Origin: Pseudomonadota bacterium
GTDB lineage: Bacteria; Pseudomonadota; Gammaproteobacteria; Burkholderiales; JABEVD01
DNA length: 56,963 bases
NCBI GenBank assembly: GCA_021845885.1
Contig: JAJZVB010000001.1
Location: 1-56,963 of the forward strand
Direction: 5' to 3'
Part shown: positions 1 to 56,963 of the stretch, one piece after another
Numbering within the stretch: the first letter of the stretch is position 1
Layout: every line of letters starts with the position of its first letter
Program-made: the position numbers and the translations under genes
Notes under the pieces: generated by a model
The model's input: only the letters and a program-made list of their open reading frames with translations
Told to the model about the DNA's origin: nothing
Databases searched by the model: none

Positions 1-1583
1 CCCTTGTAGGCGCGCTTCAGGTAATCGATGCTGGAAGGCATGTTCCCCATTTTGTATTGAAGCCAGCCCATGCTGTCCAGGATGAAGGGGTCCTCGGGGG
101 AAAGCGCAAGCGCCTTCTTCAGCAGGGGCAGCGCTTCCTTGTAGCGGGTGGTATGCTCGACCAGGGTGTAGCCGAGCGCATTGTAGGCCTGGGCATACTC
201 GGGCTGGAGCTTGATCAGCTTTTTCAGACTGGCTTCGGCTTCCCTGATTTTTCCGATTTTTTCCGCAGCCATGGCTTCATCGTAGAGCAGATCCGGCGAA
301 TCGGGAAAGGTTTCGAGGCCTTTTTCAAGCACGGCATAGGCGCCGCGATAGTCTTTCGAATCGTGCAGCATCTGCGCTTCCGCCAGGATCAGGAACATTT
401 TCTGCTGGGGATCCGAAGTTTGAATGCTGTGCAGATAGCGCCTCGCCTTGCCCATGCCTTCCTGCTGCATCAATAGGTAGGCGATTCGGGTTTGCGCAGG
501 GAGGTACTGGGGGGCCTTCTCGACCTTCTCGTACCATTTCATCGCTTCCGAAGGATTCTTCTTCAGCTCAAAGGCCTGCGCGATGTAATAGCGGACCAGG
601 TCGGGACTCTGGTAGCCCAGCTTGAGTAGATCCCGGAGATCCGCAATGGCGGCATCGAGGTCGCCCAGTTGCAAGGAAAGCAGCCCGACGGCGAAGGCGA
701 CATCACGGTTCTGCGGGAAGGTTTTCTTCAGCTCCAGGAATTCCTTCCTGGCCGCTTCGAATTTTTTTTCCGCAACCAGGAATTTCGCGTAAGCGAGGCG
801 CACTTCCTGGGATTCCGGATATTGGTTGATGAAATCAGCCAGAAAAGGTTCGACCCTCTTCCTGTCGGATTGCTCGAGGATCTGCGCTTTCAAAAGGGCG
901 GCCATTTCCCAGCCGGGATGCAAGGAAAGCGCCTTGTCCGCCTCGCTCAGGGCAAGCCCGTATTGTGCTGCGCGCCATGCTGCAATGGCGATCGCATAGT
1001 GCGCTTCAGGTTGATCCAGATAGGGTTTGGTCAGGTCCTGGACAGCGGAAAGGACGGCCTGCCTGTCCGGCTGCTTGGCGAAAAGGCCGTCGAGTTGCAT
1101 CAGGCTTTTCGCCAGATTTTCGCCGCTTTGCCGGGAAAGCAGCTTTTCGATGTTGGGGCGCGCTTCTTCCAGGTTCTCGCTGTGGGCAAGGAGCGCCGAA
1201 AGCGTCTCTTTCGCCTTTTCGGAAGCGGGATCGATGGCGGCAAGAAGTCTGGCCATTTCGAGCGCGTCGTTCGCGTTGCCTGAAAAGAGGGAGACGTCGA
1301 GCGCCCTTTTCACTATCCTGGGATCATGCGTTTTCTTGGCCATGTCCACATAGGATTCTGTCGCGATGCCGAGATTTCCCCTTTGCCCCGCGATCTCGGC
1401 GAGAAGGAATTCGAAAAGAAGGTCGTCGCTCAAAGCGATATCCGGCAGTTTGGGTTCGGCCTTGACCGCTTCCTTGACTGCGGGCTTGGGTGCAACAGGC
1501 TTCTGCGCCTCCTTGACGGGCTGCGGGGCGCAGGCTGCAAACAGGAAGGGCAGGACTGCGATGGCGATCAGTTTTGGATTCAT
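1..1583 (-). CDS. TPR-repeat lipoprotein (3' end runs off the left edge of the window)
   Basis: I translated the minus strand by hand from the ATG at 1583: MNPKLIAIAVLPFLFAACAPQPVKEAQK... This has a lipobox (LFAAC). The frame stays open to position 1 and ends ...WLQYKMGNMPSSIDYLKRAYKG, which is TPR-like A/Y/L periodicity. It is absent from the ORF track because there is no stop in the window. The plus-strand ORFs listed here look like antisense shadows. Confidence 0.7.
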   Translation of the reverse strand, partial: MNPKLIAIAVLPFLFAACAPQPVKEAQKPVAPKPAVKEAVKAEPKLPDIALSDDLLFEFLLAEIAGQRGNLGIATESYVDMAKKTHDPRIVKRALDVSLFSGNANDALEMARLLAAIDPASEKAKETLSALLAHSENLEEARPNIEKLLSRQSGENLAKSLMQLDGLFAKQPDRQAVLSAVQDLTKPYLDQPEAHYAIAIAAWRAAQYGLALSEADKALSLHPGWEMAALLKAQILEQSDRKRVEPFLADFINQYPESQEVRLAYAKFLVAEKKFEAARKEFLELKKTFPQNRDVAFAVGLLSLQLGDLDAAIADLRDLLKLGYQSPDLVRYYIAQAFELKKNPSEAMKWYEKVEKAPQYLPAQTRIAYLLMQQEGMGKARRYLHSIQTSDPQQKMFLILAEAQMLHDSKDYRGAYAVLEKGLETFPDSPDLLYDEAMAAEKIGKIREAEASLKKLIKLQPEYAQAYNALGYTLVEHTTRYKEALPLLKKALALSPEDPFILDSMGWLQYKMGNMPSSIDYLKRAYK

Positions 1584-1688
1584 CGGGGAAATGGCAATCA
1601 AAGCTAAATTAGAGGGCGGGATCAGAATTTCGTTCAATAATACCCGCATATTAGGTATATTTGAACTGCACCACAAGAGCATAACACA

Positions 1689-2597
1689 ATGAATTCTCAT
1701 CCCTCCCTTCTTCTCCATGCGCAAGGGCTGCGCCGCACCTATGGCAGCCTGGTCGCGGTCGACAATGTCTCTCTCGAACTGAGAAGGGGGGAGGTGCTCG
1801 GTTTCCTCGGACCGAACGGCGCAGGTAAAAGCACCACGATGCGCATGCTCACTGGAAACCTGAAGCCCGATTCCGGCAAGGTCGTCCTGTGCGGCATAGA
1901 CCTTTACGATCGGCCTCTCGATGCCAAGGCGAAGCTCGGGTATCTCCCTGAAATCCCACCGCTTTACAAGGAAATGCGCGTCGACGATTATCTGCGATTC
2001 GTGGCAAAACTGCACGGGGCGAAAAGGGAAGCGGTCGAACAAACCAAGACGAGATGCGGCCTCCTTGACGTCGGAAAGCGACTGATCGGCGCGCTTTCCA
2101 AGGGTTATCAGCAGCGTCTGGGTATCGCTCAGGCGATCCTCCACGATCCTGAGATCATCATACTCGATGAACCCACCTCAGGGCTCGATCCCAACCAGAT
2201 CATGGAAATCAGGACATTGATCCGCGAGCTCGGAGACAGGCATGGCGTGATCCTGTCCACGCATATCCTTTCAGAAGTCGAAAGCCTCTGCGACAGGGTC
2301 GAGATATTGCATCACGGGAAAAAGATTTATAGCGGCAAAATCGGCGCGGAAAGGCAATCGATCGAGATCGGATTCAGGAACCCCCCTTCCCGGGAGGAAC
2401 TTGCCGGGGTGGACGGCGTGGCCGGAGTCGAAACCCTTTCCGCCGGTCTTTTCCTGATCCATCCCTTGAAGGACTGCGATCCCACCGAGGCCCTGATCAG
2501 GAAGGCTTCGGAAGGAAACTGGGGCCTGCAGCGCATCAATCCGGGTCGATACAGCCTGGAGAAGGTCTTTGCGCGACTGACGAAGGAGCCTTCATGA
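1689..2597 (+). CDS. ABC transporter ATP-binding protein (ABC-2/GldA-like)
   Basis: Walker A GPNGAGKST, ABC signature LSKGYQQRL and Walker B IIILDEPTSGLD. Its stop overlaps the next gene's start. Confidence 0.9.
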   Translation: MNSHPSLLLHAQGLRRTYGSLVAVDNVSLELRRGEVLGFLGPNGAGKSTTMRMLTGNLKPDSGKVVLCGIDLYDRPLDAKAKLGYLPEIPPLYKEMRVDDYLRFVAKLHGAKREAVEQTKTRCGLLDVGKRLIGALSKGYQQRLGIAQAILHDPEIIILDEPTSGLDPNQIMEIRTLIRELGDRHGVILSTHILSEVESLCDRVEILHHGKKIYSGKIGAERQSIEIGFRNPPSREELAGVDGVAGVETLSAGLFLIHPLKDCDPTEALIRKASEGNWGLQRINPGRYSLEKVFARLTKEPS

Positions 2598-3328
2598 TCA
2601 GGATTGTTGCGGCAAAGGAAATCAGGATGCTGTTCGCCTCCCCGCTTGCCTGGATAGTCCTGGCGATTTTCCAGGCTATCCTCGCCTGGATATTCCTTGC
2701 CAGGCTGGACGCCTTCCTGGGGGTGCAGGCAAGGCTGCAATATCTCCTGAATCCCCCGGGCGTCACGCAATGGATTTCAGCCCCGCTTTTCTCGGCGGCC
2801 ATGATGATCTTCCTGATGATCATCCCGCTTTTCACGATGCGCCTTGTAGCGGAAGAAGTCAGGAACCAGACGCTCACCCTGCTCATTTCAGCCCCGATTT
2901 CCCCTGTTCAGATCGTCATCGGCAAGTTCTTGGGCCTGATGGTCTTCCTCCTTGCAGCGATCATGCTGGTTCTTTTGATGTCGCTTACCCTGCTTGCGGG
3001 AGGAAGGCTCGATTTCGGCCTTCTCTTTTCCAATGTATTGGGACTTTCTCTCGCGGCAGGCGGTTTTTCCGCGCTCGGCCTCTACATTTCCTGCCTCACG
3101 AAGCATCCATTCCTGGCCGGAATAGGGGGGATAGGCGCGCTTCTCGGGCTATGGGCGGTGAGTTTCGGTACGGAAAAGATCGGCAATGCCTTCCAGGTTC
3201 TCTCGCCGGCCCGGCATTTCGAAAATTTCAACCAGGGTCTGGTGGATACGGGGGATATCGCCTATTTCATTCTGTTCATTGCCCTTTTCCTGATGCTTTC
3301 GGTCTGGCGTATCGGGAATCTGAAATGA
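2594..3328 (+). CDS. ABC-2 type transporter permease (GldF-like)
   Basis: 244-aa polytopic hydrophobic protein with a 4-nt overlap with the upstream ATPase gene. Position and composition are typical of an ABC-2 permease. Confidence 0.8.
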   Translation: MIRIVAAKEIRMLFASPLAWIVLAIFQAILAWIFLARLDAFLGVQARLQYLLNPPGVTQWISAPLFSAAMMIFLMIIPLFTMRLVAEEVRNQTLTLLISAPISPVQIVIGKFLGLMVFLLAAIMLVLLMSLTLLAGGRLDFGLLFSNVLGLSLAAGGFSALGLYISCLTKHPFLAGIGGIGALLGLWAVSFGTEKIGNAFQVLSPARHFENFNQGLVDTGDIAYFILFIALFLMLSVWRIGNLK

Positions 3329-4611
3329 AGACGAAAGCCTTTCTTCTTTTTGCGTTGATTTTCATGCTGGGCTTCCTTTCGAGCCAGTACGAAAAGACCT
3401 GGGACCTGACCCAGAACGGCAGGCACAGCCTCAACGAAACCACCCTGCAATTGCTCGCAAAGATGCAAGGACCGATCTCCATCACGGCCTATGCCTCGAA
3501 GAACGATCCAAAGTTCGGCGACGTGCAGCAGACCGTGAAAGATTTTCTTTCGTCCTACAGGCGGGCCAAACCGGACATTTCGGTGCATTTCGTCGATCCC
3601 GTCGAGGAGCCTAAACTTGCCGAGAAGGCGGGCGTGCAGATGGACGGCGAAATGATCGTGGCATACGGAAAAAGAAGCGATCATCTCAGGGCATTGAACG
3701 AGGAATCCTTGGCCAATCTCCTGATCAGGCTTTCAAGAAAGGAGGGGAGGCTCGTCATGGCGCTTGCCGGGCATGGCGAGAGGAAGCTGGATGGCATGGC
3801 CAATTTCGATCTGGGCGAATTCGGCAGCTATCTGGTCAAAAACGGCTTCAAAACAGGCAGTCTGAATTTGGCGCTGGCCCAGGATGTGCCCGAAAACCTG
3901 AGCCTCCTCGTCATCACTTCTCCCCAGGTCGACCTTCTTCCGGGGGAGGTGAAGAAGATCGAAAATTTTCTCGATCGGGGCGGAAACCTGCTCTGGCTGG
4001 TTGATCGGGAAAGCGAATCCGGGGAGCCGCTGCACGGCCTTCAGCCGATTTCCGACAGGCTCGGGCTGGTTCTTGCGCCAGGCACGGTGGTCGACCCTTC
4101 GGCCCTGAAGCTCAATGCGCCTGAAAACTGGGCGCTTGGCACGCTTTACGGCGCACATCCCGTCACGCAGAATTTCAATTTGATCACCGTTTTTCCTTTC
4201 GCCGTCCCTATAGGGGTATCCGAAGGAATCGGCTGGCATGTCACGCCCCTGGTCGAAGCGGCCCAGAACGGCTGGCTTTCCACGGGGAAAGGCGCGAAAG
4301 GGCCGTTCACGGTGGCGCTCGCCATGGAGCGCACGGTGAGGGGAAGGGATCAGCGGGTGGCCATCGTCGGCACAGGCGAGTTTCTCGCCAATGCCTATGT
4401 GGGAAACGGGGGCAACATGGATTTCGGCATGAACCTGGTCAACTGGCTTGCCAAAGACGAAAAATTGATCAGTCTGCAGCCCAGGGCCACGATCGACGGC
4501 GCCATGCTGCTTTCGAAAACGGAGGCATCCATCATCGCGCTGGGATTGCTTTTCGGCCTTCCGTCCGCCTTGATTTCGATTGCGGCATTCCTCGGCTGGA
4601 GGCGGAAATGA
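3325..4611 (+). CDS. GldG-like ABC-transporter auxiliary protein
   Basis: The ATG at 3325 forms an ATGA overlap with the permease stop and is in frame with track ORF 2770..4611. N-terminal TM MKTKAFLLFALIFMLGFL and a C-terminal TM anchor. The ATPase-permease-GldG-DUF4340 order is a known operon type. Confidence 0.75.
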   Translation: MKTKAFLLFALIFMLGFLSSQYEKTWDLTQNGRHSLNETTLQLLAKMQGPISITAYASKNDPKFGDVQQTVKDFLSSYRRAKPDISVHFVDPVEEPKLAEKAGVQMDGEMIVAYGKRSDHLRALNEESLANLLIRLSRKEGRLVMALAGHGERKLDGMANFDLGEFGSYLVKNGFKTGSLNLALAQDVPENLSLLVITSPQVDLLPGEVKKIENFLDRGGNLLWLVDRESESGEPLHGLQPISDRLGLVLAPGTVVDPSALKLNAPENWALGTLYGAHPVTQNFNLITVFPFAVPIGVSEGIGWHVTPLVEAAQNGWLSTGKGAKGPFTVALAMERTVRGRDQRVAIVGTGEFLANAYVGNGGNMDFGMNLVNWLAKDEKLISLQPRATIDGAMLLSKTEASIIALGLLFGLPSALISIAAFLGWRRK

Positions 4612-5060
4612 GGGCGCTTCTGGCAGCGGTGCTTCTTCTTTCAATCTTCATTTTGTTCGGGCCGCACCGGGGTTTCGGGCTTTCTGAAAATTCACCGGGT
4701 GAGGCGAGAGTCATCAGGATGGAAAGGAGCGGCATGCCTGAAATCAGGTTGGAAAGGAAGGGGAATGAATGGGAGATCAAAACCCCGGTCAGGGGCTTGG
4801 CAAGGCCTGATATGGTCAGGAATCTCCTTGCCGTCCTGGATGCGAAATCGGACAGGAAACTCGAGGCGAAGGATCTTTCCCGCTTCGGGCTGGACAGACC
4901 CGTCCTTCGCCTCATCATCGATTCCCAGGAATATGATTTCGGGATGCTGAATCCGCTCACCGGGCAGCAGTATGTGAGGAAGGGGGGGGCGGTTTTCCTG
5001 ATTTCGCCGAAATACGCCCTCGTGCCTTCCCTTTCCGAGCTGGAGGCGGATCATGCCTGA
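4608..5060 (+). CDS. DUF4340-like small membrane-anchored protein
   Basis: N-terminal TM helix and an ATGA overlap with the GldG-like gene. It sits in the usual fourth position of GldG-type ABC operons. Confidence 0.5.
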   Translation: MRALLAAVLLLSIFILFGPHRGFGLSENSPGEARVIRMERSGMPEIRLERKGNEWEIKTPVRGLARPDMVRNLLAVLDAKSDRKLEAKDLSRFGLDRPVLRLIIDSQEYDFGMLNPLTGQQYVRKGGAVFLISPKYALVPSLSELEADHA

Positions 5061-5865
5061 GCTTCCCGAAGTCGAGACGACGAGAAGGGGGCTGGAGCCC
5101 CATGTCGCAGGGAAAAAAATTGCCGGGGCGGCGGTCAGGCAGATGCTGCGCTGGCCCGTTCCCGAAAATCTTTCGGGAGAGATCTCGGGGTGCACATTGG
5201 AAGGCCTTTCCAGGAGAGGGAAGTATCTGCTTTTCGATTGCGGCAAGGGGACGCTGATCCTGCATCTCGGCATGTCCGGAAGCCTTCGCTACCTGAGGGA
5301 CCCTGTTGAACCCCTGAAGCACGATCATTTCGATTTATGCTTCGAAGACGGCAGCCTCGTCCGGATGAGGGACCCGAGACGGTTCGGCGCCGTGCTATGG
5401 GAAAAGGGAAATGTGCTTTCCCATCCCCTTCTGGCCGACCTGGGCATCGAGCCCTTCGATCCGGGATTTTCAGGCGAAGCGCTTTACAGGCTCTCCAGGG
5501 GGAGAACCGTCAGCGTCAAGCAGTTCCTGATGGACCATCATGTCGTCGTTGGGGTAGGCAACATCTATGCGAGCGAATCGCTTTTCAGGGCGGGGATCAG
5601 CCCCCTCAGGACTGCGGGAAGCATAGCATTGTCCCGCTATTCGAGGCTGGCCGAAGCCGTCAGGGAAACGTTGGGTGAAGCGCTTGAAGCGGGGGGGAGC
5701 AGTCTCAGGGATTTCCTCGACTCCTCAGGAAATCCGGGATACTTCCAGCACAATCATCTCGTTTACGGTAGAAGCGGATTCCCCTGCCTTGTCTGCTCCA
5801 TGCCCATCAGGCAGGTGAAACAGGGGCAGCGGTCGAGCTATTATTGCCCGAAATGCCAGAAATGA
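5053..5865 (+). CDS. mutM: Formamidopyrimidine-DNA glycosylase
   Basis: Diagnostic N-terminus [15 protein letters not shown]2TH region and a C-terminal zinc finger (CLVCSMPI...YYCPKCQ). Confidence 0.95.
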
Positions 5866-6275
5866 GGATTTCCAACGGCATTTTTGTTCCGGAAGGGGAA
5901 ATCGAATTTTCCGCCATCCGGGCGCAGGGCTCGGGGGGTCAGAACGTCAACAAGGTCTCTTCGGCAGTTCATCTTCGTTTCGACATCAGGGCTTCTTCCC
6001 TTCCCGAGGCCGTCAAGGCGCGGCTGCTCGAATCGAAAGACAGCAGGATCACGGGCGAAGGGATCATCGTCATCAAGGCCCAGCGCTACAGGAGTCAGGA
6101 AAAGAACAGGGAGGATGCGCTTTTTCGCTTGAAGGAAATGATACTGGGGGTGGCGACACCGAGGAAATCGAGGAAGCCGACAAGGCCGACCCTGGCTTCC
6201 CGCGAAAGAAGGCTTGAGAAGAAGGCGAGAAGGAGCGGGATCAAGGCCTCGAGGGGATGGAAAGAAGAACAGTAA
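5862..6275 (+). CDS. arfB: Alternative ribosome-rescue factor ArfB (peptidyl-tRNA hydrolase, RF-1 domain)
   Basis: GGQ motif in [19 protein letters not shown] plus a basic C-terminal tail. I prefer the ATG at 5862 because it makes an ATGA overlap with the mutM stop. The track start at 5844 is an alternative. Confidence 0.85.
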
Positions 6276-6316
6276 TTTGAGCTATACTTCCCGAAAACCA
6301 TAATGGAGAAATAAAG

Positions 6317-7123
6317 ATGTCCTTTTTCAGAATTTTTGCAGTCCTTGCCGCATTGCTTCTTCCTGCAACCGGATATTCGGCACCCACCGAGCTGACCTGG
6401 TATGGCCATTCCGCATTCAAGGTGAAAACCCCCGAAGGGAAGGTTCTCCTCATCGATCCCTGGATCACCAATCCGGCCAACAAGTCTGGAAAGGAGGATC
6501 TTGAAAAGATCGGCAAGGTGGATCTGATCCTGATCAGCCACGGGCACTTCGATCACGTCGGCGACGCGGTCGAAATCGCCAAAAAGACGGGGGCGAAGCT
6601 CGTTTCGAGCTTCGATCTCGGCACGAGTCTGGTGAAATATGCGGGCTATCCCAAGGATCAGGCGGGATTCGATACCCTCGGCAATTCAGGGGGGGAGATC
6701 ACCGTTCTGGACGGGGAGGTCAGAATCGCATTCATTCCCGCAGTGCACAGCTCTTCCGTCATGTCTCAGGACGGGAAGGAAACCCACATGGGGGGGAGTC
6801 CGGGCGGGTTTTTGATCATGATCAAAAACGGTCCTGCCATCTATCATACGGGCGACACCGATCTTTTTTCGGACATGTCCCTGATTCCGAGATTCCGCAA
6901 GGTCGACGTGATGCTCGCCTGCATCGGGGACCATTTCACCATGGGGCCTGAGCGGGCAGCCATGGCGGTGAAGCTTGTCGGCCCGAAATGGGTCATTCCC
7001 ATGCATTACGGCACTTTTCCCGTGCTGACCGGCACGCCTGAAGCCTTTTCCTCGGCGCTCAGGGAAAATCACGCCAAAGCGAAGCTCAGGGTCATGAAGG
7101 TGGGGGAAACGATCGAATTCTAG
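6317..7123 (+). CDS. UPF0173-family metallo-beta-lactamase-fold hydrolase with signal peptide
   Basis: LTWYGHSAFKV...LLIDPW...ILISHGHFDHVGD...YHTGDTDLFSDM...IPMHYGTFP matches the UPF0173/MBL-fold pattern. The N-terminus looks like a signal peptide. Confidence 0.8.
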   Translation: MSFFRIFAVLAALLLPATGYSAPTELTWYGHSAFKVKTPEGKVLLIDPWITNPANKSGKEDLEKIGKVDLILISHGHFDHVGDAVEIAKKTGAKLVSSFDLGTSLVKYAGYPKDQAGFDTLGNSGGEITVLDGEVRIAFIPAVHSSSVMSQDGKETHMGGSPGGFLIMIKNGPAIYHTGDTDLFSDMSLIPRFRKVDVMLACIGDHFTMGPERAAMAVKLVGPKWVIPMHYGTFPVLTGTPEAFSSALRENHAKAKLRVMKVGETIEF

Positions 7124-8061
7124 ATCCAGAAAGGGTCCGGATCCCGGACATGTCCTTCAAGGATGAACCTGAAATGGTCGGGGTCCTTGGCATGGGTCAG
7201 CTCCCCGGGTCTCGGCAGGTAATAGTCGTATAGCCTGGAGACCCAGAAGCGCAGGGAGGCCCTGCGCAGGACGACGGGCCATGCCTCCTTTTCGCTCCCG
7301 GTGAGCGGGCGGATGGCATGGTAGGCCGAAAGCAGGGCGATCGTCCTTTCCCCGTCCAGGCGCTTCGAGGAATCGACGCACCAGTCGTTGACCGTGATGG
7401 CGAGGTCGAGGAGCAGCCAGTCGTTGCAGGCGAAGTAGAAATCGATCAGGCCGCCTATCGACTCGTTCTCGAAAAGCACGTTGTCCCTGAAAAGGTCGGC
7501 GTGGATCACCCCTTCGGGGAGATCTTTCAGTTCGCATCCGGACTGGAAGCGGATTTCGCTTTCCAGGAGCCTTCCTTCTTCCGTGCTGGTGTAGGGTAGA
7601 ATTTCCGGAAGGGCGCTTTGCCACCATTTTTCCCCCCTCGGATTTTCCATGCGTTCGGGAAAGCTTTCGCCTTCCAGATGCATCTTCGCCAGCATGGCCC
7701 CGATTTCTCTGCAATGATGCGCGTCCGGATGCTCGACGGATTTCCCCTTGAGGCGGGTGACGATGCTTGCGGGTTTCCCGTTCAATGCGCCGAGCAGCCT
7801 TTGTCCGTGGTCGGGAACGGGATTGGGGCAGGGAATCCCTCGGCTCGCGAGGTGAGCCATCAGGTCGAGGTAATAGGGAAGCTCTTTCGGCGTGAGCTTC
7901 TCGAAAAGGGTGAGGACATAACTTCCCCTTTCTGTCGTGACGAAATAATTGGTGTTTTCGATGCCCGAGGCGATGCCCTTCAGCTCGATCAATTTGCCCA
8001 GATCGAAATTTTCAAGCCAGACCGAGAGCTGTTCCGGCGTGACAGTCGTGAATACGGACAT
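7120..8061 (-). CDS. thrB: Homoserine kinase (ThrB, APH-fold type)
   Basis: MSVFTTVTPEQL...GIENTNYFVTTERGSYVLTLFE and HADLFRDNVLF are typical of the pseudomonad/betaproteobacterial ThrB. Confidence 0.85.
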   Translation of the reverse strand: MSVFTTVTPEQLSVWLENFDLGKLIELKGIASGIENTNYFVTTERGSYVLTLFEKLTPKELPYYLDLMAHLASRGIPCPNPVPDHGQRLLGALNGKPASIVTRLKGKSVEHPDAHHCREIGAMLAKMHLEGESFPERMENPRGEKWWQSALPEILPYTSTEEGRLLESEIRFQSGCELKDLPEGVIHADLFRDNVLFENESIGGLIDFYFACNDWLLLDLAITVNDWCVDSSKRLDGERTIALLSAYHAIRPLTGSEKEAWPVVLRRASLRFWVSRLYDYYLPRPGELTHAKDPDHFRFILEGHVRDPDPFWI

Positions 8062-8064
8062 CTT

Positions 8065-8394
8065 TCAGAAGTGGCCGATGACCCACATCGGAGGGCGGAC
8101 CATGGGGGTCTGGCGGACGAACTGGCCGTCCCCCTTCATGTCCACCAGATAATAGGGTACGCCGTGCTTGGGCGTGACCTTGATCATGTAGAGGTGGCCG
8201 TGGATGCGGTATTCCTCTATTTTCTGTTCGCCTTTCTGCTTGATCGTCACTTCAGGCTCGGTACCGTCCTTTGCCACGGTGGGCGGGGGAGGCACGTCGG
8301 GCAGGGGTTCCAGATTCTTGGGTTCGTCGGCTAGGGCATGTGACGAAAATAGGTAGAAGAGTGCGATGATTGCGTAACGCATGGTGTTTTCCAT
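8065..8394 (-). CDS. DUF2782-family secreted protein
   Basis: Signal peptide, then EPEVTIKQKGEQKIEEYRIHGHLYMIKVTPKHGVPYYLVD. It lies in the conserved position between polA and thrB. Confidence 0.7.
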   Translation of the reverse strand: MENTMRYAIIALFYLFSSHALADEPKNLEPLPDVPPPPTVAKDGTEPEVTIKQKGEQKIEEYRIHGHLYMIKVTPKHGVPYYLVDMKGDGQFVRQTPMVRPPMWVIGHF

Positions 8395-8429
8395 TTCATG
8401 GCCGACAGGCGGTATTTTATCTCAAAATT

Positions 8430-9146
8430 TCAAAGATTGAGCTGGATTTCGTGTTCCGCTTCGGATGGCGCGAAGCCGCGGGTTTCGTAGTGCCTGAATA
8501 TCGCGTCGACAACCGCTTCGGGTTCGTCGATGACCTGGATCAGATCGATGTCTTCGGGGCTGATCATGCCTTCCTTTACGAGCACTTCCTTCATCCAGTC
8601 GAGCATGCCTTTCCAGAATGGGGAATGCACAAGGATGATGGGGATTTTCCGGGTCTTTCCCGTCTGCACGAGCGTGAGCGCTTCCATGAGTTCATCCAGC
8701 GTGCCGAATCCGCCCGGCATCACGACATAGGCCGAAGCGAATTTCACGAACATCACCTTTCTGGCGAAGAAATGCCTGAAAGTCTGGCTGATGTCCTGGT
8801 ACTTGTTGCTGTGCTGCTCGTGGATTAGTTGGATGTTGAGGCCTATGCTGGCCGAAGGGCCGAAATAGGCGCCCTTGTTCGCCGCTTCCATGATGCCCGG
8901 GCCGCCTCCGGAAATGACGGCGAAGCCCGCATCGGAAAGCAGCCTTGCGATTTTTTCTGTAAGCTTGTAATACTCGTGCTCAGGGCTGGTCCTCGCGCTG
9001 CCGAACAGGCTGACTGCAGGATGGACCGCATTGAGGCGCTCGGTCGCCTCGAAGAATTCTGACATAATGCCGAAAATGCGCCAGGATTCGCGCGCCGACC
9101 AGGGTTTTTCTGATTTTTCCGCCGGGCGGAGAATTTTTTTGTTCAT
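8430..9146 (-). CDS. LOG-family (TIGR00730) nucleotide phosphoribohydrolase
   Basis: GGGPGIMEAANKGA and PGGFGTLDELMEALTLVQTGK motifs. Confidence 0.85.
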   Translation of the reverse strand: MNKKILRPAEKSEKPWSARESWRIFGIMSEFFEATERLNAVHPAVSLFGSARTSPEHEYYKLTEKIARLLSDAGFAVISGGGPGIMEAANKGAYFGPSASIGLNIQLIHEQHSNKYQDISQTFRHFFARKVMFVKFASAYVVMPGGFGTLDELMEALTLVQTGKTRKIPIILVHSPFWKGMLDWMKEVLVKEGMISPEDIDLIQVIDEPEAVVDAIFRHYETRGFAPSEAEHEIQLNL

Positions 9147-9165
9147 GAAAGATTCCTAGCAATCG

Positions 9166-11841
9166 ATGAATACTGAACCTGAATCCAAAACGCTTTTGCT
9201 CGTCGACGGGTCTTCCTACCTCTACCGGGCCTATCACGCGCTCCCTGATCTGAGAAACCGCGAAAACGAGCCGACAGGCGCGCTTTACGGCATCCTCAAC
9301 ATGCTGCGCCGCCTGCACAAGGACGTCAAGGCGGATTATAGCGCCTGCGTCTTCGACGCCAAAGGCAAAACTTTCAGGGACGAATGGTATCCCGAATACA
9401 AGGCGCATCGTCCCCCCATGCCTGAGGACCTCGCTTTCCAGGTCGATCCCATTTTTCAGGCGATTCAAGCGACGGGCTGGCCGCTTGTCGTGGTCGAAGG
9501 GGTGGAAGCCGATGACGTGATCGGCACGCTCGCCTCGAAGGCTTCCAGCCTGGGGTTGAAAACCGTCATATCGACCGGCGACAAGGACATGGCCCAGCTC
9601 GTCAATCCGAATGTCAGACTCGTCAATACCATGAGCGAAGAATGGCTGGACGAGGAGGGGGTGTCCATGAAATTCGGCGTGAAGCCCGGGCGCATCGTCG
9701 ACTATCTGGCGCTCGTCGGGGATGCCGTCGACAACGTCCCGGGGGTCGAGAAGGTCGGCCCGAAGACTGCGGCGAAATGGCTCTCCCATTACGGTAGCTT
9801 GGACAACCTGGTGATGCATGCCGAAGAAATATCCGGCGTGGTCGGGGAAAACCTGAGAAAGTCCCTCGAATGGCTACCCATGGCGAGGAGGCTTCTCACC
9901 ATCAAATGCGATCTCGATCTTGGGCTTTCCTGGGATGATCTTGTCGAAAAACCGAAAGACAGAAAGAAGCTGCATGACCTGTACACGCGCTTCGAATTCA
10001 GGACATGGCTGAAGGAATTGGAATCGGAAGCCGGCGATCCTCCGGATCCCTTGCGCTATGAGGCGATCACAGACGAATCGAAGCTGGAGTCCTGGATGAA
10101 AAAGCTCGAAAATTCTCCCCTGACCTTCATCCATGTTGAAACGACCGATTCGGAGCCCATGGAGGCTCAAATCGTCGGCCTGGCCTTTTGCCTGGAAGCC
10201 GGGGAGGCGGCCTATCTTCCCCTGAAGCATGCACATGTTCAGGAGCAGCTCGGTTTCAGGCAGGTCATGGAAAGAATGAAGGGCTGGCTCGAATCGGATG
10301 AAATGAAGAAGGGGGGGCATGACGTCAAATTCATGAAGCATGTTTTTTCCAACCACGATATTTCGCTTTCAGGCCTGCATCACGATGTCGAACTCGAATC
10401 CTACGTATTGGAGAGCCACAAGCCCCACGATATGGAAAGCCTGACGCAGAGGCACCTGGATCTGAAGAAAAGATCGAGGGAGGAAATCGTCGGAAAGGGG
10501 GCTGGAAAAATAGGCTTCGAGCAGGTCGATCTCGAAGTGGCTTCGAAATACGCCTGCGAAGCGGCAGACCAGCTTTTCCGTCTTCATCATGCCCTTTTTC
10601 CGCAAATCGGCGAAAAGCTGTTTCATGTCTATATGGGAATAGAAATGCCGGTATCAAGCATTCTTTTCAGAATGGAAAGAAAGGGCATCCTGCTCGATTC
10701 CAGAATGCTCGGCATCCAGAGCAGGGAACTCGGGGAAAAGCTCCTGGATCTCGAGAGGAGGGCCTACGACATGGCCGGCCAGCCTTTCAACCTCAATTCG
10801 CCCAAGCAGATCCAGGAAATCCTCTTCGATATATTGAAGCTCCCGGTCGTCAAGAAGACCCAGACAGGCGCCCCTTCGACAGACGAGGAAGTGCTGGAAG
10901 CGCTCGCGCTCGACTACCCATTGCCCAAGATCCTGCTCGAATACCGGGGGCTCGCGAAGCTCAAATCGACCTACACGGACAAGCTGCCGAAAATGGTCAA
11001 TCCGGGAACGGGAAGGGTCCACACCACCTATGCCCAGGCTGTCGCCGTGACGGGAAGGCTTTCCAGCCTTTCCCCCAATCTTCAGAACATTCCGGCGAGG
11101 ACCGAAGAGGGAAGGAAGATCAGGGAAGCCATCGTGGCACCGAAAGGGCATCGCCTCGTATCTGCCGACTATTCCCAGATCGAGCTCAGGATCATGGCGC
11201 ATATATCGAAGGATTCCGGGCTTCTCGGCGCCTTCGCGAAAGGCGAGGATATCCATCGCGCGACAGCTTCAGAGATTTTCGGGGTACTGCCACATGACGT
11301 TTCTCCCGAGCAGCGCCGCTATGCCAAGGTCATCAATTTCGGACTGATCTACGGCATGTCCGTGTTCGGCCTGGCTTCCCAGCTCGGGGTCGACAGGAAT
11401 TCCGCCCAGGTCTATATCGACCGCTATTTCTCGAGATACCCCGGGGTCGCTGAATACATGCGGAAAACACGGGAGGAGGCGAAGAAAAAAGGTTATGTGG
11501 AGACCGTCTTCGGCAGAAGGCTCTGGCTCCCGGAGATCAACAGTTCGAACGGCGCCAGACGTTCGGCTGCGGAGCGCGCTGCGATCAACGCGCCCATGCA
11601 GGGCACAGCGGCGGACCTCATCAAGCTCGCCATGATCTCGGTCCAGGAATGGATCGATTCGGAAAAACTTTCTTCCAGGCTGGTCATGCAGGTTCACGAC
11701 GAGCTTGTATTGGAAGTGCCCGAAAACGAGCTCGAACGGGTAATGAAAAAGTTGCCTGAATTGATGGGGAATGCTGCGAGGCTTTCCATTCCCCTGCTCG
11801 TCGATTGCGGCTCGGGATACAACTGGGGCGAGGCGCATTGA
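9166..11841 (+). CDS. polA: DNA polymerase I
   Basis: 891 aa with a 5'-nuclease N-terminus (LLLVDGSSYLYRAYHA), a 3'-5' exonuclease region and polymerase motifs (DYSQIELRIMAH, QVHDELVLE). Confidence 0.97.
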   Translation: MNTEPESKTLLLVDGSSYLYRAYHALPDLRNRENEPTGALYGILNMLRRLHKDVKADYSACVFDAKGKTFRDEWYPEYKAHRPPMPEDLAFQVDPIFQAIQATGWPLVVVEGVEADDVIGTLASKASSLGLKTVISTGDKDMAQLVNPNVRLVNTMSEEWLDEEGVSMKFGVKPGRIVDYLALVGDAVDNVPGVEKVGPKTAAKWLSHYGSLDNLVMHAEEISGVVGENLRKSLEWLPMARRLLTIKCDLDLGLSWDDLVEKPKDRKKLHDLYTRFEFRTWLKELESEAGDPPDPLRYEAITDESKLESWMKKLENSPLTFIHVETTDSEPMEAQIVGLAFCLEAGEAAYLPLKHAHVQEQLGFRQVMERMKGWLESDEMKKGGHDVKFMKHVFSNHDISLSGLHHDVELESYVLESHKPHDMESLTQRHLDLKKRSREEIVGKGAGKIGFEQVDLEVASKYACEAADQLFRLHHALFPQIGEKLFHVYMGIEMPVSSILFRMERKGILLDSRMLGIQSRELGEKLLDLERRAYDMAGQPFNLNSPKQIQEILFDILKLPVVKKTQTGAPSTDEEVLEALALDYPLPKILLEYRGLAKLKSTYTDKLPKMVNPGTGRVHTTYAQAVAVTGRLSSLSPNLQNIPARTEEGRKIREAIVAPKGHRLVSADYSQIELRIMAHISKDSGLLGAFAKGEDIHRATASEIFGVLPHDVSPEQRRYAKVINFGLIYGMSVFGLASQLGVDRNSAQVYIDRYFSRYPGVAEYMRKTREEAKKKGYVETVFGRRLWLPEINSSNGARRSAAERAAINAPMQGTAADLIKLAMISVQEWIDSEKLSSRLVMQVHDELVLEVPENELERVMKKLPELMGNAARLSIPLLVDCGSGYNWGEAH

Positions 11842-12185
11842 TGAATTTCGGAAAAACGCTCGAGGCATGGGGAACCCCCGCTTTCGCCGAAGCGTTCAAG
11901 GAAGAGGTGAGGAAAAACAGGGCGGGGCTTCCCCTTCAGAAAGGCTTGAATTCGACGAGCTACGCCCTGGATGAAAGGGTCGAGGCGATGGTCATCGGTA
12001 CTGCCGAAAAGGGAAATTTCCTGATCGTCAAGGCGGGGGCATTCTTCCAGGGCCTGCTCATCGGATGCAGCTGCGCAGACGATCCCACGCCCGTCGGGGA
12101 AGAGAACGAATATTGCGAGCTGTTTTTCAGGATAGACAGGAAAACGGGAGAGACCCTGGTTTTTTTCCCGGAAGACCATGAATAG
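11841..12185 (+). CDS. Hypothetical protein, translationally coupled to polA
   Basis: The ATG at 11841 overlaps the polA stop (TGATG) and is in frame with track ORF 11805..12185. I recognise no family. Confidence 0.5.
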   Translation: MNFGKTLEAWGTPAFAEAFKEEVRKNRAGLPLQKGLNSTSYALDERVEAMVIGTAEKGNFLIVKAGAFFQGLLIGCSCADDPTPVGEENEYCELFFRIDRKTGETLVFFPEDHE

Positions 12186-12576
12186 CAGCCTGGAAATCCA
12201 TGTCGAGTTTTCCTTCAAGGGGGAGGATCATGTGTTTTCAGAAGTCCTCGATCTCGACGAAATTCTCCAAAAATCGGTTATTTCACCGTCATTTCACGCG
12301 ATCATTGCCAAAAACAACGACATCGACGTTCATTCCTATCTTTTTGAGGTGCTGGAGCAGGCCGAGTTGGTTTATGTCAAGGCGACGGGCCTCGCCTCCG
12401 GATTCCTGAAGGAGGGTTATTTCGACCTGGAAGGCTTTTCGGAAAAATGGCGCGAAAGCAGGACAATAGATCTGTTGAGGCCGATCGCGCTTCGGGAGCT
12501 CGGCATCGATCCCGACTCGGATCCCGGGCTCAGGGCTGCAATGCTGGAGGCCTACAGGCTGGGGAAAATTTCCTGA
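12178..12576 (+). CDS. Hypothetical protein
   Basis: 132-aa ORF whose start overlaps the previous stop by 8 nt. Composition is ordinary for coding sequence. I recognise no family. Confidence 0.5.
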   Translation: MNSSLEIHVEFSFKGEDHVFSEVLDLDEILQKSVISPSFHAIIAKNNDIDVHSYLFEVLEQAELVYVKATGLASGFLKEGYFDLEGFSEKWRESRTIDLLRPIALRELGIDPDSDPGLRAAMLEAYRLGKIS

Positions 12577-12679
12577 TCGGCGGCTGAGGCGTCCGCTATG
12601 CGCAAGACACCGGTAGCGCGCTACTTCCGCCGCATGCCCATTTGCTTACCTTGGAGCGAGTTCGCCGAAACCGGAAAAC

Positions 12680-12698
12680 CGGGGACAGACCACGATTT
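12680..12698. repeat. Left inverted repeat flanking the RayT-like gene
   Basis: ggggacagaccacgatttc. It matches the reverse complement of 13441..13459 at 18 of 19 positions. Confidence 0.8.
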
Positions 12699-12734
12699 CT
12701 TATAAGCTGGCTATACTGATAATTTGGATATCGG

Positions 12735-13436
12735 GTGCTTCAGGTGCCACGTCGAGCGCGCATACGACATGCGGGGATTGCGCTTCATGTGATCCAGCGG
12801 GGAAACAATCATTCGGCCTGTTTTTATGCTGAGACGGACTATCGCAGCTATCTGGACTGGCTTCGTGAATTGGCCGGGAAAACAGGTTGTACAATTCACG
12901 CTTATTGCCTAATGACGAACCATGTTCATCTGCTGCTTACGCCCAGTCACGATGACAGCGCATCCATGTTGATGAAGTATTTGGGACAGCGCTATGTACA
13001 ATATGTCAATCGCACGTACAAACGAACGGGAACGCTGTGGGAAGGCCGTTTCCGATCAAGCTTGGTGCAAGGGGACTATTATGTTCTTTCCTGTTACCGC
13101 TACATCGAGTCGAATCCTGTACGGGCGGCAATGGTCGGGAATGTCTTGGAATACCCCTGGTCGAGTTACCGTTTCAACTCCGGGATCGAAGAATCGGGTT
13201 GGCTCGTTTTTCATCCGGCATATCTTGAGCTGGGGGAAAATAGGGATGCCAGATATGCTGCTTACCGGGAATTGTTTGACGCTGGTCTCGACTCGGATAT
13301 GATTGAAAAAATCAGCCAGCGAACGAACGGCGGATTTGCTTTGGGTGATGAACGCTTTTTGGCCGAGATCGAAACGATGTTGAATCGCCGGGTATCTCCA
13401 GCTAGGGCTGGGAGGCCGAAGAAATCGAGTAAGTGA
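12735..13436 (+). CDS. REP-associated tyrosine transposase (IS200/IS605-type Y1 transposase, RayT-like)
   Basis: HUH motif in LMTNHVHLLLTP and a catalytic-Tyr region YRYIESNPVRAAMV. The N-terminal VPRRARI...HVIQRGNN is typical of RayT. The start is GTG at 12735 or GTG at 12744. Confidence 0.85.
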   Translation: MLQVPRRARIRHAGIALHVIQRGNNHSACFYAETDYRSYLDWLRELAGKTGCTIHAYCLMTNHVHLLLTPSHDDSASMLMKYLGQRYVQYVNRTYKRTGTLWEGRFRSSLVQGDYYVLSCYRYIESNPVRAAMVGNVLEYPWSSYRFNSGIEESGWLVFHPAYLELGENRDARYAAYRELFDAGLDSDMIEKISQRTNGGFALGDERFLAEIETMLNRRVSPARAGRPKKSSK

Positions 13437-13440
13437 ATTT

Positions 13441-13459
13441 GAAATGGTGGTCTGTCCCC
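13441..13459. repeat. Right inverted repeat flanking the RayT-like gene
   Basis: gaaatggtggtctgtcccc, the reverse complement of the left repeat with one mismatch. Confidence 0.8.
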
Positions 13460-13952
13460 TATTCGGAGTCCTCGCCCGCATTCGCGCTGCTGGTCAATGC
13501 GCTGCGCTACCAATCAGGAGATAACGAATGGACTTCGGGTACGCGGCGGAAGTAAGTTATACAGCCCAATTGTCCGTTATTTCTCGCAGAGCAGACAAAT
13601 GTCTCCTCATGGCATATTCCTCATGTGTGCCTGCCCGATTTTTGAAATAATTTCGCATGCGTTGAACCATGTTCGGAATTGCTCTGTCTTCCGGGAATGT
13701 CGCAGAACATCGTAACATTCTGATAAACTTGGAATGCCGCCGTTTCTATTTGTAACTTATTGTAATAGAAAGGGGATGGCGCTTGTTCCTGGATCGGTGA
13801 TTCTGCTAGCATGGACAGTTGCCATCGAACGGAATCCCGAAGTCGCATAAGATTTTCTTAAATGCCAGGCAAAAAAATCTCGTTTGTCCGGCATGATGGC
13901 GAACCCTACAATCGAAAGCTTTTAAGGCATTTTTCCCTGTTCCGGAGACAGC

Positions 13953-16900
13953 GTGTGGATTGTTAAGATCGCCCTGAGAAGGCCCTATACTTTTATCGTG
14001 ATGGCGCTCGTCATCGTGCTCATGGGGCTTTATGCGCTCTATACCACGGCCACGGACATCTTCCCTGACATACGCATCCCAGTCGTTTCCGTGGTCTGGA
14101 ACTATACCGGGCTTCAGCCCGAGGACATGGCCAACCGCATCGTTTCCTTCACGGAGCGGGTGGCCACCACGACGGTCAACGACATCGAGCATACCGAATC
14201 GAATTCGCTGAACGGCATCGCCGTAGTGAAGTATTTCTTCCAGCCCCATGTCAATGAGGATCTGGCCGTCGCGCAGATCACTTCCATTTCGCAGACGATG
14301 CTGAGGCAGATGCCCGGGGGAACCACCCCTCCCTTCATCCTGGCCTACAATGCTTCCAGCGTGCCCGTATTGCAGATCGCGCTCGCGAGCCCGAGGCTTT
14401 CCGAGGCGGAGCTTTTCGATCTGGGCAACAACTTCATCCGAACCCAGCTTTCGACCGTCGCCGGCGTATCCCTTCCCTGGCCCTACGGCGGAAAGCAGAG
14501 GCAGGTCCAGGTGGATATCGATCCCGCAGCGCTCAGGGCGAAGGGCATTTCGTCCCTCGACGTGATGCAGGCGATATCCAACCAGAACCTGATCATTCCC
14601 GCGGGCACCCAGAAGATCAGCGATCTCGAGTATTTCGTCAAGCTCAATGCCAGTCCTTCCAGGATCGCCGATCTGAACAACATTCCGGTCAAAAGCGTCA
14701 ATGGCGCGGTGATCTACGTCAAGGACGTGGCGCATGTTCGGGACGGCTATCCGCCCCAGACCAACATGGTGCGCATGGAAGGGCACAGGGCCGTGCTCAT
14801 GAGTGTGCTGAAGACGGGCAGCGCATCGACGCTCAACATCGTCGACAGCATCAAGGCCATGATGCCCGACGTGAAGGCGGGGCTGCCGGGCGACCTGAAT
14901 GTTTCACTGCTCGCCGACCAGTCCCTGTTCGTCAGGGCAGCAGTTTCGGGAGTGGTGCGGGAAGGATTGATCGCGGCTGCATTGACCGCGATCATGATCC
15001 TGCTCTTCCTGGGAAGCTGGCGCAGCACTTTCATCATCGCCATTTCCATTCCGCTTTCGGTTCTGGCCTCCATCGTCTGCCTTTCATTGCTCGGTGAAAC
15101 CATCAACATCATGACGCTGGGGGGGCTCGCGCTGGCCGTCGGCATCCTCGTCGACGATGCCACGGTGACCATCGAGAACATCAACTGGCATCTCGAGCAT
15201 GGCAAGAGCGTGCATGATGCGATACTCGACGGCGCCGACCAGATCGCCATTCCGGCCCTGGTTTCGACCTTGTGCATCTGCATCGTTTTCGCCCCGATGT
15301 TCCTTCTCGGGGGCGTTGCGCGTTATCTTTTCGTGCCGATGGCGGAATCGGTGGTTTTCGCCATGCTCGCCTCCTATCTTCTTTCCCGTACGCTGGTGCC
15401 GACCCTCGCCATGTACTGGCTGAAGCCGCACGAAGAGGAAAAGGCGCCGTCCGGTTCTTTGTTCGGTCGCGTCAGTCAGGCCTTCGAAAACGGCTTCGAG
15501 AATCTGCGCAGGCGCTATCAGACGGCGCTTTCGGCCGTATTGCAAGTGCCGAGGGAGTTCGTGGTAGGATTTCTCCTTCTCGTTGTCCTGAGTCTCTTTC
15601 TCTATCCTTATATGGGTTCGGACTTCTTCCCTTCAGTGGACGCAGGGCAGATCAAGCTGCACTTGAGGGCGAGGACCGGCATCCGCATCGAGCAGGCGGC
15701 GGTATTGTGCGATGAGGTGGAGGCTGTAGTGAAGACGGTCATTCCCGCTGAAGAACTGGACAGCATGGTGGACAACATCGGGCTTCCCTACAGCGGCATC
15801 AATCTTTCCTACAGCACTTCGGCTCCGATAGGCGCGGGGGATGCCGACATACTGATTTCGCTGAAATCCGGCCACCGTCCGACCGAGGCCTATATCGAAA
15901 CATTGCGCAAGGAGCTGAACAGGCGTTTTCCCGACACCCAGTTTTCCTTCCTTCCCGCCGACATCGTCAGCCAGATCCTCAATTTCGGCCTGCCCGCGCC
16001 TGTCGATATCCAGATTGCAGGCTACAACGTCAAGGCCAATCATCTTTACGCGGACAGGCTGCTGCAGTCTCTGAATCAGGTGCCGGGGCTCGTCGATCAG
16101 CGCATCCAGCAACGCTACGATTATCCCCAGATCAATGTCGATGTCGACCGCTCCAGGGCGAGCCTCCTCGGCCTCACCGAAAACGACGTCGCCCGGAACC
16201 TGCTCATCACCCTCTCTGGGAGCTTCCAGACCAACCCGACTTTCTGGGTCGATCCCAAGACAGGCGTGCAATACAGCGTCGCCACCCAGGCGCCCCAGTA
16301 CCGCATGCAGAATCTGAACGATCTTGCGCAGATGCCTGTCACGAACGGCAACGGGCAATCGCCGCAGCTTCTTTCCAACCTGGCGAGCTTCCATCGCACG
16401 TCCGGGCCCGCAGTCGTCACGCACTATAACGTCAAACCGGTTTTCGACATTTATGCCAGCACTTCAGGGCGCGACCTGGGCGGCGTGGCGAAAGACATCA
16501 GTGCGATCGTTGCCAAGGCTCCCGCCTTGCCGAAAGGGAGCACCCTCACCCTCAGGGGGCAGGTGGAAACCATGCAGAGCGCCTTCCACGGGCTTGCCTG
16601 GGGCCTTCTTGCCGCAATCGTGCTGATCTATCTGCTGATCGTGGTGAATTTCCAGTCCTGGCTTTATCCTTTCATCATCATCACGGCATTGCCCGCAGCC
16701 CTTGCGGGAATCGTCTGGATGCTTTTCCTGACCGGGACCCGGATCAGCGTACCCGCGCTCACCGGGGCCATCATGTGCATGGGCGTTGCCACGGCCAACA
16801 GCATCCTGGTGGTCAGCTTCGCGCGGGAGCGCGTCAAGGCGGGCGACACGCCCATGCAGGCGGCCCTTGCCGCAGGCTATACCCGCCTGAGGCCCGTGCT

Positions 16901-17105
16901 GATGACCGCTGCTGCCATGATCATCGGCATGCTGCCCATGGCCTTGGGCCTGGGGGAAGGGGGCGAGCAGAATGCGCCCCTCGGGCGCGCAGTGATCGGA
17001 GGGCTGGTGCTTGCCACGGTCGCGACCCTGTTTTTCGTCCCTGCAGTGTTCTCCCTGATCCGCAATCAATCCGTTATAGAAGCAAAGAGCGAGCACCCCC
17101 TATGA
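13953..17105 (+). CDS. Efflux RND transporter permease subunit
   Basis: 1050 aa with a GTG start. It shows the AcrB/HAE-type layout of 12 TM segments and two large periplasmic loops, for example LGGLALAVGILVDDATV. Confidence 0.93.
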   Translation: MWIVKIALRRPYTFIVMALVIVLMGLYALYTTATDIFPDIRIPVVSVVWNYTGLQPEDMANRIVSFTERVATTTVNDIEHTESNSLNGIAVVKYFFQPHVNEDLAVAQITSISQTMLRQMPGGTTPPFILAYNASSVPVLQIALASPRLSEAELFDLGNNFIRTQLSTVAGVSLPWPYGGKQRQVQVDIDPAALRAKGISSLDVMQAISNQNLIIPAGTQKISDLEYFVKLNASPSRIADLNNIPVKSVNGAVIYVKDVAHVRDGYPPQTNMVRMEGHRAVLMSVLKTGSASTLNIVDSIKAMMPDVKAGLPGDLNVSLLADQSLFVRAAVSGVVREGLIAAALTAIMILLFLGSWRSTFIIAISIPLSVLASIVCLSLLGETINIMTLGGLALAVGILVDDATVTIENINWHLEHGKSVHDAILDGADQIAIPALVSTLCICIVFAPMFLLGGVARYLFVPMAESVVFAMLASYLLSRTLVPTLAMYWLKPHEEEKAPSGSLFGRVSQAFENGFENLRRRYQTALSAVLQVPREFVVGFLLLVVLSLFLYPYMGSDFFPSVDAGQIKLHLRARTGIRIEQAAVLCDEVEAVVKTVIPAEELDSMVDNIGLPYSGINLSYSTSAPIGAGDADILISLKSGHRPTEAYIETLRKELNRRFPDTQFSFLPADIVSQILNFGLPAPVDIQIAGYNVKANHLYADRLLQSLNQVPGLVDQRIQQRYDYPQINVDVDRSRASLLGLTENDVARNLLITLSGSFQTNPTFWVDPKTGVQYSVATQAPQYRMQNLNDLAQMPVTNGNGQSPQLLSNLASFHRTSGPAVVTHYNVKPVFDIYASTSGRDLGGVAKDISAIVAKAPALPKGSTLTLRGQVETMQSAFHGLAWGLLAAIVLIYLLIVVNFQSWLYPFIIITALPAALAGIVWMLFLTGTRISVPALTGAIMCMGVATANSILVVSFARERVKAGDTPMQAALAAGYTRLRPVLMTAAAMIIGMLPMALGLGEGGEQNAPLGRAVIGGLVLATVATLFFVPAVFSLIRNQSVIEAKSEHPL

Positions 17106-18244
17106 TTCGATCATCACTTAGAAGGACATTTGTCCTGGTTTTGCTGGCCATGGGCCTCCTTGCAGGCGCGGGCATTCTGACCCGGGAGCATCATCTGAAA
17201 AACCTGAAGCGGGAGGCCGAAAAAGCTTCGTTGCAGCAGGTCATCGTCTTTTCCCCGCTGCCAGAATCCCCGGCATCCATCCTCGTTCTGCCCGGGGATG
17301 TCCAGGCATTCAAGGATGCGTCCCTTTATGCGAGAAGCCCTGGATATGTCAGGAAATGGTATGCCGACATCGGAACCGAGGTGGCAAAGGGGGATCCCAT
17401 CGCTAAGATCGAGACGCCTGAACTCGATGCCCAGGTTCGGCAGGCGAAATCGGACATTTCCACGGCGAAAGCCAATTACGACCTGGCCAAAATCACTCTG
17501 GATCGCTGGCAGGTGCTAGTGAAAACCAGGACGGTTTCCGAACAGGATCTGGAGAACAAGCTCGGAGACGAGGCGGCCAAAAAGGCGACTCTCGATTCGG
17601 CCAGGGCTCGCCTGGATCAGCTGCTTGCGCTTCAGTCTTTTGAACAGGTCCGCGCGCCTTTTTCAGGAACGGTCTCGGTCAGAAATGTGGACATTGGGGA
17701 TCTCGTGGAAGCCGGTCCTTCAGGGCGCGAGCTTTTCCATATGGTGGATAGGCATAGGCTGCGCATTTACGTCCAGGTCCCTCAGCCTCAGGCCAATGAA
17801 ATCAGGGCGGGCATGGACGCGGAAATGAGCGTGCCCGAATATCCGGGTCGCCGCTTCAGGGCCGAAGTGATCAAGAATGCCGGCGCGCTCGATACCAAAT
17901 CACGCACCGTTCTGGTCGAACTCCTTTTCGACAATGCTGCCGGCCTGATCAATCCCGGGGATTATGCCAGGGTTTCCTTCAGGACGAGTGTGGCTGCCCC
18001 AAGGCTGATCATACCCATCACTGCGCTGTTGTTCAGGGGAGAGGGGCTGCAGGTGGCCGCGGTGGACCGGAATCGCCGCGTGCATCTTGTCAAGGTCGTC
18101 CCCGGCCGCGATTTCGGAAAAAGCATGGAAATATTGTCCGGGCTGGCGGGGGGCGACACCGTCATCGACAATCCGCCTGACTCGATCATGGAAGGGCAGC
18201 AGGTCGTCGTGGCATCGGTTAGAAAGCTCAAGGCTGTGAAATGA
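17102..18244 (+). CDS. Efflux RND periplasmic adaptor (MFP) subunit
   Basis: The ATG at 17102 makes an ATGA overlap with the RND stop and is in frame with track ORF 16775..18244. It has an N-terminal anchor, a lipoyl-like hairpin (KGDPIAKIETPELDAQV...VRAPFSGTVSVRNVDIGDLV) and a coiled coil. Confidence 0.88.
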   Translation: MIRSSLRRTFVLVLLAMGLLAGAGILTREHHLKNLKREAEKASLQQVIVFSPLPESPASILVLPGDVQAFKDASLYARSPGYVRKWYADIGTEVAKGDPIAKIETPELDAQVRQAKSDISTAKANYDLAKITLDRWQVLVKTRTVSEQDLENKLGDEAAKKATLDSARARLDQLLALQSFEQVRAPFSGTVSVRNVDIGDLVEAGPSGRELFHMVDRHRLRIYVQVPQPQANEIRAGMDAEMSVPEYPGRRFRAEVIKNAGALDTKSRTVLVELLFDNAAGLINPGDYARVSFRTSVAAPRLIIPITALLFRGEGLQVAAVDRNRRVHLVKVVPGRDFGKSMEILSGLAGGDTVIDNPPDSIMEGQQVVVASVRKLKAVK

Positions 18245-19623
18245 AAAGAATTTTCATGCTATTTGTGCTTTTCTGTTCGGCCTGTTCGCTCGCCCCCGAG
18301 TATCACCGCCCGGCAGTCGATGCCCCGAAGGCCTTCAGCGGCGGCCTTTTCGTGAAGGCAAAACCCGCAGACGATCTGCCGAAAGGGGCATGGTGGAAAA
18401 TTTATACCGATGAAAGCCTCGACAATCTGGAGAGCCAGCTTGAAGGCAACCAGGACCTGAAAGCTGCACTTTCCAGATTGTCGCAGGCGCAAAGCGCGCT
18501 GAAGGCCCAGCGAGCCCTGTTATTCCCTCAGGTGAATGTCGGCGCCGTTTCGCAGAAAATCAATACTTCGCAAAACCGCGCCACCTATTTCAGGGGCATC
18601 CCTTATCGCTACAGCGACAATCTCCTCACCGCTGACGTTTCCTACGAACCTGACGTATTCGGGCGCCTCGCGAACCAGGTGGCTGTTGCACGCCAGCAAA
18701 TGGAGTCGTCCAAAGCGGATCTCGCCACCCTGAGGCTTTCGCTCCAGGCGGAGCTCGCTGCGGATTATTTCACTCTTCAGGCATTGAGGCGGCAGCAGGC
18801 GGCGCTGAGGAATCTGGCTGAAAACGAGGATCAATACCTGAAGCTGACCAGGGCGCTTTATGAAGGCGGCGCAGTTCCTGAGGCTGACGTCGACGAAGCC
18901 GAGATTGCTTTGCAGAACGCTAAAGCGCAGGAACAGGATGCCGAGCTTCAAGCCCAGACTTTGATCCATGCCATAGCCCTCTTGCTCGGCAAGCCTGCCA
19001 CCGGATTTTCTGTTCATACGGAAAATGGAGAGCCCAGGCCCTGGGCAGTCATCTCCCTTCCCTCCAGGCTGCTCGAGCGCCGCCCTGATATCGCCAGTTC
19101 GGAGCGGCAGGTGGAAGCCGCCAATGCCGCGATCGGCGTCGCGAGAGCGGCCTACTTCCCCGAATTCACCTTGAGTGCCCAGGGCGGTTTCGAGAGCGGC
19201 CAGATGGCCAACCTGATCGCCACACCGAGCGAGCTTTGGTCGCTCGGTGCAGGGGCCATGGTCAACCTGTTCGATGCGGGGCTGCGCAAAGCCCTGACCG
19301 AAGAGGCGCGGGCTCGTTACACGGAGACGGTGGCCAACTACAGGCAATCGGTGCTCAATGCCTACAGGGAAGTCGAAGACAGCCTGAGCGCTATCCGTCA
19401 GCTCGAACTGGAGGACAAATCAGGCGAATCAGCCCTGCAATCCGCTTCCAGGGCCGCCGATCAGGCCGGTTTCAGGTATCAGGGTGGAATGGCGAGCTAT
19501 CTCGACGTGGTCACGGCGCAAATTCAGGTGGCTCAGGCGAAACAGCAGCTCGCCCTTCTCCAGGGGAGGCGCATGACGGCCAGCGTCTTGCTGGTGAAGG
19601 CACTGGGGGGTGGTCCCCGATAA
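18241..19623 (+). CDS. Efflux outer-membrane factor lipoprotein (NodT family)
   Basis: Lipobox LFCSACS. Tandem OEP repeats and the RRPDI motif (LLERRPDIASSERQVEAANA). Confidence 0.9.
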   Translation: MKRIFMLFVLFCSACSLAPEYHRPAVDAPKAFSGGLFVKAKPADDLPKGAWWKIYTDESLDNLESQLEGNQDLKAALSRLSQAQSALKAQRALLFPQVNVGAVSQKINTSQNRATYFRGIPYRYSDNLLTADVSYEPDVFGRLANQVAVARQQMESSKADLATLRLSLQAELAADYFTLQALRRQQAALRNLAENEDQYLKLTRALYEGGAVPEADVDEAEIALQNAKAQEQDAELQAQTLIHAIALLLGKPATGFSVHTENGEPRPWAVISLPSRLLERRPDIASSERQVEAANAAIGVARAAYFPEFTLSAQGGFESGQMANLIATPSELWSLGAGAMVNLFDAGLRKALTEEARARYTETVANYRQSVLNAYREVEDSLSAIRQLELEDKSGESALQSASRAADQAGFRYQGGMASYLDVVTAQIQVAQAKQQLALLQGRRMTASVLLVKALGGGPR

Positions 19624-19628
19624 ATGCG

Positions 19629-19664
19629 CCCGATCTGATCTATATTGAAACAGATCAGATCGGG
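19629..19664 (+). promoter_or_regulatory. Perfect 13-bp stem / 10-nt loop hairpin between the OMF gene and htpX
   Basis: cccgatctgatct (19629..19641) pairs with agatcagatcggg (19652..19664). No U-tract follows. The 3' arm overlaps the GGGAG Shine-Dalgarno-like element 8 nt upstream of the htpX ATG at 19672. Confidence 0.6.
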
Positions 19665-19671
19665 AGCCTCA

Positions 19672-20544
19672 ATGAAGCGCATCTTGCTTTTCCTCGTCAC
19701 GAACCTGGCTGTCATGCTGATGCTTTCCGTGACGACGCGTCTCTTCGGCATCGCGCCTTATCTCGCCGCGTCTGGGATCGATCCGAATTTCCTGCTCGTT
19801 TTCGCGGCAGTCATCGGGTTCGGCGGCGCATTCGTTTCGCTCGCCCTCTCGAAGCACATGGCCATGGCTTCAGTCGGGGCCGCGGTCATATCCGAACCGC
19901 ATACCCCGGAGGAATACTGGCTCCTGCAGACGGTGGAAAGTCACGCCAGGGCTGCGGGCATAGGCATGCCGGAAGTGGCGGTCTACGATTCTCCCGATGC
20001 CAATGCATTCGCAACCGGCATGAACAGGGATTCATCCCTCGTTGCCGTATCGACAGGGCTGCTCAACGCCATGACGAGGGAAGAGGCCGAAGCGGTCCTC
20101 GGGCACGAAATCACGCATGTTGCGAACGGGGACATGGTGACCATGGCCCTTATTCAGGGAATCGTGAATACGTTCGTCATCTTTCTCTCCAGAATGATCG
20201 GCACGCTCGTCGACAGGGTCGTATTCAGGACGGAGCGCGGGCAGGGCCCGGCATTTTTCTTCACCATGATCGCATCCGAAGTGGTGCTGGGTGTACTCGC
20301 CACTCTGATCGTGTTGGGGTTCTCGAGGCGGAGGGAATTCAGGGCCGATGCGGGCGGGGCGAAGCTTGCAGGGAGGAGTAACATGATCGATGCATTGAGG
20401 CGCCTGGAACGCCTTCATCCCGCTGCGCTTCCGGACAGGATGGCCGCATTCGGCATTTCCGGGAGCCATGAAGGCGGGATCATGCGTCTTTTCATGACCC
20501 ATCCTCCCATGAGGGAGCGCATTGCCGCGCTCGAAAATGCCTAG
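19672..20544 (+). CDS. htpX: Zinc metalloprotease HtpX (M48)
   Basis: [18 protein letters not shown]..., the HEITH zinc motif ([12 protein letters not shown]) and a C-terminal HPPMRERI. I prefer the start at 19672 over the track start at 19645. Confidence 0.92.
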
Positions 20545-21437
20545 ATCCAGTCGCGTCCGGTGATGAAATCGGTGTAGAGCTTATCTTCCGGGCTGCCGGA
20601 ATCCGGGTGCCAGTCGTAGCGCCATTTCACGATGGGGGGGAGGGACATCAGGATGGATTCGGTTCTTCCCCCGGACTGGAGGCCGAAAAGCGTTCCCCTG
20701 TCGTAAACCAGATTGAATTCGACATAGCGGCCCCGCCTGTAGGCCTGGAAATCCCGCTCACGCTCGCCATAGGGCGCGTCCATCCTGCGCTCGAGTATGG
20801 GCACATAGGCGGAAAGGAAATGGTCCCCCACGCTTTCCGTCAGATTGAAGCTGGTTTCGAAATCGGGGCTGTTGAGGTCGTCGAAGAAGATGCCGCCTAT
20901 TCCCCGCGCTTCCTTCCTGTGCTTCAGATAGAAATACTCGTCGCACCATTTCTTGAATCTGGGATGGTAGTCCGGGCCGAAAGGCTGGAGCGCGTTTTTG
21001 CAGGTCTGGTGGAAATGGATGGCGTCTTCCTCGAATCCGTAATAGGGGGTGAGATCCATTCCTCCCCCGAACCACCATACCGGTTCTTGCCCCTCCTTTT
21101 CCGCAATGAAGAACCGCACGTTCATGTGGACCGTTGGCGCATAGGGATTCCTTGGATGGAATACGAGCGATACGCCCATCGCCTGGAAGGATCTTCCGGC
21201 CAATTCCGGCCTGGACGCAGTGGCCGAGGGGGGAAGACCCTGTCCGAAGACATGGGAGAAATTCACGCCGCCCCGCTCCAGAACATGGCCTTCCTCGATG
21301 ACGCAGGACATCCCTCCGCCCCCTTCCGGACGATTCCAGCCGTCGCGGCGGAACAGCTTTCCGTCCACCTGCTCGATGCGCTCGACGATCAGCTCCTGCA
21401 ATTCGGTGAGGAATTCCTTAACGCCTTCTATGTTCAT
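20541..21437 (-). CDS. hemF: Oxygen-dependent coproporphyrinogen-III oxidase
   Basis: [41 protein letters not shown] and GIGGIFFDD motifs. Confidence 0.95.
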
Positions 21438-21505
21438 TTATTCACCTTTTCATGACGATCCATGCTGAATTGTACCGCAGAACCTCATTCCCTTCACCGA
21501 TGAAG

Positions 21506-22807
21506 TCAGTTCGATCCGGCCTGGATGTCATCCTGCCGGCCTTTCCTGGGAATTCTCTTGCATAGCGATTCGATGACCAGCCTGGATATTCTCGGGTTAA
21601 AATTCATCAATCCTTCGAACATTTGCGGGGTGAGTGTGAACAAGAAGCAATCCGATTCCGCCAAAACCGTTGCGCTGCGCCGCTCTCCAAGAAGATAAGC
21701 GAGTTCGCCGAATATCTCGCCTTGTTTCACTTCACCTAATCTGATCCGTGCTCCCCGGTTTTCGTCATAGACCCCGACCTTGCCGGAATACAGGAAGTAG
21801 ATCGTCGAGGTGTCGTCATCTTGCCGGATGACGACTTCTCCCTTGCGATAGGAATGACCGTATTTCTCGAAAACCCGCTCGGATCGCTTGAAGAGGAAAT
21901 GCTCGATCTGTTCGGCCAGTTTGCTTCTTTCTTCGGTTTCCAGAAATAGCTTTTCCAGCGCAATCACATCTATTTTGCCGGTGACATAAAGAAATTCGGC
22001 GTACAGCAGGAATACGATGCTGATGACATAGGCCCAGATCATGGCGAAAATGATTGCGCCAAGCGGCCCGTAAACCCGTATATATTGGTCAACCTTGAAA
22101 ATGGTGTTCGTAAGGAACTGCAGCAACGCTATGGACAGCGCGCAAAGAAAGCCGATTCCGATTGCCGAATTGAGCGCCGGCTTCTTGGGAGGAATGAAGT
22201 AATAGGCCAGGAAAGCGATTGCCCAGATCAATAGAAACGGCGCCAGCGCATTGATGAAAGTGAAGATGGATTTCAGGGTTTGAGCGAGGGCCGGGTTATC
22301 GATGCCCGCATAATCCATGTGGACGACAAGATAATCCCCGAGCATAGACAAACCCAGTATCAGGAATGAAAAGGGGATGATCAAAAAAGAAATCATGTTG
22401 ACAGTAAAAAAACGCCTCTTTCTTGAGCCGGCAAATATCACCGTGAATGCCCCTTGAACTGAGCGCATGAGCCCCTTCGAGCTCCAGAACAACACCAGAA
22501 TGCTTACCCAGTTGGTGACCTTGAAGAGCCCGTAAAATTTGTCGGTGCTTCTCGAAAAATCGACATCCATGAAATTGAGGTGCAGCGTGTTGAGCAGGAA
22601 ATAAAGCGCCTCGCTGGGTTCCGGGCTGCCGGAAATGATTGTGTTGAGGATGTAGGCGAGGGGAACGGCGGACAGAAGGAAATAATGCGCCATCGCCGAT
22701 GCGTGATTTGGAATCTCAGTCTTGAAGAAAAGGTTTAACGTGACGTAGGCAGACTGGGAGAGCCAGTTCCCCTTGTCACGAACGAAATGAGAAAAATGGT
22801 TCATCAC
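21506..22807 (-). CDS. YihY/BrkB-family membrane protein fused to a C-terminal cyclic-nucleotide-binding domain
   Basis: The N-terminal ~280 aa is polytopic, with the YihY-like AMAHYFLLSAVPLAYIL. The C-terminal ~130 aa carries the cNMP-binding signature GEIFGELAYLLGERRSATVLA. Confidence 0.75.
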   Translation of the reverse strand: MMNHFSHFVRDKGNWLSQSAYVTLNLFFKTEIPNHASAMAHYFLLSAVPLAYILNTIISGSPEPSEALYFLLNTLHLNFMDVDFSRSTDKFYGLFKVTNWVSILVLFWSSKGLMRSVQGAFTVIFAGSRKRRFFTVNMISFLIIPFSFLILGLSMLGDYLVVHMDYAGIDNPALAQTLKSIFTFINALAPFLLIWAIAFLAYYFIPPKKPALNSAIGIGFLCALSIALLQFLTNTIFKVDQYIRVYGPLGAIIFAMIWAYVISIVFLLYAEFLYVTGKIDVIALEKLFLETEERSKLAEQIEHFLFKRSERVFEKYGHSYRKGEVVIRQDDDTSTIYFLYSGKVGVYDENRGARIRLGEVKQGEIFGELAYLLGERRSATVLAESDCFLFTLTPQMFEGLMNFNPRISRLVIESLCKRIPRKGRQDDIQAGSN

Positions 22808-23250
22808 GGCAGCTGCAAAAGGATCTTGACATCCTTTTCATCCTTGCTTAACTGGTTGGCGCGGATATAGCCAATCGCCCCGGGAATGCTGCGAACGAAA
22901 TTCAGCACGGCCTGGTCCGAAGTCTGAACGGAAGGAGGGAGCTTGCCTTGAAAACGAAGGCGATTCCAGTAATCCGAAAGTTGTTGCGGTGAGAGATTGA
23001 AGATTTCCTTGGAAAATTCTTCCCGCTCCGTGCTCGCCACTTCGCGGTTGACCGGTATTACCTTGATTCCATTAGACCAGTTCTGTTTTTTCATGATGTA
23101 AATGTCAGCCAATTCCTTGACCGATACAGTATTCTCCGGAACAAGCGCCGACGCAATGATCAGCAGCTTTTCGGCACGGGCAGACAGGGCCCATGTCATC
23201 CCCAGAACCAGAAGCAAAGCGCGCCTCAAAATAGGGTCGAGAAAGAGCAT
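22804..23250 (-). CDS. Small periplasmic PstS-like/PBP-like domain protein
   Basis: Signal peptide, then ...VSVKELADIYIMKKQNWSNGIKVIPVNR...SIPGAIGYIRANQL, which resembles the phosphate-binding-protein-like fold. ATGA overlap with the downstream gene. Confidence 0.55.
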   Translation of the reverse strand: MLFLDPILRRALLLVLGMTWALSARAEKLLIIASALVPENTVSVKELADIYIMKKQNWSNGIKVIPVNREVASTEREEFSKEIFNLSPQQLSDYWNRLRFQGKLPPSVQTSDQAVLNFVRSIPGAIGYIRANQLSKDEKDVKILLQLP

Positions 23251-24296
23251 CTCACCCCTGTAAGAATAGGCGCAAATGACGTCGGCATACCTAACTGGCG
23301 GACGTATTCGAATTTCCAGATGATGTATGAATTGGGCTTGAAATCAATGCCGAGCAGCGTATTTCTGGATGGCTGGCTTACAAAGTGATCCTGGTAGCGC
23401 TCCCATTCCACGATTCCGTGCCACTTCGGCGTAAATGAATAATCGGCAAGTCCAAAAATCCCCGATTCATGATCATGCAACCTAAGTGGGGCGCCCGGCA
23501 GCGTCGCGCCGGAAAAACGGGAGGTGATCGCTTCGCTCTCCAGCATCAGATTGCCAATCGTCTTGATGGCATTGAGTCCATACACGGTATACATCTCGCC
23601 AGTTTCGATGAGCTGGCCATGCTGGAAAGATGCACCGATCTTGTCAATCAATCCAAATGGCTTATTGATGTGTGCTCCGGTTACATTGTGGAAGTTTCTC
23701 ACGGTTTCTCGAAGTGGCCGCTTGAACCACTCATTTTCAGGTTGCCAGTATATTTGCAGGTCCGGGGTTTCGCCGTCTTGAAGATCGTATATCCAGTTGA
23801 ATCCGCTTTCATTGGAGTCGAAGCCTTGCGCAGTCGTGTTTGGGCGGGTAATGGTTGGGACAAGCGGCGGGGCAAACACCGTGTTCCAGTCGCCGAGAGG
23901 CGTCAATATCTTGCCTATGCGCAGCGTGTCATGATCGGTCAAAAGCGCATCATTATAGAGCCGCTCGACGACGATGTTGCCGTGGCCGGGATTGCCGTCC
24001 TGACGGATCAGGGTATGATGGGCAAACTCGATTTCCGTGAAGGGATTGAACCATCGCCCTACGCGGCCCCCGATGAAGAAACTGAGGTCATCCAGCGAAA
24101 GTTTTGCTGGCATGCCGAATTGGTCTTCAAGTTCGATGCTGGTATAGCCAGACAAGTAATAATCGCCGTAGCGCAACCCCTGGCCGAATTCATAAGGCAG
24201 CTGCGTTCCCCCGGTGCCCGTGTTATCGGCATCGCATAAGGGTGAGAATAGGAGTCCGAACTGAAGAAGCGCTACCTGAAAAAGTTTGGGGTGCAT
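23226..24296 (-). CDS. Putative outer-membrane beta-barrel protein
   Basis: I prefer the start at M29 (cat at 24294..24296), which gives the signal peptide MHPKLFQVALLQFGLLFSPLCDA. It has alternating aromatic and hydrophilic strands and a C-terminal ...CSFSTLF ending in Phe. Confidence 0.6.
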   Translation of the reverse strand: MHPKLFQVALLQFGLLFSPLCDADNTGTGGTQLPYEFGQGLRYGDYYLSGYTSIELEDQFGMPAKLSLDDLSFFIGGRVGRWFNPFTEIEFAHHTLIRQDGNPGHGNIVVERLYNDALLTDHDTLRIGKILTPLGDWNTVFAPPLVPTITRPNTTAQGFDSNESGFNWIYDLQDGETPDLQIYWQPENEWFKRPLRETVRNFHNVTGAHINKPFGLIDKIGASFQHGQLIETGEMYTVYGLNAIKTIGNLMLESEAITSRFSGATLPGAPLRLHDHESGIFGLADYSFTPKWHGIVEWERYQDHFVSQPSRNTLLGIDFKPNSYIIWKFEYVRQLGMPTSFAPILTGVRCSFSTLF

Positions 24297-24443
24297 GGTC
24301 TTCCATAATCTAGGGCAGTTACTGACATTGGCTTTCCACGATGCGCTGACCGGTCGAAGTCGACAGGCGATGAAGCGCACGGATGCCTCGAATTGCCTCC
24401 CTTCTTGGTTTGTTATGGCTTATTCTTAGAATTATGCGGGTTG

Positions 24444-24986
24444 TTATAGCCTGAAAATTTTACCACTTTTAAAATCCATGATGGTGGATGGGTTTTTTCT
24501 TTTACCCACTTTCCCCGGGATCACGAGGACCTGCCTTCCGAATCTTCTCATGCAATCGCGATAGGTTCTGGCCGGCTTCGTTCCTGAAATGTTGGCGCTC
24601 GTCGAGACGAGCGCCATGGAAAGGGCATTGCAGAGCCTGGAAGCTTCCCGGTGCGCGGTGAGGCGCAATGCCACCTTTTCATGATTGCCCCTGATCCATT
24701 TGGGAGCATGCCCGGATGCATCGAGAAGGAGGGTATAAGGACCGGGCCAATATTTCTCAAGAACCTCTTTTTTCGGAGGATTCAGCATGTAGCGCTCGAG
24801 TTCGCGCATGCGCCCTGCGATCAGGATGAGCCCGCGGCTTTTCCTTCTCTTCTTGATCTTCAGGAGGAGGCTGACGGCGGATTGGTTTTTCGGGTCGCAG
24901 CCCAGGCCGTAACACGATTCGGTGGGATAGGCGATGACCCCCCCCTGCTTGAGATGAAGCTTGATCTTCCTGAGCAGGGCGCTCAT
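24444..24986 (-). CDS. tsaC: L-threonylcarbamoyladenylate synthase, short TsaC/YrdC type
   Basis: GGVIAYPTESCYGLGCDP and ALVSTSANISG motifs in a 180-aa protein. Confidence 0.85.
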   Translation of the reverse strand: MSALLRKIKLHLKQGGVIAYPTESCYGLGCDPKNQSAVSLLLKIKKRRKSRGLILIAGRMRELERYMLNPPKKEVLEKYWPGPYTLLLDASGHAPKWIRGNHEKVALRLTAHREASRLCNALSMALVSTSANISGTKPARTYRDCMRRFGRQVLVIPGKVGKRKNPSTIMDFKSGKIFRL

Positions 24987-26239
24987 TGCCTGTTTGGAAT
25001 CGCCCTGTAGCCGATGTCCTTCCTCATCTGGCAGCCCGGGAAGGAAATGTCTTCAGCCACCTGATAGGCCCGCCTCTGCGCGATCTTGACGCTGTCTCCC
25101 AGCGCCGTGACGCAAAGCACCCGCCCCCCGTTTGTGAGCACCTGCTTTTCTTCCAGTCTCGTTCCGGCATGGAAGACATGGAAATCTTCCTCGTTTTTAG
25201 GAAGGCCTTCGATGACATCCCCCTTCCTGGGGCTTTCCGGGTAGCCTTCTGCAGCCAATACCACGCCGAGCGCCGAACGCCTGTCCCATTCCGCCTCGAT
25301 CCTGTCCAGCGTGCCGTTGACCCCGTGCTCGATCAGAAGGCTGAGATCGGTCTTGAGGCGCATCATGATGGGTTGCGTTTCGGGATCCCCCATCCTGCAA
25401 TTGAATTCCAGGGCCTTCGGATTGCCCGCCCGATCTATCATGAGGCCTGCATAGAGGAACCCGGTATAAGGGATGCCTTCCTGGGCCATGCCGCGCACCA
25501 CGGGCTGTACGATTTCGCGCATCACCCTGGCATGGAGCGAAGGGGTGACCACGGGCGCCGGGGAATAGGCGCCCATTCCGCCCGTATTGGGGCCCATATC
25601 CCCGTCGAGGAGCCGCTTGTGGTCCTGGCTCGTGACGAAGGGGAGGACGTTTTTTCCGTCCACCATGACGATGAAGCTCGCCTCTTCTCCTTCGAGGTAT
25701 TCCTCGATCACCACGCGTCCTCCTCCGGCAAGGATCATGTCGATCGCCGCATGCGCTTCATCGGGATTCATAGCGACCACCACCCCTTTTCCTGCGGCCA
25801 GCCCGTCCGCCTTGATCACGATGGGGGCCCCCATTTCATTGACATACTTGTGGGCTGCATCGATTTCATCGAATTCGGCATAGGCGGCGGTGGGAATGCC
25901 GTGCTTCGTCATGAAGGCTTTCGCATAAGCCTTCGAGCTTTCCAGCCTCGCAGCCGCTTTCAATGGCCCGAAAATTTTCAGTCCTTCGGACCTGAATTCG
26001 TCGACGATGCCTTTGGCGAGCGGCCCTTCAGGCCCCACCACGGTGAGCGCGATTGATTCCCGCTTGGCGAATTCAATCAGGTCGGGTATTTCCGTCAGAT
26101 CGACATTGACGCAGCCTTCATCCAGCGCTGTTCCGGCATTGCCTGGCGCGACATAAACCCGGCTGACTCTTGCCGAACGGGCAAGCTTCCATGCGAGCGC
26201 GTGTTCGCGCCCGCCGTTTCCGATGACAAGGATTTTCAT
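24983..26239 (-). CDS. purD: Phosphoribosylamine--glycine ligase
   Basis: MKILVIGNGGREHALAWKL... The start at 26239 is the internal Met of track ORF 24983..26308 and lies 4 nt after the purH stop. Confidence 0.95.
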   Translation of the reverse strand: MKILVIGNGGREHALAWKLARSARVSRVYVAPGNAGTALDEGCVNVDLTEIPDLIEFAKRESIALTVVGPEGPLAKGIVDEFRSEGLKIFGPLKAAARLESSKAYAKAFMTKHGIPTAAYAEFDEIDAAHKYVNEMGAPIVIKADGLAAGKGVVVAMNPDEAHAAIDMILAGGGRVVIEEYLEGEEASFIVMVDGKNVLPFVTSQDHKRLLDGDMGPNTGGMGAYSPAPVVTPSLHARVMREIVQPVVRGMAQEGIPYTGFLYAGLMIDRAGNPKALEFNCRMGDPETQPIMMRLKTDLSLLIEHGVNGTLDRIEAEWDRRSALGVVLAAEGYPESPRKGDVIEGLPKNEEDFHVFHAGTRLEEKQVLTNGGRVLCVTALGDSVKIAQRRAYQVAEDISFPGCQMRKDIGYRAIPNRQ

Positions 26240-26243
26240 GATT

Positions 26244-27797
26244 TCAATGCCTGAAATGGCGGAAGCCCGTGAAGGCCATGGCGATGCCCTGCTCGTCTGC
26301 TGCGGCAATCACTTCTTCGTCGCGCACGCTGCCCCCGGGCTGGATTACTGCTTTCGCCCCCGCTTTGGCGAGGACGTCCAGCCCGTCCCTGAAGGGGAAG
26401 AAGGCATCCGATGCGACGACTGAACCCGAAAGATCGAGTCCGGCATTTTCGGCCTTAATCGAGGCGATCCTGGCGCTGTCCACGCGGCTCATCTGGCCCG
26501 CCCCGATTCCCAGTGTCTGGCCACCGGATGCGAAAACGATGGCATTGGATTTGACGAATTTTGCGACTTTCCAGGCGAAAAGCAGGTCCTTCATCTGGGC
26601 GTCGGTGGGTTTCATTTTGGTGACGACGCGCATTTCCTGAACATTGTAATGGTCGGGCGTCTGGACCAGGATTCCTCCACCTATACGCTTCAGATCAAAC
26701 CTGTTCGAGCCCTGGGAAAGAGGAACGGAGAGCACCCTGATGTTCGGTTTTCTTCCCAAAACAATCAGGGCTTCTTCAGTGAAACCAGGGGCGATCAGCA
26801 CCTCGACGAACTGCTTGACCACGGATTCGGATGTTTTTCCGTCGACAGTCCTGTTGAAAGCGATGATGCCGCCGAAAGCGGAAGTCGGGTCGGTTTCGAA
26901 GGCGAGGCTGTAGGCTTTCTCTGCCGAATCGGCAGTTGCCACACCGCAGGGATTGGCGTGCTTGACGATCACGCAGGAAGGCCCTTCGAAGGTCTTGACG
27001 CATTCCCACGCGGCGTCCGCATCGCCTATGTTGTTGTAGGAGAGCTCCTTCCCCTGGATCTGCCTGTAGTTCGCAAGGCTTCCCGGCGCGGGCATTTTTT
27101 CCCTGTAGAAGGCTGCGCTCTGGTGCGGGTTTTCTCCATAGCGCAGGTCCTGGATCTTGACGTAATTCAGGTTGATCTGTTCGGGAAATTCCTGTTTTTT
27201 CCCTTCGATGGAGGTCGAGGTCAGGTAGTTGCTGATCGCAGCATCGTAGGCGGCGGTATGGGAAAAGGCTTTCCTGCAAAGAGAGAATCGCATGTCGGGC
27301 CCGACTCCCCCATTTTTCTTCATTTCCTCAATGACAGCCGCATAATCTTCGGGGTCGGTCACGATGGCGACGTGATTGTAGTTCTTGGCGGCCGCCCTCA
27401 CCATGGTGGGACCGCCTATGTCAATGTTTTCTATAGCCTCTTCAAGGGTGCAGCCTTCCCTTGCCACGGTCTGGGAAAAGGGGTAGAGGTTGACGACCAC
27501 GAGATCGATGGGCGGGATTCCCGCCTTTTCCATCATGGCGACATGCTCGGGAAGATCGCGCCTGCCCAATATTCCGCCGTGAATCTTGGGATGCAGAGTT
27601 TTCACTCGCCCGTCGAGCATTTCGGGAAAGCCAGTGTAGTCCCCGACTTCCGTCACCGGTATGCCCGATTCGGAAAGAAGTTTGGCCGTTCCCCCCGTAG
27701 AGAGGATTCTTACGCCCATTTCGTGAAGGGAGGATGCGAATTCTTTGATGCCTGTTTTGTTGGAAACGCTGATCAGCGCCTGAGTGATCGAAGTCAT
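26244..27797 (-). CDS. purH: Bifunctional AICAR transformylase / IMP cyclohydrolase
   Basis: [10 protein letters not shown]...ILSTGGTAK...[13 protein letters not shown] and a C-terminal FRHFRH. Confidence 0.97.
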
Positions 27798-27822
27798 GAT
27801 GGCGAATCTGTAAGTTGATGAT

Positions 27823-28059
27823 TCAGGAAATATTGAGATCCTGCATTTTTTTTCTGAGCGTGTTTCTGTTCAAGCCGAGCAATTCCGCAGCGCGGGTCTG
27901 ATTGCCCTTGGTATGGCTCAATGCCAGTTCGATCAGGGGTTTTTCCACGCAGCGGATCACCATGTCATAGAGCGCACAGGGTTTTTCCCCCTCGAGGTCG
28001 TTGAAATAGGTTTCCACCGCCTTGCGCACGCTGGTCCCGATGTCGTTTTCCCCTTTCAT
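27823..28059 (-). CDS. fis: DNA-binding protein Fis
   Basis: C-terminal [24 protein letters not shown]. The ATG at 28059 makes an ATGA overlap with the dusB stop. The track start at 28068 is an alternative. Confidence 0.9.
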
Positions 28060-29075
28060 GCCGCCCATTTTTCGTCCTCCGGGGCGGAATAAACCAGGCG
28101 TTGATTCTTCGCCCCCAGTTCGTTGAAAAAAGCGTCGATGTAATCGAGCTGTTCCTGGCAGGACTGGATCTGGTTCATGGCATGCCTGAACTGGGCCGAA
28201 CCCACCAGTCCCTTCGTGTACCAGGAGATATGCTTTCTCGCGACGCGCACTCCGGTCGATTCGCCGTAAAATCCGAAGAGATCCTGAAGATGCTGCTTCA
28301 GGATGAAGTGGATTTCCGAAACCTCAGGTTGGGGAAGATTTTCCCCGGTTTCGAGATAGTGGGAGATTTCCCGGAATATCCAGGGCCTTCCCTGGGCTGC
28401 CCGGCCGATCATCAGGGCGTCCGCCCCGGTTTTTTCGAGCACATGTTTCGCCTTTTCCGGGGAAGTGATGTCCCCGTTTGCGATCACGGGAATACCGATT
28501 TCGGCCTTGACCAGGGCGATCGTGTCGTATTCCGCGTTCCCCGTATAACCGCAGGCACGCGTCCTGCCGTGAATGGCGAGCGCCTGGATGCCCGCATTCT
28601 CGGCGATTTTCGCGATCTTCAAGGCATTGCGGCTCTCCCTGTCCCATCCCGTCCTGATTTTCAGGGTGACAGGCACGTCCACCGCATTGACGACGGCATC
28701 GAGGATTTTTTCGACAAGGGGTTCATTCTGCAAGAGCGCGGATCCCGCCATCACGTTGCAAATTTTCTTGGCCGGGCAGCCCATGTTGATGTCGATGACC
28801 TGTGCGCCGTTGCCGACATTGTATCTGGCCGCGTCTGCCATCATGGCGGGATCGGCCCCGGCAATCTGCACGGAAATCGGCTCGACTTCCCCTTCGTGGT
28901 TCGCGCGTCTTCTGGTCTTGTCGCTTCCCCAGAGCAGCGAATTGCTGGAAACCATTTCGGATACGGCCATGCCCGCTCCCATCGCCTTGCAAAGCTGGCG
29001 GAAAGGCCTGTCCGTGACGCCAGCCATGGGGGCGACGATCAGGTTGTTTCTGAACTGGTAAGGGCCGATTCTCAC
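28056..29075 (-). CDS. dusB: tRNA-dihydrouridine synthase B
   Basis: RIGPYQFRNNLIVAPMAGVTDRPFR and INMGCPAKK motifs. I prefer the GTG at 29075 because it avoids overlap with ubiH. An ATG at 29177 is possible, and the track start at 29285 is probably too long. Confidence 0.88.
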   Translation of the reverse strand: MRIGPYQFRNNLIVAPMAGVTDRPFRQLCKAMGAGMAVSEMVSSNSLLWGSDKTRRRANHEGEVEPISVQIAGADPAMMADAARYNVGNGAQVIDINMGCPAKKICNVMAGSALLQNEPLVEKILDAVVNAVDVPVTLKIRTGWDRESRNALKIAKIAENAGIQALAIHGRTRACGYTGNAEYDTIALVKAEIGIPVIANGDITSPEKAKHVLEKTGADALMIGRAAQGRPWIFREISHYLETGENLPQPEVSEIHFILKQHLQDLFGFYGESTGVRVARKHISWYTKGLVGSAQFRHAMNQIQSCQEQLDYIDAFFNELGAKNQRLVYSAPEDEKWAA

Positions 29076-29125
29076 GGGTGCATTTTTCGAGAAAAAGACG
29101 TCATTGTAAACTTTTCCAGGTTCTT

Positions 29126-30295
29126 TCACAAAATGGAACCGGTACGGATGCCGAACATCATTTTCCTCGAAAACCATTTCCTGAAGGGGGGAAGGCAGTC
29201 CATGGAAGCCAGGGCCATTCCGCGCCCCATGCGCAGCGGGGAAATTTCGTTGGAAAAAATCCTGATCAGCGAGTCGGTGAAGCATATTCCGCTTTCCCGG
29301 TCCATCTTGCGCATGCCGGCATAATTTCCGAGCATGGCTCCAGAACCGATTTCTTCAGCCCCCATGACGACCCTTGAAAGCGTTGCGACATCGCGCAGGC
29401 CGAGGTTGAGTCCCTGCCCCGATACCGGATGCAGGGTTTGCGAAGCATTGCCGATCAGGGCGAGATGCTTCGATACGGAAGGGGTGGCGTATTTGAGCAC
29501 GAGCGGAAAGCCCGACATGGCCCCCGCATCGACGAATTCCCCCAGCCTTCCACCGAAGTGATCGTGCAGTTTTTCAAGGAATTTTTCCTTTTCCAGCGAG
29601 AGTATTTCACGGGCCGTTTCCGGGCTTGTCGTCCATACGAGGGAGAAGCCGTCCCGGCAGGGGAGCAATGCCAGCGGCCCTTCCGGCGTGAAGCGCTCAT
29701 AGGCGGTGTTTCCATGGGGCTTTTCGGTCCTGACCTGTCCGATGATCGCCCACTGGCCGTATTCCCGACTGTCCAGGCTTATCCCCTTCACATGCTCGAC
29801 GAGCTTCCCTCCGTCAGCCATCACGACGAGCTTCGCCGCGATACGCCTGCGCTGGCCTTGATAGTCGAAATCGACAACGCCCTCTTCTTCGGAAAGGTCG
29901 ATTTCGCCTGCGCAGGCGCCTTCCAGATAGGTTTCCGTATCCAGTCCCGAAACGAGCGCACGGTGAATGTCCGGATAGCTGACGACATAGCCCAGCGAAG
30001 GCACGCCCGATTCTTCAGCCGTCAGCACCGTTCTGCCGAATCCCCCTTTTTGGGAGACATGGATGGTATTGATGGGGGTCGCGTCGTGAATGCCTTGCCA
30101 GGCGCGTATGCGCTCGAGAAACAGTTTGCTGCCATAGGAAAGGGCGAGCATCCTCGGGTCCGGTGCGGGGGAGGATCTGGCTTCGAGCACCGTGACTGAA
30201 ACGGGAGATCCCTGCAGGGAAAGCGCGAGAGCGGCCCCCACGGGCCCTCCGCCTATGACGAGGACATCGATCCTTTCGCTCATGAGGCCATCCAC
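29126..30295 (-). CDS. ubiH: UbiH/UbiF/VisC-family FAD-dependent ubiquinone-biosynthesis hydroxylase
   Basis: FAD fingerprint IDVLVIGGGPVGAALAL and the GNASQTLHPVSGQGLNLGLRD motif. It follows pepP, as in the conserved pepP-ubiH arrangement. Confidence 0.85.
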   Translation of the reverse strand: MDGLMSERIDVLVIGGGPVGAALALSLQGSPVSVTVLEARSSPAPDPRMLALSYGSKLFLERIRAWQGIHDATPINTIHVSQKGGFGRTVLTAEESGVPSLGYVVSYPDIHRALVSGLDTETYLEGACAGEIDLSEEEGVVDFDYQGQRRRIAAKLVVMADGGKLVEHVKGISLDSREYGQWAIIGQVRTEKPHGNTAYERFTPEGPLALLPCRDGFSLVWTTSPETAREILSLEKEKFLEKLHDHFGGRLGEFVDAGAMSGFPLVLKYATPSVSKHLALIGNASQTLHPVSGQGLNLGLRDVATLSRVVMGAEEIGSGAMLGNYAGMRKMDRESGICFTDSLIRIFSNEISPLRMGRGMALASMDCLPPFRKWFSRKMMFGIRTGSIL

Positions 30296-31569
30296 TCCTC
30301 GATTTCGGACACGGTTTTCGGCGCTTCCAGGCTCAGGATTTCATGCCCGTTTGTCGTCACATGGACGTCGTCCTCGATGCGTATCCCGATGTTCCAGAAG
30401 CATTCCGGAACGCCTTCCGCAGGCCTGACGTAGCACCCGGGTTCCACGGTGAGCACCATCCCCGGCTCGAGCATGCGCCAGTTTCCCCCGGTCTTGTAGC
30501 TTCCGGCGTCATGCACGTCGAGCCCCAGCCAGTGCCCGGTCCTGTGCATGTAGAATCGCCTGTAGTCGCCGGATTCGATCACGTCATCCACGCTCCCCTT
30601 GCACAGTCCGAGATCGACGAACCCTTGCGCCAAAATCCGCACGGCCGCATCGTGAGGGCTCTGCCAGGAAGCCCCGGGTTTCACTTCCGAAAGCGCTGCC
30701 GCCTGGGCTTTCAAAACCAGTTCGTAGATTTCCTTCTGTTCGGGCGTGAATTTCCCGTTGACCGGAAAGGTTCGGGTGATGTCCGAAGCATAGCCGTCCA
30801 GTTCGCATCCCGCATCGATCAGCAGGAGATCTCCCGACTTCAACACCGCATTGTTGTCGACATAATGCAGGATGCAGGCATTGCCCCCTCCCGCCACGAT
30901 CGGCGTGTAGGAAGGCGCCTGGGCGCCGTTTCTCCGGAATTCCCCGAGCAGTTCGGCTTCGACCCCATATTCCATCATGCCGGGCCTTGCCGATTTCATC
31001 GCGATGCGGTGCGCGCTTGAGGCGATGGAAGCCGCGCGCCTCATGATTCGGATTTCATGATCGTCCTTGATGAGCCGCATTTCGTCGATTTCAGGGCGGA
31101 TATCCCGGATTTCGGAAGGGGATGAAATTCCGCTTCTGACCAGGTTCCTCACCGCATTCAGCGCCGAAAGCACCCTCCCGTCCCATTTCTCGTCCGCCCC
31201 CAGGGGATAATGGACGGCAGGCTGGTCGGCGAGGTATTTGGGGAGCAGGTCTTCGAATTCCGATATCGGATGGGTTTCGTCGAAAAGGAAAACTTCCTTT
31301 GCCTTTTCAGGCCCGAACCGGTAGCCGTCCCAGATTTCGCGATCGGGATCCTTTTCCCTGCAGAAAAGAATGCTCTTTCCCGAAGCCATGACGAGCACGG
31401 AATCGGGTTCCTGAAATCCGGTCAGATAGTAGAAATAGCTGTCGAACCGGTAAGGATAATGCGAATCCCGGTTGCGGACAGGATGGCCTGACGTGGGCAG
31501 GATCACGACGCCTTCTGATTTTTCGAGAAGGCGTCTTCTTCTTTCCAGATGGACGGAATATTCTTTCAT
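30280..31569 (-). CDS. pepP: Xaa-Pro aminopeptidase
   Basis: M24B motifs DAGCELDGYASDITRTFP, HRTGHWLGLDVHD and EPGCY...IGIRIEDD. Confidence 0.93.
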   Translation of the reverse strand: MKEYSVHLERRRRLLEKSEGVVILPTSGHPVRNRDSHYPYRFDSYFYYLTGFQEPDSVLVMASGKSILFCREKDPDREIWDGYRFGPEKAKEVFLFDETHPISEFEDLLPKYLADQPAVHYPLGADEKWDGRVLSALNAVRNLVRSGISSPSEIRDIRPEIDEMRLIKDDHEIRIMRRAASIASSAHRIAMKSARPGMMEYGVEAELLGEFRRNGAQAPSYTPIVAGGGNACILHYVDNNAVLKSGDLLLIDAGCELDGYASDITRTFPVNGKFTPEQKEIYELVLKAQAAALSEVKPGASWQSPHDAAVRILAQGFVDLGLCKGSVDDVIESGDYRRFYMHRTGHWLGLDVHDAGSYKTGGNWRMLEPGMVLTVEPGCYVRPAEGVPECFWNIGIRIEDDVHVTTNGHEILSLEAPKTVSEIEEWMAS

Positions 31570-32231
31570 GATCCGATTTTATCACCAGAATTGAGTTGGA
31601 AGAGGCGCTCCGGCGTTCCGACATCGACCCAGATTCCTCCGTGGCGAATGCCCGTGACTTTTCCGCCCTGAATCGCGTCTTTCAGGAGATCCCCCAGCTT
31701 CGCCGCCTGCCCCGGATGGATTCCGGTGAAAAGTTCGGGGCGGTACACGCCGATCCCGCTGAAGGTCAGCGTTTTCCCCCAGGCCGGCAATACTTTTCCT
31801 TTGCAAAGCGAGAAATCCCCTTCGGGATGGTGTCCGGGATTGTCGACCAGAACGAGATGGGCGAGCATCGATTCAAGGGGGGAACGGTTTAGCCTTGAAT
31901 AATCGAAGTCGCAATAAATGTCCGAATTCACGGCCAGGAAGGGCGACTTCCCGAGAAGATGGATCGCGTTGGCGATTCCGCCTGCGGTCTCGAGCGCTTT
32001 CTCCTCGCAAGAATAAAGGATGCTGACGCCGCAGCATCGGCCGTCTCCCAGCTTTTTCTCGATCTGGTCGCCGAGATGGGCGAGATTGATCACGATTTCC
32101 CTGATCCCCGATCTGACCAGGGATTCGATCTGCCAGACGATCAAGGGCTTTCCCCTGACTTCGAGAAGCGGCTTCGGAATGCTGTCCGTCAGGGGGCGCA
32201 TCCTTTCTCCGCGCCCGGCGGCAAGAATCAT
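31566..32231 (-). CDS. murU: N-acetylmuramate alpha-1-phosphate uridylyltransferase (MurU-like nucleotidyltransferase)
   Basis: MILAAGRGERMRPLTDSIPKPLL begins at the internal Met (32231) of track ORF 31566..32537. It lies 5 nt after the amgK-like stop. Confidence 0.8.
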   Translation of the reverse strand: MILAAGRGERMRPLTDSIPKPLLEVRGKPLIVWQIESLVRSGIREIVINLAHLGDQIEKKLGDGRCCGVSILYSCEEKALETAGGIANAIHLLGKSPFLAVNSDIYCDFDYSRLNRSPLESMLAHLVLVDNPGHHPEGDFSLCKGKVLPAWGKTLTFSGIGVYRPELFTGIHPGQAAKLGDLLKDAIQGGKVTGIRHGGIWVDVGTPERLFQLNSGDKIGS

Positions 32232-32236
32232 CGCCT

Positions 32237-33214
32237 TCAAAACGTGGTTCTCGCTTCCATTTTTTCGACGAGGCGCAGCAGGGGGGAAAGTTCCGCATAA
32301 CGCGCGCAGGTCTTCTTCAGATAGGAAAGGACGAGCGGAATGTCTTCGAGATACCGGGCCTTTCCGTCGCGATGATGAAGTCGGGAAAAGATTCCGGCGA
32401 CCTTGAGCTGTCTTTGCGCGCCCATCCATTCGAAATCCCGGTAGAATTCGGCGAAATCGGAATGGACGGGAAGCCCGGCTTTCCTGGCTTTTTCCCAGTA
32501 GCGGATCACCCAGTCGAGTACTTTCTCCTCTTCCCATCCGATGTAGGCATCCCTGAAAAGGGAGACGAGATCGTAAGTGATGGGGCCGTAGACTGCGTCC
32601 TGGAAATCGAGAATGCCGGGGTTCGGTTCGGTCACCATCAGGTTGCGCGAATGATAATCGCGGTGGACATAGACTTTCGGCTGTGAAAGGGCGTTTTCGA
32701 GTATCCTGGAAAAGACCGTTTCAAGCATCGCTTCCTTTTCCTTCCCGATCTCCAGGCCTAGGTGCCGCTCCAGATACCATTCACGGAAAAGACGCATTTC
32801 CCTGAGAAGGAGGGTTTCGTCATATTCGGGAAGGATGCCGGGGCGGCTCGCCAGCTGGATTTTGATGAGCGAATCCGTTGCATCCCTGTAGAGGAGATCG
32901 GCACTGTTCTCATCCAATGCGTCGAGATAAGTGGTGTTTCCCATGTCCGAGAGGAGGAGGAGCCCTTTCCCGAGATCCCGAGAGATCACCTTGGGCAGAT
33001 GGACTCCGGCTTCCGAGAAGAGCTGCGCGATTTTCAGGAAAGGGCGGCAGTCCTCGCGGGAAGGCGGGGCATCCATCACGATGAGGGTGGAGTCGGGAAA
33101 GCTTGCCCGGAAATAGCGGCGGAAGCTCGCGTCGGAAGAGGCGGATCGGAGGGAGAATGTTTTTTCAGGAAACTGCTCATTCAGCCAGGTTTCGATAAGC
33201 TTTTGTCTTTCCAA
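32237..33214 (-). CDS. amgK: AmgK-like anomeric MurNAc/GlcNAc kinase (aminoglycoside phosphotransferase fold)
   Basis: APH-fold catalytic loop VYVHRDYHSRNLMV and DFQDAVYGP. It lies upstream of murU and divergent from lptD, as in pseudomonads. Confidence 0.75.
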   Translation of the reverse strand: MERQKLIETWLNEQFPEKTFSLRSASSDASFRRYFRASFPDSTLIVMDAPPSREDCRPFLKIAQLFSEAGVHLPKVISRDLGKGLLLLSDMGNTTYLDALDENSADLLYRDATDSLIKIQLASRPGILPEYDETLLLREMRLFREWYLERHLGLEIGKEKEAMLETVFSRILENALSQPKVYVHRDYHSRNLMVTEPNPGILDFQDAVYGPITYDLVSLFRDAYIGWEEEKVLDWVIRYWEKARKAGLPVHSDFAEFYRDFEWMGAQRQLKVAGIFSRLHHRDGKARYLEDIPLVLSYLKKTCARYAELSPLLRLVEKMEARTTF

Positions 33215-33282
33215 TTCGTCCGTCCGATTGCCATAATGGTGAAATTGTGAGATTTTATCACCAAACGATCAATCCAAACCCG

Positions 33283-35556
33283 ATGTACAATTTCAAACCC
33301 GTTTTCCTTTCCCTGCTGTGCCTGTTTCCCTGCTGTGCCTGCGCCGACGGAAGCGGGCTTTCCGAGGAAATGCTTTCGCCTTCGGGCAAGGAGGATCTCC
33401 CGATCTATATCAGGGCCGATCGCATAGCCGGGCATCAGGACAGGGATTTCGAGGCGACGGGACATGCCGAACTCAGGAAGCGCGGCCAATCCGTCCTGGC
33501 CGACTGGATAAAATATCTCAAAGCGAGCGACGAGGTCGAAGCCCGGGGGCATGTCCGCATCGAGCAGTACGGCAACATCATCACGGGGCCTGAGCTGCAG
33601 CTGCAGATCAACACCAATATCGGATACATGACGAAGCCCGAATACCGCCTCGAAGGGGTCAATGCGCAAGGTATGGCGGCGCGCGGTCATGCGGATCTGA
33701 TCGAATTCAAGGGTAAGGACAGGTACCGGCTGCACAAGGCGGTTTATACGACCTGTCCGGTGGGGAACGACGACTGGCTTTTGCGCGTGGGCGAGCTGGA
33801 TCTCGATCAGGAAAACCAGGTCGGCATAGCGCATGATGCGAGCATTTCCTTCAAGGGCACTCCTGTCCTTTATACGCCCTGGCTGGATTTTCCGACGGGG
33901 AACCGGAGGCGGTCCGGTTTTCTTGCGCCGATCTTAGGCAGCACGGCTTCGAGCGGCGAGGAAATCACCGTTCCCTATTACTGGAACATCGCGCCGAACT
34001 TCGATGCGACGATCGCGCCCCGCTTCCTGATGAAGCGCGGGGCGATGCTCAATACCGAATTCCGCTATCTCGAGCCGGACTATTCAGGCGAAGCTCATTT
34101 CAACGTGCTGCCCAGGGACGCCATCACCGGAAAGACGCGGGAGGAGATGAACCTTCTGCACAACCAGAGCTTCGGGAGCGGATGGTCGGGCGAACTGAAT
34201 CTGCAGCAGGTATCCGACAGTTATTATTACCTGGATCTTTCCCCCCTCGTGACCATGACTTCCCAGAGCGTATTGCCCAGGGAGGGGCATCTGACCTATG
34301 ACGGAGGATGGTGGAATTTCACGTCGAGGGTGCAGAATTATCAGACGCTTTCGAATCCGTTCGTGCCCGTTGTGGCGCCCTATGCCTCTTTGCCGCAATT
34401 GCAACTGAATGCATCGAAGGACGATCTGGCGGGGGCGAGCGTAGCGCTCAGCGCCGAATACGATGATTTCAGCCATCCGATTTTCGTCAACGGCAAAAGG
34501 CTTGTGCTCAACCCGAGCGTCAGCTTTCCGATACGCAGTTCAGCGGCTTTTTTTACGCCGAAAATAGGACTGCACAGCGCGAGCTATTCGCTCGGTACGA
34601 ACAATACCCAGGGGCTGCCCAATTCTTCGATTGACATTCCGTACGCCAGTCTCGACAGCGGACTTTATTTCGAGCGCAACAATCCTGTTGCCGGCCAGGA
34701 CTTGATCCAGACACTTGAACCCAGGATTTATTATCTTTACGTTCCTTACAGGAACCAGAACAACCTGCCGAATTTCGATTCAGCTCCGATGGATTTCAAT
34801 TATGCGCAGATGTTCACGGAAAACCAGTTCAGTGGAAACGACAGATTCAGCGATGCGAACCAGTTAACTCTGGCCCTGACTACAAGGTACATCGAGGAGA
34901 AAACAGGAGACGAGCGCCTGAGGATGACGATAGCGCAGCGCATTTATCTTCAGTCGCCCCAATTGATCCCGGTGACGACGTCCACATCGGACATCATCGC
35001 GACCATCGGCGGTGCGATAAGCCAGAAAGTGAGCGTGGACAGCTATCTCCAGTACAACCCCGGCAACTGGCAGGCGCAATTCATCAGTCTTTATGCGCAT
35101 TATCAGCCTGAATTCGGCAAGCTGCTCAACCTGGGCTATCTCTACAATCGCACCATCCTTCCGCTTTCCTCCTACGCCTACGGCACGCCCAATACTCTTG
35201 CCCTGACGAATGCGTTGCCTGCGGCAGTGCTCGCCCAGGGTTATGCGCTTAACCAGGTCGATCTTTCCGGGCAGTGGCCCTTGACGGCGCGGTGGCATGG
35301 CGTGGGCAGATGGGATTATTCGCTGGCCAACAGGCAGTTGATCGAAGGGACTGCAGGTGTCGAATATGATGCCGATTGCTGGGCATTGCGCATTGTCACC
35401 AAACGTTTCGCGATCGCCTACCAGGAGACGGCGAGCGCCTTCTTCGTCCAGCTCGAGCTCAACGGCATGGCCAGAATCGGATCGGATCCGCTGGATTCGC
35501 TCAGGACGAGCATTCCCGGGTTCACCAAAACCAATATTCAGCCCACCTCAGATTGA
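33283..35556 (+). CDS. lptD: LPS-assembly outer-membrane protein LptD
   Basis: Signal peptide MYNFKPVFLSLLCLFPCCACA, an OstA-like N-terminal domain (IYIRADRIAGHQDRDFEATGHAELRK) and a large C-terminal barrel. The track start at 33247 is an alternative. Confidence 0.92.
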   Translation: MYNFKPVFLSLLCLFPCCACADGSGLSEEMLSPSGKEDLPIYIRADRIAGHQDRDFEATGHAELRKRGQSVLADWIKYLKASDEVEARGHVRIEQYGNIITGPELQLQINTNIGYMTKPEYRLEGVNAQGMAARGHADLIEFKGKDRYRLHKAVYTTCPVGNDDWLLRVGELDLDQENQVGIAHDASISFKGTPVLYTPWLDFPTGNRRRSGFLAPILGSTASSGEEITVPYYWNIAPNFDATIAPRFLMKRGAMLNTEFRYLEPDYSGEAHFNVLPRDAITGKTREEMNLLHNQSFGSGWSGELNLQQVSDSYYYLDLSPLVTMTSQSVLPREGHLTYDGGWWNFTSRVQNYQTLSNPFVPVVAPYASLPQLQLNASKDDLAGASVALSAEYDDFSHPIFVNGKRLVLNPSVSFPIRSSAAFFTPKIGLHSASYSLGTNNTQGLPNSSIDIPYASLDSGLYFERNNPVAGQDLIQTLEPRIYYLYVPYRNQNNLPNFDSAPMDFNYAQMFTENQFSGNDRFSDANQLTLALTTRYIEEKTGDERLRMTIAQRIYLQSPQLIPVTTSTSDIIATIGGAISQKVSVDSYLQYNPGNWQAQFISLYAHYQPEFGKLLNLGYLYNRTILPLSSYAYGTPNTLALTNALPAAVLAQGYALNQVDLSGQWPLTARWHGVGRWDYSLANRQLIEGTAGVEYDADCWALRIVTKRFAIAYQETASAFFVQLELNGMARIGSDPLDSLRTSIPGFTKTNIQPTSD

Positions 35557-36333
35557 TTTGACCGCCCTTGCGACGACCCAGGCGCTGACTTCCCCCGCGC
35601 CCTGCCCGTGCAGCATTCTCGCCAGTTCGTTGATGGTCGAGCCCGTGGTCATGACGTCGTCCAAGACGGCGACATGGCTGGAGTCGAATTTCAGCTCGCA
35701 GGCAAAGGCATCTCTGACATTTTTCTCGCGTTCCTTCCAGGGGAGCGAGGTCTGTGAAGGCGTATCCCTGATTTTCCGGGATTCGATCATGGCTATGCCC
35801 GTTTTCCTTGAGGCGATTTTTCCGATTTCGATGGCCTGATTGAATCCGCGTTCGCGCAATTTTGCAGGATGCATGGGAACGGGCATGATGAAATCGGGCC
35901 TCGGGAATCCTTTCGAAGCCTCGACCAGCATTTTTGCAAAGGTCGATGCGAGGGCGAGATTGCCCTGATATTTCAGGGACTGCATCAGCGCATCGACAGG
36001 AAATTCATAGCTGAGAATGGCCAGGGTTCGGGAAAAATGGGGCGGCCTCGCGAGGCAGGCTCCGCAAATCGGGCTGACCGAAGGATTCGAACAAATCCTG
36101 CATCGCTTTTCCGGCAAATGAGGCAGATGGTCGAGACAATCCCCGCAGAGGTTTTCAGGACCCGAATAGGCGCCGCAAAGCAGGCAGTCGGCGCCGAAAG
36201 CGTTTTGAATGAAATTTATGCAATTGTTCAAAAAAATTTCTCCGAAATTTGACAATTTTGCGTCCCATCGTCGATGATGGTTGCATGTTAGGACATGGAT
36301 GGAGGATTCGTTGGAGAAGAACTGGTCGGTCAA
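35548..36333 (-). CDS. comF: ComF-family protein (phosphoribosyltransferase fold)
   Basis: N-terminal Cys pairs (CLLCG...CGDC, CRIC...CGAC) and the C-terminal PRT motif [14 protein letters not shown]. The true start may be the TTG at 36231 (~227 aa) rather than the ATG at 36333. Confidence 0.8.
36224..36255. promoter_or_regulatory. Imperfect nested palindrome in the comF/bioB divergent region (possible BirA operator)
   Basis: TTGTTCAAA (36224..36232), a 15-nt spacer, then TTTGACAA (36248..36255). Inside it sits the perfect inner palindrome aaatttc-tcc-gaaattt (36234..36250). The outer TTGT...ACAA half-sites with a 15-nt spacer recall E. coli bioO. Confidence 0.3.
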
Positions 36334-37249
36334 GGAAGTATTGGAATTGTTCGGGTTGCCTTTCAGCGACCTGATCTACAGGGCTCAATGCGTGCATCGG
36401 GCGCATTTCGATCCCAACATGATCCAGCTTTCCACGCTGATCTCGATCAAGACAGGCGGATGCCCGGAGGATTGCGGCTATTGCTCACAGTCCGCGCGGC
36501 ATCCCACGGCGGTGGAAAATCGGCCCATGCTTTCGAAAGAGGAAGTCGTGGCTGCAGCGAAGCTCGCCATGGAAAACGGCGCCACCCGCTTCTGCATGGG
36601 AGCGGCGTGGCGCGGGCCGAAACAGCGCGATCTCGATGCCGTTTCCGATATGGTCAGGGCCGTGAAGGCACTCGGGCTGGAGACCTGCGCAACGCTGGGA
36701 CTATTGAAGGAAGGGCAGGCCGAGCAGCTCAAGGAGGCGGGGCTCGACTACTACAACCACAACATCGACACGTCCGCCAGCCATTACGACGAAATCATAT
36801 CCACGAGGGATTATGGGGACAGGCTGGATACGCTCGAAAAAGTCAGGCATGCGGGAATGCATGTCTGCTGCGGGGCTATAGTGGGCATGGGCGAATCGAG
36901 GGAAGAACGTGCGGAATTGATCTCGGAGCTCGCCAATCAATCTCCCCAGCCCGAGAGCGTGCCTATAAACCACCTTGTCCAGATCGAGGGCACGCCGCTT
37001 TACGGAGCGGAACGTCTTGATCCACTCGAATTCGTGAGAACCATCGCTGCAGCCAGGATCACCATGCCGAAGAGCTTCGTCCGCCTTTCCGCAGGGCGCA
37101 ATGAAATGAGCGAATCGACCCAGGCATTGTGTTTTCTTGCCGGAGCGAATGCCATATTCTACGGCGAAAAGCTGCTGACCACCGGCAATCTGGAAGTCGG
37201 CAGGGACAGGGCGCTGCTGGACAAGCTCGGCATGCATGCGATGCCATGA
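36299..37249 (+). CDS. bioB: Biotin synthase
   Basis: Radical-SAM motif [16 protein letters not shown]. The N-terminus [18 protein letters not shown] aligns with E. coli BioB as I recall it. The track start at 36281 is an alternative. Confidence 0.95.
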
Positions 37250-38388
37250 CGGATTCTTTCGGGCAGGCGCTCGATTTTCTCGAAGAAAGCGGCCTCCGGC
37301 GCATCCGCCGTATACTGGAAGGATCCCAGGGTGCGCATGTCCTGGTCGATGGAAGGCGATTTGCGAGCTATTGCAGCAACGACTATCTGGGGCTCGCCCA
37401 TCATCCCGCCATGATTGAAGCGGCATGCGAAGGCGCAAGGCGATATGGCGTGGGGGCCGGCGCATCCCACCTGCTTTGCGGCCACAGCAAAGCCCATGAA
37501 GAGGCGGAAAGAAAGCTTGCCGAATTCGTCGGCCTGCCTGCATCGGTTCTTTTTTCCACGGGATACATGGCCAACATCGGGGCCGTGACGATGCTCGTCG
37601 GGCGCAATGATGCCATTTTTTGCGACAGGCTGAATCATGCCTCCCTCAACGATGCAGCCGTGCTTTCCAGGGCGAAGCTTTACCGCTATCCTCATCTCGA
37701 CATGGAAGCGCTCGAGTCATTTCTTGCAAAGGTAGGGGATAAAAGGAAGCTCGTTGCAACGGACGCCGTATTCAGCATGGATGGCGACATCGCTCCCGTT
37801 CCACAGCTGCTGGAACTTTGCGAAAAATACGATGCCTGGCTCCTTCTCGACGATGCGCATGGCTTCGGCGTGCTGGGCGAGGGCAGGGGCATTCTTTCCC
37901 ATTCTGGCGTTTCCTCTCCGAGAATCATTTATGTCGGAACGCTCGGCAAGGCTGCGGGGGTTTTTGGCGCGTTCGTCGCAGGAGAGCCTGGCATGGTGGA
38001 AATGCTCGTGCAGCGCGCAAGAAGCTACATTTATACGACAGCCCAGCCCCCCCTGCTTGCCGAAGCGATCCTCGCCAGTCTCGACCTGATAAAGACCGAA
38101 TCCTGGAGAAGGGCGCATCTTCATGAACTCGTAGGCTATTTCAAGTCGAAATTGGGCAACAGCCTCATGCCCTCGGATACGCCCATCCAGCCCTTCCCCG
38201 TGGGGGAAAACGGGGCCTGTCTGAATTTGAGTTCGAGGCTGGAGGAAAAAGGCATGCTCGTTCCGGCGATCCGCCCGCCCACGGTTCCCGTGAACCGCTC
38301 GAGGCTGAGGATCTCGCTTTCCGCCTCCCATGCTTTCGAGGATCTCGACCAATTGATTGCTGCCTTGAAAAATGAAATTGCATGTTGA
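37246..38388 (+). CDS. bioF: 8-amino-7-oxononanoate synthase
   Basis: The ATG at 37246 makes an ATGA overlap with the bioB stop. PLP-enzyme motifs SNDYLGL and [15 protein letters not shown]...GTLGKA. Confidence 0.92.
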
Positions 38389-39118
38389 AAGCGAGGGGAA
38401 GGGTAGGGAAGTCGTCCTGCTCCACGGATGGGGAATGCATTGCGGATATTGGAAGGCCGTTTCAGATCCGCTTTCGAAAAGATTCAGGGTGCATCTTGTC
38501 GATCTTCCCGGTCACGGGCTGAGCCGTTCTTGGAAAGGAGACTGGGTCGATATCCTGGCCGAATGCTTCCCATGCGAAGTCAGCATTTGCGGCTGGTCCC
38601 TGGGCGGTCAGCTCGCCATGGAATGGGCATGGAAATATCCTGAAAGGGTATCGAAGCTTGCGCTTGTCTCGAGCACGCCTTCTTTCGTCATGAGGAATGA
38701 CTGGATACACGGGATTTCAAGAGAAGTTTTCATGGCCTTCCACGATGGCGTGGGAAAAAATGCGAAGGAAACATTGAGGCGCTTCCTTTTTCTCCAGATT
38801 CAGGGCGGAAAAGAAGGAAGGGCGCTTCTCAGGAAGCTCCAGCTTGAACTGAAGGAGACCGAAATGGAAGAGTTGGAAAACGGGCTGGATTTGCTGCAGG
38901 AGCTCGATCTCAGGACGAAGGCGAAATCATTGAGTCAGCCTGTCCTGATCATTCATGGGGAAGGGGATAGGCTGGCGCCCGTGGGTGCCGGGAAATGGCT
39001 CGCGGAAAACCTGAATAATGCGAAACTGGAAATCATTCCCGATTGCGCCCATGCGCCGATTCTTTCCCATCCAGATTTTTGTTTTTCGAAGCTTGCGGAA
39101 TTTTTAGATGGACACTGA
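38372..39118 (+). CDS. bioH: Pimeloyl-ACP methyl ester carboxylesterase
   Basis: Alpha/beta hydrolase with LLHGWG and the nucleophile elbow GWSLGG. It sits between bioF and bioC. Confidence 0.85.
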   Translation: MKLHVESEGKGREVVLLHGWGMHCGYWKAVSDPLSKRFRVHLVDLPGHGLSRSWKGDWVDILAECFPCEVSICGWSLGGQLAMEWAWKYPERVSKLALVSSTPSFVMRNDWIHGISREVFMAFHDGVGKNAKETLRRFLFLQIQGGKEGRALLRKLQLELKETEMEELENGLDLLQELDLRTKAKSLSQPVLIIHGEGDRLAPVGAGKWLAENLNNAKLEIIPDCAHAPILSHPDFCFSKLAEFLDGH

Positions 39119-39959
39119 TTATCTGACCGAAAAGCATCTTGTCAGGCGGGCCTTCGACAAGGCGGCCAAAAGCTACGACGGTTCGGCCGTATTGCAAAGG
39201 GAAGTGGGCGAAAGAATGCTCTCCCGCCTGGATTATGTCAACATTTCGCCAGAGATGATACTCGATGCAGGATCGGGGACCGGGGCCGGGAAGCGCAGCC
39301 TGGGGGAAATCTATCCGGAAGCCCGCATCGTCGAACTCGATCTTTCCCTTGCCATGCTGCTGCAGGCCCGTCCGGCTTGGTTGAAAAGGCTGTTCAACAA
39401 GCCCCTGCAAATTTGCGGCGACATCGAAAATCTCCCCATTCAATCCTCCTCCATGGACATGATCTGGTCCAATCTCGCTTTGCAATGGTGCAACGATCTG
39501 GGTTCAGCCCTTTCAGGAATAAGCCGCATCCTGAAGCCGAACGGGCTTTTCATGTTCAGCACGTTCGGCCCGGATACGCTGAAGGAATTGCGCGAAGCTT
39601 TTCAGGATTCCCGTGCCCACGTCAACCGCTTCGTTGACATGCACGATATCGGGGATGCATTGCTGCATTCGGGTTTTTCCATGCCTGTCATGGATATGGA
39701 ATACATCACCCTGACCTATGAGGATGTCAGGGGCGTGATGAAGGATCTCAAGGCGATCGGTGCTCACAATGCCCTCCAGGGCAGACCCCGCGGCCTTTTC
39801 GGAAAAACCGCATGGCATCGCGTTCTCGAGCATTACGAATCGAGGCGGAAAGAAGGGCGCCTTCCCGCGACTTTCGAAGTGGTCTACGGGCACGCATGGA
39901 AACCGGAACCCAGCAGCTTTCCCGAGGGCAGTCATATCATCAGGTTTTCCGGAAAATGA
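39108..39959 (+). CDS. bioC: Malonyl-ACP O-methyltransferase
   Basis: SAM-binding motif ILDAGSGTG and its position in the bio operon. Confidence 0.85.
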   Translation: MDTDYLTEKHLVRRAFDKAAKSYDGSAVLQREVGERMLSRLDYVNISPEMILDAGSGTGAGKRSLGEIYPEARIVELDLSLAMLLQARPAWLKRLFNKPLQICGDIENLPIQSSSMDMIWSNLALQWCNDLGSALSGISRILKPNGLFMFSTFGPDTLKELREAFQDSRAHVNRFVDMHDIGDALLHSGFSMPVMDMEYITLTYEDVRGVMKDLKAIGAHNALQGRPRGLFGKTAWHRVLEHYESRRKEGRLPATFEVVYGHAWKPEPSSFPEGSHIIRFSGK

Positions 39960-40579
39960 GGAAGGGATATTTCGTCACAGGAACCGATACCGGGGTGGGC
40001 AAGACGACGGTGAGCTGCGCATTGATACGCTCTTTTTCGAGGCTGGGCAAAAGGGCGGCGGGAATGAAGCCGGTCAGCTCGGGCGGAGACGATGCCGCGC
40101 ATCTTGCTTCGGCAGGAGGACTCGAACTGCCCAGGGGGATTTCCTGTGTCTACGATCTGCCGGAACCCGTTGCGCCCCATATCGCGGCAAGCCATGCCGG
40201 AATCAGGATAGAAATGGACAGGATCGTTCATGCCTATCGAACCATTGAAGCCGATGTCGTCATTGTCGAGGGAATCGGCGGCCTTCTTGTTCCCCTCGAC
40301 GAAAATCACGATACTTCGGATCTCATCAGGCTTCTCGGCCTTCCCGTGATACTCGTGGTGGGCATGAGGCTTGGCGCGATCAATCACGCCCTTTTGACAG
40401 CCGATACCCTGAAATCGAGGGGGCTGCATCTCGCAGGATGGGTGGCGAACAGGATGGCTCCAGAAATGAGGGCATTCGATGAAGTGAAGGAGGCGATCGA
40501 ATCCCGCATCGATGCGCCCCTGATCGATGTGCTTCCCTACGGAGGGAAATCCCTCATCGACCTGTCGAAGCTTTCCTGA
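39956..40579 (+). CDS. bioD: Dethiobiotin synthase
   Basis: The ATG at 39956 makes an ATGA overlap with the bioC stop. P-loop FVTGTDTGVGKT and the VEGIGGLLVPL motif. Confidence 0.9.
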   Translation: MRKGYFVTGTDTGVGKTTVSCALIRSFSRLGKRAAGMKPVSSGGDDAAHLASAGGLELPRGISCVYDLPEPVAPHIAASHAGIRIEMDRIVHAYRTIEADVVIVEGIGGLLVPLDENHDTSDLIRLLGLPVILVVGMRLGAINHALLTADTLKSRGLHLAGWVANRMAPEMRAFDEVKEAIESRIDAPLIDVLPYGGKSLIDLSKLS

Positions 40580-40580
40580 A

Positions 40581-41000
40581 TCAGGCTTCTTCGAATACCT
40601 CGAAATCGTGGCTGATGACTGCTGTCTTGCCGAGCATGATCGAAGCGGAGCAGTATTTCTCGGCGGAAAGCGAAATCGCCCGTTCCACCTGGAGGGAATT
40701 GAGCCCTTTCCCCTTGACGGCGAAATGGAAGTGGATTTTCGTGAATACCTTGGGATCCTCCGCGGCGCGCTCCGCTTCGATTTCAACGATGCAGTCCGAG
40801 ACAGCCTGACGCCCCTTTTTCAGGATATGCACCACGTCATAGGCGGTGCATCCGCCCGCGCCCAGGAGGAGCATTTCCATGGGGCGAGGCCCGAGATTGC
40901 GCCCTCCGCCTTCCGGCGGGCCGTCCATCAATACCGCATGGCCGCTTCCTGTTTCGCCAAGGAAACTGACGTTTTCCACCCACTTCACGCGTGCTTTCAT
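40581..41000 (-). CDS. OsmC-family peroxiredoxin-like protein
   Basis: GPRPMEMLLLGAGGCTAYDVV and the C-terminal AEKYCSAS match the two conserved Cys regions of OsmC/Ohr. Confidence 0.8.
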   Translation of the reverse strand: MKARVKWVENVSFLGETGSGHAVLMDGPPEGGGRNLGPRPMEMLLLGAGGCTAYDVVHILKKGRQAVSDCIVEIEAERAAEDPKVFTKIHFHFAVKGKGLNSLQVERAISLSAEKYCSASIMLGKTAVISHDFEVFEEA

Positions 41001-41022
41001 GATTTATCCCGATCTGTCGACA

Positions 41023-41775
41023 TCATGATTTTAACTCAAACTGGGCGATGCCGATGATTTCATGCATGAGAATCTTGCTTTTCAGGAGCGCTTCGGCGGA
41101 AGGGAGGAAAGACAGCAGATCGGTCCTGTAAGAAGTCGGGAAGCCTGTGGGTGCGGGAATGACGGTGAAGCCCGCATGCCTGAACATGAGTTCCGCTCTC
41201 GGCATATGCCAGGCCTGGCTGACGAGATAGATCGCCTGGATATTGTTTTTTTCTAGAATGATGGCGCTTTTCGAGACATTTTCCATTGTATTTTTCGAGG
41301 AGGATTCGGTCCATTTCACGGGCACATGGAAGTCATTGACAAGCGCCTCCTTCATCTGGGAGGCTTCCGAATCTTCATTGCCAAGCGGCGCGCCCCCGGC
41401 GACGAGGATCGGTTTTTCCGTCATCCTGTAGAGGCGGGCGGCGTATCGCAATCGCTCGAGTGTTGCGCGGTTGACGGTGTTTTCTCCTCCATATTCGGGC
41501 GCATCGAAATAACTCCCCCCGCCCAGAACCACAATGGCATCGGCATGGCCTGAAGGCGCGACATAAGGCCCCTCGAATTTTTTCATGGCCCAGTCTGAAA
41601 AGACGGGCGTTGAAATGAGATAGAGCAGAAGGAGCGAAAGGAGGGCGAGATCCCTGCCCAGCTTCGGCCTGATGCCGATCAAAAGAAGCCCCGTCATGCC
41701 GAGCAGAATCAGGTCGAGCGGGGGAAGAAGGCAGGCGCTGATCAGCCGAATATACATCGCATCCTCTGTTTCCAA
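41023..41775 (-). CDS. YdcF/ElyC-like DUF218 membrane protein
   Basis: N-terminal TM helices, then the DUF218 core DAIVVLGGG...LVSQAWHMPRA. The start may be Met7 at 41757. Confidence 0.7.
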   Translation of the reverse strand: METEDAMYIRLISACLLPPLDLILLGMTGLLLIGIRPKLGRDLALLSLLLLYLISTPVFSDWAMKKFEGPYVAPSGHADAIVVLGGGSYFDAPEYGGENTVNRATLERLRYAARLYRMTEKPILVAGGAPLGNEDSEASQMKEALVNDFHVPVKWTESSSKNTMENVSKSAIILEKNNIQAIYLVSQAWHMPRAELMFRHAGFTVIPAPTGFPTSYRTDLLSFLPSAEALLKSKILMHEIIGIAQFELKS

Positions 41776-41805
41776 TTGACATGACGGTTAAATCTAGCAT
41801 AGAAT
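41776..41805 (+). promoter_or_regulatory. Candidate sigma70 promoter for rplM-rpsI
   Basis: Perfect -35 TTGACA (41776..41781), an 18-nt spacer and -10 TAGAAT (41800..41805), about 38 nt upstream of the rplM ATG. Confidence 0.5.
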
Positions 41806-41842
41806 TCGCAACTTTCCCTCTTGAGTATCTAGGATCGGCTTC

Positions 41843-42280
41843 ATGAAAACATTTTCTGCTAAGCCTCAAGAAGTGCAGCACGACTGGATTCTGGTCGACG
41901 CGACCGACAAGGTTCTCGGGCGTCTCGCTTCCCAGATTGCCCATCGTCTGCGCGGCAAGCACAAGGCTATCTATACCCCGCATGTCGATACCGGCGATTA
42001 TGTCGTGGTCATCAATGCCGACAAGTTGCGGGTCACGGGCAACAAACCCGAAGCGAAGATCTATTACAGGCATACCGGCTATCCCGGCGGCATCTATGCG
42101 ACGAGCTTCTCGAAGATGCATGCCCGTTTTCCTGGGCGCGTTTTGCAGAAGGCAGTGAAAGGCATGCTGCCCAAGGGGCCGCTCGGCTATGCCATGCTCA
42201 AGAAGCTCAAGGTTTATGCGGGGCCGCAACATCCCCATTCGGCACAGCAGCCGCAACCCCTGGATATCGTGAAGGCATAA
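41843..42280 (+). CDS. rplM: 50S ribosomal protein L13
   Basis: [30 protein letters not shown]... is the canonical L13 N-terminus. Confidence 0.98.
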
Positions 42281-42281
42281 T

Positions 42282-42674
42282 ATGGGCGCGAACTACAATT
42301 ACGGCACCGGAAGGCGCAAAAGCGCAGTTGCAAGGGTTTTCCTGAAGCCCGGCAAGGGCAGCATTGTCGTCAACGGCAAGCCCATAGACGAATTCTTTTC
42401 CAGGGAAACGGGACGCATGGTGGCCCGTCAGCCGCTCGTCCTGACCAACAATCTCGACCGTTTCGACATCATGGTCAACGTGATGGGCGGGGGCGAATCG
42501 GGCCAGGCCGGCGCAGTACGCCACGGTATCACCCGCGCATTGATCGATTACGACGCCGCGCTCAAGACGGAATTGAAGCGAGCTGGGCTCGTGACTCGAG
42601 ATGCCCGCGAGGTCGAGCGAAAGAAGGTGGGCTTGCACAAGGCGCGCAAGCGCAAGCAGTTCTCGAAGCGTTGA
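42282..42674 (+). CDS. rpsI: 30S ribosomal protein S9
   Basis: [13 protein letters not shown]... and C-terminal [17 protein letters not shown]. Confidence 0.98.
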
Positions 42675-42682
42675 GCTTCCTC

Positions 42683-42715
42683 AAAAAGCCGCCTTTGGCG
42701 GCTTTTTTGTTTTTC
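42683..42715 (+). terminator. Rho-independent terminator after rpsI
   Basis: agccgcc (42687..42693), loop ttt, ggcggct (42697..42703), followed by tttttgttttt. Confidence 0.8.
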
Positions 42716-42750
42716 GGAAAAAAGTTATAGTTCATCATTGCGAGGTGATC

Positions 42751-43779
42751 ATGATCAAGGCAGGCATCGTAGGCGGGACTGGCTATACTGGCGTGGAATT
42801 GCTTCGCCTTCTGGCGAAGCATCCCGATGTGAAGCTCGAGGCGATCACTTCGCGTTCGGATGCGGGGACGAAAGTCAGCGAAATGTTCCCCAGCCTGAGG
42901 GGCAGGGTGGATATCGAATTCGTTCAGCCTGCCCCTGAGATTCTCGCTGGATGCGACGTCGTTTTCTTCGCCACGCCCAACGGCATCGCCATGAAGGAAG
43001 CGAAAATGCTTCTGGAGGCCGGCGTCAGGGTCATCGATCTGGCTGCCGACTTCAGGATCAGGGATGTGTCCGCATGGGAGAAATGGTACGGCATGAAGCA
43101 TGCCTCTCCCGAACTGCTCGAAGAGGCTATCTACGGCCTTCCAGAAGTCAACCGGGAAGCCATATCGAAGGCAAGGCTTGTCGCCAACCCGGGCTGTTAT
43201 CCCACCGCCGTGCAGCTCGGTTTCCTCCCCCTCATCGAAGAGGGCCTGGTCGATGTCGATCATCTGATCGCGGACGCCAAGTCCGGGGTGAGCGGAGCTG
43301 GGAAGAAGGCTGAAACAGGCTTCCTTTTTTCGGAGGCCTCGGACAATTTCAAGGCTTACGGCGTATCGGGGCACAGGCATCTTCCCGAAATCAGGCAGGG
43401 GCTTTCGCTGGCTGCGAAGAAGGAAGTCGGGCTCACTTTCGTTCCCCATCTCACGCCATTGATCCGCGGCATCCATGCCACCCTTTATGCCAGGCTGGCT
43501 GCGGACGCCGATCTCCAGGGGATTTTCGAGGAACGCTACAGGGACGAGCCTTTCGTCGATGTCATGCCCATGGGCAGCCATCCGGAAACCCGGAGCGTGC
43601 GCGGCGCCAACCTCTGCCGCCTCGCGGTGCACAGACCCCAGGGTTCCGACACGGTAGTGGTGCTTTCCGTGATCGACAATCTGGTGAAAGGCGCTGCAGG
43701 CCAGGCTGTGCAGAACATGAACATCATGTTCGGTTTTCAAGAACAAACCGGGATCGATATCGTCCCTATCCTGCCTTAG
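42751..43779 (+). CDS. argC: N-acetyl-gamma-glutamyl-phosphate reductase
   Basis: [21 protein letters not shown] is the internal Met of track ORF 42601..43779. Active-site region NPGCYPTA. Confidence 0.93.
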
Positions 43780-45106
43780 GCTGGAGGGCGGCGAGCAGCT
43801 TTTCGTGGATGCCGCCGAAGCTGCCGTTGCTCATGACAATCACATGGTCGCCGGGTCTGGATTCTGTCGCGATCGAATCGACCAGCTGTTCAAGATCGGA
43901 ACAGACCCTGGCCCTTGCCCCAAGGGGAGAAAGGGCGGATTTCACGTCCCACCCGAGATCCTTGTCGTAGCAGAAAACCAGGTTCGCGCTTTCGAGGCTT
44001 TGGGCAAGCCTGTCCTTCATAACGCCCATTTTCATCGTGTTCGATCTCGGTTCGAGGACCGCGATGATCCGGTTGCCTTGGGCGATTTCCCTGAAACCCG
44101 AAAGCGTCTTGGAAATCGCCGTGGGATGATGGGCGAAATCGTCATAGATCGCGATTCCTCCCGCAATGCCCCTCAATTCCATGCGGCGCTTCACGTTCCT
44201 GAATCGGGAAAGGGCGTCTAGGCTCACCTTGGGGGGCACGCCGCAATGCCTTGCCGCAGCGATGGCCGCAAGGGCATTCGAGCGGTTGTGTTCACCGACG
44301 AGATCCCAGGAAAGCCGGCCTTCCTTCCCTTCGCCGAAACAGATATCAGCATTCCCATCGATATGCCAGCCTTCATCGTTCCCGAACCATTCGACAGGCG
44401 TCCAGCACCCTCGACCCAGCACCCTTTTCAGGCTCTCCTCCGTGCCGTTGGCGACGATCAGGCCGGAAGACGGGACGGTGCGGACGAGATGATGGAATTG
44501 CGTTTCGATCGAAGCAAGGTCGGGAAAAATGTCGGCATGATCGTATTCGAGGTTGTTGAGGATGGCGGTTCTCGGATGGTAGTGCACGAACTTGGATCGC
44601 TTGTCGAAAAAGGCGGTGTCGTATTCGTCGGCTTCGATCACGAAAAAAGGGGAGATCGTGAGTCTTGCCGAGAGTTCGAAATTCTGCGCCACGCCGCCTA
44701 TCAGAAAGCCGGGGTCGAGCCCGCCATATTCGAGTATCCAGGCAAGCATCGAAGTGGTCGTTGTTTTTCCGTGCGTTCCAGCGACAGCAAGCACCCACTT
44801 TTCTCTCAAAATGTTTTCGCGCAGCCATTGCGGGCCGGAAGTATAGGGCAGGTCCCGGTCGAGTATCGCTTCCATCAGCGGATTGCCCCTCGAGACCGCG
44901 TTGCCGATCACGTAGAGATCGGGTTGGAGATTGATTTGGGCGGGATCGTAGTCTTCGATCAGTTCGATGCCGAGCTTTTCAAGCTGCAGGCTCATGGGGG
45001 GGTAGACCGAGGTGTCGCATCCTGTCACGCGATGTCCAGAGGATTTGGCGAGCGCCGCAAGGCCTCCCATGAATGTGCCGCAGATGCCGAGGATATGGAT
45101 ATGCAT
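43766..45106 (-). CDS. mpl: UDP-N-acetylmuramate:L-alanyl-gamma-D-glutamyl-meso-DAP ligase
   Basis: [21 protein letters not shown] matches the Mpl N-terminus, and GTHGKTTT is the Mur-ligase P-loop. The track start at 45124 is an alternative. Confidence 0.9.
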
Positions 45107-45154
45107 GGAAGATTTCGCCGTCAAATCGGGAATTCTACCCGCTTTTCAGGCCGA

Positions 45155-45182
45155 CTTGAATTCCGGGATTATGCCGCTATAT
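45155..45182 (+). promoter_or_regulatory. Candidate sigma32 (heat-shock) promoter for the hsp20 gene
   Basis: CTTGAA (45155..45160), 13 nt, then CCGCTATAT (45174..45182). It resembles the CTTGAA-N13-17-CCCCATNT consensus imperfectly and lies ~35 nt upstream of the ATG. Confidence 0.35.
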
Positions 45183-45216
45183 TTGAATTACCGAACAGAC
45201 TTTACAGGAGGACATC

Positions 45217-45657
45217 ATGGCCAACATTTCCAGATGGGATCCGTTCCGGATCGAACCTTTCGACGATGCAATCGACAATCTTTTCAGGGGCTTCATGGTA
45301 CGACCCTTCAGTCTGGATGTGGAAAGGCAGGCGCCGCAAATCAAGGTGGACGTGAAGGAAGACGACAAGGCTTATACTGTTCATGCAGACATTCCGGGGG
45401 TCAAGAAGGAAGACATCCATGTGACGATAGACGGCAGGCTGGTTTCCCTTTCCGCCGAGACCAGGAAAGAGAAGGAGGAGAAGAAGGGTGAGACCGTATT
45501 GCGCTCGGAGCGCTATTACGGCAAGATTTCCCGCGCCTTTTCCCTTGATCAGGAAATCGATGAAGCGAACGCCCATGCGAAATACGCGGACGGCGTTCTC
45601 GAACTCACCCTGCCCAAGAAGGGAACCGTCGAGGCGAAGCGAGTGACCATAGAGTAA
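45217..45657 (+). CDS. Hsp20/alpha-crystallin small heat-shock protein
   Basis: ACD pattern: KVDVKEDDKAYTVHADIPGVKKEDIHV...RSERYYGKISRAFSL...DGVLELTLPK. Confidence 0.92.
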   Translation: MANISRWDPFRIEPFDDAIDNLFRGFMVRPFSLDVERQAPQIKVDVKEDDKAYTVHADIPGVKKEDIHVTIDGRLVSLSAETRKEKEEKKGETVLRSERYYGKISRAFSLDQEIDEANAHAKYADGVLELTLPKKGTVEAKRVTIE

Positions 45658-45670
45658 TCGCCCCGGCGGG

Positions 45671-45697
45671 AAAAACCCCTCGAACGAGGGGTTTTTC
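45671..45697 (+). terminator. Rho-independent terminator after hsp20
   Basis: aaaaacccctcg / cgaggggttttt hairpin followed by a T-run. Confidence 0.75.
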
Positions 45698-45752
45698 TTA
45701 TCCGGACAATGGCTTATAATCTCCCCAAATCAAAACGAGCTCGGGGGGGGGT

Positions 45753-47630
45753 ATGGAGCAGGTTGTTCTGGTGGCGGAACGTGATCAGGCTGCGCTTTCC
45801 CAGCTTTCCAATGCAATCAGGGGTTCTGGCTTCGCAGTCATCGAGGCGAAAGACTGGGCTCAGGCTCTCCGATTGTACGGGGAACGAAATCCAGATTTGG
45901 TCTTGCTGGGCGAAGGTATGGAAGAGGCCCTCGAAAAAATACCCGAGTCTGTTGTCGTCATGGTGATCAGCCCGGAGTCACTCCCTATCGTTTGCCAGCG
46001 CGGCATCAATGATTTCATTCTTAAACCGGTGGACTGGGATGCTTTCGGATACCGTATTCTTCACGCGATGCGCAACAACGGTATCATTAGAAGGCTCGAA
46101 TCGGTTTTGGAAGCCATTCCGGACCGACTTTTCCTGGTCGAAAAGAATGGCAACTGCAGGCAGATGTCGGGGCAATTTTCCGAAAAAAACCTGATTCCTC
46201 CCGTCTTCGGCAAAGCCGGAATTGCGATGGGAACAGGGAAGGTCCAGGAAACCGAATTCGAACTTCAGGAAGAAGACGGATTGCGTCATTTTGAAGCCAG
46301 GACAATCCCATTAGGGAATGAAGAGGCGATCGTATTGATTCGCGACATCACCGAAAGAAAACAGGCTGAAGAAAGAATGCGCCATGTCGCCTATTTCGAC
46401 AATCTCACCGGATTGCCCAATCGGCAGGCATTCCTGATCAACCTGGAAGCCGAGTTGAAACGCTCCGAGAGAGGCAAGCTTGCTGTATTCATGCTCGACA
46501 TCGACTCCTTTACGCGAATCAACGAGCTGCTCGGAAGGGATGTGGGCGATCACTTGCTTGAAGGCATGGCCGAAAGGCTTTCGAACTGCTTTTCCGAGGA
46601 AGAAAAGGTTTCGATTGCCCGATACGGCGGGGACGAGTTCGCCGTTCTGTTCTCCGGCATCGGGCGGGTTGAAAACGCATTTTCTTTGGCGAAGCGCATC
46701 AAGGATGCGGTAGGCCATCCCTTCGTCGTCGATTTGAGGCAGATCGTCGTGACCTGCGCCATAGGGATCTCGATTTGTCCAGAGGATTCCAGGGATGCAG
46801 CCTCTCTCCTCAAGTATGCAGAATTTGCAAAGCAGCGTGCCAGGGATTCTGGAAAGGACAGGATTCAGCTCTACAGCAGTTCGCTCACCAATCAGATGCT
46901 CTATCGAAGGGATCTGGAGAGCAGTCTGCGCAAGGCGCTGGAAAGGAAGGAATTCATGCTGCATTTCCAGCCGAGAGTGGAAATCTCGAATTCGAAAGTG
47001 GTCGGTGCGGAAGCCCTCATACGCTGGAGGCGCTCCGAGCATATCCTCGTGCCTCCCTCGGAGTTCATTCCCCTTGCCGAAGAGACAGGGCTGATCTTGC
47101 CGATGGGGGAATGGGTCTTGCGCACAGCCTGCCTTCAAGCTGCGGCATGGCGGGAAGCGGGATCGGAGATGAGTGTTTCGGTCAATCTTTCTCCCCATCA
47201 GCTGAGGGATGGGCACTTCAAGATGAAGGTCCTTTCCATCCTCGAAGAGACGGGGCTGGATCCCAATCTTCTCGAGCTCGAGATTTCGGAGGATGCGCTG
47301 ATGAACCTGGGCGATTCAAGCCCGCTCCATGATCTCGCTGAAAAAGGGTTGAGATTCGCTATCGACCGTTTTGGGGCGGGCTATACCTCGATGAGCAGGC
47401 TCAAGCGGTTCCATTTGAACACGCTGAAAATCGCCAGGGAATTCATTGCAGGTCTCGAGACCAGTCCTGAAGATGCAGCCATGATACGGGCCATCATCGC
47501 CATGGCTCAAAGCCTGAACATGGAAGTCGTCGCCATGGGCGTGGAAACCGTCGGACAGGCGGAAAGGCTCAATGACTACGGCTGCGCCCAGGCTCAGGGT
47601 TTCCTGTATGACAGGGTTTTTTCGGATTGA
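45753..47630 (+). CDS. Multidomain c-di-GMP protein: degenerate receiver - PAS-like - GGDEF - EAL
   Basis: The REC-like N-terminus has NPDLVLLGEGM, with G where the phospho-accepting Asp is expected. GGDEF is intact (RYGGDEFAV). The EAL domain has EALIRW but DRFGAG, LKIA and VAMGVET in place of the usual DDFGTG, LKID and AEGVE. Confidence 0.88.
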   Translation: MEQVVLVAERDQAALSQLSNAIRGSGFAVIEAKDWAQALRLYGERNPDLVLLGEGMEEALEKIPESVVVMVISPESLPIVCQRGINDFILKPVDWDAFGYRILHAMRNNGIIRRLESVLEAIPDRLFLVEKNGNCRQMSGQFSEKNLIPPVFGKAGIAMGTGKVQETEFELQEEDGLRHFEARTIPLGNEEAIVLIRDITERKQAEERMRHVAYFDNLTGLPNRQAFLINLEAELKRSERGKLAVFMLDIDSFTRINELLGRDVGDHLLEGMAERLSNCFSEEEKVSIARYGGDEFAVLFSGIGRVENAFSLAKRIKDAVGHPFVVDLRQIVVTCAIGISICPEDSRDAASLLKYAEFAKQRARDSGKDRIQLYSSSLTNQMLYRRDLESSLRKALERKEFMLHFQPRVEISNSKVVGAEALIRWRRSEHILVPPSEFIPLAEETGLILPMGEWVLRTACLQAAAWREAGSEMSVSVNLSPHQLRDGHFKMKVLSILEETGLDPNLLELEISEDALMNLGDSSPLHDLAEKGLRFAIDRFGAGYTSMSRLKRFHLNTLKIAREFIAGLETSPEDAAMIRAIIAMAQSLNMEVVAMGVETVGQAERLNDYGCAQAQGFLYDRVFSD

Positions 47631-47631
47631 C

Positions 47632-47658
47632 CGCCGGAAGGCCGGCCTGTTTTTGTTT
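47632..47658 (+). terminator. Weak candidate terminator after the GGDEF/EAL gene
   Basis: gccgg-aagg-ccggc short stem followed by ctgtttttgttt. Confidence 0.4.
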
Positions 47659-47675
47659 GCCCTGGTGAGGTGTAA

Positions 47676-48595
<920 letters not shown>

Positions 48596-48596
<1 letters not shown>

Positions 48597-49243
48597 TGCG
48601 CTCACGAAAACTATGGGTTTTCGATCTCGACAATACGCTCCATGATGCAGTGCCACATGTTTTTCCGCACATCAACAGGAGCATGACGGATTACCTGCAG
48701 GAACATCTGGGGCTCGAAAGGGAACAGGCCGATTGCTTGAGGAAACATTACTGGGAGAAATATGGGGCGACATTATGCGGGTTGATGCGCCATCACAAAA
48801 CCAGGCCGGACCATTTTCTGAGCCGTACCCATGATTTTCCCGAGCTTTCTAAAATGGTGGTATACGAGCCCATGCTGGGGAGGTCATTGCGCGCGCTGAA
48901 GGGAAGGAAAATCGTGTTTTCGAATGCCCCTTTGCAATATGCGGTTTCCGTGCTGAAAATTCTCGGTATCATGGCCTTTTTCGATGAAGTTTTTACCATA
49001 GAGCATTCGAAATACAGGCCGAAGCCCGATCGGTACGGATTTTTCAGAATCTTCAGGAAAATGGGGCTCAAACCGTCCAGCCTCATCATGGTCGAGGACG
49101 ATCCCGGGAATCTCAGGATGGCCAAGAGACTCGGGATGGGGACGGTTTGGGTGACCGCTTCCTTGCACAGGCCCGCCTACGTCGACATGAATGTGTCGTC
49201 CATCAGGGCGCTGGCAAGAAGGCAGTTCAGCTTATACAAGTAA
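48596..49243 (+). CDS. HAD-family pyrimidine 5'-nucleotidase
   Basis: The ATG at 48596 makes a TGATG overlap with the argB stop. HAD motif I is WVFDLDNTLHD. It is in frame with track ORF 48470..49243. Confidence 0.8.
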
Positions 49244-49252
49244 AGGAGAAGC

Positions 49253-49831
49253 ATGTCGGCAAAATCGGGCGAAAGAAAGCTTCAAATCCTGCAAACCCTG
49301 GCGCAGATGCTGCAAATGCCGGGCGGGGAGAAAATCACCACGGCTTCCCTTGCCGCAAGGCTGGAAGTTTCAGAGGCTGCGCTTTACAGGCATTTCGCGA
49401 GCAAGGCGCAGATGTTCGAAGGATTGATCGAATTCATCGAGCAGACCCTTTTCGGCATCATCAACAAGATTTCTGCGGAAGACCAGAGCGGATTGAAGCA
49501 GGTCGAGGCCATGCTTTCCCTGCTCCTCGGATTTGCAAAAAAGAATCCGGGGATGACCCGGGTCCTGATCGGGGATGCGCTCGTCAACGAGAATGAGCGG
49601 CTCCAGGGCAGGATCAACCAGCTTCACGACAGGCTGGAAGCCACCCTCAAGCAATCCTTGCGCTTCGCCGCGAGCCAGGGGGAAATATCGGGAGATCTGG
49701 ACGAGGCGGTTCAGGCGAACCTCCTGATGTGCTTCATTGTCGGGCGATGGCACCAGTTCGCGAAAAGCGGATTCAGGCGGGACCCCTTGGCATCCTGGGC
49801 GCAGCAGTGGACGATGTTGTCGAAATTCTAG
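49253..49831 (+). CDS. slmA: Nucleoid occlusion factor SlmA (TetR fold)
   Basis: ILQTLAQMLQ...ITTASLAARLEVSEAALYRHFASKAQMFEGLIEFIE and RLQGRINQL closely parallel E. coli SlmA as I recall it. Confidence 0.88.
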   Translation: MSAKSGERKLQILQTLAQMLQMPGGEKITTASLAARLEVSEAALYRHFASKAQMFEGLIEFIEQTLFGIINKISAEDQSGLKQVEAMLSLLLGFAKKNPGMTRVLIGDALVNENERLQGRINQLHDRLEATLKQSLRFAASQGEISGDLDEAVQANLLMCFIVGRWHQFAKSGFRRDPLASWAQQWTMLSKF

Positions 49832-49953
49832 GAAACGCCGCAGGCCAACATGATCTTCTCCAGCGGGCCAAGAAAAGGGGATAATGTAAAGGCATGCGCC
49901 CGTCTTGCTCTTGGGTTCGGCAACTACAATTGCGATATCGCTAACAGGCCTCG

Positions 49954-51114
49954 ATGATGCATATGTTTAAAGAATTCCTTGATGCTCGTGCCGATGGTTT
50001 CCCAGGACCGGCCTTTGGGAGCGAGACTGATTTTTGGGATCAAGTTGTCCACTCCATACGCGAGGAATACTTGTCCGAAGTCCAGGATTACCCCTGGATT
50101 ATCGGTTTTTCTGGCGGCAAGGATTCGACCGTTGTTGCCCAGGCCGTTTTCGAGGCCTTGCTGCAGATCCCGCCATCCCGGCGAAAGCGACATGTCCATT
50201 TGGTATCCAACGATACTCAGGTAGAAAGCCCGCTGGTCATGGCGCACCTCATCAAAGTGCAAGCTGCGATTGCCAGCATGGCTGAAAGCTTTCGTATGCC
50301 TGTCACGGTCGTGACGACCCGTCCGGCTCCAGATAAAACTTTCTGGGCGCTGTTGATTGGCAAGGGCTACCCCAGCCCGAACCAGACGATGCGCTGGTGT
50401 ACCGATCGCCTGAAAATTCTGCCGACCAGCCGATACATTTTGGACAACGTATCCGCCCATGGCGCGGCCATCGTGGTACTGGGCGTGCGCCTTGACGAAA
50501 GCGACAGTCGACGCAACTCCATCAACAAGTTTCGAAATCTCGCTGGGTCGGACCTCACGCCGCACAGCGAGTTGCCGGGGGCGTTCATTTATCGCCCAAT
50601 CGTTCATCTCACGGTGGACGACGTTTGGGAAGTACTGGGCCGTTGCCAGCCCCCATGGGGAGGAACGCATCGAGACCTGATTCAGTTGTACCGGGATGCC
50701 GAAGGGGGCGAATGCCCAGTAGTGTTGAGCAAGGATGAGGCACCGGGGTGCGGCACGTCCAATAGCCGGTTCGGATGCTGGACGTGCACCGTGGTCGACA
50801 AGGATAAAAGCATTCAGGGATTCATCGATGTCGGCAATCACCACTTCAAAGCCCTGGTGGACTTCCGGGACTGGCTCAAAGAAATTCGCAACAAGCCTGA
50901 ATACAGGCAGGTGGAACGCAGAAATGGCCGGACCCAATTTGATCTTGTTACCGGCAAGCATATTCCAGGGCCTTTCACCATTCAGGCGCGCAAGATGATC
51001 CTTGACCGTCTGCGGGAAACGGAGGAAGAGTTTGGCGGCCAACTTATCAGCAAGGAAGAGATAGACATCATCGAGTCGACATGGGCCGACGAACTGGTTC
51101 AGAAGGGGGAATAG
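49954..51114 (+). CDS. DndC-like PAPS-reductase/PP-loop, Fe-S sulfurtransferase-type protein (short form)
   Basis: PP-loop IIGFSGGKDSTVV, then RWCTDRLKILP and the Cys cluster GCGTSNSRFGCWTCTVVDKDKS typical of DndC. At 386 aa it is shorter than canonical DndC. Confidence 0.85.
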   Translation: MMHMFKEFLDARADGFPGPAFGSETDFWDQVVHSIREEYLSEVQDYPWIIGFSGGKDSTVVAQAVFEALLQIPPSRRKRHVHLVSNDTQVESPLVMAHLIKVQAAIASMAESFRMPVTVVTTRPAPDKTFWALLIGKGYPSPNQTMRWCTDRLKILPTSRYILDNVSAHGAAIVVLGVRLDESDSRRNSINKFRNLAGSDLTPHSELPGAFIYRPIVHLTVDDVWEVLGRCQPPWGGTHRDLIQLYRDAEGGECPVVLSKDEAPGCGTSNSRFGCWTCTVVDKDKSIQGFIDVGNHHFKALVDFRDWLKEIRNKPEYRQVERRNGRTQFDLVTGKHIPGPFTIQARKMILDRLRETEEEFGGQLISKEEIDIIESTWADELVQKGE

Positions 51115-51118
51115 GATA

Positions 51119-51319
51119 ATGCCAGAAGTGTATTTGGGTGATCTGCCGCTATGGTCGGACAACGAAGCCAGAGACGTAATGGAGAAATTGTGTCAAAAAC
51201 ATAATGTTCCTGTGGATGTGTTCACAGAGCTTGTGGCAATTCAACGCCATAACCAAGACAGAAGCAAGGCGTTTGGTATTTATGACGCCATCAGCGAAGC
51301 CTTGAGCCGGATGGATTGA
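51119..51319 (+). CDS. 66-aa ORF resembling the detached C-terminal tail of DndC
   Basis: It starts 4 nt after the DndC-like stop, in a different frame. ...ARDVMEKLCQKHNVPVDVFTELVAIQRHNQDRSKAFGIYDAISEAL recalls the helical C-terminal segment of full-length DndC. That comparison is from memory only. Confidence 0.45.
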   Translation: MPEVYLGDLPLWSDNEARDVMEKLCQKHNVPVDVFTELVAIQRHNQDRSKAFGIYDAISEALSRMD

Positions 51320-51328
51320 AAGAAATTT

Positions 51329-53377
51329 ATGTGGATTTCCCGGCTTGAACTCATCAATTTCAAAAGCTACCAACATCAGGTTTTTGAGTTTCCTTCCCCC
51401 AGTCAAGGCAAGAACATCATTCTCATAGGTGGGATGAATGGCTACGGTAAAACGACCATTCTGGAAGCTCTCTATCTTGGGCTCTATGGTAAAGACTCCA
51501 TCATCCACCTTGCCCGCGCTGGCATCAAAGGTGACGTGGGCTACCCGGTTTTTCTTGAGCGTGCCTTGCACGGTCATGCATTAAAAACCAAACGCGATAC
51601 CATGAGTGTATTGGTGCAAATCAATACCAACGAGCATGAAGGCTTTCAGGTCACTCGCAAGTGGTTTTTTTCACCCAAAGGCGATTGGAGAGATGAAGAA
51701 ATTCTGATCTACGATATCCGTGATGGCATTCGTACCCAAACTCGCAATGCCGATCAGATTGAAGAAATATTGGATCAATATTTTGTTCCTGCCCATTTGG
51801 CACCATTCTTCTTCTTTGATGGTGAAGAAGTGAAACGTTTGGCCGACCATAACCGTGTTGAGCAAATCAAAATGGGCATGGAAGGTTTGCTTGGCGTGGT
51901 TCTGCTCCGCAAATTAGAAACCAGGTTGCAGCAGTATCAGGCTAACAAGAGCCAGGGTGTACCAAAAGTCGATGAAGAAAAACACCGTCAATTGTTGGAG
52001 GAACTTACTCAGCACGAGCAACTGCTGGAAGAATCGCAACAGAGGAAAATGAAGACTCATGAGGAACTGGATGTACTCAAAACCGAACGTAGTAATTTGA
52101 TGCACCGTATCATGGCACTTGGGGGTGGTGGCGGCGATATTGCAAATGCTCGAGACATCGTTGAGGAATTGACCCGCGCGGAAATTGACCTGAAAGAATG
52201 CCAGGACGATGTGGAGCAGGTATTGGGGTCCAGTCTTTCATTCCACTTGATTTCACGGGAAATTCGTAACGCTTATGTGAATCAGCTGAAGGCTGAAGAA
52301 GAACGTATTAAGTGGGACACCCGCAAGCACAGCCTGGAACCGGATAAAGAGAAATTTGTTTCGCGTTTTTTCGCGGATGATGCGCCAGCGTTTAATCCTG
52401 ACCTTACTAGCGAGCAGCACACGACGATTACACACCGCCTAGAAACTGCATGGGAAAGCCTGTTTTATCCTTTACCAGATGGCTGTGCGGAAGAAATCAT
52501 CCACGATTATGTCCATGGCGCGAAACGCCAGCAGGTTATTGGCATGATGGAAAATTTAAGCATCGGTGCTCAGGACATACTTGGCCTTCTGGAACGGCGG
52601 GATAACCTCCATGAGAAGATTCGCAACCTTCGCAACCGTCTGGCCAAGATTGAGGGGATTGACCGAGATGGAACATTGGCCGGACTCAATACCGAAATGA
52701 GTACCATACATGTCAAAATTGACCAGAAGCAGCACGAACTAGGGGCAATCGAGAAGCATGTTTCCTCACTTCAAATCAACATCAACAACGAACGTGCCAA
52801 CTATCAGCGCGAACATGAGAAGTTTCTGAAAGCAAATCCGGTAAAATCGGATGTTGCTCGTGCAGATAGGGTATGCAAATTGATTGAGGAACTGGTTCCC
52901 AGCCTTTATGCGCTCAAGACAAACCGCTTAGCCTATGCCATGACTAACGTTTTCCAGCAACTATCACATAAGAAGCAGGTGGCGCGAATTGAAATTGATG
53001 AAACAGGGAAATCCCGTCTCATTAGCTTTGAAGGCGACGAAATTACATTTGATAAATCTGCTGGTGAAGACCAGTTATTTGCCACTTCGCTGCTAGCAGG
53101 GCTGGCCGAAATCTCCGGTATTAAGGCACCCTTGGTGGTTGATACGCCGTTGGCACGCCTGGACAGCAATCACCGCAAAAACATCTTGAATTACTGGGTT
53201 TCTGATAAGAGTCGACAAGTATTTCTGTTGAGCCAGGATAAGGAAATTGACGCGCAAGTTTACAATGAGCTACAGGACAGCATTGCGCAGTCATACCTGC
53301 TTCAACACCAGCAAATCGGTAATGGCGTGGGTATGACAGTAGCCACCAAGAACGCCTACTTTGGAGGCCAGCGATGA
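51329..53377 (+). CDS. DndD-like SMC/ABC-type ATPase
   Basis: N-terminus MWISRLELINFKSYQ...LIGGMNGYGKTTILEALYLGLYG, a long coiled-coil middle, and a C-terminus KSAGEDQLFATSLLAGLAEISG...LVVDTPLARLDSNHR...VFLLSQDKEI. This is the DndD family layout. Confidence 0.85.
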   Translation: MWISRLELINFKSYQHQVFEFPSPSQGKNIILIGGMNGYGKTTILEALYLGLYGKDSIIHLARAGIKGDVGYPVFLERALHGHALKTKRDTMSVLVQINTNEHEGFQVTRKWFFSPKGDWRDEEILIYDIRDGIRTQTRNADQIEEILDQYFVPAHLAPFFFFDGEEVKRLADHNRVEQIKMGMEGLLGVVLLRKLETRLQQYQANKSQGVPKVDEEKHRQLLEELTQHEQLLEESQQRKMKTHEELDVLKTERSNLMHRIMALGGGGGDIANARDIVEELTRAEIDLKECQDDVEQVLGSSLSFHLISREIRNAYVNQLKAEEERIKWDTRKHSLEPDKEKFVSRFFADDAPAFNPDLTSEQHTTITHRLETAWESLFYPLPDGCAEEIIHDYVHGAKRQQVIGMMENLSIGAQDILGLLERRDNLHEKIRNLRNRLAKIEGIDRDGTLAGLNTEMSTIHVKIDQKQHELGAIEKHVSSLQININNERANYQREHEKFLKANPVKSDVARADRVCKLIEELVPSLYALKTNRLAYAMTNVFQQLSHKKQVARIEIDETGKSRLISFEGDEITFDKSAGEDQLFATSLLAGLAEISGIKAPLVVDTPLARLDSNHRKNILNYWVSDKSRQVFLLSQDKEIDAQVYNELQDSIAQSYLLQHQQIGNGVGMTVATKNAYFGGQR

Positions 53378-54906
53378 GTGATATCAGTTTGGAAAATGTG
53401 CTGGTCTCCAATTTCCAGACCAGTGCTGAAGCTGACAAAATTACCGAAATGCTAAAAGGAAAGTTGGGTCTTTCCGTGCGATATCGTGTCGCTCGTCTTG
53501 CCATTGGCCGCTCGCTGGGCGAACCAAATTTCCCTACGCAAAATGCGGATGCCCAAGGGAAAACTATCAAGGGTGATTTGCTGTTCGGATTGGATGAATA
53601 TCCATTGTGGGTGGGGTTACTCATCACTAACATCAAGAACCACATCCCAAAAGCGGAGCTTACGATTGCAACTTTACAAAATGCGGTCAGGCGACATTGG
53701 CAGCGGGGCATCATGCTTTTGCTGGATGACTGGAACGAAGCGGGCGAAGATCCTCGAAAGTTTTGGGAAATATTGATTCATCGCCGGGCCATGCTGCCCG
53801 ATACTGTTTCCAGGCCGGACAAGTTTGGTGAGGTACATCGTGGTGAAGAGATGGGATTCACTGGGACAGCCAAGGCTATCCATGTCGAGTTGGGGAAGGG
53901 GATGGATGCCCCATACGAACAGTACATACGTCTGGTGAATGGTGTGGGTACTTCACCGCATATGGCAATTATGGGGCAGTCCGGCTCTGGTAAGACCCGT
54001 ATCATGAAAGAGGTATTGAAGCAGATCCATATACAAACTACTGCACCAGTAATTTTGCTGGACCTGGGTAAGGGTGACTTGGCCAACGATACGGCATTGA
54101 TTGACACATTGGGAGCGAAAATCCTGCGTGTTCCCGAGGACGGTATTCCGTTGGATATGTTTTACGGCTCCAAGCAAAATGATGAGGTAGCTACTGACAC
54201 AGTGATGAGCTTTCGTGACTCCTTCTCTAATGTGGTGCAAGGTAAGCTGGGACCGAAACAACTGGACAATCTACGGGAAGCCCTAAAGCCGCTGTTTTCA
54301 ACCCAAGAAAAAATAACGCTGGAAGATGTGCGCTCGTGGCTTGACCAGTTCTATGAAGAGAATGACTTGAAGATGGACAGCGTAATGTCCACCATCAACG
54401 ATCTGACGCAATATACGATTTTTAGGCCAGACTATTCACCCCTGCAATTTTTCTCACAAAGTTGGATTATCACTTTTGCCCATGCTCACGACACCATCAA
54501 AAATCTGGCGGTTTTCTTGCTGATGGATGCGTTAAACACATACATGAAGCGCTTACCAGAGGCACCACAAGACAGTGAAGGGCATCGCGCAATCCGTCTG
54601 GTTCTCGCTGTGGATGAAGCACGCCACCTGTTGTCATCCAGGCATGACGCCTTGAGCGACAATATCCGCCTGCATCGCTCCAAGGGCTTGGTGGTTACCC
54701 TTGCTTCGCAAAGTCCCGATGACTACGATGGCAAGAGCGATGATTATATGGAAAACATTGGATTGCCTATCTGTTTCAACACGAACGCTGTGGCTACAAA
54801 AGTGCTCCAGAACATGTTTCGGGGCAGGGTGAGCTTTTCCTCTCTCCCGCCTGGCGTATTCATGACTGTGAAGGATTCGAAGCCTATAAAGGTAAAGGCT
54901 TTTTAG
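53374..54906 (+). CDS. Fusion protein: DndE-like N-terminal domain + HerA/FtsK (DUF87)-type P-loop ATPase
   Basis: ATGA overlap with the DndD-like gene. Residues ~10-135 (FQTSAEADKITEMLKGKLGLSVRYRVARLAIGRSL...GDLLFG...AVRRHWQRGIMLL) follow the DndE pattern as I recall it. These are followed by Walker A IMGQSGSGKTR and Walker B RLVLAVDEARHLL. Confidence 0.65.
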   Translation: MSDISLENVLVSNFQTSAEADKITEMLKGKLGLSVRYRVARLAIGRSLGEPNFPTQNADAQGKTIKGDLLFGLDEYPLWVGLLITNIKNHIPKAELTIATLQNAVRRHWQRGIMLLLDDWNEAGEDPRKFWEILIHRRAMLPDTVSRPDKFGEVHRGEEMGFTGTAKAIHVELGKGMDAPYEQYIRLVNGVGTSPHMAIMGQSGSGKTRIMKEVLKQIHIQTTAPVILLDLGKGDLANDTALIDTLGAKILRVPEDGIPLDMFYGSKQNDEVATDTVMSFRDSFSNVVQGKLGPKQLDNLREALKPLFSTQEKITLEDVRSWLDQFYEENDLKMDSVMSTINDLTQYTIFRPDYSPLQFFSQSWIITFAHAHDTIKNLAVFLLMDALNTYMKRLPEAPQDSEGHRAIRLVLAVDEARHLLSSRHDALSDNIRLHRSKGLVVTLASQSPDDYDGKSDDYMENIGLPICFNTNAVATKVLQNMFRGRVSFSSLPPGVFMTVKDSKPIKVKAF

Positions 54907-54916
54907 GGGAGGCGCA

Positions 54917-55423
54917 ATGACAAAGGAGGTACCTTTAGAAGAAAATGAAATTAAAAAAACTCCCATGACTCCAAGTTGGATCGCTTTCTGGACAGCCTTA
55001 ATTTATGCTTTTGGGGTACTCATATTAGGCGGTGGCGCAGGCATTTGGCTACCTGCTGTTATGCCGACTAAATCCGTTGGGATCGATGCATTAACTACTT
55101 TTTCGATGGCTACCTTGACACCTATTTGCGTTGATTTGATGCTTGACTTAGATGTGTATGGCCGCAAGTTATCGAAGCTTTGGCGCGTTTCCCTTGTTGT
55201 TGGATGCATATTTGCTGGCACATTGGCAATAATTGCCCTTGTTCGGGAGAAGGCCGCTGGTGAGTGGTTGGCAGGAGTCTTCTCGGTGATCTTATCTGTG
55301 GTAATTTGGATTACTTTTGCGATGAAATCAGAACGGTTTCTACCTGATGGTTCCAAGACCGGTTCGATTGGTGGGGATAGGCCAGAAACCTCTAACTTGA
55401 ATGGCACTGGGTTACCCGCATGA
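54917..55423 (+). CDS. Small integral membrane protein (~4 TM helices)
   Basis: Hydrophobic segments WIAFWTALIYAFGVLILGGGAGIWL, LTTFSMATLTPICVDLML, VSLVVGCIFAGTLAIIALV and LAGVFSVILSVVIWITFA. A 4-nt overlap joins it to the next gene. Confidence 0.65.
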   Translation: MTKEVPLEENEIKKTPMTPSWIAFWTALIYAFGVLILGGGAGIWLPAVMPTKSVGIDALTTFSMATLTPICVDLMLDLDVYGRKLSKLWRVSLVVGCIFAGTLAIIALVREKAAGEWLAGVFSVILSVVIWITFAMKSERFLPDGSKTGSIGGDRPETSNLNGTGLPA

Positions 55424-56652
55424 GCGAATATCCACAGATATTGGGTGTTAATCGTCCGGCCATTAGAGTCGTTCAACCTTTGGGAACATTCTACGCATTT
55501 TCACTAGGCGCAGATGTTTTGAATAGAATCACGTATTCTCAGCCCGCCGAAGTTATGGAGCGCATGGAGCGTGAAACGGACGATAGTAAAGGTGGGTACT
55601 CTATTTTTGGCACGCAGCGCCTTGAAAATAAGAAGCGCTTAGATGAAATTGCATCTTTTATTCGCACAACTGAAGCGACATTTCCCAATGCCATTATTCT
55701 GGCGGCCAATTATGACCAAAACGGCCAATATATTTTAGAGGAAAACACGGACCGTAGGTGGAAAGTCGACGGTCTTCCAGATGGCCCATGGACTTTGCAT
55801 ATACCCTCACTCACAGAACGATCAGCATCTATTATCGATGGCCAGCATCGGTTGCATGCATTCGATAAGCTACCCATAGATGCCCCAGAGCGGGCGATGG
55901 AATTGTTGTGCGTTGTTTTTCTTGAACTCCCAACACCTTACCATGCTTATGTTTTTGCAACTATCAATTTTAACCAGAAGAAGGTAGATCGTAGTCTGGC
56001 CTACGAGCTATTTGGGTTTGATGTGGATGAGCGTCCTCCTCGCTTTTGGTCTCCGGAGACATTAGCTGTTTATTTGACAAGATTAATGAACACAGAAAAA
56101 GAATCGCCACTGTTTCGTTCGATCTTTCCTGCAGCAGATTCCGACAAGCTGTTTCCTAATACCGATGAGCAAGCAAACGAGGACGTGCGTGTCTCCATGG
56201 CAACGATTGTGGATGGTATTTTGAGACTGATCTCAAAGAATCCAAAAGAAGACCGAAACCTCGTCCGTCGACCGGAAAACAAAGCGCTTGGTCGGGAGAG
56301 TCTTGCTCCGATTAACGGTGTACCGTTACGTGTGCTGTATATTCAAAGTAATGACAAAGCCATTTATGATCTGCTTTGCAATTTCTTCTCAGCCGTTCGA
56401 TCTAAAATTTGGGCCACTGCCGGAAAGGGCTCCTACTTACGTAAAACCGTAGGCATTCAGGCGCTATTCGATGTATTGCGTGAGCTTCTGGTATCGATGC
56501 CGATTACTGCTACCAATTTTTCTTATGACAATTTGGGAAAGATCCTAGAACCGTGCTCTGATTTGGATCCGGAGGGAGATAAGTACGAAGCATCCGGTAT
56601 TGGTAAAAGTGAGATCAAGCGCGATTTGTTGCGCGCCCTTGGTAAGGGCTGA
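55420..56652 (+). CDS. DGQHR-domain protein (DndB-like, ParB/Srx-fold family)
   Basis: Exact motif SIIDGQHRLHAF, preceded by GTQRLENKKRLDEIASFI and FPNAIILA and followed by FATINFNQKKV. This is the DGQHR/DndB-type signature order. Confidence 0.85.
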   Translation: MSEYPQILGVNRPAIRVVQPLGTFYAFSLGADVLNRITYSQPAEVMERMERETDDSKGGYSIFGTQRLENKKRLDEIASFIRTTEATFPNAIILAANYDQNGQYILEENTDRRWKVDGLPDGPWTLHIPSLTERSASIIDGQHRLHAFDKLPIDAPERAMELLCVVFLELPTPYHAYVFATINFNQKKVDRSLAYELFGFDVDERPPRFWSPETLAVYLTRLMNTEKESPLFRSIFPAADSDKLFPNTDEQANEDVRVSMATIVDGILRLISKNPKEDRNLVRRPENKALGRESLAPINGVPLRVLYIQSNDKAIYDLLCNFFSAVRSKIWATAGKGSYLRKTVGIQALFDVLRELLVSMPITATNFSYDNLGKILEPCSDLDPEGDKYEASGIGKSEIKRDLLRALGKG

Positions 56653-56734
56653 TACTTGAATTTCAATTGTTCTAATTTCTGACGCCCTGCCCAGAGTCTC
56701 TATTTCATTGATTTTTCATTTGTACCGCGGGTGA

Positions 56735-56963
56735 TCAACTCAACATCTCCATCAACACCGGATGCCATTTGGAAAGCTCGATCTCACCCATCTTTCCAGC
56801 CAGGCGACGTTTATCCACAGAGCGAAGTTGATCGAGCAAAATGCGCGCTGGTTTACCCGCAAACATGACCTCCGGGCGACTACCCAAAGGCTGTCCCTGG
56901 CTGGTCAGCGGCGCTATGATGACACGCGGCAGCGCAGCATTCAGGTCATCTGGCGAAACCACC
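56735..56963 (-). CDS. MazF/PemK-family type II toxin (N-terminus beyond the right edge of the window)
   Basis: ...VIIAPLTSQGQPLGSRPEVMFAGKPARILLDQLRSVDKRRL is the characteristic PemK/MazF C-terminal core. The frame is open to the end of the window. Confidence 0.7.
   Translation of the reverse strand, partial: VVSPDDLNAALPRVIIAPLTSQGQPLGSRPEVMFAGKPARILLDQLRSVDKRRLAGKMGEIELSKWHPVLMEMLS

Follow-up and report, generated by a model that had tools for sequence, protein, structure and literature searches.

An intact six-gene dnd operon with a predicted DndE::HerA/FtsK fusion, a split DndC and a candidate sensing/effector pair

The 56,963-nt stretch of DNA analyzed here (the window) carries at 49954-56652 a six-gene dnd operon of a subtype that comparative genomic studies had catalogued before; it is an intact six-gene example of that subtype and not a new class. 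We consider it about an even call that this is an intact copy of a recurrent Dnd subtype, gained by horizontal transfer and combining a DNA phosphorothioate (PT) writer with a sensing accessory/effector pair. The six genes are real and the operon is intact, with its motifs kept, its core recurrent in other genomes and its 3' cassette swapped in modular fashion. All six ORFs are co-directional and tightly packed:

49954-51114, + strand, ORF1: predicted DndC core, PP-loop ATP pyrophosphatase / [4Fe-4S] sulfurtransferase (386 aa; TIGR03183)
51119-51319, + strand, ORF2: small protein Sp-DndD (66 aa; PF20306)
51329-53377, + strand, ORF3: predicted DndD-type coiled-coil ABC ATPase (682 aa; TIGR03185)
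53374-54906, + strand, ORF4: predicted DndE::HerA/FtsK-type P-loop ATPase fusion (510 aa; PF08870, PF01935)
54917-55423, + strand, ORF5: predicted four-helix membrane protein (168 aa; AlphaFold helices)
55420-56652, + strand, ORF6: DGQHR (ParB/Srx-superfamily) protein (410 aa; TIGR04172)

Neighboring genes are separated by gaps of 4, 9 and 10 nt or joined by ATGA stop/start overlaps, one at the dndD/E::HerA (ORF3/ORF4) junction and one at the TM/DGQHR (ORF5/ORF6) junction. An earlier note on this DNA had described a single operon of six same-strand ORFs at these coordinates, with 4-10 nt gaps or ATGA overlaps, and was accurate on each point; its DndC, DndD, DndE::HerA/FtsK, ~4-TM and DGQHR domain calls are likewise upheld by profile searches, motifs and, for ORF5, an AlphaFold model. 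Two independent metagenome contigs carry the identical operon.

ORF1 matches the DndC model TIGR03183 at 349.9 bits (cutoff 290.4; profile positions 4-364 of 447) and the PADLOC DndC model at 391.6 bits. It has SGGKDS at residue 53, CWTC at 275-278 and cysteines at 149, 254, 266, 275 and 278, and is without the ~60 residues that usually form the DndC C-terminus. ORF2 exceeds the gathering threshold of PF20306 (Sp-DndD; 53 bits, threshold 27.2), sits in the Dnd operon and matches the final ~50 positions of three DndC profiles (TIGR03183, 396-445 of 447; PRK06850, 406-456; PADLOC DndC, 406-455). A HMM built from 15 ORF2 homologues matches residues ~381-448 of unsplit DndC-like proteins of 439-456 aa, hhalign pairs ORF2 with the DndC C-terminus over 56 columns (probability 88.6%, E 2.7e-6), and an ORF2-type gene is missing at loci with an unsplit DndC. 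These profile comparisons indicate that ORF2 is a C-terminal domain of DndC that has become detached; the 66-aa ORF of the earlier note (its c') exists, as this split-off end and not as an extra gene. Together, ORF1 and ORF2 appear to supply the DndC sulfurtransferase (PP-loop plus Cys cluster), and this naturally split DndC marks a domain boundary. Both are under constraint, with dN/dS of 0.06-0.11 for ORF1 and, for ORF2, of 0.04-0.08 relative to its closest relatives (L003, L007 and L010) and ≤0.22 in remoter pairs.

Over profile positions 1-639 of 650, ORF3 exceeds the cutoff of the DndD model TIGR03185 (284 bits, cutoff 245.85), and it carries a Walker A motif (GMNGYGKT) at 35, an SAGE signature at 577 and DTP at 605 (dN/dS about 0.05-0.06). 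The next gene, ORF4, encodes a predicted DndE domain at residues ~14-120 joined to a P-loop ATPase of HerA/FtsK type at ~190-510, and the DndE domain occurs in the operon only as the N-terminus of this fusion. Residues 14-120 match PF08870 (DndE) at 30.5 bits (cutoff 25; profile positions 2-107 of 111). Against the NCBIfam DndE model TIGR03184 the score is 21.3 bits (cutoff 71.85), and this shortfall (21 vs 72 bits) speaks against our main reading. ORF4 scores 24.2 bits with PF01935 (DUF87; cutoff 23.2), has further Pfam matches to AAA_22, HerA_C and AAA_10, and finds its best PADLOC matches in the ATPase at the C-terminal end of DndH (profile positions 1367-1673 of 1715). Walker A (GQSGSGKT) lies at 201 and DEA at 414; GQSGSGKT and LAVDEARH are invariant across 14 diverse homologues, as is an RLHRSKG...ASQSP block that may contain an arginine finger and sensor. 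By these motifs and matches, the ATPase part is predicted to belong to the HerA/FtsK P-loop ATPases. The ORF4 family comprises 285 clusters at 90% identity; a 50%-identity library yields 597 clusters at E≤1e-3 and 87 at E≤1e-30, most of them full-length matches of ~500-520 aa.

A gene-neighborhood search for the fusion, as the earlier note had proposed, shows that the six-gene order recurs in full in at least four other genomes. The arrangement C-(sp)-D-E::HerA is the conserved core in most of ~60 related loci, from Beta- and Gammaproteobacteria, Desulfobacterota, Alphaproteobacteria plasmids, Bacteroidota and Cloacimonadota. What follows this core varies: a 4TM protein with DGQHR-1, a GIY-YIG-like protein with another DGQHR protein, ParB with restriction nucleases (in the Bacteroidota versions, ParB_N with PD-(D/E)xK and Mrr nucleases), or nothing, some relatives being the four-gene core alone. 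Acidovorax sp. JS42 has the identical six-gene order, with a 162-aa unannotated ORF in the ORF5 position.

The architecture had been thought undescribed, a claim that did not survive. Rakesh, Aravind & Krishnan (2024) report the DndE::HerA/FtsK fusion beside a DndD-related ATPase, with a ‘clade-3’ HerA/FtsK, and, in the sections covered here, cite Krishnan et al. 2020 (NAR 48:10045) for the fusion and place it within Dnd PT-modification systems (PMC10853773). PF20306, TIGR04172 and PGAP names also cover parts of the operon; PGAP labels the core as dndC, ‘DNA modification system-associated small protein’, dndD and ‘DNA translocase FtsK’, and annotates plasmid copies likewise. The 4TM plus TIGR04172 pair and the small protein as DndC C-terminus are not described in those sections of Rakesh et al., and may or may not be new. 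Our literature search found no experimental study of the DndE::HerA/FtsK Dnd subtype.

The 3' pair is less conventional in its parts. ORF6 scores 483 bits (cutoff 450) with TIGR04172, ‘DNA phosphorothioation-associated DGQHR protein 1’, and 209 bits with TIGR03187, with no match to TIGR03233 (DndB) at E<0.1. The profiles thus indicate a TIGR04172 family member adjoining dnd genes, not DndB proper; of the earlier description as ‘DndB-like’, the DGQHR assignment stands and the DndB label was imprecise. DGQHR occupies residues 140-144 and is invariant across 22 homologues. The AlphaFold model of ORF6 (pLDDT 74) shows an alpha/beta domain at the N-terminus and, modelled with confidence, a helical domain at the C-terminus; Foldseek returned weak ParB-like matches only (PadC, Spo0J and BrxU), none significant. 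ORF5 is predicted to be a four-helix membrane protein, from a low-confidence model (pLDDT 64) with helices at 19-48, 56-76, 87-109 and 116-138 and a disordered tail; it matches no Pfam or NCBIfam family at threshold. The two genes differ in reach, with 18 homologues found for ORF5 vs 1486 for ORF6, and ORF5 is fast-evolving, being 38% identical to its L007 orthologue (dN 0.67) where neighboring genes are 82-87% identical. A 2-4-TM ORF nevertheless lies directly upstream of the TIGR04172-type gene in 8/8 distinct loci scored. The alternative occupant upstream of a DGQHR gene is a GIY-YIG-like protein (10 loci), in which G..Y, Y.G, R and E are invariant and six of the ten match PF01541.

In the reading that we prefer, genes 1-4 would form a sequence-specific DNA PT writer. 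The housekeeping IscS of the host would donate persulfide sulfur, which the split DndC would place in the backbone, and the DndD-type ABC ATPase and DndE DNA-binding domains would choose the target site and keep hold of it. With DndE fused to a HerA/FtsK translocase that is predicted to be hexameric, pumping of DNA at the expense of ATP is probably coupled to the writer, and the motor may serve either processive scanning or engagement of DNA that is being moved. A motif search of the long ORFs of the window found no cysteine-desulfurase active site, which agrees with the earlier report that dndA is absent. That absence is ordinary, since only 32% of Dnd-bearing taxa have dndA (PMC10853773, in the sections covered here) and IscS replaces DndA in Salmonella and E. 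coli (PMC11662687). A known restriction partner (DndFGH/PbeA) is, as had been noted, also absent from the window: ten other large ORFs there have no PADLOC match to Dnd, Pbe or Ssp restriction components.

By analogy with SspE and DndI, which have related DGQ(Q/H)R domains, we propose that ORF6, as a ParB-like DGQHR NTPase, would sense whether the DNA is modified; the domains of DndI sense PT and drive an attached nuclease (PMC11662687). ORF5, translationally coupled to ORF6, would be the output (a membrane-damaging or abortive effector) or an anchor, and with a low-confidence model and no matching family it may do no more than anchor. Support for genes 5-6 as an effector module comes from the GIY-YIG-like or restriction nucleases of sister loci, and the swappable pair and these nucleases fit the earlier suggestion of a modification plus sensing/effector module. 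On the other side, ORF6 is without a recognizable nuclease domain (HNH/DUF1524 included; Pfam, NCBIfam and PADLOC) or a significant Foldseek relative. A more specific version, which we regard as doubtful, casts genes 5-6 as a novel type of PT-status reader, with the standalone DGQHR NTPase gating a four-helix abortive-infection effector, the DndE-motor acting as a translocating writer and the 66-aa tail docking DndC on DndD/E. The four-helix effector in this version is interchangeable with the GIY-YIG nuclease of sister loci; if true, a 66-aa docking adaptor would also explain the Pbe-type small proteins.

The same writer core could instead be accompanied by a DndB-like negative regulator or dosage controller (ORF6), with ORF5 as a membrane tether for ORF6 or for the machine, which is possible but on balance unlikely. 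Among characterized DGQHR proteins that stand alone, canonical DndB is the nearest, and it regulates transcription; ORF6 could just as naturally be a regulator, a point against our main reading. Membrane association is common for FtsK/HerA-type motors. ORF6 also has a DndB-like layout (N-terminal ParB-like DGQHR domain, helical C-terminal domain, ~400 aa), with a 34.7-bit match to PF14072 (‘DndB’) and no detected nuclease domain, yet it is not matched by TIGR03233, and TIGR04172 was defined in 2011 by the Haft group as a ‘satellite family analogous to DptFGH’ (PMC3226654). Rakesh et al., in the sections covered here, cite DndB of Salmonella as an ATP-modulated repressor and find DndB in 51% of taxa (PMC10853773); four-gene-only loci imply that the pair is similarly dispensable. 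A partner swappable with a GIY-YIG-like nuclease would, however, be unexpected for a translationally coupled regulator, and the evolutionary rate of ORF5 is far above that of ORF6, a pattern seen more often in components exposed to conflict.

It is improbable, in our judgment, that the DndD-E::HerA scaffold works with a DndC-like non-PT chemistry, or serves mainly in DNA-capture defense rather than modification. Rakesh et al. (PMC10853773) argue that other modifications, cytosine methylases among them, can be recruited by the DndD/E core, Cloacimonadota relatives have D-E::HerA without any DndC, two loci (L011 and L055) have a HATPase_c_3 protein and a putative O-methyltransferase downstream, and the HerA/FtsK domain is nearest to the restriction protein DndH. 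A product other than PT, which the earlier note had entertained, is nevertheless not favored because ORF1 passes the trusted cutoff for DndC and keeps all of the motifs (PP-loop and CxxC cluster), and no methyltransferase or other modifying enzyme was found in the operon (Pfam, NCBIfam and PADLOC profiles). PT chemistry also has indirect support from 10 related loci in which a sulfur-binding-domain (SBD) HNH nuclease gene, of a type that reads PT, takes the place of dndD; the N-terminus of this protein matches SBDHga1 (PDB 8H0L, E 1.4e-11).

That the operon is a PbeABCD/CxC-type restriction module, not a Dnd writer, we hold to be very improbable. The top PADLOC match of ORF3 is labelled ‘PbeC’ (PDLC02733, 808 bits; next DndD, 320 bits), an observation that weighs against our main reading, and ORF2 weakly matches PbeB (PADLOC, E 0.0015). 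[quoted passage not shown] PbeA (an HKD nuclease fused to a SF2 helicase) is found neither among the six proteins nor in the ten other large ORFs, DndC is present, ORF3 passes the TIGR03185 cutoff, and the literature, as far as covered here, terms the partner ATPase of the fusion ‘DndD-related’. That a mobile island is decaying here and has left the operon as a non-functional relic is scarcely credible: the five downstream genes have foreign GC (0.46-0.49, vs 0.554 for the host-like ORF1 and 0.56 for the host) and sister loci show IS damage (L003 without genes 5-6; the E::HerA gene of Acidovorax JS42 interrupted), but here none of the six ORFs is broken, the coupled junctions are kept, motifs are invariant and ORF1-4 are under strong purifying selection (dN/dS vs relatives 0.04-0.11).

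The preferred reading describes a compact, self-contained package, a putative writer with a built-in DNA motor plus a swappable candidate reader/effector cassette. The subtype bears on how Dnd proteins locate their target sites and modify just a fraction of them, and on how the PT mark is read in cells without DndFGH. Strains that can be cultured carry it (Acidovorax sp. JS42, the Methylorubrum extorquens AM1 megaplasmid and a Burkholderia glumae plasmid), which makes it experimentally tractable.

Among known systems, the operon differs in nothing essential from the E::HerA subtype of Krishnan and Rakesh, as far as covered here, sharing the DndD-related ABC ATPase gene directly upstream of the DndE-HerA/FtsK fusion, the DndH-like HerA domain, and Sp-DndD and DndC in the operon. 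With DndABCDE/DptBCDE (Streptomyces lividans, Salmonella Cerro 87) it has in common DndC and DndD homologues, a candidate DndE domain, a DGQHR protein and an expected dependence on a cysteine desulfurase, for which housekeeping IscS can serve; it departs from them in its two-piece DndC, its DndE fused to a motor ATPase, the missing dndA and DndFGH, and a DGQHR protein that is of the TIGR04172 type, at the 3' end, with a membrane-protein partner. The closest counterpart of the ORF4 ATPase domain is the C-terminal part of DndH (PADLOC, 65.8 bits), whereas the other DndH domains, DndF and DndG are all missing. PbeABCD/CxC-ABC systems likewise pair a coiled-coil ABC ATPase, for which ORF3 scores highest with the PADLOC PbeC model, with a DndE-family partner and a small protein; unlike them, this operon has DndC and a DndE fused to HerA/FtsK, and is without the CxC hook or the HKD-helicase PbeA. 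As in SspABCD-SspE and IscS-DndBCDE-DndI, a ParB-like DGQxR domain adjoins a predicted PT writer, but the writer is Dnd-type (SspD, 41 bits), and ORF6 lacks the HNH/DUF1524 of the SspE/DndI nickases and any PADLOC SspE match (PADLOC contains no DndI model). Its partner here is a membrane protein, and the functional analogue of the SspE/DndI DUF262+HNH fusion would be the GIY-YIG-like gene that precedes the DGQHR gene in sister loci.

The dnd-like operon comprises six plus-strand ORFs with tight junctions (ATGA overlaps at two of them, spacers of 4, 9 and 10 nt at the others), and the observation of the earlier note is confirmed.

Genes of the dnd-like operon in the window.
49954-51114, plus strand: ORF1, DndC
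51119-51319, plus strand: ORF2, 66-aa small protein, Pfam Sp-DndD
51329-53377, plus strand: ORF3, DndD-type ABC ATPase
53374-54906, plus strand: ORF4, DndE fused to a HerA/FtsK-type ATPase
54917-55423, plus strand: ORF5, four-helix membrane protein without a family
55420-56652, plus strand: ORF6, TIGR04172 DGQHR protein

Housekeeping genes (mpl, HSP20, GGDEF-EAL, argB, HAD hydrolase and SlmA-like TetR genes) lie 5' of the operon. The GC content of ORF1 is 0.554; because that of ORFs 2-6 is 0.456-0.487, against 0.56 for the remainder of the window, the greater part of the operon is of foreign origin in this genome. An identical operon is carried on two further metagenome contigs. A scan for tRNA genes as island attachment sites found none, a regex scan of the window found no cysteine-desulfurase active site, and matches in the promoter/terminator scan were fewer than, or not above, those in shuffled sequence. 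A toxin gene of the PemK/MazF type (56735-56962, minus strand; 38 bits to PF02452), cut by the window end, is convergent with the operon; on contig L002 this gene encodes 102 aa and is followed by a short upstream ORF that is presumably the antitoxin, with the Dnd island flanked by this toxin-antitoxin pair. A 412-aa antisense ORF (49924-51162, minus strand) that spans all of dndC almost certainly arises from sequence composition and is not a gene.

Elsewhere in the window, a 433-aa protein (21506-22807, minus strand) with a BrkB/YihY membrane domain and a C-terminal cyclic-nucleotide-binding domain is encoded where GC is lower (0.50-0.53 between 21 and 24 kb), adjoining a 384-aa ORF (23226-24380, minus strand) without a Pfam match. 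Its PADLOC ‘TIR/PycTIR’ match was rejected as reflecting only the shared cNMP-binding domain, not TIR. The protein is possibly a membrane effector gated by cyclic nucleotides; a cyclase was not identified.

ORF1 encodes a DndC (TIGR03183, 349.9 bits, cutoff 290.4; PADLOC DndC, 392 bits) with the PP-loop SGGKDS and a CWTC cysteine pair, and has no match among PDB sequences. The TIGR03183 match ends at profile position 364 of 447. ORF2, which belongs to Pfam PF20306 ‘Sp-DndD’ (53 bits), aligns to the final ~50 positions in each of three independent profiles for DndC, and an HMM of its homologues (n = 15) matches residues ~381-448 of unsplit DndC-like proteins (439-456 aa, from Bacteroidota and Limnohabitans loci) with E of 5e-6 to 6e-4. 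Profile-profile comparison of the ORF2 family with DndC gave a probability of 88.6% (E 2.7e-6, 56 columns). The small gene is present in loci with a DndC of ~370-400 aa and absent from those with a long DndC. On this evidence, the 66-aa gene encodes the C-terminus of DndC, split off as a separate ORF. Its dN/dS relative to the closest relatives is 0.04-0.08, indicating strong purifying selection, and the product is therefore neither disordered nor fast-evolving here. ORF2 also weakly matches the PADLOC model PDLC02708 for PbeB, the small protein of PbeABCD (E 0.0015); the match is a hint that small proteins of the PbeB type could also have originated from the C-terminal domain of DndC.

ORF3 encodes a DndD-type ABC ATPase (TIGR03185, 284 bits, cutoff 245.85), for which the top PADLOC model is labelled PbeC (808 bits). 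[quoted passage not shown] PbeC was rejected as a system assignment because this hook and PbeA are missing and DndC is present. ORF4 has a DndE domain that covers nearly the whole of PF08870 (residues 14-120, 30.5 bits), followed from about residue 190 by a HerA/FtsK-type ATPase (DUF87, HerA_C and AAA_10 matches). Its best PADLOC matches are to the C-terminal ATPase of DndH, its matches to PDB sequences are at the P-loop level only, and its Walker A and Walker B motifs are invariant across diverse homologues.

Clustering at 90% gives 285 relatives of the DndE-HerA fusion protein. The exhaustive 50%-identity library contains 597 clusters that match at E≤1e-3, of which 87 reach E≤1e-30; most matches are full-length, at ~500-520 aa. 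Among the loci compared (60 from genome assemblies and two on plasmids), the order dndC-(small gene)-dndD-fusion is kept in Nitrosomonadales, Burkholderiales, Rhodocyclales, Methylococcales, Chromatiales, Desulfobacterota and Bacteroidota, as well as on the Methylorubrum extorquens AM1 megaplasmid and a conjugative Burkholderia glumae plasmid. Genes 1-4 have dN/dS values of 0.04-0.11. DndC is 75-80% identical across relatives (L012-L019) in which DndD and the fusion protein drop to 55-61%; this low identity and the GC break at the junction between dndC and the small gene suggest that the DndD-DndE specificity pair has been exchanged, or diversifies independently of DndC (mosaic evolution). In L003, the closest relative of the window (94-97% identical), genes 5-6 are lost behind an IS fragment. 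The loci L048, L049 and L050 (Cloacimonadota/Bacteroidota) have a dndD-fusion pair with no dndC within the contig, preceded by three genes of ~210-245 aa, the first with an Mrr_N winged-helix domain; L048 also has a small gene resembling Sp-DndD. This is a DndC-less use of the DndD-DndE-HerA scaffold.

In ten loci (L004, L006, L008, L027, L028, L030, L033, L053, L055 and L059; e.g., L008:7915-8850), a gene of 311-331 aa takes the place of the small gene together with either the N-terminal part of dndD or the whole of it. The remaining dndD-derived ORFs encode 369, 304, 222, 175, 159, 157 and 91 aa, with none in L027 and L033. The N-terminus of the inserted gene product matches the sulfur-binding domain SBDHga1 (PDB 8H0L, E 1.4e-11) and the C-terminus is HNH_2; the predicted architecture is that of a phosphorothioate-dependent type IV nuclease. 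This gene overlaps the stop of dndC with its start, and its own stop abuts the start of the fusion gene in L027 and L033. Divergence is lower in the HNH genes (dS 0.36-0.56) than in the genes on either side (0.7-1.4 for the fusion), which suggests that the cassette spread recently into these operons. In the same loci dndC and the fusion gene are intact, with dN/dS of about 0.04-0.05.

ORF5 matches no family, and its AlphaFold model (four membrane helices and a disordered tail) is of low confidence (pLDDT 64). The protein is 38% identical to its counterpart in the related locus L007, compared with 82-87% for neighbouring genes, and has 18 detectable homologues versus 1486 for ORF6; it evolves much faster than the genes around it. 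ORF6 belongs to TIGR04172, ‘DNA phosphorothioation-associated DGQHR protein 1’ (483 bits, cutoff 450), and does not match TIGR03233 (DndB proper); its DGQHR motif is invariant. In the AlphaFold model of ORF6 the N-terminal half is ParB-like, and the C-terminal half is helical and modelled with confidence; no nuclease domain was detected, Foldseek with this model returned nothing at E≤0.001 and only weak ParB-like hints, and the one match among PDB sequences is a chance match. Gene content 3' of the fusion gene varies, with five types among the compared loci.

Gene content following the DndE-HerA fusion gene.
Type a: 150-195-aa protein with 2-4 TM helices and a TIGR04172-type DGQHR protein (the window, L007, L012, L014, L015, L021, L024, L052)
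Type b: soluble protein of ~171-194 aa and a different, more DndB-like DGQHR protein of ~415-427 aa (ten loci)
Type c: ParB_N, a protein of unknown type, a PD-(D/E)xK protein (DUF6602) and an Mrr-type nuclease (Bacteroidota)
Type d: HATPase_c_3 protein and a putative O-methyltransferase
Type e: nothing after the fusion gene (AM1, B. glumae and others)

The type a layout is also found in Acidovorax sp. JS42, where a 162-aa ORF occupies the membrane-protein position. The small protein of type b carries a GIY-YIG signature (G..Y, Y.G, R and E invariant), with PF01541 matched in 6 of 10 members and the UvrC nuclease domain as a weak best PDB match. In L011-L014 and L016 (betaproteobacterial and other), a conserved gene of 847-890 aa is convergent on the system end (e.g., L014:13215-15827, minus strand), and a separate 900-aa ORF follows the four-gene core on the AM1 megaplasmid (L061:11056-13758, minus strand). 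Neither the gene group nor the AM1 ORF has a Pfam or PADLOC match, and these could be uncharacterised system partners.

Family membership, motifs, selection and modularity were observed directly, while the chemistry is predicted; a phosphorothioate writer is the reading with the best support. Its parts would be the split DndC, DndD and DndE, with IscS in trans as the putative sulfur donor; DndE would deliver or receive DNA via the fused, presumably hexameric translocase, to which a motor role is provisionally assigned, and genes 5-6 would accompany the writer as an accessory cassette. The main rival for this cassette is a DndB-like regulatory role. A pair in which ORF6 would act as sensor and ORF5 as effector is favoured because the cassette exchanges the membrane protein for a nuclease among loci, and because the DGQ(Q/H)R domains of SspE and DndI are NTPases that sense phosphorothioate and control a nuclease (PMC11662687).

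The interpretation in the earlier note is partly supported, and its view that the architecture was undescribed is wrong. The DndE-HerA/FtsK fusion is reported by Rakesh, Aravind & Krishnan in 2024 (PMC10853773), who credit Krishnan et al. 2020 (NAR 48:10045) with the primary description, and who already note that Dnd cores have URI/GIY-YIG, HNH and REase genes near them. A Pfam family for the small protein exists, PGAP annotates the core on plasmids, and the identical six-gene order occurs in Acidovorax sp. JS42, on an island beside an integrase gene and with the fusion gene interrupted by an IS. When the Haft group defined TIGR04172 in 2011, they described it as a ‘satellite’ family of phosphorothioation and as analogous to DptFGH (PMC3226654). 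Literature searches found no experimental work on the fusion, the small protein or the subtype. Relative to the publications compared, which exclude Krishnan et al. 2020, three observations may be new: that the small protein derives from a split DndC, that the TM protein and TIGR04172 are strictly paired, and that TM and GIY-YIG proteins alternate. The locus belongs to a known Dnd subtype, described so far by computation alone; it is unsurprising to a specialist and a good, compact experimental target.

Follow-up and report, generated by a model that had tools for sequence, protein, structure and literature searches.

Fusions of DndE to a HerA/FtsK ATPase are said to have been noted in a subset of Dnd systems by Krishnan et al. 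in 2020 (NAR 48:10045). Rakesh, Aravind and Krishnan (2024, PMC10853773) cite that paper and describe the DndE::HerA/FtsK fusion as adjoining a DndD-related ABC ATPase, with the fusion proteins forming a 'clade-3' HerA/FtsK group related to the ATPase of DndH. The 510-aa protein encoded in the window (the whole stretch of 56,963 nucleotides that was analysed) agrees with this description, since DndE and HerA/FtsK domains share one polypeptide, its gene lies beside that of a DndD-related ATPase, and the neighbourhood is one of phosphorothioate modification. We found no substantive difference between the 510-aa protein and the family of Rakesh 2024, and its relatives carry the NCBI name "DndE family protein". 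It is a member of a published, widespread fusion family; we regard its domain identity and family membership as virtually certain, and because both the architecture and the context have already been published, the observation is not new. The original prediction had missed the prior publication of the fusion and its wide spread. Where PMC10853773 treats the fusion subgroup, neither the accessory slot (membrane or GIY-YIG-like protein plus DGQHR protein) nor the split DndC described below is mentioned, and we found no experimental study of any member of the fusion family in the literature.

The fusion protein was also compared with other described systems. Its N-terminal part has the same double ribbon-helix-helix fold and C-terminal helix as standalone DndE, and lies in the same place directly downstream of dndD. 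The solved DndE chains are small standalone proteins, as had been assumed, of 109-134 aa (4lrv and 5wtu from E. coli B7A, 7x4e from Natronorubrum bangense), whereas the domain in the fusion runs on into a 345-residue ATPase. As a family, DndE is characterised by binding to (nicked) double-stranded DNA and by being needed for phosphorothioation. The nearest structural and profile relative of that ATPase is the C-terminal HerA/FtsK ATPase (PDB 7es4) of DndH/DptH from the DndFGH restriction system, the protein in which the original prediction had placed such a motor. As described in PMC10853773, DndH is about 1,600-1,700 aa long and, ahead of its C-terminal ATPase, has target-recognition domains, a restriction endonuclease, and SWI2/SNF2 and methylase domains that are both inactive. 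In contrast, the 510-aa protein lacks these extra domains and has DndE at its N-terminus instead. The canonical DndABCDE cluster includes the cysteine desulfurase DndA, whereas none was found in the window by motif search; in published Dnd systems, a housekeeping IscS encoded elsewhere can replace DndA. PbeABCD, the CxC ABC ATPase system, likewise pairs an ABC ATPase with a DndE cognate and also includes a small protein, and the PADLOC 'PbeC' model PDLC02733 matched the DndD of the window with 808 bits. We rejected a Pbe/CxC identity on four grounds: the DndD translation has no CxC motif, no HKD-nuclease/SF2-helicase ORF (PbeA) was found in 49.9-57.0 kb, the score of DndD exceeds the DndD equivalog cut-off, and the DndE loops have the lengths of the DndD-paired type.

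Integrity and domain structure of the fusion protein

The features of the locus are listed in Table 1, and the ORF lies at exactly the coordinates given in the original prediction. A GGAGG ribosome-binding site lies 7 nt 5' of the fusion-gene ATG, the start codon overlaps the dndD stop codon in the sequence ATGA, and the fusion gene is translationally coupled to dndD within a tight operon. When the locus was scanned for promoters and terminators, the number of sites did not exceed the chance expectation.

Table 1. Positions of the dnd operon genes and of the fusion-protein domains in the window
Feature	Position	Strand	Basis
dndC, PP-loop sulfurtransferase, 386 aa, without the usual C-terminal ~60 residues	49954..51114	+	TIGR03183
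Small 66-aa protein (Pfam Sp-DndD)	51119..51319	+	PF20306, E 3.7e-14
dndD	51329..53377	+	TIGR03185, 284 bits vs cut-off 245.85
dndE::herA/ftsK fusion gene	53374..54906	+	single ORF, 510 aa; Pfam DndE plus P-loop families
DndE domain, residues 1-139	53374..53790	+	AlphaFold, Foldseek, PDB profile search, PF08870
Variable linker, residues about 140-164	53791..53865	+	low pLDDT; sequence and length variation in alignment
HerA/FtsK-class ATPase domain, residues about 165-510	53866..54903	+	Foldseek, PADLOC DndH, conserved motifs
Multi-pass membrane protein, 168 aa, variable accessory slot	54917..55423	+	hydropathy segments 19-50, 88-112, 112-139
DndB-like DGQHR (ParB-superfamily) protein, 410 aa	55420..56652	+	TIGR04172, PF14072 DndB

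Joining of two genes by a sequencing or assembly error, the concern raised when the ORF was first noted, is ruled out, and the ORF is one intact gene. The same six-gene operon with an identical fusion protein was found on two independent assemblies. Among the matches listed, at least 119 homologs with 58-88% identity have the same length as the fusion protein, and, after clustering at 50% identity, both domains were present in 101 of the 150 best representatives (median length, 511 aa). The gene order is also conserved, as shown below. Neither of the two short representatives examined was a true natural split into separate DndE and ATPase genes; one is a remnant in a degraded context, and the other starts 36 bases from a contig end.

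The first ~135 residues had been read as DndE-like, and profile and structure searches all returned DndE. The Pfam DndE family PF08870 matched with 30.5 bits (gathering score, 25), with residues 14-120 aligned on profile positions 2-107 of 111. When a profile of the N-terminal domain was searched against the PDB, the top three matches were the three solved DndE entries (7x4e, E 1.1e-5). The AlphaFold model of this domain reached a pLDDT of 92.5; it was built from residues 1-150 with a deeper alignment, the first full-length run having given a pLDDT of about 50 for the domain. The best 17 Foldseek matches of the model were all DndE chains, followed by TraY, with a TM score of 0.83 and an rmsd of 2.6 for 7x4e and TM scores of 0.73-0.83 over the solved structures (7x4e, 4lrv, 5wtu). 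These results show that the N-terminal 139 residues form a DndE domain with the double ribbon-helix-helix DNA-binding fold. In the model, the first unit consists of strand 13-15 and helices 18-31 and 36-48, the second of strand 64-66 and helices 76-90 and 98-122, and a C-terminal helix spans 127-138. The sequence motifs originally quoted for both domains are all present, and those of the DndE domain fall in residues 17-48 (SAEADKITEMLKGKLGLSVRYRVARLAIGRSL), 67-83 (GDLLFGLDEYPLWVGLL) and 107-116 (RHWQRGIMLL). The NCBIfam equivalog TIGR03184, which represents the standalone protein of about 104 aa, matched with 21.3 bits, below its cut-off of 71.85. In addition, with 4 residues in the H1a-H2a loop, 7 in the H1b-H2b loop and 12 in the C-terminal helix, the model fits the DndD-paired (clade-1) DndE as that class is delimited in PMC10853773.

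The remaining ~370 residues had been assigned to a HerA/FtsK-type NTPase, and this assignment held. Residues 165-510 were predicted well in the full-length AlphaFold model. The best Foldseek match of the full-length model in the PDB was the C-terminal domain of DndH (7es4, E 1.2e-17, TM 0.79), followed by HerA 4d2i, VirB4 4ag5 and TrwB 1e9s, each with an E value below 1e-8. PADLOC DndH models matched residues 194-483 (E 3.8e-19) at positions about 1367-1673 of the 1715-position model. A single-sequence PDB search of the fusion protein gave marginal P-loop matches only, and Pfam and NCBIfam gave weak matches to the TrwB, TraC, VirB4 and TraG P-loop families. Altogether, the C-terminal domain is a HerA/FtsK-class ATPase whose closest relative is the C-terminal motor domain of DndH, and the matches of both domains go far beyond what chance would give. 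Walker A (GQSGSGKTR) occupies residues 201-209 and Walker B (LVLAVDEA) residues 409-416, including D414 and E415. Over 71 diverse homologs, with identity down to ~20%, entropy was near zero at G201, G206, K207, T208, D230, D414, E415, R435, S445 and Q446, indicating selection on ATP hydrolysis. PMC10853773 defines the class by a sensor-1 glutamine that closes core strand 4 and by an arginine finger shortly before it; in the model, the sensor-1 Q446 directly follows strand 439-445, and R435, a candidate arginine finger, lies in the loop preceding this strand. The domain also contains a four-helix insert at about 270-346. The linker, about 25 residues long, varies in sequence and length in the homolog alignment; pLDDT was below 50 at residues 139-161, and the relative placement of the two domains was poorly predicted.

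The six-gene operon and its conserved neighbourhood

The genes of the operon are ordered dndC, small protein, dndD, dndE::herA, membrane protein and dndB-like gene. Both DndC and DndD retain their catalytic motifs and score above the cut-offs of their NCBIfam equivalog models. DndC matched TIGR03183 with 349.9 bits (cut-off, 290.4) over model positions 4-364 of 447, and its translation shows the SGGKDS motif and a Cys cluster. The 66-aa protein is matched, too, by the DndC models TIGR03183, PRK06850 and PADLOC DndC over their final ~50 positions, and hhalign placed it on columns 391-442 of 452 of unsplit Bacteroidota DndC (E 1.6e-4). Judged from these alignments, it is probably the detached C-terminal segment of DndC. 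The 168-aa membrane protein gave a weak PADLOC '2TM effector' match (E 0.0068, below the curated threshold), and the 410-aa protein matched TIGR04172 DGQHR_dnd_1 with 483 bits against a cut-off of 450. A crude motif search found no active-site loop of an IscS/NifS-type cysteine desulfurase (DndA) in the window or in 58 related loci. An HMM of the N-terminal domain, run over six frames of the whole window, matched only the fusion gene. As this is the only DndE domain in the operon, the fused domain must supply the DndE function unless there is a copy elsewhere in the genome.

The 58 related loci were drawn from five phyla. The order DndC, small protein, DndD and DndE::HerA recurs in most of these genome loci, all with enough flanking sequence, and this four-gene core order occurs in Beta- and Gammaproteobacteria, Desulfobacterota, Bacteroidota and Cloacimonadota. 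In nearly all of them, the fusion gene directly follows dndD. More than half of the informative loci consist of the four-gene core and have no effector or DGQHR gene, and many stop after the fusion gene and continue with housekeeping genes (PurL, PhoX, GidB-ParAB, RapA). Because many loci end in this way, the gene arrangement suggests that the four-gene module may be self-sufficient. Where the slot after the fusion gene is occupied, unrelated multi-pass membrane proteins are encoded there in at least 10 loci, and 10 loci have a GIY-YIG-like protein whose GIY-YIG match scores below curated thresholds. A DGQHR homologue occupies the same position as in the window in at least 16 related loci. No DndH-sized ORF was found within 10 kb in 57 of the 58 loci.

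Role of the fused motor

In canonical Dnd systems, DNA modification proceeds with no such motor. The motor is thus unnecessary for the chemistry, which counts against the explanation that we nevertheless favor slightly, namely that the 510-aa protein, a genuine single gene product, is the DNA-targeting and motor subunit of the phosphorothioate modification machine. On this explanation, the DndE domain would recognize target sites jointly with the DndD ABC ATPase, and the tethered ATPase, probably a ring hexamer by analogy with other HerA/FtsK enzymes, would move the complex along double-stranded DNA. Such ATP-driven scanning, which we hold to be possible but a little short of an even chance, would bring DndC to its sites together with the small protein. 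Sulfur would be supplied by a housekeeping IscS encoded elsewhere; as no cysteine desulfurase was found in the window or the related loci, this source is an assumption. The membrane and DGQHR proteins may be optional accessories serving regulation or as a backup effector. A scanning model for DndD-DndE is presented in PMC10853773, and DNA translocase activity of DndFGH is reported in PMC11662687. The original prediction suggested that, by linking DNA-site binding with a translocase, the fusion could serve in scanning or in self/non-self discrimination; this is a plausible idea that fits this general model from the literature. A further observation against the modification role is that the nearest relative of the ATPase is in a restriction protein, DndH, and not in a modification protein.

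This kinship in sequence and structure points to a second explanation, in which the fusion is a minimal DndH belonging to a restriction or defence arm. The DndE domain would read the modification and the motor would engage or pump unmodified invading DNA, while the variable slot gene and the ParB-like DGQHR protein would execute restriction or abortive infection with no need for DndFGH. The lack of a DndH-sized ORF near almost all of the loci and the weak '2TM effector' match are consistent with this arrangement, and the swapping of membrane and GIY-YIG-like proteins in the slot is a pattern typical of interchangeable effectors; suicide effectors at Dnd operon boundaries are indeed proposed in PMC10853773. 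However, over half of the informative loci lack both an effector and a DGQHR gene, the fusion protein has no nuclease domain, and the GIY-YIG and 2TM matches are under their curated thresholds. Moreover, since the protein carries the only DndE domain of the operon, it must at least also serve modification. We consider a defence-arm role unlikely, although it is the strongest competitor of the modification role. Slightly less probable still is a fuller version, in which the six-gene operon would be a self-contained phosphorothioate defence: the fusion would both target modification and capture unmodified invading DNA as a DndH-like motor, and an exchangeable effector, either a small nuclease or a membrane protein that forms pores, would carry out restriction or abortive infection under the control of the DGQHR protein. 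If true, the six-gene operon would be a type of Dnd defence that depends on none of DndFGH, DndI, Pbe and SspE.

A third explanation, which we consider improbable, dispenses with processive movement and makes the protein an ATP-driven loader or release factor, its ATPase controlling the assembly of DndC-DndD-DndE on DNA or the release after modification. The catalytic motifs are conserved and the present data do not indicate processive movement, the short linker would hold the DndE domain near the ATPase ring, and ATP-triggered dissociation from DNA is documented for DndI, a Dnd-linked ATPase, in PMC11662687. Nevertheless, the HerA, FtsK, TrwB and VirB4 enzymes that have been characterised are translocases or pumps, as is the DndFGH complex, and the conserved arginine finger and sensor-1 pattern is typical of ring translocases. 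Finally, an artefact of joined genes, or a conjugative coupling or VirB4-type ATPase lying beside dnd genes by chance, is scarcely credible despite the weak TrwB, TraC, VirB4 and TraG matches, because the protein recurs identically in independent assemblies and with two domains in 101 of the 150 best representatives, most of the 58 loci share the dnd gene order, the matches to conjugation families score far short of their cut-offs, and the chromosomal surroundings of the fusion gene consist of housekeeping genes with no transfer genes seen.

The family shows that some phosphorothioate systems carry a ring-motor ATPase attached to a DNA-recognition subunit, and the shared motor domain ties the modification module to the restriction module (DndH). 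Because mutants of the motor could set the search for sites apart from the sulfur chemistry, the fusion family offers a tractable way to study how the Dnd machinery finds and partially modifies its short target sites, and the operon in the window adds a further well-preserved, apparently functional example that is intact and clonable.

DndI was rejected as a relative, being a different ATPase-nickase without a DndE domain. SIR2-HerA/Nezha, DUF4297-HerA and Mad8 of MADS contain the same class of ATPase, as judged from the Foldseek matches, but the likeness is limited to the ATPase core, and the HerA antiphage systems and Mad8 have other partners and no DndE domain. The PADLOC mad8 model matched the fusion protein with an E value of 1.9e-14.

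The fusion gene and its operon

The original prediction of a DndE-like domain fused to a HerA/FtsK-type ATPase was examined for the integrity of the gene. The fusion gene is one uninterrupted ORF with an RBS-like GGAGG 7 nt 5' of its ATG; this ATG and the stop codon of the preceding gene overlap as ATGA. The N-terminal residue pattern that had been noticed was present at residues 17-48, 67-83, and 107-116 of the protein, and the Walker A (GQSGSGKTR, residues 201-209) and Walker B (LVLAVDEA, residues 409-416) motifs were as described. The possibility that the ORF is an artefact was decided in favor of one real gene, as two other assemblies (ENA ERZ27237461 and Logan SRR13221995) contain the identical protein in the same six-gene operon. 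The observation of a fusion gene was thus confirmed, and its interpretation was supported as far as it could be tested.

The six operon genes all lie on the forward strand, separated by gaps of -4 to +10 nt, and a scan showed no promoter-like or terminator-like sites inside the locus beyond chance. The operon contains no other DndE, and no second DndE was found in the window.

Features of the window and of related loci (L numbers are related genome loci, with coordinates within the locus)
Feature	Location	Strand	Evidence or remark
dndC	49954-51114	+	TIGR03183, 349.9 bits (cut-off, 290.4)
66-aa small protein	51119-51319	+	Pfam Sp-DndD, E 3.7e-14
dndD	51329-53377	+	TIGR03185, 284 bits (cut-off, 245.85)
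dndE::herA/ftsK fusion gene	53374-54906	+	510 aa
168-aa membrane protein (slot gene)	54917-55423	+	hydropathy
DGQHR protein	55420-56652	+	TIGR04172, 483 bits (cut-off, 450)
PemK/MazF-type toxin gene	56735-56962	-	cut off by window end
233-aa ORF	12735-13436		starts MLQVPRRARIRHAGIALHVIQRGNN
Slot gene	L013:11206-11721		between fusion and DGQHR genes
Slot gene	L009:11577-12140		between fusion and DGQHR genes
PemK/MazF-type toxin gene	L060:7124-7590		after Dnd operon
847-890 aa ORF	L009:13394-15976	-
847-890 aa ORF	L010:3607-6195
847-890 aa ORF	L011:13215-15827
847-890 aa ORF	L013:12980-15652
847-890 aa ORF	L007:14144-16687		after HATPase_c_3 and methyltransferase genes
DndE-like domain only, 157 aa	L061:1304-1777		NCBI assembly
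Other gene set after fusion gene	L045:11001-13124		Bacteroidota; equivalents in L043, L055, and L056

Between about 51 kb and position 56963, the GC content is about 0.47 (0.46-0.49), down from about 0.56; the change starts after dndC, which itself has a host-like value of 0.564. Among Burkholderiales loci, identity is far higher for DndC (74-80%) than for DndD and the fusion protein (55-61%). The toxin gene lies directly 3' of the operon, and a short ORF upstream of it may encode an antitoxin. Elsewhere in the window, the 233-aa ORF overlaps a GC dip (0.488 over 13001-14000), and its HV.QRGN motif appears to resemble that of REP-associated tyrosine transposases.

Two domains of the fusion protein

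The N-terminal domain matched Pfam DndE (PF08870) over residues 14-120 (30.5 bits; gathering score, 25) and the PADLOC DndE model with an E value of 6.7e-7; with TIGR03184, the NCBIfam equivalog that models standalone DndE, the score of 21.3 bits was well below the cut-off of 71.85. When a profile of 22 N-terminal domains was searched against the PDB, the top three matches were the three solved DndE sequences (7x4e, E 1.1e-5; 5wtu, 0.0039; 4lrv, 0.008). The domain was poorly predicted in the full-length AlphaFold model, and the figures are therefore taken from a prediction of residues 1-150 with a 72-sequence alignment (pLDDT 92.5, pTM 0.86). This model is a double ribbon-helix-helix plus a C-terminal helix: a first unit (strand 13-15, helices 18-31 and 36-48), a second unit (strand 64-66, helix 76-90, and a long helix 98-122), and a last helix at 127-138. 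Rakesh et al. (2024; PMC10853773), in their comparative-genomics account, describe this arrangement for all DndE proteins. Foldseek ranked exclusively DndE chains at positions 1 to 17 in the PDB (7x4e, TM 0.83, rmsd 2.6; 4lrv, TM 0.73-0.78), followed by TraY of the F-plasmid relaxosome, a relationship which the same account also points out. The predicted loops (four residues for H1a-H2a and seven for H1b-H2b) and the 12-residue terminal helix fit the DndD-paired "clade-1" type of DndE. The DndE assignment was therefore upheld, with solved DndE proteins as the best matches to both profile and model.

The second domain (about residues 165-510) was predicted with pLDDT values of 80-95. Its best structural match was 7es4, a crystal structure of the C-terminal domain of DndH (E 1.2e-17, TM 0.79, rmsd 3.1), followed by HerA (4d2i and SIR2-HerA complexes), VirB4 (4ag5), and TrwB (1e9s). 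Similarly, PADLOC DndH models matched residues 194-483 (E 3.8e-19) well ahead of HerA models, and Pfam gave weak P-loop matches to AAA_22, DUF87, AAA_10, HerA_C, and TrwB. Across 71 diverse homologs, some only about 20% identical to the window protein, near-zero entropy was found at G201, G206, K207, T208, D230, D414, E415, R435, S445, and Q446. Strand 439-445 ends in Q446 and R435 lies just before the strand; Rakesh et al. (PMC10853773) define the HerA/FtsK clade by this arrangement of sensor-1 and arginine finger. The near-invariance of the catalytic residues, together with this pattern, indicates that the ATPase is under selection to hydrolyze ATP, and the nearest structures agree with the HerA/FtsK-type assignment in the original prediction. 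Conservation in the domain is lowest in a four-helix insert at about 270-346.

Conservation of the fusion and an apparently split DndC

A word-indexed search gave 119 homologs among the matches listed, with 58-88% identity and lengths of 500-517 aa except for one of 463 aa; some carry the NCBI names "DndE family protein," "DUF87 domain-containing protein," or "DUF1832 domain-containing protein." When 1.84 billion cluster representatives were searched exhaustively with a profile, 140 clusters reached an E value of 1e-30 or better. Both domains were present in 101 of the 150 best representatives (median length, 511 aa), and most of the others were short; of two short ones checked, one was a degraded remnant and the other began at a contig end. 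The mean pairwise identities of the N-terminal domain (29%) and the ATPase (32%) show that the two diverge at similar rates, which is consistent with an old, stable fusion. The architecture is described in Rakesh et al. (PMC10853773), citing Krishnan et al. (2020), in terms that fit the window gene exactly; the fusion, a widespread architecture, has been published before and is not novel. The standalone DndE-like ORF of L061, which lies amid very short ORFs, looks like a decayed remnant of the fusion gene rather than a natural split form.

In the window, the alignment of DndC (386 aa) to the TIGR03183 model, which has 447 positions, covered no more than positions 4-364. The 66-aa "Sp-DndD" protein matched the final ~50 positions in each of three independent models for DndC and, in the Bacteroidota loci, the extreme C terminus of the unsplit 440-aa DndC (hhalign E 1.6e-4, probability 50%). 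The small protein is also well conserved (65% mean identity across 17 loci). Because of these matches and this conservation, DndC (49954-51319) appears, from the alignments, to be split, with the 66-aa protein as its detached segment rather than a fast-evolving disordered regulator.

DndD lacks a CxC motif and scored above the NCBIfam DndD equivalog cut-off. PDLC02733, the PADLOC "PbeC" model, spans the whole protein with 808 bits, compared with 320 bits for the best PADLOC DndD model, and automated defence-system annotation could mislabel the operon as Pbe.

Gene neighborhoods and possible roles

Scanning one genome per species yielded 58 related loci, from Beta- and Gammaproteobacteria, Desulfobacterota, Bacteroidota, and Cloacimonadota. 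Most loci with enough sequence keep the gene order DndC, small protein, DndD, and fusion gene; in Bacteroidota loci, the small protein is absent and DndC is unsplit. No cysteine desulfurase turned up when the window and all related loci were searched with a crude motif, and sulfur would come from a housekeeping IscS.

In the general model of Rakesh et al. (PMC10853773), DndE and the ABC ATPase DndD scan DNA for target sites and recruit DndC and DndA; the paper's passages on the fused form give no specific mechanism for it. Full-text literature searches found no experimental work on the fusion. We infer that the fused protein supplies the DndE function and that its motor, which is probably a hexameric ring as in the rest of its class, would contribute ATP-powered movement along double-stranded DNA to the search for sites.

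The main alternative is that the motor has a DndH-like role in defence, acting with a variable effector and the DGQHR protein. This reading is attractive for the six-gene form. In at least 16 loci, a small variable gene and then a DndB/DGQHR gene follow the fusion gene, and the variable genes form several unrelated groups, of which two, plus a single ungrouped gene, encode multi-pass membrane proteins. The slot holds a membrane protein in the window and at least nine related loci, in unrelated sequence clusters, and in ten loci a soluble protein of ~171 aa with a GIY-YIG-like motif (GLYAF..YIGQ..R..Y..E), six of which match PF01541, though at E values of 1e-3 or worse that do not reach the cut-off. 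Such variation is reminiscent of interchangeable effectors. No DndH-sized ORF was found within 10 kb in 57 of the 58 loci. However, a defence role leaves many four-gene loci unexplained, in which nothing of the operon follows the fusion gene and housekeeping genes come next. A third possibility is that ATP hydrolysis drives loading or release, without processive movement. The function of the fusion protein, for which we favor motor-assisted site search, is tractable to experiment.

Five related loci carry, on the opposite strand, a conserved 847-890 aa ORF, which follows the DGQHR gene in four of them. It gave no PADLOC match (two members tested) and no Pfam match (one tested), and it may be an uncharacterized partner. 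In four Bacteroidota loci, a different gene set follows the fusion gene, comprising a ParB_N and HTH protein, a 216-aa protein of no clear family, and a protein with a weak match to DUF6602.

Follow-up and report, generated by a model that had tools for sequence, protein, structure and literature searches.

The window (the whole stretch of 56,963 nt that was analyzed) contains a DNA phosphorothioation (PT) operon, dndC-Sp-dndD-dndE/HerA, whose last two genes code for a membrane protein and a DGQHR protein; all the features described here lie on the forward strand. The upstream genes of the same operon (positions 49,954 to 54,906), assigned from their ORFs, Pfam, NCBIfam, and PADLOC matches, and synteny, are a dndC-like gene (49,954 to 51,114), the gene of the 66-aa Sp-DndD (51,119 to 51,319), a dndD-like ABC ATPase gene (51,329 to 53,377), and a DndE-HerA/FtsK fusion gene (53,374 to 54,906), with intergenic gaps or overlaps of at most 10 nt. 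Comparable synteny was found in eight other loci (L001, L004, L042, L048, and L051 to L054). Apart from the DGQHR protein, no DndB was identified in the operon with Pfam, NCBIfam, and PADLOC, and neither were restriction genes. Promoter and terminator scans gave signals at or below chance, and dndC was the sole operon gene mapped by metatranscriptome contigs of the same study, which are hence uninformative on the pair. The membrane-protein gene (54,917 to 55,423, an ORF of 168 aa) codes for a four-helix inner-membrane protein of an unnamed family, and a Shine-Dalgarno-like GGGGAGG could be read from the sequence at 54,906 to 54,912, with the ATG 4 nt downstream. The DGQHR gene (55,420 to 56,652, 410 aa) starts within its end, as the TGA of the former and the ATG of the latter overlap in an ATGA (55,420 to 55,423), an arrangement that implies translational coupling of both genes. 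The earlier note had described a 168-aa protein with about four helices overlapping by 4 nt a 410-aa DGQHR ORF, and we recovered both ORFs, the ATGA, and the motif exactly as described.

The 410-aa protein matches TIGR04172, the NCBIfam profile of "DNA phosphorothioation-associated DGQHR protein 1," with 483 bits (cutoff, 450), its residues 13 to 408 covering model positions 2 to 381 of 381, and the DGQHR domain profile TIGR03187 with 209 bits. The match to Pfam DndB amounts to 34.7 bits and is limited to residues 13 to 195 and to positions 2 to 160 of the 338 of the model. These profiles make the protein a TIGR04172 member over its full length, not a long DndB. Its homologs form 1,486 clusters, many of which carry the same name, DGQHR protein 1. 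The N-terminal ParB/Srx-like DGQHR domain (about residues 10 to 195, positions 55,447 to 56,004) was delimited with hhalign, the Pfam DndB match, and the invariant columns. The DGQHR motif itself (residues 140 to 144, positions 55,837 to 55,851) is invariant from D140 to R144 among 18 diverse members, as are Q66-R67 and N183-F-N-Q-K187, together with many polar residues across both domains. Alignment with hhalign to the DndB proteins of related loci gave a probability of 92.6% (E = 4.5e-7) over residues 3 to 194 only, so a ParB-like fold can be predicted through the sequence-level link provided by DndB and TIGR03187. Foldseek searches of the AlphaFold2 (AF2) model against PDB returned only noise (Spo0J with an E value of 4 and DndI, 9jfl_B, with 0.54), and neither a sequence search of PDB nor a profile search with this protein gave a match.

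The C-terminal half appears to be an all-helical, family-specific domain in the AF2 model (about residues 205 to 410, positions 56,032 to 56,649), with a pLDDT of 82 to 95 over residues 260 to 410 and a variable patch at about nt 56,430 to 56,560. It does not align to the C-terminal half of DndB and has no significant fold or sequence match in PDB. The extra C-terminal stretch of about 150 aa that had been attributed to this protein in comparison with DndB turned out to be an error, as the DndB proteins of related loci measure about 366 aa and the 381 positions of TIGR04172 are covered end to end; in sequence terms, the domain is different from that of DndB in kind, not in presence. No nuclease or other effector domain was recognized in the DGQHR protein with Pfam, NCBIfam, or PADLOC, and a scan of viral contigs found no relatives. 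Its identification as DpdB, of the 7-deazaguanine system, could be ruled out, as the score against the DpdB equivalog NF041060 is far below the cutoff (76 versus 300 bits) and involves only the N-terminal part.

For the 168-aa protein, AF2 predicts helices at residues 19 to 48, 58 to 80, 87 to 109, and 117 to 138, followed by a disordered tail of 30 aa (residues 139 to 168, positions 55,331 to 55,420), and a hydropathy scan matches these helices, the second one (TM2) being weakly hydrophobic in the allele of the window. The predicted topology is N-in/C-in, so the tail would be cytoplasmic. Conservation and charge distribution were derived from 60 diverse members, among which the conserved positions are Y30, a GGxGxWxP stretch in TM1 (residues 39 to 46), T61-Y62-x-x-A65, an intramembrane acidic residue in TM2 (D73, with D or E in 58 of the 60), W131 in TM4, and G152-G153 in the tail. 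A terminal GxGL is probably not a protein motif but a by-product of the ribosome-binding region of the DGQHR gene, with which its codons overlap, while G152-G153 is too far upstream for such an explanation. The family comprises 177 representative clusters, all of them standalone proteins of 46 to 238 aa, and an exhaustive profile search was required to retrieve them, as word-indexed protein searches find few relatives; the metagenome scan worked with an alignment of 10 sequences, the full alignment of 19 being too divergent. None of the families in Pfam, NCBIfam, or PADLOC could be assigned to this protein, for which PADLOC gave a weak match to a "2TM effector" (E = 0.0068), and Foldseek found nothing significant in PDB for its AF2 model. 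The E. coli partner is named AgrB in PGAP/RefSeq, which we reject as a threshold artifact: the Pfam AgrB match scores 24.0 bits (cutoff, 23) over positions 80 to 182 of the 185 of the model, the catalytic N-terminal half being required, and none of nine other members matches at an E value of ≤1. Where E. coli strains carry an allele that differs slightly, the label of this gene is "hypothetical protein."

The association of both genes goes well beyond chance. The earlier note had asked whether the membrane ORF persists beside DGQHR genes, and this attempt at refutation failed in both directions: all 18 genome loci that could be assessed, from at least seven phyla or classes, have the ORF, whose product measures about 165 aa, immediately before the DGQHR gene, and all 18 metagenome loci seeded with the TM protein, counting those with room downstream, have a DGQHR gene after the membrane gene. 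A 4-nt NTGA overlap is present in 30 of the 35 loci scored and also in two RefSeq plasmids, and, as a negative control, none of 16 loci with other DGQHR families had a four-helix partner. Both genes are under purifying selection, with dN/dS values of 0.04 to 0.19 for the TM gene and 0.06 to 0.10 for the DGQHR gene. These values and the identity profiles led us to replace the idea of a steadily fast-evolving TM protein by that of an allele-block replacement. The swapped block starts exactly at the start of the TM gene, as expected of a specificity or contact component. Covariation of the DGQHR N terminus with the TM type was also tested and had no clear support.

The genomic contexts of the pair are diverse. 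It is placed after dndE-HerA/FtsK, as in the window, after dptFGH (L014 and E. coli 55989), after dptFGH and an HNH nuclease (L015, L017, and L021), after pbeA/C/D (L013), after dndA (L016), or after dndC (L018), or it is found alone (L012 and L059). Stand-alone convergent copies on plasmids adjoin either a module of the Pbe type or an operon with DndC-Sp-DndD-DndE/FtsK. The relatives adjoin dnd, dpt, or pbe genes; the one exception may be L019, where the cassette lies on an 11.8-kb contig without recognizable dndC/D and downstream of a mad8-like gene with a HerA/FtsK domain. The pair is thus a conserved, obligate, and mobile two-gene cassette that passes as a whole from one PT context to another. 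A true DndB (522 to 552 bits in PADLOC) is also present in L013, L014, and E. coli, which means that the pair does not merely stand in for DndB, and its location is often within the restriction operon (dptFGH) and not the modification operon. In the position downstream of dptFGH, facing dndBCDE in convergent orientation, the pair fills the slot that belongs in Salmonella to dndI, which codes for a ParB-like PT-sensing ATPase/nickase (PMC11662687). The suggestion, made from the sequence of the window, that both genes form a submodule and not a canonical DndB regulator agrees well with such a linked unit, one that shifts between contexts, coexists with DndB, and is often part of the dptFGH operon.

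Within E. coli, the pair was found in 125 of 5,426 genomes, and in the majority of the copies the TM gene is intact, whereas a premature stop interrupts the DGQHR gene. Strains such as NDM3 (NZ_CP083880.1) have an intact allele, together with dndBCDE and dptFGH. The membrane protein alone is therefore not lethal, nor can it be a constitutive toxin restrained by its DGQHR partner, and the module must be dispensable in these strains.

Taking all this into account, we propose that the pair is a self-contained, horizontally mobile accessory cassette of PT systems, coding for a membrane-bound, nucleotide-switched DNA-binding module that acts on the side of defense, a reading to which we give a probability of roughly 0.4. 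Both proteins would be made in a fixed proportion and would form a complex at the inner membrane, with the cytoplasmic tail or loop 2 of the membrane protein as the probable contact. The DGQHR domain may work as a nucleotide-switched DNA-binding module for reading DNA, or the PT status of DNA, in analogy to the ATP-modulated DNA binding of DndB and the PT-stimulated NTPase of DndI/SspE. The membrane protein would hold this reader at the inner membrane, the entry site of foreign DNA, and may also pass membrane perturbation on to it. The complex could then bind or mark unmodified incoming DNA, with an architecture like that of Kiwa and a genomic role like that of DndI, and would not be a DndB-type repressor of the modification genes. 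We favor this explanation because of the pairing, the overlap, the purifying selection, the varied PT contexts, the co-occurrence with DndB, and the dndI slot, and also because of the invariant residues in both domains, the cytoplasmic tail, the allele block, and the precedent of Kiwa. Several observations stand against it, such as the lack of an effector domain in the DGQHR protein, the lack of a significant structural neighbor for either AF2 model, the stops in the DGQHR gene of E. coli, the cassette of L019 without dndC/D, and the lack of clear covariation between the N terminus and the TM type.

Another point against a role in defense is that the type of operon present in the window has no DndB, so the DGQHR protein could do the regulatory job of DndB there. 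It would then be a DndB-like, ATP-modulated repressor of its own operon (dnd, dpt, or pbe), whose sequestration or release by the membrane protein would depend on envelope signals. As a transfer of function this is the most conservative option, since the N-terminal domain is homologous to that of DndB, a repressor of dndBCDE shown by experiment (PMC4507180), and the pair is found in cis with PT genes, with the possible exception of L019. Nevertheless, we consider it rather unlikely, as a true DndB co-occurs in many loci, its C-terminal half and that of the DGQHR protein are unrelated, and the DGQHR gene is located at the 3' end of the operon or is convergent, instead of promoter proximal. In addition, a simple repressor does not explain an obligate membrane partner or a cassette common to unrelated types of operons with different promoters.

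The architecture also recalls RexA, a DNA-binding sensor, and RexB, a 4-TM effector, and the pair is located in defense loci, so, in line with the effector idea of the earlier note, it could mediate a Rex-like abortive infection in which the DGQHR protein senses unmodified or foreign DNA, or a PT failure, and opens or oligomerizes the 4-TM protein, leading to depolarization and growth stop. The intramembrane acidic residue and the Gly-rich TM1 could line a pore, the weak "2TM effector" match goes in the same direction, and the E. coli copies with an intact TM gene and a broken DGQHR gene fit an effector that stays inactive until triggered. We regard this mechanism as unlikely, as the membrane protein is not homologous to RexB, KwaA, or other known membrane effectors, PT systems already hold nuclease effectors beside the pair (DptH, SBD-HNH, and PbeA), and without restriction genes in the window operon the trigger logic would be obscure. 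Last, a purely structural anchor, in which the pair would tether the PT machinery or the HerA/FtsK translocase (the DndE-HerA/FtsK fusion or DptH, both without TM) and the DNA to the membrane with no sensing, is very improbable, because, although most loci have a HerA/FtsK-domain gene just before the TM gene or with one gene in between (DndE-HerA/FtsK fusions, DptH, and the mad8-like gene of L019), there are exceptions (PbeD in L013, DndA in L016, DndC in L018, and the stand-alone L012 and L059), the association may just reflect a shared location at the 3' end of operons, and E. coli strains with a broken DGQHR gene can do without the module.

Returning to the membrane-bound reader of DNA, a broader version of it can be put forward tentatively, in which the pair is a hitherto unrecognized, self-contained membrane-coupled module of defense that reads PT status at the cell membrane and adds a further layer to Dnd, Dpt, Pbe, and MADS-like systems, where it might block incoming unmodified DNA or trigger a membrane-mediated growth arrest, its membrane component being available in exchangeable allelic types. 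PT defense has so far been explained via DndB for regulation and via DndFGH, DndI, SspE, and Pbe for restriction, and an obligate membrane partner points to a membrane-linked step that is missing from current models. TIGR04172 was defined in 2011 by ProPhylo as a "DPT satellite" always adjacent to dnd genes (PMC3226654) and has been catalogued since then without a function; neither a function nor an obligate membrane partner is reported in the description of the family and the literature that we searched, and the membrane partner is likewise absent from the most thorough of the recent comparative studies on Dnd systems. The family now becomes half of an obligate mobile cassette shared with a four-helix membrane protein, whose misleading RefSeq name in E. 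coli, "AgrB family," is hereby corrected. As E. coli holds both intact and naturally broken alleles, it offers a directly testable system.

Among the known systems is DndB (DptB), the ATP-modulated repressor of dndBCDE, with which the DGQHR protein shares a homologous N-terminal ParB/Srx-like DGQHR domain and the association with PT. However, their C-terminal halves cannot be aligned, the DGQHR protein has no match to DndB in PADLOC, unlike the true DndBs with their 522 to 552 bits, and DndB is the first gene of dndBCDE, whereas the DGQHR gene, together with that of its membrane partner, closes an operon at the 3' end or forms a unit of its own. DndI and SspE (DUF262 ParB-like NTPase plus HNH; PDB 9JFL and 7DRS) are ParB-superfamily proteins with NTP motifs that accompany PT genes, as the DGQHR protein may be, but the latter has DGQHR and not DGQQR, and its partner is a separate membrane protein and not a fused nuclease. 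An identification with DndI itself was rejected, as DndI is a protein of 656 aa with DUF262, HNH (DUF1524), and DGQQR and there is no sequence match; neither DUF262 nor HNH was found in the DGQHR protein with Pfam, NCBIfam, or PADLOC. RexAB of phage lambda and RexAB-type systems also combine a cytoplasmic DNA-binding sensor with a membrane protein that has four TM helices and about 150 aa, a likeness of architecture only, since no homology was detected and gene order and PT dependence differ. As for Kiwa, it is not linked to PT, the intracellular beta-barrel of KwaA is absent from the membrane protein, and we found no PADLOC Kiwa match for either protein, no DUF4868, and no significant Foldseek match in PDB, but it is also a two-gene module, in which the small four-helix KwaA is bound to the cytoplasmic DNA-binding KwaB that acts on the entering DNA.

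The pair of genes analyzed here closes a densely packed plus-strand operon (intergenic gaps or overlaps of ≤10 nt), which consists of a dndC-like gene (49954-51114), the 66-aa Sp-DndD (51119-51319), a dndD-like ABC ATPase (51329-53377), a DndE-HerA/FtsK fusion (53374-54906), a 168-aa membrane-protein ORF (54917-55423) and a 410-aa DGQHR-protein ORF (55420-56652), after which the operon stops. Upstream we found an SlmA-like TetR regulator and housekeeping genes, while downstream a PemK/MazF-like toxin ORF (56735-56962, minus strand; Pfam PF02452, E value of 1.6e-9) lies in convergent orientation to the operon and is truncated by the window end. The window originates from a mine-drainage metagenome, and its nearest relatives are Nitrosomonadales and Thiobacillus MAGs.

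The first genes of the operon have features of their own. dndC looks split (49954-51319), as the 386-aa ORF covers DndC models only to about position 364 to 375, and Sp-DndD (Pfam PF20306), which starts 4 nt downstream of it, aligns with the C-terminal end of these models (TIGR03183 396-445 of 447; PADLOC DndC 406-455 of 481). Since the split is also kept in related loci, the protein that Pfam terms the "small protein of Dnd systems" may represent a DndC tail that has become detached in the window's operon type. There is also a G+C step (49600-51400 versus 51200-56600), with dndC at ca. 0.56, the same as the flanking housekeeping genes, and the operon at 0.45 to 0.49 from Sp-DndD onward. In comparison with the related locus L001, dndC also shows the lowest conservation (77% amino acid identity versus 85 to 89% for the others), which together with the G+C step is suggestive of a mosaic origin. 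At 50008-50167 and 50700-50890, dndC has 100% identity matches among the metatranscriptome contigs of this mine-drainage study; these contigs cover dndC alone in the operon, and contig data of this kind cannot show absence elsewhere. The DndE fusion comes with two alternative C-terminal ATPases, the window type (510 aa, 53374-54906) and an FtsK-like type (513 aa, GGTTGSGKS; loci L003, L005-L007, L012, L043, and L045-L047), which have only the DndE domain (residues 1-147) in common; this agrees with HerA/FtsK capture, as proposed for Dnd systems in the literature.

The membrane/DGQHR pairing is obligate and robust. All 18 genome loci with enough upstream DNA carry an ORF of 155 to 208 aa, with three to five hydrophobic segments, that ends at the DGQHR start. 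The genome loci come from Beta-, Gamma-, and Deltaproteobacteria, Bacteroidia, Dehalococcoidia, Gemmatimonadota, Armatimonadota, and Victivallaceae, with DGQHR identities to the window of 31 to 82%. When metagenome loci were collected with the membrane protein as seed, the DGQHR gene came next in 18/18 with room downstream, so the conservation of this neighborhood, a point raised in the earlier note, holds from both sides. The 4-nt overlap described there is an ATGA in the window, and an NTGA overlap was present in 30 of the 35 loci scored (some of them near-duplicates) and in two RefSeq plasmids. No comparable membrane partner was found in 16 loci of other DGQHR families. Locus L022 (486-2770) encodes a 494-aa DGQHR protein of distant relationship (28% identity), which is abutted 5' by a 265-aa ORF with two hydrophobic segments, which may be an analogous partner in another family. 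As far as we could find, the pairing is undescribed; a membrane partner is absent from the broadest published comparison of Dnd systems, and within the searchable literature DGQHR is named in only eight papers.

The pair is a mobile cassette of phosphorothioate (PT) modification systems. In the window's clade it comes after DndE-HerA or DndE-FtsK fusions; elsewhere it lies 3' of dptF-G-H (L014 and Escherichia coli 55989), of dptFGH and an SBD-like HNH nuclease (L015, L017, and L021), of pbeA/C/D (L013), or of dndA or dndC (L016 and L018). There are also stand-alone copies, which lie convergent to dndBCDE, to a Pbe-type module carried by a conjugative Pontibrevibacter plasmid, or to a DndC-Sp-DndD-DndE/FtsK operon of a Rhizobium plasmid. 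The small gene between dptH and the membrane gene (L015, 8842-9288; L017, 8572-9432; L021, 8533-9441) aligns at its N terminus to a portion of the model for a type IV methyl-directed restriction enzyme and has a C-terminal HNH nuclease in L017 and L021, and it may code for a PT-reading nuclease. In L019 (429-8636), the cassette comes after a mad8/HerA-like ATPase and ahead of both a GHKL (HATPase_c_3) ATPase and a protein weakly matching radical SAM, on a contig where we recognized no dndC/D; the cassette may also serve non-Dnd (MADS-like) systems. A TniQ-like protein directly 5' of the L009 cassette (7369-9087) hints at carriage on a Tn7-like element. A scan of viral contigs found no relative of the DGQHR protein.

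The membrane gene is preceded by a GGGGAGG ribosome-binding site. The approximately four hydrophobic helices noted earlier correspond to four in the AlphaFold2 model built with 19 homologs (19-48, 58-80, 87-109, and 117-138), with a disordered tail after them; the basic character is strongest in loop 2, so an N-in/C-in topology is predicted. When 1.84 billion representative proteins were searched exhaustively with a profile, 177 clusters were recovered, all standalone proteins of 46 to 238 aa, and no member had a convincing family match in Pfam, NCBIfam, or PADLOC. Sixty diverse members conserve Y30, GGxGxWxP (TM1), T-Y-x-x-A (TM2), W131 (TM4), and GG 152-153 (tail), with an intramembrane D/E in TM2 in 58 of them. 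The codons of the terminal GxGL coincide with a GGAGG-like sequence 8 to 12 nt 5' of the DGQHR start, so this motif probably reflects the ribosome-binding site of the next gene. The RefSeq name of the E. coli homolog, "accessory gene regulator B family protein," is a mislabel: the match (24.0 bits; cutoff, 23) is limited to the C-terminal half of the AgrB model and missing in nine other members, and the label is absent from a slightly different E. coli allele.

The 410-aa protein, with the exact DGQHR motif of the earlier note at residues 140-144, belongs to NCBIfam TIGR04172, "DNA phosphorothioation-associated DGQHR protein 1," and matches its model over the full length (483 bits; cutoff, 450; model positions 2-381 of 381). 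This known, uncharacterized family was created in 2011 via phylogenetic profiling as a "DPT satellite" always beside dnd genes, and in Serratia it sits between dptE and dptH with a normal DptB also present (PMC3226654). In profile-profile alignment against canonical DndBs of the same loci, only residues 3-194 align (to DndB 4-172; probability, 92.6%), and the PADLOC DndB model, which scores genuine DndBs at 522 to 552 bits, gave no match; therefore, only the N-terminal DGQHR domain, ParB/Srx-like at the sequence level, is shared, and the C-terminal domain, all-helical and confidently modeled by AlphaFold2, is different. The "extra" C-terminal 150 aa claimed earlier is not an extension, because DndB has ca. 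366 aa. No solved structure was related by sequence or fold. DndI (DUF262 plus HNH, motif DGQQR) is unlike this protein, and DpdB was rejected at 76 bits (cutoff, 300).

In close pairs, dN/dS was 0.04 to 0.19 for the membrane gene and 0.06 to 0.10 for the DGQHR gene. Across the operon, L001 and L051 diverge from the window by only 10 to 20%, but over the membrane gene the divergence is 46 to 63%. DNA identity falls from 80 to 90% to 37 to 54% (54900-55800), sharply and exactly at the membrane gene start, and recovers gradually within the first 40 to 120 DGQHR codons. L040 shows no drop and carries the window's allele. Rather than uniform fast evolution, this looks like allele-block replacement with a recombination-like boundary, and exchangeable membrane-protein types thus exist in otherwise near-identical operons. 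The DGQHR N terminus did not clearly track the membrane type. A variable patch in the C-terminal domain (56430-56560, approximately residues 337-380) has 48 to 66% identity in all three close comparisons, L040 included.

The pair is present in 125 of 5,426 complete E. coli genomes. About three quarters of the sampled copies (23/30), such as that of strain 55989 (NC_011748.1, 4957121-4958800), have an in-frame stop at DGQHR codon 102 and an intact membrane gene; a few strains (NDM3, N2456, and CAVP814) keep DGQHR intact. Therefore, the membrane protein is not a constitutive toxin that its partner keeps in check, and this background can do without the module. RefSeq splits the 55989 DGQHR gene into "DndB" or "ParB N-terminal domain" and "DGQHR domain-containing protein."

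We place the pair with the ParB-like accessory proteins known from PT systems, and E. coli offers a clear way to study it experimentally. Judging from its anatomy, the four-helix protein and a nucleotide-switched, ParB-like DNA-binding protein would form a membrane-bound complex. Among the possible roles, an accessory defense-side module that surveys DNA at the membrane is the tentative reading that we rank first (probability of about 0.4). A membrane-controlled, DndB-like regulator comes second and seems unlikely; many cassette loci encode a genuine DndB. Marginally less likely is the Rex-like sensor/pore pair causing abortive infection that the earlier note proposed, and a passive anchor for HerA/FtsK translocases is improbable. 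The proposed DNA-surveying module would resemble Kiwa in architecture and DndI in genomic role.
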